From Macrostomum hystrix (lineage: Eukaryota > Animalia > Platyhelminthes), in assembly GCA_950097015.1 (NCBI GenBank), contig CATNEN010000011.1, forward strand, positions 2,108,001-2,172,000: DNA of 64,000 bases, read 5' to 3'. Shown here one piece after another: positions 1-64,000 of the stretch. The notes under the pieces are model-generated. The model searched no databases. It was given only the letters and a program-made list of their open reading frames with translations, and had not been told where the DNA came from. Position numbers and translations under genes: made by a program. Each line of letters begins with the position of its first letter. Position 1 is the first letter of the stretch.

Positions 1-116
1 TAATAATTTAACAACGTGCTAAATGAAACGTTGCACGTGCAACGTACAACGTGCTAATACGAGTATAGGACTAAATGAAAGGTTAGAATATTTTTATAAG
101 CAGCGGAGCTCTCACA
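1..116 (-). repeat. 3' LTR (partial)
   Basis: 116/116 identity to 4389-4504; directly follows the polypurine tract on the minus strand. Confidence 0.95.
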
Positions 117-127
117 TTTTCTTCCTC
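117..127 (-). promoter_or_regulatory. Polypurine tract GAGGAAGAAAA
   Basis: Purine run directly abutting the TG start of the 3' LTR. Confidence 0.85.
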
Positions 128-276
128 AAGGGAGTTTGACGCAAATATAAGCAACAATAGAAATAAGAATCGACAAATAGCAATAGAAAATATTATGAGC
201 AAATAGTATAGAATAGCAGCGAAATACTCGTACATATGAAGGTTCTGATTGTCAGTCACTAGCGCAAAATCATTGA

Positions 277-3200
277 TTAGTCAACTTGAAGCTGCAACCT
301 GTCGGGCCGATTTCGGATCCGCTCGGGGTAGCGCCTCACCGAGCTGCCCGGTGGCTCAGCAGCCGCTGACGTTGGCACTGAAGCCGAGTCCGGAGCATTC
401 GAAGTCCCGCTAGCCGCATTCGATACCACTGGCGCCCGGTCTGTTCCAGGCTCGACCTCAGGTTGCACTGACACGATCGATGGTGCAGCTGCACGAGCTG
501 AGCACCGCGGACTAGAGTCGATGGTGGCAGACGGCATGGTCGGCTCGGACAGCATCTGGTCGATGTGGCGTCGTACGATGCCGTCGCCGACCTGGACGTC
601 ATAGTTGCGCTGGGCCGCAGAAACCGCGGTACCGGACACCCAGCCGGCGTCCTTGCCGAAGCCCTTGACTCGAACGATGTCGCCGACCTCGAAGGGTCGG
701 GAAGACCGCCCTGACTGCGCCGCGGCGTCCTGCCGATCTCGAACCCGGTCCACCACTGACGGCCGCAGGAGGTCCAACCTGGAGCGCAGCCGGCGCCCGA
801 ATAGCAGCTCGCTGGGAGACACGCCGGTTGTTGAATGCGGCGTGATTCGGTATGCGAACAGGAAGTTTTGCAGCGCCGCGGCAGAGTGACCGGACTTTCT
901 GATGTGCAGCTTCAGCGTCTGGACGAACCGCTCGGCTTGGCCGTTGGTTGCCGGATGGTATGGCGCCGATGTTATGTGTCGAATGCCGTTGCGGCTGGCG
1001 AATTCAGAGAACTCCTTTGACGAGAACTGTGGACCGTTATCGGAGACTAGTATGCGAGGTAGACCCAGGTGGCTGAAGACGTCTCGCAGATGAGCGATGG
1101 TGCTGCCGGCCGAAGTGTCAGTCATCTATCGAACCTCTGGCCACTTGCTGTGCGCATCGATGATAATCAGATAGACTCGCCCGTCGACAGGGCCGGCGAA
1201 ATCGACGTGAACACGGCTCCAAGGCTCGCTGGGAAATAGCCACGGGTGCGTTGGAGCCTTGATCGGATCAGCCTGATGAGCTTTGCAGGTTTCGCATGTT
1301 CGTGCCAGCTGCTCCAGCTCCTTGTCGAGCCCCGGCCACCAGACGAAGCTGCGTGCCAGGGCCTTCATTCGATTAGCACCTGTGTGCGACAGGTGCAACT
1401 CGCGTAAAACAGACTCACGCAGCGCTTCAGGGATGACCACTCGAGCTCCCCAGAGCAGACAGCCGACTTCGATCGTCAACTCGTGCTGTCGCTGAGCGAA
1501 GTCTGGGAACTCGGTGCCTTGCAGCTTCTCGCCGGACAGCAGAGCTCGCAGCAGCCTGGACATTGTAGGGTCCGCCTGAGTTGCTTTGGCGATCGCAGCA
1601 GCCGTCAGTGCGGCGTTGGAGTCCTCCACTAGCAGGAGCGAATGCACTGCCTCCTCCTCGTTGAAGGTTCCGCGCAGAGGCAAACGAGACAGGGAGTCGC
1701 AGTTCGAATGCTTCTCTGTAGGTCTGAACTCCATCGAGTACTGGTAGCCAGAGAGCCGAATGGCCCATCGCTGCATTCGGGCGGCCGCCCGGGTCGGAAT
1801 CTCCTTGTCTGGGCCGAGCAGTCCCAGCAGCGGTTGATGATCCGTGATGATTGTGAAATGACGGCCGTATAGGAACTGATGGAATCGATGGACACCATAG
1901 ATGATGGCTAGAGCCTCTTTGTCAAGCTGCGAGTAGTTGCGTTGTGCTGGCGTCAACGACTTGCTCGCGAACGCGACTGCGTGATCTCGGCCGTCCACGC
2001 GATGACTGAGGATGACCCCGATGCCGTAGGCCGATGCGTCGCACTCCAGCCTGATGGGCAGGTCCGGGTCAAAGTGCATCAGGGCCTTGGATTCGAGCAA
2101 CATCTGCTTGGAGGCTTGGAAGGCAGCGTCTTCGGTGGCGCCCCAATTCCAGGTGCTGCCCTTGGACAGCAGGCGGTTGAGGGGTGCGACGACTGAGGCT
2201 AGATTTGGCAGAAACTTGGCGTAATGCGTTAGCATGCCCAGGTAGGAGCGCAATTGAGACACATCGCTCGGAGCCGGCGCCTTTTGAACGGCTTCGACCT
2301 TGCTCTGTAGAGGCCGGAGGCCGTGCTGGTCGATCCTATGTCCCAGGTAGTCGATTGAATCTTGAAAGAATGCGCACTTGGAGACGTTGAGCCGCAGGCC
2401 CGCCTCCTGCAGCTTTCGGAGAACCTGGGTCAGGTTGGCCTTGTGGGCTGTCAGCGAAGCTCCAGTCACCAGGATATCGTCTTGGTATACTTGAACGCCG
2501 TCAAGATGCCCGAGCAGACTGTCGAGGACGCGCTGAAAAATCGCGCTCGCCGAGCTGATGCCAAATGGTAGACGGTTGACCTTGAATAGTCCGCGCTGCG
2601 TGTTGATGACGAGGTACTGCTTGCTGTCATCGGAGATAGGCAGCTGCAGGAATGCCTTCGCTAGGTCTAACTTGCTCCACTTGTGACCGCCACCCAGTCT
2701 GGCGAATAAATCCTCGATCCTCGGCAGCGGGTAGTGCTCCTGTTTGGCAACCTGGTTGAACGTGCACTTGTAGTCGCCGCAGATTCGAACTGAGCCATCC
2801 TTCTTGATCACCGGCACGATGGGTGCGGCCCAATCCGAGGTAGCAATCGGTGTGATGACACCATCCGCCTCCATGCGCTGGAGTTCGCGGTCGACGCTTT
2901 CACGCTGTGCGTATGGTACGGGTCGAGCCTTGTAGAATCGGGGTGCGGCGTTGTCCTGAATATGCAGGCTGACTTCTCCTAGGCGGTACTTGCCCAGGCC
3001 TTCGGCGAATACCTCCGGAAACTGACGAACTAGATCGGCAGCTACGTCATCGGGATTTGCAGCTACCGTGTTCACCGAGGCGGTCAGCCCTGGCCAGTCA
3101 AGCCGGATTGCCGCCATCCAGTCGCGGCCCAGGAGTCGAGCGCTGCCTTCAGAGACCACGAGCAGCGGAAGCGAAGCGGACTGACCGGCATGAACAACGT

Positions 3201-4226
3201 TCACCGTCACTACGCCAACTGGACGGAACTCCTGGTCAGTGTAGGTGCGCAGAGTTGACCTGGACGGGCGCAGCTGTAGGTGAGACAGGTGTGCCTCGTA
3301 GAACGCTTTCGGAACCAAACTGACGGCTGAGCCATGTCGAGTTCGAAGTGAGTCAGCACTTTCTCCACCTGCAGTGGCACCAGGATCGGAGATTTCGAAG
3401 CCGTTGAGAGGTGGTGAATCAGCTCAATTTCGTTATCCGCTTCGGAAGCCTCGGCTTCGTCGAGCAACTTCACAGACTCTGGAGACCGACAGACCTTTTT
3501 GAGATGACCGACTCTGCCACAGCGATGGCATTTCGCGTTGCGAAACTTGCAGGTCTGGCGTGGATGAATGCCGCCGCAGCTATCACAGCTGCCCGCAGTG
3601 GATGATGTAGCTCCAAGCGAGACCTTCTGCTTGTCGACGCGTTGTCTCCAAGCTGGTCCAGTCGAACCCGAAGTTGCGACTCTGTTGGTGGCAGGAGGGC
3701 GCGCCATCTCGCTGGAGTATTTGAGAGCCGACTCGAGGTCAGTGGCCAGCTTGATCATTCCGCTGTACGAATGGTCGGAGCTCTCCAAGAGCTTGGCGCG
3801 GAGGGTGTCGCTCTGCATGCCGAATAGAAACTGATCTCGGAGTCGCTCTTCCAAAGACGCGCCGAATTTGCAGTGGGCTGATGCGGACTTGAGCCCTGCT
3901 AGGAAGTCAGCAAAGGACTCTTCCTCGTGCTGGAGTCGGCGTTGAAACTTGAAACGTGCCACAAGCTCTGAGGGTGCTGGAGAGCAGTGGTTCTGGAGAG
4001 TTTCTTGCAGCACCTCGTAGGATAGGTCCGTCAACTTTTTTGGTTGGCACAGATCTCTAAGCAGCTTGTAGTATTTCTCGCCGATTGCCATGAGGAAAGT
4101 AGCACGTTTGGCTTCGGAAGTCTCGATCTTGTTGCATATGAAGTATTGCTCCATTCTTTCCACGTAGATTTCGAAGTCTGAGTCGTTTGAGAGCTCAGGA
4201 ATCTGACCACATGGCCTCGTCGCCAT
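277..4226 (-). pseudogene. gag-pol polyprotein with a 1-nt deletion in the protease D-T-G codons (about 3334-3335) and an in-frame TAG in integrase (1126-1128)
   Basis: gag frame reads FELD-MAQ. Restoring one base (GAC A[C]T GGC) gives FELDTGSAVSLVPKAFY in the pol frame. WPEVR*MTDTS is in one frame and splits the integrase core. Confidence 0.9.
4215..4225 (-). promoter_or_regulatory. Primer binding site TGGCGACGAGG, probably for tRNA-Ser(GCU)
   Basis: Lies just inside the 5' LTR; complementary to the CCUCGUCGCCA 3' end I recall for animal tRNA-Ser(GCU). Confidence 0.8.
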
Positions 4227-4504
4227 TGTGAAGAATTGAGAGAACCAGTCAGCGGTTTAATTGTCAGAAAAGTACGCGCTCACACTCGCATGCAGCGCGG
4301 GTCATTTATTTTATTTTATCAGCACGTTGGCATCAATGTACATATATTATGAACTGGATTAATGTACATACTGGCTTGGACAGGCAGGTAATAATTTAAC
4401 AACGTGCTAAATGAAACGTTGCACGTGCAACGTACAACGTGCTAATACGAGTATAGGACTAAATGAAAGGTTAGAATATTTTTATAAGCAGCGGAGCTCT
4501 CACA
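4227..4504 (-). repeat. 5' LTR (278 bp, TG...CA)
   Basis: Minus strand starts TGTGAG at 4504 and ends TTCACA at 4227, 1 nt before the PBS. AATAAA-type signals on minus at about 4305-4315. Confidence 0.92.
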
Positions 4505-4820
4505 GTCTGTATGACCGATTGATGGGATTGACTAGTCTGTATGACCGATTGATGGCATAGAACAGTCCGTATGGCCTATTGATGGCATAGAACAGTCCGT
4601 ATGACCAATTGATGGCATAGAACAGTCCGTATGACCAATTGATGGGATTGACTAGTCTGTATGACCGATTGATGGGATTGACTAGTCTGTATGACCGATT
4701 GATGGGATTGACTAGTCTGTATGACCGATTGATGGCATAGAACAGTCCGTATGACCAATTGATTGCATAGAACAGTCCGTATGACCAATTGATGAGATAG
4801 AACAGTCTTATGACCGATTG
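4505..4820. repeat. 30-bp minisatellite (GTCTGTATGACCGATTGATGGGATTGACTA variants), intronic, abutting the 5' LTR
   Basis: Direct inspection, about 10 units. Confidence 0.9.
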
Positions 4821-4862
4821 ATGTATAATTCTACAATGATCAATGCGTCTTTCATTGCCTAG

Positions 4863-7800
4863 GAGCTGATAGCCTACGGCATTTGCAATACAGTTGGCTC
4901 ATTCTTTCACTGCTGGCCAGCCGGTACGTCGCTGTCCCGATCAGCTGTTCAGGACAGCATGGGCGGCAAGACCCAAGTAGCCGCATTGTTCTCTTCAACT
5001 CTGCTGCTACTGGTGCTGCTGTTCATTGGCAAGTACTTTGAATCAGTGCCCAATTGCTGCTTGTCAGCAATCATTATTGTTGCAATCAAGGGCATGCTGG
5101 AGCAAGTTAAAGAGGCTCCGGTGCTTTGGCGACTGTCGCCCTACGATTTCTGGACATGGATTGTGGCCTGTCTGGGTGTGGTGTTCCTGGCCGTAGACTA
5201 TGGCCTAATCATTGGCCTGGCTTTCTCAATCTGCACCATCATTGTGAGGACTCAGGCGCCAACATCCTCAATTCTGGGCCGCATACCGGACACTGATCTG
5301 TACAAGAATGTGCAGGCCTATGATGATGTAAGCTGCTGTGCTCATAATATTTGTGCTTTCATCTACTTATTGTGTCTAACAGATAGAACACGTAGACTCC
5401 CACAACTAACAGATGGAACTGTAACAGGTACTCTCCATCTGTAACAGTTAGACTCCATCTGTAACAGTTAGACTCCATCTGTAACAGTTAGACTCCATCT
5501 GTAACAGTTAGACTTCATTTGTAACAAATAGTCTTCTTTAACAGATTACAGGTAGTCTTATATAACAGGTAGTCCTATGTTACTGGTTACAGGTAGTCTT
5601 TTGTAAGAGGTAATCTTCTTTATCAACTAGTTTCCTTCTGTAACATGTAGTGTAACAGACTAAGAGTTTACTCTCTAACAGGTTTCCACTCTCTAACAGG
5701 TACTCCAACCTCTAACAGGTACTCCAATATCTAACAGGTACTCCAATCTCTAACGGGTATTCCAATCTCTAACAGGTACTCCAATCTCTAACAGGTACTC
5801 CAATCTCTGACGGGTATTCCAATCTCTAACAGGTACTCCTATATCTAACAGGTACTCCAAACTCTAACAGGTACTCCAATATCTAACAGGTACTCCAATC
5901 TCTAACAGGTACTACAATCTCTAACAGGTACTCCAATCTCTAACAGGTACTCCAATCTCTAACAGGTACTCCAATCTCTGACGGGTATTCCAATCTCTAA
6001 CAGGTACTCCTATATCTAACAGGTACTCCAAACTCTAACAGGTACTCCAATATCTAACAGGTACTCCAATCTCTAACAGGTACTACAATCTCTAACAGGT
6101 ACTCCAATCTCTAACAGGTACTCCAACCTCTAAACACGTTCGTTTCCTTCCATCAATTGTCATATTTAATTATTCCCCAAATCCCAACTAATCTCCCCAG
6201 ATCGCCGAGGTGGACGGGGTGAAGATCTTTCGCTTCGAAGGCTCGCTATATTTTGCCTGCGCTGAGAACTTTCGAGACAGCCTCTATCACAAGAGCGGAG
6301 TGCACCCTAGGAAACTGCAGCTAACTCGGCGGAAACTCACTGACAAGTACGTCCGACTGGCTGCTAGGAAGATGCAGAAATCACCCGATGAGGTTAGGCG
6401 TGAGTTTTCCAAACTGCACGACAGTCAAAGATGCGAGGCATTGAACGAGTTCGGCCTGCGATGGCCGCCAGTGCCCGTGCATCACGTGATTCTGGACGCA
6501 TCCACCTGGGGCTACATCGACTACGTCGGCGTGCGGGCTTTGAACCAGACCATTCAGGAGTTCAAAGAGGTCGGCATTAGAGTCTACTTGGCTAATCCTA
6601 AGTGTAAGCTGCGGATCTTGCTTTTTACTGTGCTTTTTTAGGGAGCCTCAGAGAGAGACAGTGGACCTAGAAGAGCCATAGACAATAGCAGCTCTTACCC
6701 TGATGCGTAAGAGACAGTAGCAGCTGTCTTACCCTTAGGTACCCTAGACAGTAATAGCTGAGACCGTGAAGGGCCATAGACAGTAGTAGATGTGACCCAG
6801 AAGTGTAAGGAACAGACGCAGCTGAGACTCTGAAAGGCCATAGACAGTAGCAGCTGAGATCCTGAAGTGTCATAGACAGTAGCAGCCGAGATCCTGAAGT
6901 GTCATAGACAGTAGCAGCTGAGATCCTGAAGTGCCATAGACAGTAGCAGCTTCGACCCTGAGTTGCCATAGACAGTAGCAGCTGAGATCCTGAAGTGCCA
7001 TAGACAGTAGCAGCTTCGACCCTGAGTTGCCATAGACAGTAGCAGCTGAGATCCTGAAGTGCCATAGACAGTAGCAGCCGAGATCCTGAAGTGCCATAGA
7101 CAGTAGCAGCTGAGATCGTGAAGTGCCATGCACAGTAGCAGCTAAGAGCCTGAAGTGCCATAGACAGTAGCAGCTTCGACCCTGAGTTGCCATAGACAGT
7201 AGCAGCTGAGATCCTGAAGTGCCATAGACAGTAGCAGCTTCGACCCTGAGTTGCCATAGACAGTAGCAGCTTAGATCCTGAAGTGCCATAGACAGTAGCA
7301 GCTGAGATCCTGAAGTGCCATAGACAGTAGCAGCTGAGATCCTGAAGTGCCATAGACAGTAGCAGCTGAGATCCTGAAGTGCCATAGACAGTAGCAGCTG
7401 AGATCCTGAAGTGCCATAGACAGTAGCAGCTTAGATCCTGAAGTGCCATAGACAGTAGCAGCTTAGATCCTGAAGTGCCATAGACAGTAGCAGCTTAGAT
7501 CCTGAAGTGCCATAGACAGTAGCAGCTTAGATCCTGAAGAGCCAGGGGTAGCGGATTCCAAGTACCCGTCACCCAAACCAGGGCCAATCAGATCGCCATG
7601 ATTTCCTGTCTCCAGGCGGTATTCGCGCCTGTCTGCAACGCTCTGACTTCTACGAAAAAAACGAGCCAGACCTGATCTACGTGTCCGTGCACGACGCTGT
7701 GCTGGCTGCCCTCAGCGAGCAGCGGGACAATGCCAGACCTGCGCTGAAAGCTGACCAAGATGGCGACAAAGCTGGATCATCATCATCAGCAGCAGCAGCA

Positions 7801-7905
7801 GCTGCTGTATCCAACAATGCTTTGTCAGTACCAACCGTAGCTATTGTTTCAAGTGAAGATGTTGACGACGAGGCTTCTGCTGACGAAGTCAGGGTGAAAA
7901 AGTAA
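4863..7905 (+). CDS. SLC26 family anion transporter (prestin/pendrin-like), last three coding exons: 4863-5327, 6201-6603, 7616-7905
   Basis: ELIAYG...SLSRSAVQDSMGGKTQVA and GRIPDTDLY transmembrane motifs; STAS motifs IFRFEGSLYFA, VILDAS, YIDYVGV, VSVHDAV. AG/GT sites with phases 0 and 1 fit. AATAAA at 8074. Upstream exons are outside the window. Confidence 0.93.
5438..6135. repeat. Intronic arrays: 20-bp (about 5438-5520) and 19-bp TCTAACAGGTACTCCAATC (about 5690-6135, with about 171-bp higher-order unit)
   Basis: Periodicity read directly; the variant GACGGGTATTCC recurs at 5809 and 5980. Confidence 0.88.
6660..7545. repeat. 32-bp minisatellite GCCATAGACAGTAGCAGCTGAGATCCTGAAGT filling an SLC26 intron
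   Basis: Period 32 (e.g. 7321 to 7353); left edge degenerate. Confidence 0.93.
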
Positions 7906-8769
7906 AATCGGACAGAATTTTCGATTTAAATGTTTTCTTTTTCTAGTTTGTCCATTTATTTATTCTAATTATCGCTCGCTGCTTACTACTCACGCATATC
8001 AATCAGTAGGGTGATCGGGACATGCGTTAAGCGACATGTGATAAAACTTCACATAATAGATTTAAATTAGCACAATAAAAGCCACAATATCAATATTTGC
8101 TTTGCTTTTTCCTGATTCTTTTTAGCAGACATTTCTTTTTTATCTTTTCTTAATTATAATCAACAAAGGCATAATGATTTTTTCTTTAAATCTTTATCTT
8201 AGCTTAATAGTGTTGTTTTAACTGTAATTCTATGCATAATCAATTGTTTATTATAATTATATAATACACTTATTACTATTGCTTATCTTCATTGCCTATT
8301 TATTTATCTTACTGTGTTTATGGATATTAAAAAGATATCAGTTACTTAAAAATTAACATTCTTGTGATGTTATTCCAGAAATACACAAACGATATGAATC
8401 TCAGCGAAATTAACACCGAAGTTTTATTTGGTGATAATTGTTTTAAAATTTACGTATGTGCTTTTGATTATCCTGACAATTCAAGGGGCAGATGATACCA
8501 CACGGTGCTGTTTTCCCATTTTTGGGCTTTTAATTAGTATTCGGAAGTCAAGGTATGCATCAGATAGCGATAATTAAATTTATAGCGAGACTAATTAAAA
8601 TATAAGCCAATTAAAGCAGAGAAAGTATCTACAATTTTAAAAGTCAGATCACGTACACTGAAACTTTGGCTGACTATTAAGTTTGCCATGAATATATGAG
8701 GGCTAAATTAATGCAGCACACTTTGATGGTTTCCCTGAAAACTCTAGAAAAAGTCTGTCGAGACGTTGG

Positions 8770-10850
8770 TCACGAGACATGGTAGGAAACAGGATGGGAG
8801 ACAGGATAGGAGACATGGTAGGAAACAGGATGGGAGACAGGATGGGAGACATGGTAGGAAACAGGATGGGAGACAGGATGGGAGACAGGATGTGAGACAG
8901 GATGGGAGACAGGATATGAGACAGGATGTGAGACAGGATGGGAGACATGGTAGGAAACAAGATGGGAGACAGGATGGGAGACAGGATGTGAGACAGGATG
9001 GGAGACATGGTAGGAAACAGGATGGGAGACAGGATGGGAGACATGGTAGGAAACAGGATGTGAGACAGGATGGGACACATGGTAGGAAACAGGATGGGAG
9101 ACAGGATGGGAGACAGGATGGGAGACAAGGATGGGAGACATGGTAGGAAACAGGATGGGAGACAGGATGGGAGACAGGATGGGAGACATGGTAGGAAACA
9201 GGATGGGAGACAGGATGTGAGACAGGATGGGAGACAGGATGTGAGACAGGATGTCAGACTGGATGTGAGACAGGATGGGAGACAGGATGGGAGACATGGT
9301 AGGAAACAGGATGGGAGACAGGATAGGAGACATGGTAGGAAACAGGATGGGAGACAGGATGGGAGACATGGTAGGAAACAGGATGGGAGACAGGATGGGA
9401 GACAGGATGTGAGACAGGATGGGAGACAGGATATGAGACAGGATGTGAGACAGGATGGGAGACATGGTAGGAAACAGTATGGGAGACAGGATGGGAGACA
9501 GGATGTGAGACAGGATGGGAGACATGGTAGGAAACAGGATGGGAGACAGGATGGGAGACATGGTAGGAAACAGGATGTGAGACAGGATGGGACACATGGT
9601 AGGAAACAGGATGGGAGACAGGATGGGAGACATGGTAGGAAACAGGATGGGAGACAGGATGGGAGACAAGGATGGGAGACATGGTAGGAAACAGGATGGG
9701 AGACAGGATGGGAGACAGGATGGGAGACATGGTAGGAAACAGGATGGGAGACAGGATGTGAGACAGGATGGGAGACAGGATGTGAGACAGGATGTCAGAC
9801 TGGATGTGAGACAGGATGGGAGACAGGATGGGAGACATGGTAGGAAACAGGATGGGAGACAGGATGGGAGACAGGATGGGAGACATGGTAGGAAACAGGA
9901 TGGGAGACAGGATGGGAGACAGGATGGGAGACATGGTAGGAAACAGGATATGAGACAGGATGTGAGACAGGATGGGAGACATGGTAGGAAACAGGATGGG
10001 AGACAGGATGTGAGATAGGATGGGAGACATGGTAGGAAACAGGATGTGAGATAGGATGTGAGACAGGATGGGAGTCATGGAAGGAAACAGGATGGGAGAC
10101 AGGATGTGAGACAGGATGGGACACATGGTAGGAAACAGGATGGGAGACAGGATGGGAGACAGGATGGGAGACAGGATGGGAGACAGGATGTGAGATAGGA
10201 TGGGAGACAGGATGTGAGACTGGATATGAGACAGGATGTGAGACAGGATGTGAGACTGGATATGAGACAGGATGGGAGACAGGAGGTGAGATAGGATGGG
10301 AGACAGGATGGGAGACAGGATGGGAGACAGGATGTGAGACAGGATGTGAGACAGGATGTGAGACAGGATGTGAGACAGGATGTGAGACTGAATTAGAGAC
10401 AGGATGGGAGACAGGATGGGAGACGATGGGAGACATGGTAGGAAACAGGATGTGAGATAGGATGGGAGACAGGATGGGAGTCAGGATCTGAGATAGGATG
10501 TGAGACAGGATGTGAGACAGGATGTGAGACTGGATAAGAGACAAGATGGGAGACAGGATGGGAGACGATGTGAGACATGGTAGGAAAAAGGATGTGAGAT
10601 AGGATGGGAGACTGGATGTGAGACTGGATATGAGACAGGATGGGAGACAGGATGTGAGATAGGATGGGAGACAGGATGGGAGACAGGATGGGAGACAGGA
10701 TGGGAGACAGGATGTGAGACAGGATGTGAGACAGGATGTGAGACAGGATGTGAGACAGGATGTGAGACAGGATGTGAGACAGGTTGTTAGACAGGATGTG
10801 AGACAGGTTGTTAGACAGGATGTGAGACAGGGTGTGAGACAGGGTGGGAT
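8770..10850. repeat. 12-bp GGGAGACAGGAT array with an interspersed GGAGACATGGTAGGAAACAGGAT variant
   Basis: Direct inspection; a rare variant recurs at 9254 and 9795. Confidence 0.95.
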
Positions 10851-11936
10851 GTGATTAATGTCTGTGAGTGGTTGTCAGTAACTTAATTAAGTGGTCGCAA
10901 TCATTTATGAGAGCCAATTCTCATAAATCTGATAGATTCATTAAATGATTCAAATTCTAAATACTGATTGCCACCAATTCTTGCGATTCACTAATTTATA
11001 TTTAAAAAGCAAAATAGTTTAGTTTCTGTTCTATTTAAGTGCAGAAATATGGCAGAAAAAATATTATCTCTAGTAGAAGCCAGGGACTACCAAATACTAA
11101 ATTACAGGAGTATTAAGTAGTCCCTGAGAAAAGCTACGACCCCTACGAGTAATAACCTTTTTTGTGCGATGATTGACATCTTGGTCATGCATGGGCATTG
11201 CAGCATGGGCTGGCGTGGCGCTGCCTTATTGGAATTAATCGTGGGAGCACGGCACATTGCTACTGCACAAGAGCAGGCAGAGCAACACGAATGAGCCATG
11301 ATTGATGAAACCAAATAATAAAATACAGCAAAGCAATGACTCAGCAGTCTGATGGGGTTAGCTACAAATTGCTGCACTACACAACTGGAAAAAGTATTTA
11401 AGTCCTATGTGCAATAAACGATTCACAATTTATTTCGCTCCACCGCTTATAGTGTGTTGACCTAGAAAATAGAAAGTAGAGAGGAAATGTGAAGCAAGAA
11501 AGTTTTACGAGCTATATTGCAATTTTGAAAGAAGCAATGCGAGTGCTTTCTGTTGCCTAAACCAAGCAGGCGTGAGGTGAGCATAATGGATGAGGCTATT
11601 AAAATGAGGGAAATAGCTTTGTGCTGCGCAGCTCTGCACCCTCTGCCTCATTCAAGGGACAGAAGCCTGGGGTGCATGAGTCAAGCTCTCTTTTCAGACC
11701 CTCGCATTCCACCCTCAGTAAGCCTAACCCCGCCTAACAGTCCACACTCAACAACCTCAGCCGGCTTGCCCTAATTATCGATTTCCTCTCTATACTCGTA
11801 CCCTAGATAAGAGACCCCAGACCCAGATAATTGAGGCTTGAATGTACACTGCGTTGCGCGTTCTGGTCTGTACACTAACAGACGCGCACGAGTGAATGAA
11901 GCCTGCCCCTTTCCCTATGCCCGATTTTCCGGCCAC

Positions 11937-12020
11937 ATTGCCACTGGCAACGCAAACTCTACCAACCTAAACCCCGCGATATGAGTTGCTGTTGGATACC
12001 CCCGAGCGATGTTATAAATA
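11937..12020 (+). promoter_or_regulatory. Alpha-tubulin promoter: TATAAATA (12013-12020) with two X-box-like motifs (11937-11951, 11985-11999)
   Basis: TATA is about 130 bp upstream of the ATG. X-box similarity is by eye to the RFX consensus. Confidence 0.5.
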
Positions 12021-12148
12021 AGCGACCGCTGGCCCCGCCCTGCCGCCCTCATCGCCTGCCTCTGCAGCTTGTTCGAAGCTCTGTAAAGCGCGTCTTTCTG
12101 ATCTTGCGTCTCCACGCCTCTTTCTAGGCCACTAAAACTAAGGCAATC

Positions 12149-13611
<1,463 letters not shown>

Positions 13612-15091
13612 ACAGTGATTGATGGAAGCTGAGGATCCCAGTCGAACTAATTAGCACACCTCTAACTCCTGACATTCGCACCTAAAATGTCCCCACCCAA
13701 CATTTGCACTTTGTTGAGGAACTCAATTGTTGCTTCCGTGCCTGCTGAACAGGCGGTCTCTAAATCATCAGCCCGACGGTGAAAGGCAACCAGCAGTCAA
13801 CCTCTGAGCTCACCGTGTGGGCATTCATGTTGCTGCTGGCTGTGTTGCAGCTTCATTATTTTTTTAGCTGCTTTTACCTCTGGTTTCGACTGGTTTGGCT
13901 GCCGCCCTGTTACGCAGTGCAGTTGGTTGATTTTTTACACCATCGACTGTTAATCCCCTTCCTATTTAAAAAGCTATAATCAAACAACAGCTCGATAACA
14001 CCTGTTCATGCTGTCTAAAAAATAAAACAAACGAACAATTATCTCCATGATCAAACAAAAACTTAATCGATCCTAAAAAATCATGATTTAGCTTTCTGTT
14101 CAATTCATTTTGGTTTCTTTTAAATAGACAAATGCTGCTTATACTACTCACATTCATACATCAGTTATACAGAAGCCTTGCAATATCGATTCATAACCTA
14201 GAGTCTAGTTTTTATTTGCGAGCAAATACTCGTATTGTCCATGGCGATGGGCGAAAATCGATTGAATGAATCCAATGAATTTAGTTCAAAGTCATTTAAA
14301 CGCCCCTTTCTATACTTATTATAACCTTTCGGGTTCTTGAAGCTGCGTACAGTTTGAGAGTATTAAACGACTGACTTCAGGCAGAGGATGTCTATGGTAA
14401 AAAATGTCGGAGCTGCGTTTAACTAAAGAAAATGCCGCTTATCCTCGGGAGTGTTGGCTGTTTGTCCTAACTTTCAAAAAAGCATTCTTGGAAATCTACG
14501 ATTTCTCATCTTCAACGAAGTCTTAGTCGAAAAATGCCATAGACTGCAATAAACGATGTCAGTCGGAAAGACAAGGATTTCTGATTCTGATAATTTGAAA
14601 TTCCATTTCTTCAAACGTTTAAAATCCAAATGATGATCGTGACAAATATATTTCGCATCCTGTGTGCATTGCGGACTGATCAATACTATACTTAATATAT
14701 TTTAGCGGCTATGAAAGCAATAGGAATAATGATACGATTTTTCATTCTTCTGTGCGGTTTGGTTGAAGGCACTGGGTTAAGCGTAGTACATCCCTACAAT
14801 ACATTTATAGTGTATTAAGCGCAATCAAGCATATACGAATCGAACATGAGTGTCACTGTCATAACTGGCTAAATTCAACTGAAAAAGCAATTTTTTTTAT
14901 TTCCGTCGCTGTCGCGCTTTATCCAGTTAAAGCATTTCCTAGAGTACAATACGTGCATAAAGGCTAGATTAGCGAAATTTTATACTTGATAAAAATGATA
15001 AAAAGACGATTTGACGTACGAATTTTGTCCTGAATCTTTATATAGCTCGTAAATTCCTAAGCCAGAAAAACTAAAATGATTTTTTTTATTC

Positions 15092-18000
15092 TTAAATGGC
15101 ATCGAAATCTTCTAGATCTGTGTCCGTCTCCATTAGGGCCACGAAGGCACTTGCATCGTCCTGAGACATCTGCTGCCGCACCGGCTGCTGCTCAGAGGAC
15201 AAAGATGGTTTCTGCTTCGGCGATTGCTTCGCCCTAGAAGTAGGCGCAGCATCCATCAGAGTGCCTCGGACGTCATCAATCCGGGCCTCACCAACGGGCC
15301 AATTGTCCATCGCCTTTGCTGATGCAGCTTTGTTATTCCGCGCCAGTTCCTCTTGAACAATCTCTCGCACCTTGGCCAGCAGCTCGTCACGCTCGTCCTC
15401 TTCCTTCGGCGAACTGCTGGCCATGAGCTTCTCGCGATTGTTGCGAAGACTAAACGCCTGGTACAGAAGGTACTGCAGTACCAGCTCCTTGTCCAGCTGG
15501 CGCTTGTCGTCGAACGACTTCGTCAGATTTCGTCCACGCGCCTCTCGACGATAATTCTTCCAGGTGCGCCTGAACAGACGTCTGAGGATGTCAAACACGT
15601 TGAATGGCGGCGGCAGGCAGGAGCGAGACTGGAACTCCTCGATCAGTTCGTGACGTTCAAACTGCCACAGCGCCTTGCTGCGAGAGTCGATCTCTTCGAT
15701 GGTTTTACTGAACAACGCGATGATCAGGTTGAGCAGCAGGATCTCTGTGATGATGACGTAGAGTGGCATCACCAGATTCGGCACCAGGTACCTTTTAGTG
15801 TTTTAGAACGGATTTTCGTAAATCGACTCGACAAAAAGAAACAAAAAACAGTCAAAAATGTAACTAAAAAGTGGAGAATAATATCTAGACCAGTCGAGCC
15901 TGACGTACAGCCTGTGGCACAGCCGCAGCTAGCGACTCAGTCTGTGGACTGGGGAGGTCGCTATGCCAACTCAAATTTCTACTCCAGCTGATCAAACTAA
16001 GAAGCCACGGATTAAAAGCCCCTATTGTTTAAAAGTTAAGATTTATTAATGCACCTTAAATATACCATAAAGGCAAGGTACAAATCACCAATTTAACAAC
16101 TGTGTGAACTGAAGCAACGCAGAGTGTCTTACGGGCACGTATTGTTTCAGTGGAGTCTGGAATCGAACCTCCGACCTTCAATTCGCGAATCCGACGCTCT
16201 AATCACTAGGCTACAACCCCTCGTTTTCTCGTTTTCCAATGTACAAACGTACATGAATGTATAAACTTTAATATGTGCAGCAACTTTAATATAAACTATT
16301 TATATTACTTTTGGCTATATGTAAGGTAGCTACTAATAGTAGTCAGTAAGAAATGCAAATATATATATATAAAATTCCGTCAATAGAAGCTAGACAGCAG
16401 TGAGAGGGGGGCATGTTAACTATTACGGGTGGGTTCCAATCGGATAAAACAATCTCGCAAACGCCATTAAAATTATTCGAAAGTGTTTTATCAGTTTATC
16501 AGTGTGTTTATCAGCGCGCGGTTCATGTACATCGCCATTCTCAAACTCACCGGCCATACTGATGTGGGCAGGACTTCCGATTGGTTGTCTTGTTGCTGTA
16601 GATATTATCGCACTCTGAGTCACCCTCAATCAGGTCTAGACTGTACTCTCCCACCATGCTGTAGAAGCATATCCTGAACATGGCCACCAGAACCTCTCTG
16701 GTAGTCATCTTGTCCGAATTCCATGCGTAGTAACCATTGGGAAATAGCAGGCCATGGATGAGAACACCAAATCCCAGGATGAAGATGAACAGGATGAACA
16801 GAAACGGCATCATGTCCTTAATGATCATAGTGGCTATCATTTTCAGCTTGGGTCCGAGCACCTCCAGAACGGTTGAGATGTATAGAAGACGCACCCAGTA
16901 GAGCATACAAGATGTACCTATAAAGAGAGGCAGGAACTGACTAAGTAAACATACATAATAACTATAATAATCATAATAACAATAATTGATTACACTGCCC
17001 CAATTAGGACAGATGTTCAGTCGTCAGCACAGACGCAGCTATGCGCGGCGCATTTGAAGACTACGTACGGCTGTTCAGTCCATGGACTGGGGGGACGCCA
17101 CACCCACCTTCAATTACCCCAGCGGATGCTGGTACCCATTCAACATCTGGGTGAACTGAATCAATGCAGAGTTAAGTGTCTTGCTAAAGGACACAAATTT
17201 TTCCAGTGGAGTTGGGAATCGAACCCCCGACCTTCAAGTCGTGAGTCAGACGCTCTAACCACGGGGCTACAACCCCTTGTAGGCTGTAGTCTAAATACGA
17301 GCGTATAAAGAGAGCACATACAAATATTTATAGCAGATATATAATCAAACAAGACTTACAATTGATTTTACATACTTACCCAGAAATAGTCGAGCATTGT
17401 ACCATAGCGTGTCATCAAAGGCCATCTCCAACGATTTCTCGTCAGTAGCAGCTGTCCTGTCATACCTGGAGATTCGCAATGCAAAGCCAATCACGGCCGA
17501 CAAAAGAGCCAATAGGTCGATGATGTTCCACTTGCTTGAAAAAAAGTCTGATATTGATTCGTGCAAGAGCCGATACTGGACAAACTCAGCCAGCTCCTCG
17601 ATGAGAAATCCGAATATGATAAAGTAAGCAATCACTTCCGGCGCGCTGAGCTCGTACTCAAATTGAAGCAGAACAATGTAGGACAATAGCAAAAGTAAGA
17701 CAATATGAGACATGGCATGGTACCGGAATTTAACAGCCGGTATTTGATAGAACCCGTACAGCAGGCTGAATAGAAGGCGAATATGCTCAAGACTGAAGAA
17801 GGACGGCCCATCGGGTGAGTAGCTGCTCGCCGTCTCTTCGTTCTCAGGCTCCGACTTTGGCCGATAATCGGACACAGCCGAGTTCAGTGACGTCATTGAT
17901 TGGCTCAAGTGTTCCCGCGATCGCCTGACTGGTCGAAGCTCCGAGGATCGGACTCGCCTAGCCATGACGGGCGTGGGGTGGTCCTCCTGACCGACCCGCA

Positions 18001-20424
18001 TGGACTCGGGCAGAAGGAAGTCGCACTTGCGAACGCTAGAAACCCTTGCACCCTCCTGCTGAAACATCTCGGCATTCTCATCCAGCTTGTTGGCTTTCTC
18101 TGTGTACTTATTTTCCAAATGGAGCAGAATGATTGGTATGAGTAGGTTGCATGGTATTAGGCCCAGCCAAATGAGCACCTCGCGAACGTAGGTATTGACG
18201 TACAGAAGGAACCCGAACCAGCTCTTGTTCAGGGCCTCTTGGCCAGCTTGGGTTTGCAGGAACTTTGCCGAACTGTTCCTTGCAGCTAGCTGAATGCAGG
18301 AAATGTCACCGTACGTTGGCAGTCTAAGTAGTAAATATTCAACTGTCGTCTGCTTGTTGAACGAAGTGTCCAGTTGGTGAATATTCATCACTGTCTGCGC
18401 TGCGAACATCTCGCAGGTGCTCGCCAGCTGTTCCATCTCAGCTGCGTCCACGGTCATGTTCGGGATGGTAGTGAAAGCCCGCAGTACGCTGGCACAGTAG
18501 AGACCAAGAGGTACCACATCGAACTTCTCCTGCCGCAATAGAATCTCTGTGAGCTTGTGGCGACCCGTGAATATCGACCACATGACCAGCGTGTCCATGG
18601 GGTGCCGCATATAGTCCCCTTGAGCCTGAAATTCTGCATCGCGGTGGGCGCGCAGCTTGAAGTTTGAGCACTTCTGAGCATAGAAGCGAGTGAAAGCTTC
18701 CCTGTCAAGCTTGTGGTCATTGACGAAGTTGTTGGTCAGATGGCTTACAATGCCATTGTTCCCTCGGTTTGGCGTGTGAACGTACAGCTCGTCGATGTGC
18801 TCCTCAATCTGAGCTCGAATTTCGAACCAAACTAGACCGCAAGTCATGATTCGCTCCAGCATCACGTTATCCTCTCTGAATAGTACGTATCTCACTATGT
18901 TGGAGCTGGTCTTTAATAGGACATCCTTGTTGCCAGGATCTAGCAGTACATGAATTGCTTCTGTCTGCAGCAGTTTCAGTACTACGTCCTTGAACTCTAT
19001 AAGATCTATTTTGTCATCCTTCTCCAGCTTGGAGAGAAGCTCAGCCTCTTCCTGCGTGGACAAGTTGTCATAGCTGATCTGGCACAGCTGATACTCATTG
19101 TCCACAGCATCCAGAAAGTTAAGATATTGCTGGAACTGCGGGTCTTGGAAGAGTTCACTGAATGACTGCGCCTCGCTCTTAGTCATCTCCTGGGTGAAGA
19201 AGTACGCCAGGTCACTCATGAGAACGACACTACCCAGCCCAAGCACCTGATCTATGACGGTCTTCTTACTGTCCGACTGAATGTCAACAAATGCACCATT
19301 GTTGAGTAGCAAGGCGGTGATGTTGCGATTCTGGTTGATCACGGCGATGTGCAGTGCCGTCTTACCCTCGTAGCCCTTCAGGTTGACAACGTCCTGATTG
19401 CAGTTATCTAAGAGTGTCTTCACGTGAACTGCCGAATCCTCAAGACAGGCTCGGTGCAATGGACTGTTGCCTTGTCGGTCACTGACGTCGACGTCAGCCC
19501 GGCAAATTTCTAAAATGTATTGGCGAACTTTTTTATCAACCATGCCAAACTGGTACCTAAAAGCAGGTTCACAATGGGCAGGTGAGACTTACTCAACAGG
19601 CAAGACAGCACGTCGATAGTTGGGAATCCACACGCTCGATGCAGCGGATACTCGCCGCTAGGCAGTGGAATGTTCGGATTGGCGCCAAGGGCCACCAACT
19701 TCCTCATCGCTTGCGTCTGCTGGCTCTCCACGGCATAGTGCAGTGGAACATAGTTTTCGAGGTTCTTTTTGTTAAAATTCACTCCCTTATTGTGCAGGAT
19801 GTCCAGAACATGCAAGTGGCCATCAGCGGCAGCGATATCTGACAATGTCTGGTTGCCTCTCTGACACTCGTACAGGTTTTTTTCCGTTAGCATGGACTCG
19901 AGTTTATCCAGGTCCCCATCGTAATAGGCTCGCATAAACGGTGTCACAGGTGTATCATCCTTCCGCTTAACTGATGGCGACAAGCTCGGGGTGATGACGA
20001 GATTCCGGAAAAAGCCCGGAGGCCGTATGTTGCGAACGTCTCGCAGCGGTCTGGAGTTGCGACGCTTCTGGAGAGCCGACATGTCACGACCCGTGTCCAC
20101 CGACTCGCCAGTGTTGGACGAGGCTGAGGCGAACCTCTGCCTGCGCTGCGGCTGCTGCTGCTGCTCCTGGGGCTTTGGCTGAGTCTTCTCCTGCTGACGC
20201 TTGAGGCCGGAGACATCGTCGGTGTCCTCGACGCGAATGGAAATTCCAGCGCCTGGAGAGACCGGCTTTCCACTGTCCATAACTGCTTGAGGCGTCAATA
20301 AGTTCTGCTGCTGCTGCTGCTGCACCACTGAGTACTGCCTGGGCAGCAAAGGTCGATGGCGCAGGCTAAATTGACGGGCGCCGTTTTCGCTTCGCGCCGC
20401 TTTGGCACCAGCAGGGCGCGGCAT
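15092..20424 (-). CDS. TRP cation channel with N-terminal ankyrin repeats and TRPM-like MHR3/4, S1-S6 and TRP box, about 1342 aa. Exons 20424-19593, 19509-17380, 16917-16551, 15791-15092
   Basis: Ankyrin motifs (YVPLHYA, EYPLHRA, NSPLHRA, KTALHIA); TRPM-like HPMDTLVMWSIF, CIQLAA, LGPKLKMI, LLLNLIIALFS and WQFERHELIEEF...LPPPF. Splicing the 83-nt intron 19510-19592 restores a 34-aa ankyrin repeat. Exons total 4029 nt and keep frame. Confidence 0.92.
16095..16221 (-). mobile_element. SINE family A, degenerate 5' part
   Basis: tRNA-like head with B box GGTTCGATTCC; similar to the 16975-17276 and 41559-41870 copies. Confidence 0.7.
16975..17276 (-). mobile_element. SINE family A (tRNA head, CORE-like middle, 3' stem-loop, ATT tail)
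   Basis: A/B boxes, GTGTCCTTTAGCAAGACACTTAAC central motif, near-identical copies elsewhere in the window. Confidence 0.85.
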
Positions 20425-21419
20425 TCCTCAAACAGTTGCGTTTATATAGTCGCAGAACACAAAGCGGATCGGAATAGGTCGGCAGAAAGGGATTTAGTCC
20501 TCAGGCTACATTCATCAGGACTGGGCTATATTTCTTCTGGTGGTCTTTCTTCTTCACTTTTTCTACGGTCGGTGACAGGCTCGGTCCGACCTGGGCGCTT
20601 GAAATCCGAGAGTGAGAGAGAGAATGGAAGTTCGGGAGGCTGGGCAAGATGAGGAATGACTTGATGACCAGGTAGGACAGCTGCTGGTTTTTCTGTTGCA
20701 CCAACTGTGGCAGTTGCGCCAAGCACCAGGTACGCCAGTTCAGGCACCAAGTAACAAATTTAATCGCGCAAAAGATTCTCGGTTTAAAAATGAGTCCGCG
20801 AATGTTAATTAAACAGACGCCAACGATTTCAAGCGTTCCTTTATTCATAGCATTGGTCGTGGTGCATTTTCGTCGATCTCCTGCCGTATTCTGCTCGATC
20901 GATAGTACACGACCTGTACGCATCTTCTGGAAGCTGGAACTGTACGCCAGAATCTGGGAGCTGGGACGATGCTAAAGTTTAGCTAGACATTCTTTCTGTT
21001 TCTACGTCCAAACGACAGACAAAGCGGAGAGGAGGAAGGAAGTAGATAGGATGAGGGACGAGCCGGAAGGTCGCAGGATTTGGCTATTGGATCGCAACAC
21101 TAATTGCAGACCTTTGCAGTTGGAATGAGGAAATACCTCTAGGAGGCATTGAAATCAGACTTTCAGTTGGATAGACAGAATGGCCCGGACTTTAAAGAAA
21201 ACCAGATGTATGGTCCGGTTAGGTACCTCCCCACTGCAAAAGAAACCCGTGCCTATTTTGATAAAAGTACAAAGTCAAAGCCAGACAGTGCAGCCCAGGT
21301 TCGTCAAGTTCAGGTCGGTGGGGGTATGGTCCGTTATTTTCGTTAGAAGGCTCGCAAAAATACGCTATTGCAAAAATACACAAGAGTTTATTGTTCCATC
21401 TGAAGGATGGAGACTGTTA

Positions 21420-21845
<426 letters not shown>

Positions 21846-22079
21846 TCAGACTGTTATCCAAAGCCCAAAAGTTGTCCATTGTGAGGCTATCCAATAAACA
21901 GGAAACAAACCGGATGCACATTGAATGGGAAAGCTATGTTCTCAATGCAACACTGAGCTGCAACTCAAGTAAGGTTCAAAATAATAATTCACTCTGTGAC
22001 GCTTGTGCGATTGTGAAATTTAATACCCTGCGTACGGACTGGTGTTACACATAATTTCTTACCAAAGTCTTCATGAAAT

Positions 22080-24922
22080 AGGAGGCCGTGGAGACAGCAG
22101 AGACTGGGTGAGGGAGACAGTGGAGACTGGGTGAGGGAGACAGCAGAGACAGGGTGAGGGAGACAGAAGAGACTGAGTGAGAGAGACAGCAGAGACTGGG
22201 TGAGGGAGACAGCAGAGACTGGGTGAGGGAGACAGCAGAGACTGGGTGGGGGAGACAGCAGAGACTGGGTGAGGGAGACAGTGGAGACTGAGTGGGGGAG
22301 ACAGTGGAGACTGGGTGGGGGAGACAGCAAAGACTGGGTGAGGGAGACAGCAGAGACTGGGTGGGGGAGACAGCAGAGACTAGGTGAGGGAGACAGCAGA
22401 GACTGGGTGGGGGAGACAGCAGAGATTGGGTGAGGGAGACAGCAGAGATTGGGTGAGGGAGACAGCAGAGACTGGGTGGGGGAGACAGCAGAGACTGGGT
22501 GGGGGAGACAGCAGAGACTGGGTGAGGGAGACAGTGGAGACTGAGTGGGGGAGACAGCAGAGACTGGGTGAGGGAGACAGCAGAGACTGGGTGAGGGAGA
22601 CAGCAGAGACTGGGTGAGGGAGACAGTGGAGACTGGGTGGGGGAGACAGCAGAGACTGGGTGAGGGAGACAGCAGAGACTGGGTGAGAGAGACAGCAGAG
22701 ACTGGGTGAGGGAGACAGCAGAGACTGGGTGGGGGAGACAGCAGAGACTGGGTGAGGGAGACAGCAGAGACTGGGTGAGGGAGACAGCAGAGACTGGGTG
22801 AGGGAGACAGAAGAGACTGGGTGAGGGAGACAGTGGAGATTGGGTGAGGGAGACAGCAGAGACTGGGTGAGGGAGACAGTGGAGACTGGGTGAGGGAGAC
22901 AGCAGAGACTGGGTGAGGGAGACAGCAGAGACTGGGTGAGGGAGACAGCAGAGACTGGGTGAGGGAGACAGCAGAGACTGGGTGAGGGAGACAGCAGAGA
23001 TTGGGTGAGGGAGACAGTGGAGACTGGGTGAGGGAGACAGCAGAGATTGGGTGAGGGAGACAGCAGAGACTGGGTGAGGGAGGCAGCAGAGACTGGGTGA
23101 GGGAGACAGCAGAGACTGGGTGAGGGAGACAGCAGAGACTGGGTGGGGGAGACAGCAGAGACTGGGTGAGGGAGACAGTGGAGACTGAGTGGGGGAGACA
23201 GTGGAGACTGGGTGGGGGAGACAGCAGAGACTGGGTGAGGGAGACAGCAGAGACTGGGTGGGGGAGACAGCAGAGACTAGGTGAGGGAGACAGCAGAGAC
23301 TGGGTGGGGGAGACAGCAGAGATTGGGTGAGGGAGACAGCAGAGATTGGGTGAGGGAGACAGCAGAGACTGGGTGGGGGAGACAGCAGAGACTGGGTGGG
23401 GGAGACAGCAGAGACTGGGTGAGGGAGACAGTGGAGACTGAGTGGGGGAGACAGCAGAGACTGGGTGAGGGAGACAGCAGAGACTGGGTGAGGGAGACAG
23501 CAGAGACTGGGTGAGGGAGACAGTGGAGACTGGGTGGGGGAGACAGCAGAGACTGGGTGAGGGAGACAGCAGAGACTGGGTGAGAGAGACAGCAGAGACT
23601 GGGTGAGGGAGACAGCAGAGACTGGGTGGGGGAGACAGCAGAGACTGGGTGAGGGAGACAGCAGAGACTGGGTGAGGGAGACAGCAGAGACTGGGTGAGG
23701 GAGACAGAAGAGACTGGGTGAGGGAGACAGTGGAGATTGGGTGAGGGAGACAGCAGAGACTGGGTGAGGGAGACAGTGGAGACTGGGTGAGGGAGACAGC
23801 AGAGACTGGGTGAGGGAGACAGCAGAGACTGGGTGAGGGAGACAGCAGAGACTGGGTGAGGGAGACAGCAGAGACTGGGTGAGGGAGACAGCAGAGATTG
23901 GGTGAGGGAGACAGTGGAGACTGGGTGAGGGAGACAGCAGAGATTGGGTGAGGGAGACAGCAGAGACTGGGTGAGGGAGGCAGCAGAGACTGGGTGAGGG
24001 AGACAGCAGAGACTGGGTGAGGGAGACAGCAGAGACTGGGTGGGGGAGACAGCAGAGACTGGGTGAGGGAGACAGTGGAGACTGAGTGGGGGAGACAGTG
24101 GAGACTGGGTGGGGGAGACAGCAGAGACTGGGTGAGGGAGACAGCAGAGACTGGGTGGGGGAGACAGCAGAGACTAGGTGAGGGAGACAGCAGAGACTGG
24201 GTGGGGGAGACAGCAGAGATTGGGTGAGGGAGACAGCAGAGATTGGGTGAGGGAGACAGCAGAGACTGGGTGGGGGAGACAGCAGAGACTGGGTGGGGGA
24301 GACAGCAGAGACTGGGTGAGGGAGACAGTGGAGACTGAGTGGGGGAGACAGCAGAGACTGGGTGAGGGAGACAGCAGAGACTGGGTGAGGGAGACAGCAG
24401 AGACTGGGTGAGGGAGACAGTGGAGACTGGGTGGGGGAGACAGCAGAGACTGGGTGAGGGAGACAGCAGAGACTGGGTGAGGGAGACAGCAGAGACTGGG
24501 TGGGGGAGACAGCAGAGACTGGGTGAGGGAGACAGCAGAGACTGGGTGGGGGAGACAGCAGAGACTGGGTGAGGGAGACAGTGGAGACTGGGTGAGGGAG
24601 ACAGCAGAGACTGGGTGAGGGAGACAGAAGAGACTGGGTGAGGGAGACAGTGGAGATTGGGTGAGGGAGACAGCAGAGACTGGGTGAGGGAGACAATGGA
24701 GACTGGGTGAGGGAGACAGCAGAGACTGGGTGAGGGAGACAGCAGAGACTGGGTGAGGGAGACAGCAGAGACTGGGTGAGGGAGACAGTGGAGACTGGGT
24801 GAGGGAGACAGCAGAGACTGGGTGAGGGAGACAGCAGAGATTGGGTGAGGGAGACAGTGGAGACTGGGTGGGGGAGACAGCAGAGATTGGGTGAGGGAGA
24901 CAGTGGAGACTGGGTGAGGGAG
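22080..24922. repeat. 23-bp GGGAGACAGCAGAGACTGGGTGA array with an 897-bp (39-monomer) higher-order repeat
   Basis: Identical variant blocks and identical 77-aa ORFs at 22384, 23281 and 24178. Confidence 0.96.
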
Positions 24923-26016
24923 ATCGCGTATTTCATGATGCAGAGAAGGCAGAAACCTTAATTTAGCAGTCCTCTGATACGGGTATGCATCAGTATAAAA
25001 TCCATATGGAGATGGCTGTAAGCAGATGAGGTGCATGGTTAATTAATTAATCCACAGTTCTTTTCAACCATCAGGTTTATTATCCAGAAAATGTATATTA
25101 CACACTGCACGCACGTACTCTTCGGTAAAGCTCCAAAGAACTATGTAGAGGTCGGGTGCAAAAGAGAAGCCATTTATTTTTCAATGCCAGTTAGCTCTGG
25201 TCAGTTCTGCCGAACTAAAAATCAGATTGTACTTTACAACTCGCTCGCTCCCTATCTGAAAGCACAAAAATACTTTATTTCACAACTGATGTGAGTTTAG
25301 CACTAGAAAACTTTGAGCAGCAAGCGAACTCAAGTTCAATAAAGTGGTTAGAGATTAGAGTTTGCATTTGTTTGGCTTGAAGAAACACACAGACGCCTAA
25401 AATAGTCACTTAACATTTGAGCAGGAAAACTTTTGTCAGGTGTGCGGGGTCGTTCGCCCGATTCTCTTCATAAAATGACCGATTCTGAGCAGGGCAGGGC
25501 TTTGTTAAAAACGCCATCTGAATGTGCAGCGTGTTATTGCATGAGTGCGTGCGCATACAATTGACTCAACAATTCTATGCTCATTGGCTCAGTGTTATAA
25601 TAATACTTGCCTTGTGCACAATGCGACTCTGGGCCGAGTTGCGTTGCCAAAACATTGCACCGGGGCTGGGGGTAGGTGTTTTGAGCGCATTCTAAAACAC
25701 CCCCCCTGTCTGTGACCCAGTATTGATTCTGCTGTGTGACACAGGCCTGAGCTCATTGGCTGGGCTAGCTGAGCACAACTGCTCAGGAATCTCAAATCTC
25801 AATCTCAACAACTACAAAGCGTGCAGCGAGCGGGCGAGAGACGTTGTGCGAGGGAGAATTAGTTGTGAAGGCGTTATTTTTACAAGCGAAACGGACATTG
25901 GCTAGGCGCCTTGACTAACAGTGATCAACAACGCTTTTGAGAAGACTGGCGCTTATTTGGGATTGCTTGCTGTAGGGAAAATCAACTCAGATCGGACAGG
26001 AATTTAACGCTTCAAT

Positions 26017-29000
26017 ATGAGCAGCTCGACAGCAGAATCCGGCTCCGGCGTGCGTCATCAGCAGCTAATTAGCGAGCTGCGAAACCGATTAACGGACGTT
26101 GAACCTCTGCCTGGGGAGAACTACTTCCAGGAGGACGACACGTGAGTAGACTTTGAGCACTGTTGACAAGTGAAATTTTTGACAACACAGATCTACAGAT
26201 AACACAGATCCATAGACAACACATGCCCATAGACAACACATGCCCATAGACAACACATGCCCATAGACAACACATGCCCATAGACAACACAGATCTATAG
26301 ACAACACATATCCATAGACAACACAGATCTATAGACAACACAGATCTATAGACAACACATAACCATAGACAACACATACCCATAGACAACACATGCCCAT
26401 AGACAACACATACCCATAGACAACACATATCCATAGACAACACAGATCTATAGACAACACATACCCATAGACAACACATACCCATAGACAACACAGATCT
26501 AGAGACGCAGCTACTCACTGAGCCCATAACTCCCAATGTCCTATTGGCAGCCTAGTTCGCTTCCTCAAAGCCCGGGATTGGAATCTGGATGCCACTGAGA
26601 AGCAGCTCAGGGAGGCGGTGACATGGCGCCGATCTTACAAACCGCTGACTGTCGACTGTCGCTGGTGTCACGAGCAGCCAGGCTATCACAGCATGGTCAG
26701 ACAAATTAAATAACCTTTTTTCTGTCTAGATACTAGGTTTTGAGGTCCGTGTATGTCTCACTCTCTTCTCTACTCTAATTACGAATTTGAATGGTCGTAA
26801 TAATAATTACACTTGCTGGAGGGCTGCAGCCAGCGAGGGAGCAATTCCGCCCATTTTGCTGACTCCTGAGCACACACTCAAACAATATTGTACGCAGGCA
26901 CACGCTCACACAGCTGTGTACATCTGCCCTGACTTTCTCATCGTCAGGCAGTGTACACTCTCACTGTGACTTGGAGGTTGGCCCTCAAGGGTGTAAATTG
27001 CACGTCAAGCCCCCAAAGCCTTCTCTCCGCGGCTGCGACCAAAATCAAATAAATGTGGCCTCGCCGCGGAATCGAACTCAGGGACCTTGATGCGTTAGAC
27101 CCCTCTGCCACTCACCCCATTGAGCACTCATAGAAGTTCTCCAACTCTGAAACTCACACAATGTCAATCTGTCAATGTCGTCTGCTCAAATATGCTCAGA
27201 AAAAAAACACTGTCGGCATTGATGAGGAAATTAGGGCGGCTAGAGGGATTCGTGAGAGGAGGCAGTTACGCATGATGGAATGTTTGCAGTTAGCTCAGGC
27301 TGTAAATAGTGCGTATTTTCTGTTGGCTATCTCAGGAATGCACTTAAACCAATTTTTCTCTCCTCTCCCTCTTCGTCTCTTCGACCCTCTACTCTCTTCT
27401 CTTGTCTTCTCTGCTCTCGTAAAAATAATTTTTTTTCTGATTCACTTTCCGCTTCTTGTCATTATTTCACAATTTCCTTCTCATAACAACTCTCCCTCTC
27501 TCCTCTCTCCTCTATTAATCCTCCATTTTTATTTTTGCTCCCTCCGTCTGAGCCAGAGAAACGCAGAAACGCAGGGTACAGACTTGTGCATCCAAACTGA
27601 TTTGGCCAAAGAGCGAGAGAGAAAACTATCTGAGGATTAACGATATGTAATGACACCCAGTTTTTGGTTAAAATATCAGCATTAGCTATGAGGGATAGAT
27701 AATTCTGAGACTGTGGGATTGCTAATTTCACGCTAGAAAAACGCAACCAATTCTACGGCATTACGACAAGAATTTCTCATACTTATGGTATTATTTTAGC
27801 TCATTTTTTACGCACAAACATTCGCTAACTTACTACTAATTGGACCAAATCTATCAGTAGTTTGGAGGAGCATGATTTTCTAATCCAGACTCGATAGATG
27901 ATCAGTAAAGAATTGTAGGAGCTGCTAGCTTGGGGTCTATATTTTCTTAGAAAATAGGACATTTTTGGCGCAATTTTTCCTTCTGGGTAAAGTCCACTGT
28001 GGTATTTCAAATACCCGCTGCCTCCTTCCCAATAGCTCTCTAATCGAATGGAAATGAAATTCGTGCTTGATAGCTCGACAAGTGGGATCAGGGCTGCATT
28101 CGAGGACTGGGTTTGATCAGTTCGATTTATTTCTGCTTACTGGTTTCTTAATCTGTTATTTCCACTGGAGAATTCCCAGATGAACCAAATGCAATTGCTG
28201 CTTTCTGAGGCGTGATTTTGAGTAGGGTTTGAGTCCCCTTCAAGACTGGGAGCTGCTTTTCGGTTTGATCTTTTGCTGCCAATATCCATGCATCTGTCTC
28301 TCTGGTTATTTTATCCTTTCCTGGTTTGTTCATTGTGCCGACCTCAGCAGCAGCTAGAAGGCATAAAATGACACTAAACCTGCTCGAGAAGGGCCAGGTG
28401 TGCAGCCGGCAGCACAGCCGCAGCTATTGCGCGGCGCATCTGAAAGCTGCGTACGGCTGTTCAGTCCATGGACTGGGGGGGACGCCACACCCACCCTCAA
28501 TTACCCCAGCTGATGCTGGTACCCATATAATAGCTAAGTGAACTGAGACAATGTAGAGTAAAGTGTCTTGCTAAAGGACACAAAATTTTCCGGTCGGGAA
28601 TCGAACCCCCGACCCTCTAAACCTAGGTTTCACACAGGAACTGTACACTCTCCGTGGCCTTACTCATAGCAATGATCAGTGCCCATGATAGCCATTGCAT
28701 CGCCAACCTTTAAACACCTTAAACAGAGGCAAGTTGGATTTGATGAGGCCGGCCGGCCGGTGATCTACTCCTGCTTCTCCCAGGCTGACGCCGTTCGCAA
28801 CACTGTCGAAGATTCCATTGCCCACTGCACTTACCTCATGGAGAATGCCAAGAGAACTATGGCGCCAGGAATCAACACCTGGACGTTTGTCATCGACTGT
28901 ACAGGTAAGTGCAGCGATTGGGAGTTTTTCAACATCCAGAGTTAAAAACTTTAGGCTTTACGACTGTCAGGCAATTGCTTAGAAAATCGATTGCAGCGAT

Positions 29001-30832
29001 GGTCTTCAGAAGGGCCGGTGGCAGTGTGGTTTAACGCGTTCGCCTCACGCACCAAAGGTCCCTGAGCTCCAGAACAGGCGAGGCCACATTCATTTGGGGG
29101 CGCAGCCGCGGAGAGAAGGCATGGGGACTTGTCGTGCAATTTGCGATTGAAGGGCGATTCTCTGAAGCGATTCAAGGGCGACAGAAGGGCGAATCTCTGA
29201 AGCGATTCAAGGGCGACAGAAGGGCGATTCCCTGAAGCGATTCAAGGGCGACTGAAGGGCGATTCTCTGAAGCGATTCAAAGGCGACTGAAGGGCGATTC
29301 TCTGAAGCGATTCAAGGGTGACAAAAGGGCGATTCCCTGAAGCGATTCAAGGGTGACAAAAGGGCGATTCCCTGAAGCGATTCAAGGGCGACTGAAGGGC
29401 GATTCCCTGAAGCGATTCAAGGGCGACTGAAGGGCGATTCCCTGAAGCGATTCAAGGGTGACAAAATGGCGATTCCCTGAAGCGATTCAAGGGCGACTGA
29501 AGGGCGATTCCCTGAAGCGATTCAAGGGTGACAAAATGGCGATTCCCTGAAGCGATTCAAGGGCGACTGAAGGGCGATTCCCTGAAGCGATTCAAGGGCG
29601 ACTGAAGGGCGATTCCCTGAAGCGATTCAAGGGTGACAAAATGGCGATTCCCTGAAGCGATTCAAGGGCGACTGAAGGGCGATTCCCTGAAGCGATTCAA
29701 GGGTGACAAAATGGCGATTCCCTGAAGCGATTCAAGGGCGACTGAAGGGCGATTCCCTGAAGCGATTCAAGGGCGACTGAAGGGCGAATCTCTGACGCGA
29801 TTTTATTGCTATCAGCTATACAGATTAGCTCAGCGGATTGACTGTCTGATTCGATGTCAATCTCAATTGGAGGGCAAACCTCCAAGGCACAGTGAAGTGT
29901 ACACTGCCTGACACTGCCTGAAGTCAGAGCAGATGTACACACCTACAATATACAGTATTGTGTGCGTGTGTGCTCAGGAGTCAGCGAAATGGGCAGAATT
30001 GCCTCCTCGCTGGCTGAGGGTCTAGTGTCACCAAAAGATGTGCCATTGCCCGCAGCCCTCCTGCAATTACCATTCTGGTTATTATTACCATGGTCTCCAT
30101 TTACAATGTCCCAAAGGCCTCAGCCTGCCCCAATGCAATCCGGGCTTCGCCAACGGAGTCGTCAGCGTGTTCAGCAACTTCTACCCGGAGCAGATGGAGC
30201 GCATTGTATGCGTGAACCACAGCAGCCTATTCCACGGAGTCTGGAACGCCATGAAAGTGTTCGTGGACGCGAGGACCGTCAAGAAGATGAAATTTGTCCG
30301 CGGCAAAGACAAAATGCAGAGAAAATTTCGCGAACTTTTCGGCGACAAGCTGGCCGCCTGGCTGCTGGAGGAGATCAGACTCAACAAGCTTGACCCGCTG
30401 CCTGAGACGCAGGAGCGCTTCTGGGAGGCTCCGATGCGGCCGGGACAGCACGACCCGCGCGGCTGCTCCGACTACGTGGAAGCTTTTGTCGATCCGTACT
30501 TCGTCAACCTGGCCCAGCGAGGCGAGGCCGCTGTCGCCAAGCCGCACCCGAACCTGGCGGACCAGCAGACAGGCAGAATCGCCGCCTACGTGCCCAGGGC
30601 TTCCAGGAAGAAGTCAAACAGTAAGAAGCATCAGCAGCAGCAGCATGCTGTGCCCGAAGCTTCAAGCTCTGATTCGCCAGCAATCCCCGAGCAGGAGCTG
30701 CTGGCCGCCTACGGCGTGGCTCCAGTGTCTGTTGACGAACTCGACGATAGCGACAACAGCTCGGATGAAGACAGGCGCATCGAAGGCAAAGACAGCAGCA
30801 GATCCTCCAAAGCGAATGGGAAAGGAAAGTAA
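26017..30832 (+). CDS. CRAL-TRIO/Sec14-like lipid-transfer protein, about 387 aa. Exons 26017-26141, 26551-26695, 28727-28904, 30117-30832
   Basis: LVRFLKARDWNLD, VGFDEAGRPVIY, FVIDCTG, NFYPE, VWNAMKVFVDARTVKK motifs; phases 2, 0, 1 consistent; total 1164 nt. Confidence 0.92.
26190..26500. repeat. 17-bp CATAGACAACACATGCC intronic array
   Basis: Period 17 (26221 to 26238). Confidence 0.9.
26798..27119 (-). mobile_element. SINE family B (tRNA-Val-like head), full length
   Basis: A box TGGCAGAG..G, B box GAGTTCGATTCC, internal hairpin, (ATT)n tail. Confidence 0.88.
28397..28619 (-). mobile_element. SINE family A, truncated at both ends
   Basis: Shares its body with the 16975-17276 and 41559-41870 copies. 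Confidence 0.8.
29009..30089 (+). mobile_element. SINE family B copy expanded by an internal 35-bp minisatellite; TSD ATGGTCT(T/C)CA
   Basis: Head about 29015-29080, body resumes about 29870; TSD at 28999-29008 and 30090-30099 (1 mismatch). Confidence 0.88.
29144..29803. repeat. 35-bp minisatellite CTGAAGGGCGATTCCCTGAAGCGATTCAAGGGCGA inside a SINE
   Basis: Period 35 (29401 to 29436), about 18 units. Confidence 0.93.
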
Positions 30833-31267
30833 CAAGAGAAGCTTGGTGGGTAACAGTTAAAAAACCACGGGGTATTTTAAATAACCACATTCTTTCTGCA
30901 TCTTCCCAAATTTTGGTTTCGGATTAAACTGTTGACCTTGATGAAAACTAACCACAAACATTAACTTTGCTGTGTGGCAATAATTTCGTTCCAAATTAAT
31001 TTCGCAAGCACATGTCATTCAATATTGAATTTATACAGAAATATCTCTGTTTGCAAAACTGTCATTTATTAATTTGTGTTTAGTGTATCCACATGCCTAG
31101 CTCACACAATCGAATGTCTCACAAAACAATTGCTGTTATGGTGTTTTGTCATTATCAATATCATTGTTGATGATTATCTTGTGATTAACAAAATACATAG
31201 TTATTCTGTCATTCTGCATCTCCTTTGACTTTGTTAATTCCATATTTGTCTTTGTAACTTTGTGCTC

Positions 31268-33045
31268 ACTGAAGACTTAGGAATGACTTCCTGAAGGATT
31301 GGGAATGACTCACTGAAGGATTGGGAATGACTCACTGAAGGATTGGGAATGACTCACTGAAGGATTGGGAATGACTCACTGAAGGATTGGGAATGACTCA
31401 CTGAAGGATTGGGAATGACTCACTGAAGGATTGGGAATGACTCACTGAAGACTTAGGAATGACTTCCTGAAGGATTAGGAATGACTTCCTGAAGGATTAG
31501 GAATGACTTCCTGAAGGATTGGGAATGACTTCCTGAAGGATTGGGAATGACTCACTGAAGGATTGGGAATGACTCACTGAAGGATTGGGAATGACTCACT
31601 GAAGGATTTGGAATGACTCACTGAAGGATTAAGAATGACTCACTGAAGGATTGGAAATGACTCACTGAAGGATTGGAAATGACTCACTGAAGGATTGGAA
31701 TTGACTCACTGAAGGATTGGGAATGACTCACTGAAGGATTTGGAATGACTCACTGAAGGATTAAGAATGACTCACTGAAGGATTGGGAATGACTTCCTGA
31801 AGGATTAGGAATGACTTCCTGAAGGATTGGGAATGACTTCCTGAAGGATTGGGAATGACTCACTGAAGGATTGGGAATGACTCACTGAAGGATTGGGAAT
31901 GACTCACTGAAGGATTGGGAACGACTCACTGAAGACTTAGGAATGACTTCCTGAAGGATTGGGAATGACTAACTGAAGGATTGGGAAAGACTAACTGAAG
32001 GATTGGAAATGACTCACTGAAGGATTGGGAATGACTCACTGAAGGATTGGGAATGACTTCCTGGAGGATTGGGAATGACTTCCTGAAAGATTGGGAATGA
32101 CTCACTGAAGGATTGGGAATGACTTCCTGAAGGATTGGGAATGACTCACTGAAGGATTGGGAATGACTCACTGAAGGATTGGGAATGACTCACTGAAGGA
32201 TTGGGAATGACTCACTGAAGGATTGGGAATGACTCACTGAAGGATTGGGAATGACTCACTGAAGACTTAGGAATGACTTCCTGAAGGATTGGGAATGACT
32301 TCCTGAAGGATTGGGAATGACTTCCTGAAGGATTGGGAATGACTTCCTGAAGGATTGGGAATGACTTCCTGAAGGATTGGGAATGACTCACTGAAGACTT
32401 AGGAATGACTTCCTGAAGGATTGGGAATGACTTCCTGAAGGATTGGGAATGACTTCCTGAAGGATTGGAAATGACTCACTGAAGGATTGGGAATGACTTC
32501 CTGGAGGATTGGGAATGACTTCCTGAAAGATTGGGAATGACTCACTGAAGGATTGGGAATGACTTCCTGAAGGATTGGGAATGACTCACTGAAGGATTGG
32601 GAATGACTCACTGAAGGATTGGGAATGACTCACTGAAGGATTGGGAATGACTAAATGGAGGATTAACAATGACTTACTGAAGGATTAAAAATGACTCACT
32701 GGAGGATTAACAATGACTCATTGAAGGATTAAAAATGACTCACTGAAGGATTAACAATGACTCACTGGAGGATTAACAATGACTTACTGAAGGATTAACA
32801 ATGACTCACTGAAGGATTAATAATGACTCACTGGAGGATTAACAATGACTCACTGGAGGATTAACAATGACTCACTGAAGGATTAATAATGACTCACTGG
32901 AGGATTAACAATGACTCACTGAAGGATTAACAATGACTCACTGAAGGATTAACAATGGCTCACTGAAGGATTAGCAATGACTCACTGGAGGATTAACAAT
33001 GACTCACTGAAGGATTAACAATGACTCACTGAAGGATTGGGAATA
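31268..33045. repeat. 22-bp CTGAAGGATTGGGAATGACTCA array, switching to CTGAAGGATTAACAATGACTCA after about 32650
   Basis: Direct inspection. Confidence 0.95.
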
Positions 33046-33489
33046 AATCTTAAGGTTTGCCAAAGACTTACTAAAGTATTGAGAAAGTTATATTCTTTAG
33101 TCTATTCTTAAGTCTATTTTTAGTTGTCTCTAAGTGGGTGATTATCTGCCTGGCAGACAGGACAAATTCGATTTTCTCCTGCGAACTGATTTGCAGACAA
33201 ACCGAGATGTACACACACCCACACACACCCACACACACAAGTGGCGATGCATTGGAACGATTTCCTGGAATATAAGCTAGGAGAGTAAGATCTGGGTCAA
33301 AATCTGGGACAAGCAGATAGGGCAGGTTTTTCAAGCATTAACTTGGCGTGGAATCGGTGGAGCTGTATTTGAGTAGACTCGCTTGAGTAATGAAGCTAAA
33401 AATAATTCCTTTCTGTGCATTATCCGAGTTGTAAAACATGTAAATTATTGTTGCTTAACTCTGATTCAGCTATAGCGACTTTAAGTGGC

Positions 33490-34210
33490 TGTTTCTGACT
33501 GTAATTAGCTGTAACTGGTTTCTAGTTTGTAATTTGTAATTTGCTCGAGTTTCGTTGTATTTGACTGTAAGTTGCTGTAAACTGGCTGGAATTCGCTGTA
33601 CCTGTCTGTAAACTGGCTGTAGTTTGCTGTAAACTGACCGTGCCGAACTGTAATCTGACTGTAATTGCTGTAACTGTCTGTAAACTGGATGTAACTATCT
33701 GTAAAATGATTGTTCGCACTGTAAATTTCTTTAAACTGACAGTAAATAGCTGTAACTTTCAGAAAATTGCTGTAAATGGCTGTAAAAAGCTGTAAATGGC
33801 TGTAAAAAGCTGTAAATGGCTGTAAAAAGCTGTAAATGGCTGTAAAAACCTGTAAATGGCTGTAAAAAGCTGTAAATAGCTGTAAAAAAGCTGTAAATTA
33901 CTGTAAATGTCTGTAAATAGCTGAAAGTGGCTGTAAATAGCTGTAAATAGCTATAAATGTCTGTAAATGTCTGTAAATAGCTGTAAATAGCTCTGAATAG
34001 CTGTAAATAGCTGTAAATGGCTGTAAATGGCTATAAATCGCTGTAAATAGCTGTAAATCGCTGTAAATCGCTGTAAATAGCTGTAAATCGCTGTAAATAG
34101 CTGTAAATAGCTGTAAATAGCTGTAAATAGCTGTAAATAGCTGTAACTTGCTGTAACGGGCTGTAAATTACTGTAACTGACTGTAGACTAGTGTAAATTG
34201 CTGTAAAATA
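33490..34210. repeat. 10-bp CTGTAAATAG-type array, degenerate on the left
   Basis: Direct inspection. Confidence 0.88.
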
Positions 34211-34748
34211 CCGTCAATGCTGTCATTCAGTGACAGAGCAGAGAATAGAAATAAAAGATTGACAGATAAGCAACAAAAGGCCCGTAAGAACAGCAAATTG
34301 TCTTTCGCTGGAACCTATAAATGGATGGAACAATTTATTTTAGCACGTACAATTAAAAATGAAATACAAATCTGTCAATATTTGTGGCACACGTATTAAA
34401 CAGTATTGTGATGGGCCCCACTGCAAACAGTGACTTCATGAGGCTTATGAAGTGAAATGAGAAAAGTTGTCAGAATCAAAAGTCAAAGAAAGAATAAATC
34501 AGTACGAGAGACTGGGATTACTAACAGAATCTCTATCTAGAAATTACAGAAAGCACAGAATTACAGAATAGAACACAGAGAACAAAGTAGAGAAAGAAAT
34601 TTAAAAAAATTAAAAAGTCTTTATCACTAACTCTTTTGCATTGATGTTCCCCGCATCACAAAAACTGGACTAGGGGGTAGACAAACAAGCTGGTCTTAAA
34701 TAAATAAAAAAAAATCTTAGATTGGACAGACTTAAGAAAGATGCCGAC

Positions 34749-37700
34749 CTACAATTTGACCCGCTCCATCACATTCCGCCTGCCCTTGTCCCACACCTGC
34801 GTGTGGTACTGGACCACATAGCTGGCCTTCTTGAACGAGTCTCGACATTTTGTCAGCGACTGTTCGCTGAACTCACCGAATAGGTGACAGTCAGGAGCAT
34901 TGTGCCGGATCCAGCTGTACGGATTGAACAGGTGAGGCGGGTAGATGGTCAGGTACGGCCTGCCATCGATTTTCGTCTTGTCCACTCCGCGCTTCCTGAC
35001 GCTGTGAATGCCGTGCATGATCAGGTAAGGACCTGCCAAGGCGAAACACAATTGATTTGATGGATCTGAAGAATAACCTGAAGGATCTGAAGAATAACCT
35101 AAAGGATCTGAAGAATAACCTGAAGGATCTGAAGAATAGCCTGAAGGATCTGAAGATTAACCTAAAGGACCTGAATAATAACCTGAAGGATCTGAAGAAT
35201 AACCTGAAGGATGTGAAGAATAACCTGAAGGATGTGAAGAATAACCTGAAAGATCTGAATAATAACCTAAAGGATCTGAGGAATAACCTGAAGGATGTGA
35301 AGAATAACGTGAAGGATCTGAAGAATAACCTGAAGGATCTGAAGAATAACCTGAAGGATCTGAAGAATAACCTGAAAGATCTGAAGAATAACCTGAAGGA
35401 TCTGAAGAATAACCTGAAGGATCTGAAGAATAACCTGAAGGATCTGAAGATTAACCTAAAGGACCTGAATAATAACCTGAAGGATCTGAAGAATAACCTG
35501 AAGGATGTGAAGAATAACCTGAAGGATGTGAAGAATAACCTGAAAGATCTGAATAATAACCTAAAGGATCTGAGGAATAACCTGAAGGATGTGAAGAATA
35601 ACGTGAAGGATCTGAAGAATAACCTGAAGGATCTGAAGAATAACCTGAAGGATCTGAAGAATAACCTGAAAGATCTGAAGAATAACCTGAAGGATCTGAA
35701 GAATAACCTGAAGGATCTGAAGAATAACCTGAAGGATCTGAAGATTAACCTAAAGGACCTGAATAATAACCTGAAGGATCTGAAGAATAACCTGAAGGAT
35801 CTGAAGAATAACCTGAAGGATGTGAAGAATAACCTGAAGGATTTGAAGAATAACCTGAAAGATCTGAAGAATAACCTGAAGGATCTGAAGATTAACCTAA
35901 AGGACCTGAATAATAACCTGAAGGATATGAAGAATAACCTGAAGGATCTGAAGAATAACCTGAAGGATCTGAAGATTAACCTAAAGGATCTGAAGATTAA
36001 CCTAAAGGACCTGAATAATAACCTGAAGGATCTGAAGAATAACCTGAAGGATGTGAAGAATAACCTGAAGGATGTGAAGAATAACCTGAAAGATCTGAAT
36101 AATAACCTGAAGGATCTGAAGAATAACCTGAAGGATTTGTAGAATAACCTGAAAGATCTGAAGAATAACCTGAAGGATCTGAAGATTAACCTAAAGGACC
36201 TGAATAATAACCTGAAGGATCTGAAGAATAACCTGAAGGATGTGAAGAATAACCTGAAGGATGTGAAGAATAACGTGAAGGATCTGAAGAATAACCTGAA
36301 GGATCTGAAGAATAACCTGAAGGATGTGAAGAATAACGTGAAGGATCTGAAGAATAACCTGAAGGATGTGAAGAATAACGTGAAGGATCTGAAGAATAAC
36401 CTGAAGGATCTGAAGAATAACCTGAAGGATGTGAAGAATAACCTAAAGGATCTGAAGAATAACCTGAAGGATGTGAAGAATAACCTGAAGGATCTGAATA
36501 ATAACCTGAAGGATGTGAATAATAACCTGAAGGATCTGAAGAATAACCTGAAGGATGTGAATAATAACCTGAAGGATCTGAAGAATAACCTGAAGGATGT
36601 GAAGAATAACGTGAAGGATCTGAATAATAACCTGAAGGATGTGAAGAATAACCTAAAGGATCTGAAGATTAACCTAAAGGATCTGAAGAATAACCTGAAG
36701 GATCTGAAGAATAACCTGAAGGATCTGAAGAATAACCTGAAGGATCTGAAGAATAACCTGAAGGATCTGAAGAATAACCTGAAGGATCTGAAGAATAACC
36801 TGAAGGATCTGAAGATTAACCTAAAGGATCTGAAGATTAACCTAAAGGACCTGAATAATAACCTGAAGGATCTGAAGAATAACCTGAAGGATGTGAAGAA
36901 TAACCTGAAGGATGTGAAGAATAACCTGAAAGATCTGAATAATAACCTGAAGGATCTGAAGAATAACCTGAAGGATTTGTAGAATAACCTGAAAGATCTG
37001 AAGAATAACCTGAAGGATCTGAAGATTAACCTAAAGGACCTGAATAATAACCTGAAGGATCTGAAGAATAACCTGAAGGATGTGAAGAATAACCTGAAGG
37101 ATGTGAAGAATAACGTGAAGGATCTGAAGAATAACCTGAAGGATCTGAAGAATAACCTGAAGGATGTGAAGAATAACGTGAAGGATCTGAAGAATAACCT
37201 GAAGGATGTGAAGAATAACGTGAAGGATCTGAAGAATAACCTGAAGGATCTGAAGAATAACCTGAAGGATGTGAAGAATAACCTAAAGGATCTGAAGAAT
37301 AACCTGAAGGATGTGAAGAATAACCTGAAGGATCTGAATAATAACCTGAAGGATGTGAATAATAACCTGAAGGATCTGAAGAATAACCTGAAGGATGTGA
37401 ATAATAACCTGAAGGATCTGAAGAATAACCTGAAGGATGTGAAGAATAACCTGAAGGATCTGAATAATAACCTGAAGGATGTGAAGAATAACCTAAAGGA
37501 TCTGAAGATTAACCTAAAGGATCTGAAGAATAACCTGAAGGATCTGAAGAATAACCTGAAGGATCTGAAGAATAACCTGAAGGATCTGAAGAATAACCTG
37601 AAGGATCTGAAGAATAACCTGAAGGATGTGAAGAATAACCTGAAGGATCTGAAGAATAACCTGAAGGATCTGAAGAATAACCTGAAGGATCTGAAGAATA

Positions 37701-39695
37701 ACCTGAAGGATGTGAAGAATAACCTGAAAGCCACATTAAATTGAGGCGCAGCCGCGGAGAGAAGGCTTGGGGGCTTGTCGTGCAATTTACGCCCTTGAGG
37801 GCCAACCTCCAAGGCACAGTGAGAGTGTACACTGACTGACGATGAGAAAGTCAGGGCAGATGTACACACCTGTGTGAGCGTGCATGCCTGCGTACAGTAT
37901 CTGTGTGCGTGTGTGCTCAGGAGTCAGCGAAATGGGCAGAATTGCCTCCTCGCTGGCTGCGGGTCTAGTGTCACTAAATGATGTCAGCCGCTGCCAGCAG
38001 CCCTCCTGCAATTAATATTATTATTATTATTCTATTGCTAAAACATAATTCGGAATTAAGTGTCATCTTCAAGGACACAAATAGTCTTGCATTGTCTAAG
38101 ATTGGAACTTCAGACCTAGTCTAGAAGCTGCAACTCTGCTCGATAGTTAAAATCAAGATATCTAAGTAGTCTACTATTAGTAGGCAGGCAAGGAAATAGC
38201 ATTGCCTATTTTAGTCGGGTCTAAATATTAAATAAAATACACTGCTTTAAAAGTTATATTTACCGCTAATGGTATTATGGGATTGTATTACTGATGCTAT
38301 ATATCCAGTCACAATGCACTTTAACGGATAAGTCTAGTAAAGCCATAAAATAGTGTTGGTTCTCTCACTAAGATTCTGGCTGCATTAGAAATGAGTAAGT
38401 GGGGGTGTTTGACTTTCATTCTTCTTGTTAGCTTACGCCCCAGTGTAGTTTTCTCATTTCCCAGAATGATGCATGTCTACCGTTGCTGCATTTGCAGTTA
38501 CAGAGAATTGCTTGCCTACTCAGACGGAAAAACACTGGCTTGTTTATTATGACAGAACCAGCTCCGAGCTCCTATAGTTTAAGCTGGTACGGCAGAGTCT
38601 TGTTGCTATTTATAGAAAGCATCGTGGGGAATCCCTCTTTTAAAAGTCACGTGATACTTGACTTTGTGCAGGCGTGTGAAAAAGTTTAATAAGCTTTCGC
38701 ACCAAGGTCCCGCAGCGGAGCCTTATTAACGGCGAGGCAGAGAAAATGTTTGAGGACTTGTGCAATTTTGGAAAAATACACCATTTTACCCTCAATTTTG
38801 AACAACGAAAACTTCAATAGTGACAAACTCCGATTCAAATTCGACAGAATTTACCATAGAGTGTAACTTTTAGCTAGGCTACAATGCCCGAATAAATTGT
38901 ACGAGAACTTCGAGAATCCTCACCGGAGGTCATAATCGGCATGCCGACGGTGGTGGCATTCAGCTTCTTGATGAGCTCCCAGAAGAACGGATGCCTCGGC
39001 CTGCTGTACATGAATGAGTTCTCAATCTGGCCCTCATCAACATAGGCAGCGTCCGTGCTGCTATAGATCATCTTGCCGTCCATGGCGCCGAAGGCTAGAC
39101 TGGTGTTAACTAGCATGTGCTCAAAGTTAGCCAAGCAGTCGCAGTCCAGGTCGCAGTACAAGCCTCCATAATGGTACATGTAGAACAGGCGACTAACGTC
39201 GGCCTTCTGAACTCCGACGCCGTAAGAGTCGAATCGCGGCAGAAACCAGGGATAGTGCTGGGCAATGAGGCGTCTATTGTCAGCGTCTGTCCACAGATTG
39301 TAGCGATAAGTTGGGAAACAGCGACGAAAACTGCCGGCCCAACGAGCGAACAGCGGCGGCAAGTTGTTGTTCATCCAGGACTGGTGGATGAGACGGATCA
39401 CTGGTTGACTGCGAGGGTCCATTGATTTGTCCGGCGGATCATCGAGCAGAGACAGCTGCCCACCGCCAGCTGTTCCTGACGATGATGAAATTGCATTCCT
39501 GTCAACAGCCGGCGACAGAATCCTCGCTGCTGCTGCTGACTTCATAGTCAGGTTCGATTTGGCTTTCAGTTGAACAACTTTTAAAGGTTTGCCGCCGCTG
39601 TGTGATACCGACAGGCGCCATACTAGACCCAGGCACAGGCAGATTATGAGCAGGAATAGAGCCAGACGACGAAAATTTGGAAAAATGTAGTTCAT
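34749..39695 (-). CDS. GT32 (DXD) type II membrane glycosyltransferase, SUR1/Och1-like, about 351 aa. Exons 39695-38924, 35032-34749
   Basis: N-terminal TM anchor; IHQSW, LWTD, HYPWFL, ADVSRLFYMYHYGGLYCDLD motifs; TSG|PY joined across a phase-1 intron; total 1056 nt. A probable 5' UTR intron lies at about 39718-40395. Confidence 0.88.
35060..37729. repeat. 21-bp GAAGGATCTGAAGAATAACCT intronic array with an 840-bp (40-monomer) higher-order duplication
   Basis: Blocks at 36242 and 37082 match, including the rare TTGTAG variant at about 36137 and 36977. Confidence 0.96.
37730..38031 (+). mobile_element. SINE family B, headless, fused to the end of the 21-bp array
   Basis: Begins at GCCACATT just after the tRNA head position; body, hairpin and ATT tail intact. 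Confidence 0.87.
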
Positions 39696-39834
39696 GATTG
39701 ACAAGGCCTAAAGGAACCTGTAGGTGTGTTCGGGTGGTTCATTGTGACACTTCATTATGGTGCATTGTAGTGCGCAGGACATCTCTTACTGACTGTTAGG
39801 AATGGACTATACTTGTGTGCATGCATAAGACTCA

Positions 39835-40210
39835 TGCGTGGACACCTCTACTGAACAATCAGTGGACACCTCTACTGAACAATCGGTGGACACATCAACT
39901 GAACAATTGGTGGACACCTCTACTGAACAATTGGTGGACACCTCTACTGAACAATCGGTGGACACATCTACTGAACAATCGGTGGACACCTCTCCTGAAC
40001 AATCAGTGGACACCTCTTACTAAAAAATCAGTGGACACCTCTACTGAACAATCAGTGGACACCTCTACTGAACAATCAGTGGACACCTCTACTGAAGAAT
40101 CAGTGGACACCTCTACTGAACAATCAGTGGACACCTCTACTGAACAATCGGTGGACACATCAACTGAACAATCGGTGAACACCTCTAGTCGGAAGTCAGT
40201 GGACACTTCT
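39835..40210. repeat. 24-bp GTGGACACCTCTACTGAACAATCA array
   Basis: Direct inspection. Confidence 0.9.
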
Positions 40211-41119
40211 AGGCCAAATGAACAGTAAAAGTGAGATCCTTCCCAGATGTAAATTTGTATGAACTCATCCAAGCAATCATTCACAAAATGCGTACCTAAT
40301 TAATTTTGAGTCCTTGTTTCTCGAATCGTTGCTGGCGAACGAATTATCGCGCGACTCCGCTGACGAAATTTTAATTTCGCTCGCTTATTTCTCACCGTCT
40401 GTCTCCACTTTGTGAGAACAGCTAGCCAGCCCGCTCAGCACACTGTACAGCCAGAAATATAGAGCCCCCGAACAACGCGGAGGCAACAGTTTCTAGCAGC
40501 AGATTCTGGTCAGCTTCAAAATATAACCGGGCTGTGCACTCTGAAAATAAATTTTATATTTCTATTCAAAGCTGAGAGAGCTTGCCTCCCTCCACTCGCA
40601 TTCATTCTCACCACCTCCCCTACCCCTTCTCTCCTACCCTCTTTCGCTCCGGCTGTTTGCTTCCAATGATTGCAGGCAAGTGTCTATTGTTTGAAGCTCT
40701 GCAGCCTGCCCCAAACCCATCACTCAGTTACTCAGCTCTGCGTGTACTGCCCACCCCCCAACCCACCTCTCACTCTGTTGAGCAGTCCGTCTCAACTCAC
40801 TGCGCGGGGTGGGAGCAAAGGATTTGGAAGGGGGGGAGAGAGAGAAAAACTGGTAGCAGAAATTGCACGCGTGGCTATGCATTTTTGTTCTAAGGTGGAG
40901 CTACAAAGTGTACGGCTGAGTTGCAGCCATAGATAATAGAGGCTGCAATTTGGGATAAAGCGAGAGAAACACATGAGAGTGCCGTTCATTGTCTGACAGG
41001 GTGCCTGTTTCAATCGGTGTTAAATTGGTGTTGCATAAGCCCCACCCATTGTGCGTGTGTGCGACATTGTTCTAGCAACTCAATGCATTTCTCGCAAAAA
41101 TGTTTAGATGGTATAGCAG

Positions 41120-41528
41120 AGAGCCAGGTGAGGTTGCGGAGTGCCAGGTGAGGTTGCGGAGTGCCAGGTGAGGTTGCGGAGTGCCAGGTGAGGTAGTGAA
41201 GTGCCAGGTGAGGTAGTAAAGAGCCAGGTGATGTAGTGGAGTGCCAGGTGAGGTAGTGGAGTGCCAGGTGAGGTAGTGGAGTGCCAGGTGAGGTAGGGGA
41301 GTGCCAGGTGATGTAGGGGAGTGCCAGTTGAGGTAGTGGAGTGCCAGGTGAGGTAGGGGAGTGCCAGGTGAGGTAGGGGAGTGCCAGGTGAGGTTGGGGA
41401 GTGCCAGGTGATGTAGGGGAGTGCCATTTGAGGTAGTGGAGTGCCAGGTGAGGTAGTGGAGTGCCAGGTGAGGTACTAGAGAGCCAGGTGATGTAGTGGA
41501 GTGCCAAGTGAGGTAGGGGAGTGCCAGA
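41120..41528. repeat. 20-bp GAGTGCCAGGTGAGGTAGTG array
   Basis: Direct inspection. Confidence 0.92.
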
Positions 41529-41558
41529 CCTTGCTGTAAATAAAAATCGCAGACCTAA

Positions 41559-41870
41559 TAATTAAATAATAATTGATTACACCTGCCCCAATTGGGTCAG
41601 GTGTGCAGCCGACAGCACAGCCGCAGCTAATGCGCGGCGCATCTGAAGGCTGCGTACAGCTGTTCAGTCCATGGACTGGGGGGACGCCACACCCACCTTC
41701 AATTATCCCAGCTGATGCTGGTACCCATTTAACAGCTGGGTGAACTGAAGCAATGCAGAGTTAAGTGTCTTGCTAAAGGACGCAAATTGTTCCAGTGGAG
41801 TCGGGAATCGAACCCCCGACCTTCAAGTCGTGAGTCCGACGCCCTAACCACTAGGCTACAACCTCTCAAG
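41559..41870 (-). mobile_element. SINE family A, full length with 10-bp TSD GCAGACCTAA
   Basis: TSD at 41549-41558 and 41871-41880; tRNA head; 3' stem-loop at 41579-41604. Confidence 0.92.
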
Positions 41871-42587
41871 GCAGACCTAAACAAGTGAATCACCATTAAA
41901 ATCAAATCAGCTTGTTAGTTTGCAAATTTTGCATCATTAATAGTTTATCAATTGTTTTATTTCTGGCGCATTAGCGAAATAGGCGAAGAAATTGAGTGAA
42001 TATTGAAGCAGTGTAACTTACTTTTTAATAACAGAAATGTAGCAAAAATCGGTTATAGTTTTCGATTTGCAACTTCCAAATTAAAAGTACTTCGTGACTT
42101 GATAGAAAAATTAAACAACCAAACAGAATGACAAATTGAAACAATATTTACGAACAAAATAACAATAGAGAAAAAGGCAAGCAGACATTTTAATTTGATC
42201 TTTGGATTTCCAGTCAGGTACAATTTGAAATCGAATGTAAAGACAAAAAGTTAGCGTTGATATTATGTTAACAAATTAAATAGAAATAAAAGTGTATTAA
42301 TTTGAAGCACTGCGCTACAGTCTTACGGTTTGAAAGCATCTAGATGAACGCGGTGGTTGAAAAATGCTTTGGGATAGAATGCAACTAGAGCTGTTTGAGA
42401 ACATCAACTGCATGCTCTAGCAATTATTTGATCTGTCGTGCATTCCGGGATGGCGTTTTCAGCCTCCCGTCTTTTTTTGCGAGTTGCATTCTATCCAGAA
42501 CTGTGCCTAAATTTTACGATGCAGAAGAAAAACACGCGGCTTGTCAAGCAGTTCTGTATAGTTTTCGACAGTTCAATATGTTATTCA

Positions 42588-43092
42588 GTAGTCAGCAGTC
42601 AGCTAGATGTCAGTCAGCAGTCAGCAGTCAGCAGTCAGCAGTCAGCAGTCAGCAGTCAGCAGTCAGCAGTCAGCAGTCAGCAATCAGCAATCAGCAGTCA
42701 GCAGTCAGCAGTCAGCAGTCAGCAATCAGCAGTCAGCAGTCAGCTAGATGTCAGTCAGCAGTCAGCAGTCAGCAGTCAGCAGTCAGCAGTCAGCAGTCAG
42801 TAATCAGCAGTCAGCAGTCAGCAAGATGTCAGTCAGCAGTCAGCAGTCAGCAGTCAGTAATCAGCAGTCAGCAGTCAGCAAGATGTCAGTCAGCAGTCAG
42901 CAGTCAGCAGTCAGCAGTCAGCAGTCAGTAATCAGCAGTCAGCTGTCAGCAAGATGTCAGTCAGCAGTCAGCAGTCAGCAGTCAGCAGTCAGTAATCAGC
43001 AGTCAGCAGTCAGCAAGATGTCAGTCAGCAGTCAGCAGTCAGCAGTCAGCAGTTATCAGTCAGCAGTCAGCAGTCAGCAGTTGGCACTCAGC
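42588..43092. repeat. 7-bp AGTCAGC array directly downstream of the arrestin stop codon
   Basis: Direct inspection. Confidence 0.92.
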
Positions 43093-43101
43093 AGTCGGCA
43101 G

Positions 43102-46100
43102 TTAAATCGCTGTTATCGTGCCGTTCCTGCCGAGGTCCGAGTGGCTGACAGCGAACCTGCCGATCGCTGCAGCCGCAGCTGCCGCAGCCGCTGCAGCCGC
43201 TGCCGCTGTCGAAGTGGAACTCGCCGACTGTGGCACATCGCACGATCTCTGCTTCAACAGACGTCGCCTCTCCGGGCTCATGTCGGCGACGACGCTCGCG
43301 CCGGCATCGTTGGCAGCGGAGGCCAGCAAGGTTTTCCGCTCAGTTTTGTAGTAGGTGTACACCGGGCGCGCTGGCCCAGAAGCCATTTCGAGATCGCCTG
43401 CGTTGTGCTCGATGATGTCGCCAGTGTTGAAGTCGAAGTGGGCGTAGCAGGGAACCACTGACAATGCGATGGTAGTTCGGTTCATGTAGGCAAAGGTGTG
43501 TACATCTGCCCCAGAATAGCTCATTGTCAGGCAGTGTACATCCTCACTGTGCCTTGGGGATCAGCCATTAGAGGCACTAAATTGCACAAACGAAACCCAA
43601 ATATTTAATTTCAATTTGTCAGGATGTCAGGGTGTTACCGTTAGGTAATTTGGCGTCAGGGTTTTTTGGTGTCAGGGTGTCAGGGTGTCAGGGTTTCAGG
43701 GTGTCAGGGTGTCAGGGTGTCAAGGTGTCAGGGTGTCAGGATGTCAAGGTTTCAGGTTGTCAGAGTGTCAGGGTGTCAAGGTGTCAGGGTGTCAGGGTGT
43801 CAGGGTGTCGGTTTCAGGTTGTCAGAGTGTCAGGGTGTCAGGGTGTCAGGGTGTCGGTTTCAGGTTGTCAGAGTGTCAGGGTGACAGGTTGTCAGAGTGT
43901 CAGGGTGTCAGGATGTCAGGGTTTCAGGGTGTCAGGGTGTCCGGGTGTCAGAATGTCAGGACGTCAGGGTGTCATACTCTTAATTTTAGGTTAGTTTTTC
44001 AAGGCAAAAATGTAAAATAATAAATTAAAAGCAATTGTTTTAAGATTGTTTTAATTGTTTTAATTGTTTTAAGCTGAGCTCATGTCCGGTTCTCACCCTG
44101 CTTGTTGTCGATGAATGAGTCTCGCAGAGGAACATTGCCGATGATCACTGGCAGGCTCAGCTCAAGCATTTGAGTCTGCTTGAACACGCCGGAGGCCTCG
44201 ATTTGTACCTTGGAAAAGAGGAGAGTTAAAACGGAAATGGGGAATTTTTACTGGAGATATTGACAAAAAGAACAAAATTAAATCTGATTTTCAGGCCTAA
44301 TTGTAGGCCAAAGATGTTATTTATTTATTTTTTATATAAGTACTAGATAAGCATTTATCGATAGGGGAAATGAGCTGAGATGAGAAGAGACTGTGGTGAG
44401 ATGAGAAGGGACTGGGTGAGATGAAAAGTGACTGGGTGAGATGAGAAGGGACTGTGGTGAGATGAGAAGAAACTGGGGTGAGATGAGAAGAAACTGGGGT
44501 GAGATGAGAAGAAACTGGGGTGAGATGAGAAGAATCTGGGGTGAGATAAGAAGAAACTGGGTGAGATAAGAAGAAACTGGGGTGAGATGAGAAGAAACTG
44601 GGGTGAGATGAGAAGAAATTGGGGTGAGATGAGAAGAGAGTTGTATGACATGGGAGGAGAGTTGTATGAAATAGGAAAAGGCTAGGATGAGATGGAAGAT
44701 GAGACTGTGACAGATACAGGACACGGAAAGAGTATTAGAATAGTCAGACTCGTGGAGACGAGCTGTGGATAATTTGCCAAGAAGGTCAGATCGGCAGATC
44801 CCGAAGGAGTTTCACGTTGGCCATTGCTTAGTAAAAATCTCGCCCCATCTCGACACCCAGGACTGCGGCTGAGGAATCGATTTTCAGCTGCATGCGGCCA
44901 GAAGGAGGCGAGGAGAGGAAAGTGCACCCATGGGAATCGGAGACTAGGCGGTGACCGAGTTAAAATCTTGGCTAGTTCACAGAGTGATGGGAAGAATATA
45001 ACGGAGTCGGGATTCTCAGTCCGATCGCTTGCACCTGGGCAATCGCGTGGGCGGGTCAGGCTGTGGGGCAGAGGAGCATTTTCCATGAACTCTGAAGTTA
45101 TCCAACTTTCCCATTTTTGTTTAATTTATGCTAAGATTCATCATCGCCGGCCTGTGTGACTTGAATTGTTATATTCTTCTGCTGTTTAACCAAAAATCAA
45201 CCCAGCTTTCAGTCTCCTCAAATCTTTAAGGATCATACTTCTCAACTCACTGAATCTCAGCCCACAATCCCCCTGAATGTCAGCCTACTCATCTCCCTGA
45301 ATCTCAACCTACTCATCTACCTGAATCTCAGCCTACTCATCTCCCTGAATCTCAGCCTACTCATCTCTCTGAATCTCAACCTACTCATCTACCTGAATCT
45401 CAGCCTACTCATCTCCCTGAATCTCAGCCTACTCATCTCTCTGAATCTCAGCCTACTCATCTCCCTGAATCTCAGCCTACTCATCTACCTGAATATCAGC
45501 CTACTCATCTACCTGAATCTCAGCCTACTCATCTCTCTGAATCTCAACCTACTCATCTACCTGAATCTCAGCCTACTCATCTCCCTGAATCTCAGCCTAC
45601 TCATCTCTCTGAATCTCAGCCTACTCATCTCCCTGAATCTCAGCCTACTCATCTACCTGAATCTCAGCCTACTCATCTCCCTGAATCTCAGCCTACTCAT
45701 CTCTCTGAATCTCAGCCTACTCATCTACCTGAATCTCAGCCTACTCATCTCCCTGAATCTTAACCTACTCATCTCTCTGAATCTCAGCCTACTCATCTAC
45801 CTGAATCTCAGCCTACTCATCTCCCTGAATCTCTGCCTACTCATCTCCCTGAATCTCAGCCTACTCATCTCCCTAAATCTCAACTTACTTATCTCTCTGA
45901 ATGTCACCCTACTCATCTCCCTGAATCTCAGCCTACTCATCTACCTGAATCTCAGCCTACTCATCTCCCTGAATCTCAACCTACTCATCTCCCTGAATCT
46001 CACCTAACTTATCTCCCTATATCTCACCCTACTAATCGAATTTTATCTCATCTCTCTATCTTTTAAATCTCATCCCTTTAATCCCTCATTAATCCATCGT

Positions 46101-49100
46101 TCCTCTCATCTCACAGCCCCAATGAGACTAGTCCCTGAGATTAGTAGGCGCGAGTCTCTACTAGCATCCGCAGCCAGCCAGAATCCCTCCTTCATTTCCC
46201 ATTTTCCTAACCCTAGCCTGAGCCTAATTTCCAGCAGCATCTGATATGCAAATCCCTAAATATTTCGACCAGATTTCCGCATTCAACAGTGAAAGCTAAG
46301 AAAGGATTTTATAGTGTTCTGGTAATTTCTTCACGAATGAAAAGATGTTTTTTTAAACAAAACATGGCTTCACTGCCTGATAAAAAAACGAACAAAATTT
46401 TATTTTATTTTACTCTCTCAAGGCCCGATAGAAGAAGAAAGATGGGACACTTGCGTTTCTTGGAAAATTTATTAAAGGCGTTTCTTGTCACGAAAAAATG
46501 CACTTGTGAGATAGGAGCTTTTCAAGTTTTTCAAATTAAAATGTTGATAACCTTTTATTGAAAGCATATCCAATGCTGTTCTCTTTTAATATATCTTGCA
46601 AAACATGTTGCTTCACCGAATTTTAGAAAGCTTCAAAACAATTTTCTTTAATACAATTTCCAAGAAACGAAGTGTCACGTCCTTCTTCTTCTAGTCGTCC
46701 TTGCTTCTGCTTTTACTGAATTGAGACTTTTATCGAGTTTGAGAAATTGCTCACTTTATTTGTACGGCCTATTAACTTCGACTTCAATAGTTCATCGTTC
46801 TACAAAGCTAGCTTTGCACTTCTGACTAAGCGGTCAAGAGTTTGGAAGGCTGAGATGCCCAATTAGGAAAGGTAGCAATTAGGCAATTAGGCTATTTCTC
46901 ACGGTAACTATTGTATTTTAAGCCAGGCCCACAATTCTCACCTGCACCAGGTACTCAATGTCGATGATCTCGCAATGCGGCATACCGGTCGGCGGCAGCG
47001 GCGGTATGTGAATGACGTCATGATAATAGCCTGACGCTCCTGGCTTGACCCGCTGCCCGGAGATGCTGAAGATGAGGGCGGAGGCCACTTTGCGATGACA
47101 GCCGGCGGATAGGAACACTCTCTGCTGAAAGGTGATATGCGTGCTCTTCACGCAGGATGAGGAACTGTTGAACAGGTGGACGCTGATGTCCATGGTCTCG
47201 CCGGGCACGTAGCCAGTTTTAGATAGCGACAACTCGCAAATAATGCGGCCCTTGCTGATGCAGCAGCAGGCCAGCGCGATCTCCTTCTTCAGACAGACCC
47301 TGTCCTGGATTGACAGGCGGATTTGCGGTTCAATTAACTATTTACCAAGTTCCATTTTCATCCCAACTAAACACTCGTTTAGGAAGGGGTGAGTGGCAGA
47401 ATCTCGTTTGCCTCTCGCACCAAGGTCCCGGAGATCGTCGAGGCCACATTTGATTTGAATACCTTTGAGCCACAGTGGGAGTGTACATTGCCTGACGATG
47501 AGAAAGTCAGGGCAAATGTACACACCTGTGTGAGTGCATGCCTGCGTAGGGTATCTGTGTGCGTGTGTGCTCAGGAGTCAGCAAAACGGGGCAGAATTGC
47601 CACCAAATTATGTGCCATTGCCCGCAGTCCTCCTGCAATCGTTCTTATTATTAACCCATAGTTTGGTTTTGTGCTCACAATGAGATGCCGGTGCACATTC
47701 AGGTCGTAGTAATTAATGACCAGAATTGGTCTCTCCCGACTGTGACTCGCCGTTCGTCTGGAATTCTCGACCTCCGCTTTGACACTGAAAGACACCCGGG
47801 CTTTGATTCGGCCAGTCTCTGAGTAGTACTCAAACGACGAGGGCAGCCGCTCTGGCAGCTGGAACTGGAACGGGAACTGATGAAAACCGGTGCTTATCAC
47901 GAAGCCGGGCGACTCCGAGTTGTCATCGAATTCTGCGGATTGGGTAGCGAAGGTATTGATGAGGTTCTTGAAGTATTGGGAATAATAGTTGATTTTGCAA
48001 ACGCTAAATAAATTACAAAATGACAGTGAAATAGATATATTCGAAAATAGTTACATTGTTATCTAAGACGCTGGTATTGTCCCTTTGTGATCTTATTCGT
48101 TTGTCACTTTGTGGTCTTAGACGTTTGTCACTTTGTGGTCTTAGACGTTTGTCACTTTGTGGTCTTAGACGTTTGTCACTTTGTGGTCCTAGACGTTTGT
48201 CACTTTGTGGTCTTAGACGTTTGTCACTTTGTGGTCCTAGACGTTTGTCACTTTGTGGTCTTAGACGTTTGTCACTTTGTGGTCCTAGACGTTTGTCACT
48301 TTGTGGTCCTAGACGTTTGTCACTTTGTGGTCTTAGACGTTTGTCACTTTGTGGTCTTAGACGTTTGTCACTTTGTGGTCTTAGACGTTTGTCACTTTGT
48401 GGTCTTAGACGTTTGTAACTTTGTGGGTGGTCTTGGACGTTTGTAACTTTGTGGGTGGTCTTGGACATTTGTCACTTTGTGGTCTTAGACGTTTGTCACT
48501 TTGTGGTCTTAGACGTTTGTCACTTTGTGGTCTTAGACGTTTGTCACTTTGTGGTCTTAGACGTTTGTCACTTTGTGGTCTTAGACGTTTGTCACTTTGT
48601 GGTCTTAGACGTTTGTCACTTTGTGGTCTTAGACGTTTGTCACTTTGTGGTCTTAGACGTTTGTCACTTTGCGATCCACGAGGCTTGTCCCTTCTTGATT
48701 TCAGAGGCTTGTCACTGCTACCTGATCCACTGTTATCTGCAATTGCGGTCCCGTTATATACCATACAGGGGATCTATTCATGGTAGTTTTTTTATTAGTA
48801 TTTCTTTTTTCCATTTCTTTTTTTAATTCTTTCCCCCAAAGAGCCACAACAACTTTTCCCAGCAAACTAAGAGTGGGCAGCATTTATCGAAGCTACGTTC
48901 TTGAAGTCCTTTCATTGATCATTACTCGGGGGAGTTTCGTTCGCCAAACCAGCCAAGAGAGTTCACAAGAAATCAATTGCCTCTCAAGGAGGCAGCCAGG
49001 CGACAGGAAATAGGATGATGAAGAAGACGATGGAAGAAAAACAGCAGGATGAGAGCTGGAGAAATTTCTGCCAGCCCTTTTAAACGACCCCAAATGACGC

Positions 49101-51632
49101 TGGTACTTTGCCCACCCGCCTGTACAGAGTCGGGAGTGAAATAAAAACTTTACACGCGGCTGCACTTAGAGCTGCCCCCTGCTGCGGGCAGGACGAGCGA
49201 AACTTTTTTCCGGGGCATTGGATGCGGATAAAAGTCCCCCAAGGGAGCAGCGGGAGGAGGCGCTGGCAGAATGCGGCTGCCCCATTCCGGACGTCCCCAT
49301 CTTTCATCGGGTGAAATTTTTGTCGACTTTTTTTGGGAACTTGCTATGAACCAAGCCAGTATATAGCACTGGAGAGGCCCCGACTAGGATGTCACTGTTC
49401 CTCCCACACAATTTAGGGCATCTCTGTGTGTGATGCCGCGAGTGTATCATAGTGCACAATGGAATTCATCGACATCGCCAATTCATCGCCAGCACACGGA
49501 TGACAATCAGCTGCACGACTGCCGACTACCCGTTCGCGACGTCAGCAACACATTCAGCACCGCACCATAGGCATGCCAACACAGCCTGCATGACGTTCCA
49601 TGCTGTGAATGCAGCACTGCGACTGTGACAGCCTACATGAACTCGTGGCAATACCATAGCAACGGTGTCTCGCAGCTCAGTAACTGATATCAATGCCTAA
49701 ATTGCTGTCATACGTACTGTTTAAAATTGCTGTTTTTGTGCCACGACCTCATCAACAAACTAGTTTTAAAATAATTTCTAAAAATAGACACGATTTCTGA
49801 TGTCGACTTTTCACTAAACTTTACTGAGTACAATGTTTCCCAAACTGTGACTTTTCAGTTGACATTTATTACTATAAGATTCTGCAGGAAAGCTATGGTA
49901 AGATGCATAAGATTATGCAATCAGAAGTAAGCATGGGGGTGGGTGGCAGAGTGGTAAGTGCTTTTGCCTCTCGCACTAAAGTCCCGGAGTTCGATTCCGC
50001 GGCGAGGCCACATTCATTTGGGACGCAGCCGCTGAGAGAAGACTTGGGGGCTTGTCTTGCAATTTACGCCCTTGAGGGCCAACCTCTGACGATGGTACCT
50101 GTACGGTATCTGTGTGCGTGTGTGCTAAGGAGTCAGCGAAATGGGCAGAATCGCCTTCTCGCTGGCTGCGGGTCTAGTGTCACCAAATGGTGTGCCATTG
50201 CCCACGGCCCTTCTTTAATAATAATTATCATTATTAAACAAGCCACTGAAATCCAAGTCACCTTTGCCGAACAGCCGACAGCAGGTCTGGAAGAACACCT
50301 GGTGACCGGACACTGTGTCTGGACCGTCTGCTTTTGTGATCTCCAACCAGGATGTCTCAGCGTTTCCGTAGAACCACATCCGGCCGCCTATTAGGAAGTA
50401 GTTCGGGAAAATTTACTTGATCCTTTTATTCGCGCGCTGAAAAGTTACTCAAACAATTTTCTAATTCTGAGGAATACCAGTTTGAACCAGCTTAGTTTTG
50501 ACAAGCTGAGCCTATTAGCTGAGCCTATATAGACTCAACATTCGTTCATTCGAAAGCTTGCAAACATTTAGAAAAATGGATTTTTCCCTCCCTAGCAACT
50601 TCGATGCGGATGAGAGTCATTTTTTCCCATTTGGAGTGTAATAAAATTAATTAGCTAATGCAGGGTGACACATATTTGGACTTTAGCCAGGATATAGCCA
50701 GGACAGAAACAGCTTGGTCAAATACCGGACATCGGAAAAACTTATTGGACATCAGTTCCAATCATGCATTATGCAAGTGCTATGAATGGATTGGCATGAA
50801 ACTGGGACTGCATCTTGGACTCACACATTCACATAGGATTCACGGGTCTTTATCCTGGGATTCGCGGGTCTTTATCCTGGGATTCGTGGGTCTTTATCCT
50901 GGGATTCGCGGGTCTTTATTACATGATTCACGTGTTTAATCATGGGATTCATAGGTTTAATCATGGGATTCGCAGGTTTAATCATGGGATTCATAGGTTT
51001 AATCATGGGATTCACAGGTTTAATCATGGGATTCATAGGTTTAATCATGGGATTCACAGGTTTAATCATGGGATTCACAGGTTTAATCATGGGATTCACA
51101 GGTTTAATCATGGGATTCACAGGTTTAATCATGGGATTCACAGGTTTAATCATGGGATTCACAGGTTTAATCATGGGATTCACAGGTTTAATCATGGGAT
51201 TCACAGGTTTAATCATGGGATTCACAGGTTTAATCATGGGATTCACAGGTTTAATCATGGGATTCACAGGTTTAATCATGGGATTCACAGGTTTAATCAT
51301 GGGATTCACAGGTTTAATCATGGGATTCACAGGTTTAATCATGGGATTCACAGGTTTAATCATGGGATTCACAGGTTTAATCATGGGATTCACAGGTTTA
51401 ATCATGGGATTCACAGGTTTAATCATGGGATTCACAGGTTTAATCATGGGATTCACAGGTTTAATCATGGGATTCACAGGTTTTATCACACGTCCCACTC
51501 ACCGTGCAGCTCCGTTGGTTCGGCCACGTCAACGCACACGAAGCCGGTGACGCGATCTCCCGGACTATAAATGGCCAAGCTGTTGTCCAAGGAGATTTCC
51601 AACCGCCTCAGCTTGGCCATTTCGCAGCCCAT
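43102..51632 (-). CDS. Alpha-arrestin (ARRDC-like), about 446 aa. Exons 51632-51503, 50387-50262, 47932-47679, 47304-46942, 44208-44097, 43457-43102
   Basis: ISLDNSLAIYSPGDRVTG, YGNAETSW, GFHQFPFQFQLPERLPSSFE, KTGYVPGE, IPPLPPT, LPVIIGNVPL, PVYTYY motifs; all phases consistent; total 1341 nt. Start may be 51632 or 51620. Confidence 0.92.
43490..43590 (-). mobile_element. SINE family B, degenerate internal fragment about 30 nt upstream of an arrestin acceptor
   Basis: CCAAGGCACAGTGAG..GTACACTGCCTGAC..GGGCAGATGTACAC. Confidence 0.7.
43670..46020. repeat. Three arrestin-intron arrays: 8-bp GTCAGGGT (about 43670-43975), 21-22-bp GGTGAGATGAGAAGAAACTGG (about 44370-44650), 24-bp CTGAATCTCAGCCTACTCATCTCC (about 45250-46020)
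   Basis: Direct inspection; the span also includes the 44208-44097 exon. Confidence 0.88.
46419..46703. mobile_element. MITE-like element with about 58-bp imperfect terminal inverted repeats
   Basis: Left CAAGGCCCGATAGAAGAAGAAAGATGGGACACTTGCGTTTCTTGGAAA versus reverse complement of right CAAGGACGACTAGAAGAAGAAGGACGTGACACTTCGTTTCTTGGAAA. No clear TSD. Confidence 0.65.
47386..47652 (+). mobile_element. SINE family B with an internal deletion, filling most of a 374-nt intron
   Basis: Head, hairpin and tail match the family. Confidence 0.85.
48075..48670. repeat. 24-bp TTTGTCACTTTGTGGTCTTAGACG array
   Basis: Direct inspection. Confidence 0.93.
49935..50236 (+). mobile_element. SINE family B with the hairpin region partly deleted
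   Basis: Head with GAGTTCGATTCC, body and tail match the family. Confidence 0.85.
50930..51480. repeat. 21-bp CATGGGATTCACAGGTTTAAT array, near-perfect, starting about 20 nt from the exon-1 donor
   Basis: Direct inspection. Confidence 0.95.
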
Positions 51633-52299
51633 GCTTGTTCAATGTGGTCTCAAATGTCCCAGCTGGGCATTGCAATCGGCTAGCTAATGCGAGCTCGAGT
51701 TTCAAGTTGAAAACCCTTCCGCGAGTTGGCTTTGCTTTGGTTAGGATACTTTTTTTCTGCTCTTAAAATGCCAGATCACATAAACCGCACGGCTTCTTAT
51801 TCCAGACAAATCTGTCTCCCCCTGTTTTCTCTCCCTATTTTTGCTCTACTTCCTTGCAGCCTTCCCTACCCTGCCCACCCCCAGGGCTGTCTTTCTGGCC
51901 TCTTATCCCCGCCCCACAACACGACGCGATTCCAAAGCAGCCCAGAAAGAGGGGAATGGGAGAGTGGGGGGTAGCTGGCCTCGTCCTTCGCACCCGGCAA
52001 CGGTTACTGGGCCTTTTTTGGGGTGGTTGGTAAACTTTTTTCTGGAAAACTGTGCGACGTGCGTACGGAGGGAGACATTTTTGGGGCAGAGGTACTTTCA
52101 TATAATTCTGGGCTGTGATCTTCCAGTAGCAGACAGCTCGACAGCCAATCAGGAGTCGCCTCGCTGTTTCCCCAGACCGTGGAGACCCCATAGTAGATCC
52201 CAGGCAGGGATATTGAAGTTGGCTTCAAACTTTACAACTGCATGTACCCAACTTAAAGAATGCTTAGAGATGATAACATCACGTATTAACATGCCTAAG

Positions 52300-53420
52300 T
52301 CTCTCCCTTCACTCACCCTCTCCTTCACTCTCTCACCCTCTCTCTCCTTCACTCTCTCACCCTCTCTCTCCTTCACTCTCTCAGCCTTTCTCTCCTTCAC
52401 TCTCTCACCGTCTCTCTCCTTCACTCTCTCACCCTCTCTCTCCTTCACTCTCTCACCGTCTCTCTCCTTCACTCTCTCACCCTCTCTCTCCTTCACTCTC
52501 TCACCCTCTCTCTCCTTCACTCTCTCACCCTCTCTCTCCTTCACTCTCTCACCCTCTCTCTCCTTCACTCTCTCACCCTTTCTCTCCTTCACTCTCTCAC
52601 CCTCTCTCTCCTTCACTCTCTCACCCTCTCTCTCCTTCACTCTCTCAGCCTTTCTCTCCTTCACTCTCTCACCGTCTCTCTCCTTCACTCTCTCACCCTC
52701 TCTCTCCTTCACTCTCTCACCCTCTCTCTCCTTCACTCTCTCACCCTCTCTCTCCTTCACTCTCTCACCCTCTCTCTCCTTCACTCTCTCACCCTTTCTC
52801 TCCTTCACTATCTCACCCTCTCTCTCCTTCACTCTCTCACCCTCTCTCTCCTTCACTCTCTCACCCTCTCTCTCCTTCACTCTCTCACCCTCTCTCTCCT
52901 TCACTCTCTCACCCTCTCTCTCCTTCACTCTCTCACCCTCTCTCTCCTTCACTCTCTCACCCTCTCTCCTTCACTCTCTCACCCTCTCTCCTTCACTCTC
53001 TCACCCTCTCTCCTTCACTCTCTCACCCTCTCTCCTTCACTCTCTCACCCTCTCTCCTTCACTCTCTCACCCTCTCTCCTTCACTCTCTCACCCTCTCTC
53101 TCCTTCACTCTCTCACCCTCTCTCTCCTTCACTCTCTCACCCTCTCTCCTTCACTCTCTCACCCTCTCTCTCCTTCACTATCTCACCCTCTCTCTCCTTC
53201 ACTCTCTCACCCTTTCTCTCCTTCACTATCTCACCCTCTCTCTCCTTCACTCTCTCACCCTTTCTCTCCTTCACTATCTCACCCTCTCTCTCCTTCACTC
53301 TCTCACCGTCTCTCTCCTTCACTCTCTCACCCTCTCTCCTTCACTCTCTCACCCTCTCTCTCCTTCACTCTCTCACCCTCTCTCCTTCACTCTCTCACCC
53401 TCTCTCCTTCACTATCTCAT
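52300..53420. repeat. 24-bp (and 22-bp) polypyrimidine array TCTCTCCTTCACTCTCTCACCCTC
   Basis: Direct inspection. Confidence 0.94.
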
Positions 53421-53929
53421 TTTACTCTCAAACCCTCACTAATTGCCTTACTCATCCTCTATGAATACCATTATAATTTTCCCACTCCTCTTTTAGTTTG
53501 TTAGAAATGTTGGGTCAGCAACTGCCTGCCTACTAGGGAGTTACGCATGAAATGTTCTGCTGTCAAAACATCAGCGAGCTGGCAATCACACGGCACAGCT
53601 AACTGACTGCTGTGTTCTTGTGATAAGCTTAACAAGAGCAGCTCTATCGACCTTGTCTGCCCAATTAAGTTAACCAGGTGTGTGGAATATTTAGTTAGTT
53701 GTGATTCTATGAATGACACTTGTCAGTAAACATATTTTATTGCCAAGTCCGAATTAACAGTTCATTCAGTCGATAGTACTGCAAGAAAACTCGACTTTCA
53801 CCTCAGGGAAAGTAGAAATATTTACTTTAATTGGCCAAGTACTGGCGTACTTTGAAAGTCTACTTCTAAATCGGCTATATGAAGGCAGCGCTAAATATAA
53901 TATTTTATTCCTACACAGTTCATGTAAAA

Positions 53930-54520
53930 TTTTATACTACTGTGAGTAGCTCTGTGAATCAGTTTTAGGAGGTGATTTTATGCTACTGTGAGTAGCTCTG
54001 TGAATCAGTTTAGGAGGTGATTTTATGCTACTGTGAGTAGCTCTGTGAATCAGTTTAGGAGGTGATTTTATGCTACTGTGAGTAGCTCTGTGAATCAGTT
54101 TAGGAGGTGATTTTATGCTACTGTGAGTAGCTCTGTGAATCAGTTTAGGAGGTGATTTTATGCTACTGTGAGTAGCTCTGTGAATCAGTTTAGGAGGTGA
54201 TTTTATGCTACTGTGAGTAGCTCTGTGAATCAGTTTTAGGAGGTGATTTTATGCTACTGTGAGTAGCTCTGTGAATCAGTTTTAGGAGGTGATTTTATGC
54301 TACTATGAGTAGCTCTGTGAATCAGTTTTAGGAGGTGATTTTATGCTACTATGAGTAGCTCTGTGAATCAGTTTTAGGAGGTGATTTTATGCTACTGTGA
54401 GTAGCTCTGTGAATCAGTTTAGGAGGTGATTTTATGCTACTGTGAGTAGCTCTGTGAATCAGTTTAGGAGGTGATTTTATGCTACTGTGAGTAGCTCTGT
54501 GAATCAGTTTTAGGAGGTGA
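53930..54520. repeat. 45-46-bp array with an internal hairpin GCTACT-GTG-AGTAGC
   Basis: Period 45 (54001 to 54046). Confidence 0.93.
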
Positions 54521-55344
54521 GATTTGGGGAAATGCCATTTGAGGGAAATAGGATTTTAGGGAACAGGGAATTTCGCGAAATGGGCGCGATGGGATTTCAA
54601 GGAATAGGAATTTAGAAATATGGGATTTCAGGGAAGTTGTAACTTAGGAAGATGAGATTTTAAGGAATAATAATTTAGTAAGATGGGATTTCAACGAAAT
54701 GGGAGTTTAGGAAGACGAAATATAGATAAATCTGACTTTGGGAAATTGGGATAAATGGGTTTTAGGTAGGAACTGTTGTTTCGTGAAAGACAAAAGTTTC
54801 GTTCAGGTAAGATTTCTAAGAAAATAGTTATGATAAGCGTCACATTTTATGTTTTTACATTTTGGGGCTTCGAGGGAATGATATTTTTAAGTAAATCTCT
54901 CTTTTAAATTTACCAAATCGGTTGAAGGCACACAGTGGTTGATTGCTGACCCGTCAACAATGAGGGCCTGGGCAGCTAGTCCGAAAGTGCATTGTAAACA
55001 CGATAAATTGTCTATTTGATTTGATATAATAAGTGCACGGTTTCCCAACCCAACAATTTACTTTTGTCAAGAAAAAAAATTAGAAAATGGCGCTAAAAAT
55101 AGAAGATTAGTAGAAAATATTAGCGGATTAAAATTGTCTTTTCAAACAAAAATTCTAACAAAAAGATATTCTGACCAGTTAGGTATCAATTTTTAACTAA
55201 CGGGCAGTGTTAGAAAAAAGCTAGATAAATTATTAACGATTCGCGTTAAAATTCGCGTTCGCGTTCAACATTGCACCATTATTTTCAAACAAATAGTGCA
55301 AATTGAATTCAATTGTCGATTCTAAAATATTATTTGACAGACTA

Positions 55345-57942
55345 GAGAGGGTGTGATAAAAGAATTTGATAAGAGGGTGTGATAAGAGGGTGTGTTAAGA
55401 GGGTGTGATAAGAGGGTGTGATAAGAGGGTGTGATAAGAGAATTTGATAAGAGGGTGTGATAAGAGGGTGTGATAAGAGGGTGTGATAAGAGAATTTGAT
55501 AAGAGGGTGTGATAAGAGGCTGTGATAAGAGGGTGTGATAAGAGGGTGTGATAAGAGGGTGTGAGAAGAGGGTGTTTAGAGGGTGTGTTAAGAGGGTGTG
55601 AGAAGAGGGTGTTTAGAGGGTGTGTTAAGAGGGTGTGATAAGAGGGTGTGATAAGAGGGCGCGATAAGACGGTGAGTTAAGAGGGTGTGATAAGACGGTG
55701 AGATAAGAGGGTGTGATAAGAGGGTGTGATAAGAGAATTTGATAAGAGGGTGTGATAAGAGGGTGTGATAAGAGGGTGTGATAAGAGGGTGTGATAAGAG
55801 GGAGCAATAAGAGGATGTGATAAGAGGGTGTGATAAGAGGGTGTGATAAGAGGGTGTGATAAGAGGGTGTGATAAGAGGGTGTGATAAGAGAATTTGATA
55901 AGAGGGTGTGATAAGAGGGTGTGATAAGAGGGTGTGATAAGAGGGAGCAATAAGAGGATGTGATAAGAGGGTGAGTTAAGAGGGTGTGATAAGAGGTTGA
56001 GATAAGAGGATGTGATAAGAGGGAGCAATAAGAGGGTGTGATAAGAGGGTGTGATAAGAGGGTGTGATAAGAGGGTGTGATAAGAGGGTGTGTTAAGAGG
56101 GTGTGATAAGAGGATGTGATAAGAGGATGTGATAAGAGGGTGAGTTAAGTGGGTGTGATAAGAGGGTGTGATAAGAGGGTGAGTTAAAAGGGTGTGATAA
56201 GAGGGTGTGATAAGAGGGTGTGATAAGAGAATTTGATAAGAGGGTGTGATAAGAGGGTGTGATAAGAGGGTGTGATAAGAGAATTTGATAAGAGGGTGTG
56301 ATAAGAGGCTGTGATAAGAGGGTGTGATAAGAGGGTGTGATAAGAGGGTGTGAGAAGAGGGTGTTTAGAGGGTGTGTTAAGAGGGTGTGAGAAGAGGGTG
56401 TTTAGAGGGTGTGTTAAGAGGGTGTGATAAGAGGGTGTGATAAGAGGGCGCGATAAGACGGTGAGTTAAGAGGGTGTGATAAGACGGTGAGATAAGAGGG
56501 TGTGATAAGAGGGTGTGATAAGAGAATTTGATAAGAGGGTGTGATAAGAGGGTGTGATAAGAGGGTGTGATAAGAGGGTGTGATAAGAGGGAGCAATAAG
56601 AGGATGTGATAAGAGGGTGTGATAAGAGGGTGTGATAAGAGGGTGTGATAAGAGGGTGTGATAAGAGGGTGTGATAAGAGAATTTGATAAGAGGGTGTGA
56701 TAAGAGGGTGTGATAAGAGGGTGTGATAAGAGGGAGCAATAAGAGGATGTGATAAGAGGGTGAGTTAAGAGGGTGTGATAAGAGGTTGAGATAAGAGGAT
56801 GTGATAAGAGGGAGCAATAAGAGGGTGTGATAAGAGGGTGTGATAAGAGGGTGTGATAAGAGGGTGTGATAAGAGGGTGTGTTAAGAGGGTGTGATAAGA
56901 GGATGTGATAAGAGGATGTGATAAGAGGGTGAGTTAAGTGGGTGTGATAAGAGGGTGTGATAAGAGGGTGAGTTAAAAGGGTGTGATAAGAGGGTGTGAT
57001 AAGAGGGTGTGATAAGAGGATGTGATAAGAGGGTATGATTAGAGGGTGTGATAAGAGGATGTGATAAGAGGGAGCCATAAGAGGGTGTGATAAGAGGGTG
57101 TGAAAAGTGAATGTGATAAGAGGGTGAGTTAAGAGGGTATGATTAGAGGGTGTGATAAGAGGATGTGATAAGAGGGAGCCATAAGAGGGTGTGATAAGAG
57201 GGTGTGATAAGAGAATGTGATAAGAGGGTGAGTTAAGAGGGTATGATTAGAGGGTGTGATAAGGGGATGTGATAAGAGGGAGCCATAAGAGGGTGTGATA
57301 AGAGGGTGTGATAAGAGAATGTGATAAGAGGGTGAGTTAAGAGGGTATGATTAGAGGGTGTGATAAGAGGATGTGATAAGAGGGAGCCATAAGAGGGTGT
57401 GATAAGAGGGTGTGATAAGAGAATGTGATAAGAGGGTGAGTTAAGAGGGTATGATTAGAGGGTGTGATAAGGGGATGTGATAAGAGGGAGCCATAAGAGG
57501 GTGTGATAAGAGGGTGTGATAAGAGAATGTGATAAGAGGGTGAGTTAAGAGGGTATGATTAGAGGGTGTGATAAGAGGATGTGATAAGAGGGAGCCATAA
57601 GAGGGTGTGATAAGAGGGTGTGAGAAGAGAATGTGATAAGAGGGTGAGTTAAGAGGGTATGATTAGAGGGTGTGATAAGGGGATGTGATAAGAGGGAGCC
57701 ATAAGAGGGTGTGATAAGAGGGTGTGATAAGAGAATGTGATAAGAGGGTGAGTTAAGAGGGTATGATTAGAGGGTGTGATAAGAGGATGTGATAAGAGGG
57801 AGCCATAAGAGGGTGTGATAAGAGGGTGTGAGAAGAGAATGTGATAAGAGGGTGAGTTAAGAGGGTATGATTAGAGGGTGTGATAAGAGGATGTGATAAG
57901 AGGGAGCCATAAGAGGGTGTGATAAGAGGGTGTGAGAAGAGG
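55345..57942. repeat. 13-bp TAAGAGGGTGTGA array with a 789-bp block duplication and a 104-bp (8-monomer) higher-order sub-array
   Basis: 55625 versus 56414 blocks match; GGAGCC variant recurs every 104 bp from 57071. Confidence 0.95.
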
Positions 57943-59342
57943 CAAGTTTGAGGGAGGAAGTTGTGAGGGAGGATGGTGTGAAAATAGTGGGTGGAATAAA
58001 GACATTTTTAATTATCAAAATTGATGATTACAAAAGGTAGGCCGTGAGGTATATGGTCGAGTAATTTCTGAGTTATTTCTAATAAACAGTCACAATAAGA
58101 CAGTAAAATCAACAGATAATGAACATAAAAGTAATTCTCATAGAAGAATATGTATATCGTAGGTGTGGACAAGAGCAAATGGAAAGCTACATAGAAAGAC
58201 AAAAGCATGTTGTTTTACTACGAAGCACTAATTACAGATATTAGTAAAATCGATTAATGCGACAGCAGTAAAAACAGGGACAAGAATGAACAAAAAGAAC
58301 GGAAACAGTCGTTGCTTGCAAAATATATTTTACTCTTCTAGAATGATATTTCTGCAACACACTCTGCATCAACAACACCGATAAGAAAATTGATAAATTG
58401 ATAAAATACAGACAAGCGAGTGTGACTATAGAGTTGAAAAGCAACTCTGGTGCAATCAAAGCTTTTCTACAAGCAATAAGTGCCATCATTTCAATTATTT
58501 TCAAATTCGTATTGCGGGGATGGGGGTAAACTAGCATTGTGCTTTCTAAGAAAGAAACACGAAACAAACTGACCTTAACATACTACTCACTAGTAGACTA
58601 ACAAGAATGATGTCCGAAAAAAACACGACAAAGTATTACCAAGACTAGATATAAGACATTGGTGTAGACATGAAAAAAATTCGATTTTTATAACGGTTTC
58701 GGGACTAAGAGTGGTTGGTCGGTTCTTGAAATACCGAATAAAACTTTAACAAAAAACTGCACAAACAACTATTGTGTTGGTCGATTCGTGCAAAGATAAT
58801 AACTAACGAAATAACGAAAAAAACAATATTCAAGAAAAATCAACAAGAAAGGGGTGCATTAAATCTTCAAATATATAAATTGCAAAACTTTCGTTCTTCA
58901 TAAATTCATAAACAGATCACGGTGATATAGAGGCGCAAAACAGATAAAAAATAAATTGGCTGTGTGCGAACTGTTCATAGAAGCCACAGAACCAGCCAAT
59001 GATAATAGAGGAACCCCAAGGTCACGGATTGAGGTGGTTGTCAGCTGATTATTTTCGTTTATAGGCCAAGCGAAATTTTCCATGCCATTTGGTAGTGCTC
59101 CACGGTCGCGGAGTGAGGTGGGTGGCTAGGGGCAAGGAAAATAGAATGTGCAGTCTCGCGTTAGCCAATCAGCATTTTAGACTACCGATTTGGTTTAACA
59201 TATTTTCTATCGTGAGCGCATCGAATGGAGCTTCCCGCATTACATAGATTAGGGAAATCCAAGGTCGCGGAGTGAGGTGGGTTTCAGCGAAATAGGGCAG
59301 AAAAAATTAATGTACACTCTTCCGTTAACCAATCAGCATTCA

Positions 59343-61281
59343 TCAAAGTCGACGCAAACGAAGCCTCAAATCGGCCAGAGTTTCGCAAAGTTTGTCCAGC
59401 GACTCGATGGCGCCATCGAGGATCTGCACTAGCTGTCTGGTCTGCTCAGCTGACTGCACTTGCTGACCGGATCCACTTGCCACAGCCGAGCTGGCTGGCG
59501 TTGATGCCTGCGATGAGAAATCACCGACGGCGGCCTGTGTGGATTCAGCGGCGGCGGCGGTGTTGGCGGCATCCAACAGCAGGCCGTGAAGGCGATCGCA
59601 GCGGCTGTGCAGCAGAGAGAAGCAGACACAGAGAATGGCACAGGCCACTGCCAGAGCGACAACCAGGCGACGGCAGACCAAAGCGGAGGACAGAGCGGTA
59701 ACGCCGGGCATAACGGACATTGACGAGCTCTGCAGACTGCTCGACGAAGAGGCTGATAGAAGCAGCTTGGAAGCTTCAACCAATTCGTCGGACTCTTGAT
59801 TGTCAAAGCCAGGCGAGCTGACGGCTCCGAGTGCGCCCACGTCAGCAACGTCAGCGCCGCTGCTAGAGCCCAAGCTAACGTCCGCCGCGGTGACATCGGC
59901 GGCGGAGGCGCTGGCGATGAAGGAGCTGACGACGACCAGTTCGGGCGAGTTGAAATCGTGACTGACCAGACTGGCTCGCATGGCCGTGTAGTGCTGAGTC
60001 ACTCCACGACGCCACGAGGCGTCAATCAGGCCGCGAACGAAGCGAAACAGCTGGCGTTGAAAGCGCAGCTCAGATGTCACTCGGAGTCGGCAGTGGTTCG
60101 AATCTAGGGAAGTCAGCTGGTAGACTGTGATGGTGCTAAATGCCTCGCCGTAGGGCACGTCGCGACTTGTTGAGGCGGCGTCGATAGTGTAGGCTGCACC
60201 GGGCAGGTAGCGGCTGATCCGCTGCTCGTCCACCTGAAGCAGAGGCAGAATTGGTCAGTCATTGGGGGGTCGGTGGCAGAGCTGTCTAACCAAAGTCCCT
60301 GAGCTCGATTCCGCGGCGAGGCCACATTCTTTTAAGGTGCACCGGCGGAGAGAAGGCTTGGGACTGGTTGTGCAATTTACGCCATTGAGGGCCAACCTCC
60401 AAGGCACAGTGAAGTGTACACTGCCTGACGATGAGAAAGTCAGGGCAGATGTACACACTTGTGTGAGCGTGTGCCTGCGTACAGTATCTGTGTGCGTGTG
60501 TGCTCAGGAGTCAGCGAAATGGGCAGAATTGCCTCCCCGCTGGTTGCGGGTCTAGTGTCACCAAATTATGTGCCATTGCACGCAGCCCTCGTGCAATTAT
60601 TATTATTATCGGTCAGTCAAAATATGCCTTTAACAGAACAACAAACTCAGCTACACAGATCAGGTGAACTCAATGATCGCAAAGCTACCTGAACGGCGTT
60701 CCTTGGCCCAACAGCTCCGTTGAGCGGCACCCGGTAGGACACAACTCGGGTTCGATTGCGCCAAGGCTCCGACCGCAGCTCTGAGTAGCCGCGCTCGCTG
60801 GCAAATCGACGAAACCAAGTCGAGCGTCGGCTGAATAAGCCGATAAAAACTGCGTCGACGCTGGTTGGAATGTCTAAGGCGAGCCACTCTTCTGTAGCCG
60901 TAGCCGTAGCCGTAGCCGTAGCCGTAGCCGTAGCTTCCTCGCTATCGACATCGGAAATCGGCAAGGTTGGCGAGTCCGATTGGCCAAATTCGTCCATTAG
61001 CAAGGCCTGCAGGGTTGGCGACGAGTCGACTCGAAACGAAGGCGGCGCCGAGGGCGACGGCGAGGCAGAAATCGGACGCGGACTTTCAGATTCACTGTCT
61101 AGACTAACGAAAGGCGAGGCAGCTAGATGCAGCGCATCCGCTGTGGCCATTGTGACGGCCGACGAAGATGAAATCTCTTCTTCCTCTGTGGTCGAAGATA
61201 TTAGGGCAGGCGAGGACTCGTTGCTGGGCAAAGTTTGGCGAGAGATGCTCGGGACGTAGTCTGTGTCGTCCGAGTCCAGTC
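59343..61281 (-). CDS. GRAMD1/Aster-like VASt-domain lipid-transfer protein, 3' exons 61281-60689 and 60233-59343; 5' exons outside the window
   Basis: VASt-like W.NRTRVVSY..PL...GP and DVPYGEAFS..YQL...CRLRV motifs, then a TM segment and a coiled coil; splice phases 1 and 0 fit. Confidence 0.85.
60262..60610 (+). mobile_element. SINE family B, full length with 9-bp TSD GGTCAGTCA
   Basis: TSD at 60253-60261 and 60611-60619; occupies most of the 455-nt intron. Confidence 0.93.
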
Positions 61282-61984
61282 CTGATCGGGAGCGGAAGAG
61301 GCGGGCGTTGTGTTATTGTTATTGCAAAATTACATTGCTCCGTCATGCCCCTAGAATTAATTTGTAAACACTATTTAATTTTTTCAGGAAACTTAGTATA
61401 TTTCCAAGAATTCTCCTGAAAACCATTTCTATGAAATTTTTTTTAAATTCTTTCTTGGAAATCTGCAAAAAAACTCATTTTAATGCTTGTAGGATATGAT
61501 TATCATTAAACCTAGTTGGATACACGCTCTAATTCTATCTAGGTTTTAATTGTTATGTCTAGCTTCGGAAATCAGAATGCTCTTACAGATAAATTTGACG
61601 TATATTCGCTAGTCAGGCCAGCTCTTTGATCAAACAAACAGAGCACCTGGCTTCTAATGAGATATTTATATCAGTAGGTGCTCTGAAAGCTGCTGCTGAC
61701 TTAACCTAAATACAGATGAGTGGCTTGTGCTGTGCTTGTAACAGGGGTCAAGGAGCCCTGCAGATTTGGCAAGACAGTTTTGTAATCATTTCAGCAGTAC
61801 AAACAAACTGCATTAGTAAACTGATAAAATTGATACTGAAGACAGATAGTGAGAGAGAGAAAGGGTGGGTAAATTGCACACACGCCAGTCCAGTTGCTTA
61901 CCTTGCCTATAAACTAAATATAATGCTCTTGTGTTGCCAATCACGCCATTGGAATAAGATACATTGCTCCAGCACAAAACAGCA

Positions 61985-64000
61985 GGACAGTGTCTAACAG
62001 CTACTGATGCTAGTGTCTAACAGTTACTGATGCTAGTGTCTAACAGCTACTGATGCTAGTGTCTAACAGCTACTGATGCTAGTGTCTAACAGCTACTGAT
62101 GCTAGTGTCTAACAGCTACTGATGCTAGTGTCTAACACCTACTGATGCTAGTGTCTAACAGCTACTGATGCTAGTGTCTAACAGCTACTGATGCTAGTGT
62201 CTAACAGCTACTGATGCTAGTGTCTAACAGCTACTGATGCTAGTGTCTAACAGCTACTGATGCTAGTGTCTAACAGCTACTGATGCTAGTGTCTAACAGC
62301 TACTGATGCTAGTGTCTAACAGCTACTGATGCTAGTGTCTAACAGCTACTGATGCTAGTGTCTAACAGCTACTGATGCTAGTGTCTAACAGCTACTGATG
62401 CTAGTGTCTAACAGCTACTGATGCTAGTGTCTAACAGTTACTGATGCTAGTCTCTAACAGCTACTGATGCTAGTGTCTAACAGTTACTGATGCTAGTGTC
62501 TAACAGTTACTGATGCTAGTGTCTAACAGCTACTGATGCTAGTGTCTAACAGTTACTGATGCTAGTGTCTAACAGCTACTGATGCTAGTGTCTAACAGTT
62601 ACTGATGCTAGTCTCTAACAGTTACTGATGCTAGTGTCTAACAGCTACTGATGCTAGTGTCTAACAGTTACTGATGCTAGTGTCTAACAGCTACTGATGC
62701 TAGTGTCTAACAGCTACTGATGCTAGTGTCTAACAGATACTGATGCTAGTGTCTAACAGTTACTGATGACAGACGACAGTGTCTAACAGCTACTGATGCT
62801 AGTGTCTAACAGATACTGATGCTAGTGTCTAACAGTTACTGATGACAGACGACAGTGTCTAACAGCTACTGATGCTAGTGTCTAACAGATACTGATGCTA
62901 GTGTCTAACAGCTACTGATGCTAGTGTCTAACAGCTACTGATGCTAGTGTCTAACAGTTACTGATGCTAGTCTCTAACAGCTACTGATGCTAGTGTCTAA
63001 CAGTTACTGATGCTAGTGTCTAACAGTTACTGATGCTAGTGTCTAACAGCTACTGATGCTAGTGTCTAACAGTTACTGATGCTAGTGTCTAACAGCTACT
63101 GATGCTAGTGTCTAACAGTTACTGATGCTAGTGTCTAACAGTTACTGATGCTAGTGTCTAACAGCTACTGATGCTAGTGTCTAACAGTTACTGATGCTAG
63201 TGTCTAACAGCTACTGATGCTAGTGTCTAACAGCTACTGATGCTAGTGTCTAACAGATACTGATGCTAGTGTCTAACAGTTACTGATGACAGACGACAGT
63301 GTCTAACAGCTACTGATGCTAGTGTCTAACAGATACTGATGCTAGTGTCTAACAGCTACTGATGCTAGTGTCTAACAGCTACTGATGCTAGTGTCTAACA
63401 GCTACTGATGCTAGTGTCTAACAGTTACTGATGCTAGTCTCTAACAGTTACTGGTGCTAGTGTCTAACAGCTACTGATGCTAGTGTCTAACAGTTACTGA
63501 TGCTAGTGTCTAACAGTTACTGATGCTAGTGTCTAACAGTTACTGATGCTAGTGTCTAACAGTTACTGGTGCTAGTGTCTAACAGCTACTGATGCTAGTG
63601 TCTAACAGCTACTGATGCTAGTGTCTAACAGCTACTGATGCTAGTGTCTAACAGTAACTGATGCTAGTGTCTAACAGTTACTGATGCTAGTGTCTAACAG
63701 CTACTGATGCTAGTGTCTAACAGTTACTGGTGCTAGTGTCTAACAGCTACTGATGCTAGTGTCTAACAGTTACTGATGACAGACGACAGTGTCTAACAGT
63801 TACTGATGCTATTGTCTAACAGCTACTGATGCTAGTGTCTAACAGCTACTGATGCTAGTGTCTAACAGCTACTGATGCTAGTCTCTAACAGTTACTGATG
63901 CTAGTGTCTAACAGTTACTGGTGCTAGTGTCTAACAGCTACTGATGCTAGTGTCTAACAGCTACTGATGCTAGTGTCTAACAGCTACTGATGCTAGTGTC
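61985..64000. repeat. 23-bp GTCTAACAGCTACTGATGCTAGT array, running off the window end (probably intronic)
   Basis: Period 23 (62041 to 62064). Confidence 0.96.

Follow-up and report, generated by a model that had tools for sequence, protein, structure and literature searches.

A gene predicted on the minus strand at 20424-15092 of a 64,000-nucleotide stretch of Macrostomum hystrix DNA (hereafter the window) would encode a TRP channel in which ankyrin repeats precede a TRPM-type body. We asked whether this layout is genuine, whether it represents a new kind of TRP channel, as an initial annotation had proposed, and how the ankyrin repeats came to stand where TRPM channels carry their SLOG (MHR1/2) domain.

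Ankyrin repeats and TRPM-type channel body

The gene model comprises four exons on the minus strand, separated by GT-AG introns, with a coding sequence of 4029 nt that specifies 1342 aa. Exon 1 (20424-19593) runs from the ATG at 20424 to the donor TTGA/GTAAGT and is followed by intron 1 (19592-19510; 83 nt, GTAAGT...TTTTAG, phase 1). Exon 2 (19509-17380; 2130 nt) extends from ankyrin repeat 4b to the start of S4, and after intron 2 (17379-16918; 462 nt, phase 1) exon 3 (16917-16551) supplies the rest of S4, the S4-S5 linker, S5 and the pore loop. Intron 3 (16550-15792; 759 nt, GTGAGT...AAAAG, phase 2) precedes exon 4 (15791-15092), which encodes S6, the TRP helix and the C-terminal tail to the stop codon. 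These introns are predicted, having been placed from sequence and orthology alone. The frames of exons 1 and 2 can be joined by one GT-AG pair only, that of intron 1, which interrupts ankyrin repeat 4; its removal restores a regular repeat (…DVLSCLL-K-ICRADVDVSDRQGNSPLH). Intron 2 holds a SINE of ~215 bp at 17060-17290, for which there are >2000 first-look candidates genome-wide and 39 other scored copies that are 92-95% identical. A second SINE-like stretch lies in intron 3.

Searches and structure models were run exon by exon. Codons 1-158 of exon 1 specify a Q-rich, disordered N-terminus (AF2 pLDDT ~50), followed at codons 160-277 by ankyrin repeats 1-4, which AF2 modelled as four helix pairs with pLDDT >90. 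Repeats 4b-7 (about 19184-19509, exon 2) add three helix pairs, for a total of seven repeats where about six or seven had been annotated. Pfam Ank families were found at exon 1 residues 164-264, and matches to Ank_2, Ank_4, Ank and Ank_3 extended across exon 1 and the start of exon 2 (Ank_2 E 6.9e-13 in exon 2). Residues 1-104 of the exon 2 model aligned to DARPins (VIA, Z ~16, rmsd 1.5 Å).

A short helical linker of only about 40 residues connects the last ankyrin repeat to the start of MHR3. The MHR3/MHR4-like region (about 18098-19075, exon 2) matched PF25508, a TRPM2-like domain that spans MHR3/4 (E 6.6e-11), and both motifs on which its annotation was based were present (YVLFREDNVMLERIMTCGL at exon-2 residues 207-225 and HPMDTLVMWSIF at exon-2 residues 302-313). 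A disordered loop (about 17816-18037), pre-S1 with VKF, and S1 to the start of S4 (17381-17791; Pfam Ion_trans matched) complete exon 2. Exon 3 contributes the S4-S5 linker LGPKLKMI, S5 and a pore loop containing a Cys pair (FYSMVGEYSLDLIEGDSECD...CPH). In exon 4, WQFER (about 15656-15670) marks the TRP helix and is followed by LPPPF; the C-terminal tail is acidic and helical. All of the channel motifs listed in the initial annotation were thus recovered from the spliced sequence.

In PDB sequence searches, TRPM channels were the best non-ankyrin matches of every exon: TRPM8 residues 545-700 and TRPM3/7 S1-S3 for exon 2, N. vectensis TRPM2 as the best match for exon 3 (E 8.9e-11), and TRPM2 S6-TRP (E 1e-14) and TRPM4 residues 1022-1143 for exon 4. 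The exon 2 AF2 model (pLDDT 82.3) gave the same picture, as all of the top 50 Foldseek hits were TRPMs. In VIA, model residues 145-709 aligned to TRPM from the MHR3 start onward with Z 15-19 (nvTRPM2 434-950, Z 18.7, rmsd 3.4 Å over 368 residues; hTRPM4 393-895, Z 17.5; TRPM7 399-965, Z 17.0). Structure prediction therefore bears out both the ankyrin repeats and the TRPM-type body.

No exon matched the SLOG/LSDAT families (PF18139, PF18171) in Pfam, and a six-frame search of the genome, which detected many SLOG-TRPM loci elsewhere, gave no SLOG match in the whole window. Pfam likewise detected neither NUDIX nor alpha-kinase in any exon, consistent with the annotated lack of a NUDT9-H or kinase tail, and no TRPC TRP_2 domain. 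Seven canonical ankyrin repeats occupy the position of SLOG.

Family membership and origin of the ankyrin arm

An exhaustive phmmer search over 1.84 billion representatives returned 249 matches. The top matches were ankyrin-bearing flatworm proteins (Macrostomum, Opisthorchis, Dicrocoelium, Schistocephalus), unattributed proteins with the same layout where these were scanned, or fragments; every named family member was from a flatworm. Ankyrin-TRPM proteins are thus carried by other flatworms too. Two of the sequences, P0231 (CAH8438365.1) and P0252 (CAH8481013.1), were used as TRPM_MCLZ sequences in PMC10788528, and P0252 carries H946, Y1038, R1120 and T1121 with numbering identical to published TRPM_MCLZ. 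This channel (Smp_333650 in S. mansoni, with orthologues in trematodes and cestodes) is the protein on which the drug meclonazepam acts in schistosomes; it lacks MHR1/2-SLOG, has N-terminal ankyrin repeats, belongs to a group named 'TRPM-like' and is described as a single gene per schistosome (Park et al. 2023 PMC10788528; Sprague et al. 2024 PMC11731825; 2026 IJP-DDR PMC12861061).

The window gene and both TRPM_MCLZ sequences fell into one ankyrin clade (support 100/100). Within it a Macrostomum subclade (100/98) that holds the window gene was sister to the TRPM_MCLZ lineage, and TRPM_MCLZ grouped with three proteins from Logan public-run assemblies (100/100). The ankyrin clade in turn joined the flatworm SLOG-TRPMs (97/99). 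An LG+C20 PMSF tree rooted on the Salpingoeca TRPM had the same topology, with SH-aLRT of 100 for the ankyrin clade and 99 for its union with the SLOG-TRPMs. These trees sample TRPMs alone among the TRP families, and the rooting is on one choanoflagellate TRPM. The window gene accordingly belongs to a 'TRPM-like' clade of ankyrin-bearing channels that is confined to flatworms and represented in Neodermata by TRPM_MCLZ. Because the architecture is that of a described family, the proposal of a possible new TRP subtype is not supported: the window gene is a new free-living member of the published TRPM_MCLZ family, not a new TRP family. Among the TRPMs sampled it nests inside TRPM.

Nine other ORFs of the Macrostomum subclade, all with Ank and sharing the architecture of the window gene, were found in the same genome among about 20 matching loci. 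PF25508 was detected at E <0.001 in 7/9 (four above the Pfam cut-off) and SLOG in none of the nine; across both subclades, SLOG was absent from all 32 ankyrin-clade members examined. The paralogue at C1:2382588 has an in-frame stop.

The ankyrins might instead have been inherited from a group-1 TRP ancestor by a lineage that diverged before SLOG was acquired in TRPM and TRPS, and which would then be a separate ancient TRP family. The long, fully supported stem of the ankyrin clade and the use of a choanoflagellate TRPM, not a non-TRPM channel, as outgroup would accommodate this, and a passage in PMC13143021, citing Burroughs 2015, treats MHR3/4 of ordinary TRPMs as degenerate ankyrin-like repeats. 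Since the stem measures 0.9-1.3 substitutions per site, long-branch or compositional attraction to other flatworm sequences is possible. We nevertheless consider such an ancestral relic very improbable: the clade sits within metazoan TRPMs beside flatworm SLOG-TRPMs (97/99, and 99 under LG+C20 PMSF), its named members among the 1.84 billion representatives are all from flatworms, and the Macrostomum members retain the TRPM-specific pore Cys pair and WxFxR...LPPP TRP box. With the choanoflagellate root, nesting inside TRPM as sister to SLOG-bearing flatworm channels therefore indicates that ankyrins replaced SLOG, in agreement with the replacement of MHR1/2 originally proposed.

A slightly poorer case can be made for an ankyrin graft onto a TRPM body in Macrostomum that was independent of neodermatan TRPM_MCLZ. 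The two subclades are only about 20% identical and have unlike TRP boxes, and ankyrin repeats are readily acquired. Convergence is nonetheless most unlikely, as the channel-body tree, which leaves out the ankyrin columns upstream of MHR3, still joins the two groups (100/100 and 100). Furthermore, the array adjoins MHR3 at the same point in both groups, SLOG is missing from 32/32 members, and the branching order of the clade matches flatworm phylogeny.

On balance we favour a single, flatworm-wide origin of the ankyrin-TRPM clade. In the flatworm stem, an ankyrin arm would have taken the place of the nucleotide-sensing SLOG domain in a canonical TRPM2-like channel; one gene (TRPM_MCLZ) would then have been kept in parasites, with expansion to ~20 in free-living Macrostomum. 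The Macrostomum genes have retained the pore and TRP box of ancestral TRPMs and may thus be transitional forms linking canonical TRPM with the drug target.

Integrity of the gene and predicted channel

The window protein was collinear from first residue to last with M. lignano Mlig030565g1 (P0049, 1365 aa), to which the four exons aligned in order and without overlap at residues 1-293, 295-1001, 1003-1123 and 1125-1365. Three P0049 residues lie outside these alignments because of split codons; residues 294 and 1124 are the junctions of introns 1 and 3. Identity was 64% for exon 1, with the same starting Met, 87% for exon 2, 94% for exon 3 and 69% for exon 4, with the same final residue. Identity thus peaks in the functional core and is lowest in the disordered tails, a pattern of purifying selection. 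Judged by sequence, the two genes are 1:1 orthologues.

The SINEs in two introns and a large family with at least one copy bearing an in-frame stop could suggest a non-functional paralogue in decay, or a TRPM fragment fused by chance to an ankyrin gene. We consider this the least probable alternative, given 1342 open codons, six splice sites that are all canonical, a start and stop shared with M. lignano, the conservation pattern above and an ankyrin-MHR junction within the single 2130-nt exon 2. As originally argued from that junction, the layout is not a splicing artefact, nor is it one of assembly. The locus is very probably an intact Macrostomum gene for one subunit of a TRPM-derived, presumably tetrameric cation channel. 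The body of this subunit combines a cytosolic shell of MHR3/MHR4 with pre-S1, a voltage-sensor-like S1-S4 domain and an S5-pore-S6 module.

By likeness to Sm.TRPM_MCLZ, an experimentally characterized non-selective cation channel gated via the S1-S4/TRP-helix cavity (PMC10788528, PMC11731825, PMC12861061), the window channel may conduct and gate in the same way. It would not sense ADP-ribose or nucleotides through SLOG or NUDT9-H, and its ankyrin arm would most likely serve protein/cytoskeleton interaction or regulation.

TRPM_MCLZ is one of two validated schistosome TRPM drug targets, and the published accounts we found treat it in parasites only. The window locus and its relatives indicate that the architecture is older than parasitism and derives from a SLOG-bearing TRPM. 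They provide a natural sequence series connecting canonical TRPM to TRPM_MCLZ, and they show strong diversification of the family in a free-living flatworm open to culture and genetic manipulation, and so an accessible study system. If the clade did arise in the flatworm stem, a transgenic-capable free-living worm could serve as a model for what an anthelmintic target does natively and how it is gated, and the published statement of ankyrin-free TRPM and TRPS lineages would need qualification.

Comparison with known TRP channels

TRPA, TRPN/NOMPC, TRPC and TRPV share with the window gene an N-terminal ankyrin array before a six-TM TRP channel. We rejected membership in these groups, as the transmembrane region, the TRP box and the cytosolic shell that links the ankyrins to S1 are all of TRPM type. 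NOMPC was matched through its ankyrins only, and TRPV3 through S4-S5 only (E about 3e-5 vs 1e-9 to 1e-17 for TRPMs). TRPS (soromelastatin, ced-11-like) is likewise a TRPM-related lineage outside TRPM1-8, and its published description (PMC7306681) includes SLOG and Nudix domains but no detectable ankyrin repeats. Compared with this description the window gene has the opposite domain set, and TRPS membership was rejected on domains, since SLOG and NUDIX are missing and ankyrins are present.

Canonical TRPMs (TRPM2-like, beta clade; P0084 and P0127 in flatworms) share MHR3, MHR4, pre-S1, S1-S6, the pore Cys pair, the TRP box and the post-TRP helices, and solved TRPM structures were the best sequence and structure matches from MHR3 through the post-TRP parts. 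The window gene differs in having seven ankyrins instead of SLOG, no NUDT9-H, and identity of about 25% or less.

The closest system is TRPM_MCLZ, with which the window gene has in common N-terminal ankyrins in place of SLOG, MHR3/4, S1-S6, a TRP helix, few exons and the absence of both NUDT9-H and kinase. Also kept are the pore Tyr that corresponds to Y1038 and the TRP-helix Arg that corresponds to R1120. The two are co-orthologous rather than 1:1, with identity of about 20% over exon 2, and their hosts are free-living and parasitic, respectively. In our searches there were about 20 loci in the Macrostomum genome and one gene cluster per named parasite. The window gene has a pore-loop Cys pair and a WQFER...LPPPF TRP box, whereas TRPM_MCLZ has a shorter loop and HWLAGRY. 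At the S4 position of the S1-S4 pocket, through which (S)-meclonazepam activates TRPM_MCLZ, the window gene has Tyr and not the His associated with high sensitivity (Sm H946); this drug response with its His is a trait of some orthologues rather than of the clade. The S. japonicum and Fasciola orthologues, which have low meclonazepam sensitivity, also carry Tyr at this position (PMC10788528, PMC12861061), and low drug sensitivity is therefore predicted from sequence for the window channel.

A four-exon gene on the minus strand

Four long open reading frames (ORFs) on the minus strand of the window were assembled into one gene by reading their boundaries. ORF and boundary reading placed exon 1 at 20424-19593 and exon 3 at 16917-16551; exon 2 (19509-17380) comprises 2130 nt and exon 4 (15791-15092) includes the stop codon. 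They are separated by intron 1 (19592-19510; 83 nt, GTAAGT...TTTTAG, phase 1), intron 2 (17379-16918; 462 nt, phase 1) and intron 3 (16550-15792; 759 nt, phase 2). These phases are mutually compatible, and the exon translations correspond to a coding sequence of 4029 nt (1342 codons). Candidates of 36, 43 and 62 nt for intron 1 were rejected because a stop codon was kept or created, or an ankyrin repeat was broken; the 83-nt GT-AG intron was the sole candidate that fitted the frame, a regular ankyrin repeat and the orthologue.

This orthologue is P0049 (Macrostomum lignano Mlig030565g1, 1365 aa). In translation alignments exons 1-4 were collinear with P0049 residues 1-293, 295-1001, 1003-1123 and 1125-1365, at identities of 64%, 87%, 94% and 69%, respectively. 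The 3 P0049 residues skipped between the exon alignments are split codons, and both proteins have the same first Met and the same last residue. The core is far more conserved than the disordered tails in this comparison, which argues at the sequence level for purifying selection on the window gene, and a pseudogene reading was rejected, partly on this contrast. The source species is a Macrostomum near to M. lignano yet distinct from it. Searches and folds of the window gene were run with single exons rather than one full-length chain; for full-length questions P0049 and single-ORF paralogues were used as stand-ins.

Intron 2 contains a SINE with tRNA-like character, about 215 bp long (17060-17290), and a related stretch lies in intron 3 (about 16140-16230); ARAGORN called no tRNA in these intronic elements. 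The SINE family had more than 2000 first-look candidates in the genome and the 39 other copies scored were 92-95% identical, which points to a recent and highly numerous family. About 40 copies of a 9-bp tandem repeat (AGACAGGGG) fill 21419-21776, a short way upstream of the TRP gene start. The interval 22090-24923 holds a 23-bp minisatellite (GGAGACAGCAGAGACTGGGTGAG; 123 copies, 92% matches), which produces spurious minus-strand ORFs of about 1000 aa and strong GC/AT skew. About 1.5 kb downstream of the 3' end of the gene lies a single plus-strand ORF of 416 aa (12361-13611) that encodes Tubulin and Tubulin_C domains. The sequence here is rich in GC (58%), and the ORF resembles a tubulin gene that lacks introns. 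The pol region of an LTR retrotransposon (reverse transcriptase, RNase H, integrase zinc finger and integrase core) occupies 277-4226 of the minus strand, split over adjacent ORFs.

Ankyrin repeats joined to a TRPM body

Pfam assigned residues 164-264 of exon 1 and the first part of exon 2 to ankyrin families, and detected PF25508 ('TRPM2-like domain', E 6.6e-11) and Ion_trans in the window gene. LSDAT/SLOG, NUDIX, alpha-kinase and TRP_2 were absent from its exons. Searching the whole genome (220 Mb, 42 contigs; window at C11:2108001-2172000) in six frames with the SLOG model yielded many canonical TRPM loci and none in the window. TRPS membership was rejected, as ankyrins are present and NUDIX and SLOG are absent by Pfam. 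In the AF2 model of exon 1 the first 158 residues are disordered and are followed by four confident ankyrin helix pairs; with three more in exon 2, the total is seven repeats.

In the PDB sequence comparison, exon 2 outside its ankyrins matched TRPM8 residues 545-700 (MHR4) and S1-S3 of TRPM3/7, exon 3 matched the S4-pore region of N. vectensis TRPM2, and exon 4 matched S6-TRP and the post-TRP helices of TRPM2/3/4. The other TRP matches were NOMPC, via the ankyrins only, and TRPV3, weakly in S4-S5. The AF2 model of exon 2, built from a 49-sequence alignment, had a pLDDT of 82.3, and its top 50 Foldseek matches were TRPM structures throughout. VIA aligned residues 145-709 of this model, starting exactly at the MHR3 start, to nvTRPM2 434-950 (Z 18.7, rmsd 3.4 A, 368 residues), hTRPM4 393-895 (Z 17.5) and TRPM7 399-965 (Z 17.0), and residues 1-104 matched DARPins (Z about 16, rmsd 1.5 A). 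Membership of TRPA, TRPN, TRPC or TRPV was rejected on these matches to the non-ankyrin body and on the absence of TRP_2.

The initial annotation had described about 6-7 ankyrin repeats that appeared to replace MHR1/2 and were joined within exon 2 to TRPM-type MHR3/4 and a channel body, with no NUDT9-H or kinase tail. These results confirm that description in every particular. The opposite outcome it had named, grouping with TRPC, TRPA or TRPN and a middle region devoid of MHR3/4 homology, was not seen in these sequence and structure matches.

Relatives and phylogeny

Searches for relatives were restricted to non-ankyrin regions, since generic ankyrin proteins otherwise swamp the results. When the 615 non-ankyrin residues of exon 2 were compared exhaustively by phmmer with 1.84 billion representatives, the matches numbered only 249. 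The best were M. lignano paralogues, followed by proteins of Opisthorchis, Dicrocoelium and Schistocephalus and by P0072, P0076 and P0242 from Logan public-run assemblies; canonical SLOG-TRPMs ranked below, from E 2e-17 down. All full-length family members scanned had Ank and Ion_trans and lacked SLOG. The neodermatan matches belong to the TRPM_MCLZ family (the schistosome meclonazepam target Smp_333650 and its trematode and cestode orthologues). Of the Logan-derived proteins, P0076 and P0242 have the ankyrin-TRPM architecture, and P0072 is related but shorter. Their branching position, between Macrostomum and the neodermatan TRPM_MCLZ, is the one expected of other free-living flatworms.

The window's own genome contains about 20 matching loci. 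Nine further ORFs were scanned, several intronless and full length: all nine had Ank, seven had PF25508 at E < 0.001 (in four cases exceeding the Pfam cut-off) and SLOG was absent throughout. Two family members (C1:2375897-2377714 and C1:2382588-2384492) are tandem neighbours separated by about 5 kb; the second has an in-frame TGA within the match and could be interrupted by an intron or be a pseudogene. The loci C16:25227-29931 and C31:2897205-2901915 have identical E-values and match ranges over several exons of one family member, which probably reflects recent duplication or haplotypes left uncollapsed.

The region used for the trees began roughly 200 residues before MHR4 and extended to the TRP helix. 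In the first (79 rows, 720 columns, LG+G4 'careful'; ultrafast bootstrap/SH-aLRT), all ankyrin-bearing sequences formed one clade (100/100), which included the Macrostomum genes (100/98), TRPM_MCLZ with the three Logan-derived proteins (100/100), and window exon 2 with P0049 (100/100). The ankyrin clade and a flatworm-only SLOG-TRPM group were united to the exclusion of all other TRPMs (97/99). A second tree (37 rows, LG+C20+F+G4 PMSF, rooted on Salpingoeca TRPM) agreed in topology, with SH-aLRT of 100 and 99; here the ankyrin clade, on a long stem and with one outgroup, lay inside the TRPM2-like part, and TRPM1/3/6/7-like sequences diverged earlier. Both trees sampled TRPM-type sequences, as no TRPS, TRPC, TRPN, TRPA or TRPV was among the sequences identified. 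The pairs L019/P0216, L023/P0066 and L009/P0065 indicate that the expansion is older than the split from M. lignano.

An ancestral relic would place the ankyrins before the TRPM radiation; this was rejected because the ankyrin clade is nested within TRPM in trees rooted on the single choanoflagellate TRPM. Himmel et al. 2020 (PMC7306681) found ankyrin repeats absent from TRPM and TRPS and proposed an ankyrin-free ancestor. Convergence between Macrostomum and TRPM_MCLZ was rejected by the single ankyrin-bearing clade.

Comparison with TRPM_MCLZ

By homology, four subunits would form a cation channel. S2 EExxE, S3 WNxxD and a TRP-helix Glu would correspond, in conservative form, to the TRPM Ca2+ site of the TRPM4 and TRPM2 structures. 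The absence of SLOG and NUDT9-H suggests that the ADP-ribose/nucleotide sites of TRPM2-like channels would not be usable, and for the ankyrin arm a role in interaction or regulation is the most plausible. The S1-S4/TRP-helix cavity that binds meclonazepam in TRPM_MCLZ is present. In the alignment with TRPM_MCLZ, the pore Tyr and TRP-helix Arg are conserved, and the S4 residue at the H946 position is Tyr, the low-sensitivity state.

The accessions of the neodermatan proteins P0231 (CAH8438365.1) and P0252 (CAH8481013.1) are those that Park et al. 2023 (PMC10788528) worked with, and P0252 has H946, Y1038, R1120 and T1121 at the published TRPM_MCLZ positions. No paper in the literature searched combined meclonazepam, TRPM and planarian, and the TRPM_MCLZ papers found do not mention free-living flatworms.

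The initial annotation had also proposed a possible new TRP subtype, and in this it was anticipated. TRPM_MCLZ was reported with N-terminal 'ankyrin-like' repeats (Park et al. 2023), then without MHR1/2-SLOG and with ankyrin modules in its place (Sprague et al. 2024, PMC11731825), and the name 'TRPM-like' has been proposed for the group (2026 IJP-DDR paper, PMC12861061). The architecture is thus known, and the window gene adds to it a new co-orthologue of TRPM_MCLZ from a free-living flatworm, within a lineage-specific expansion.
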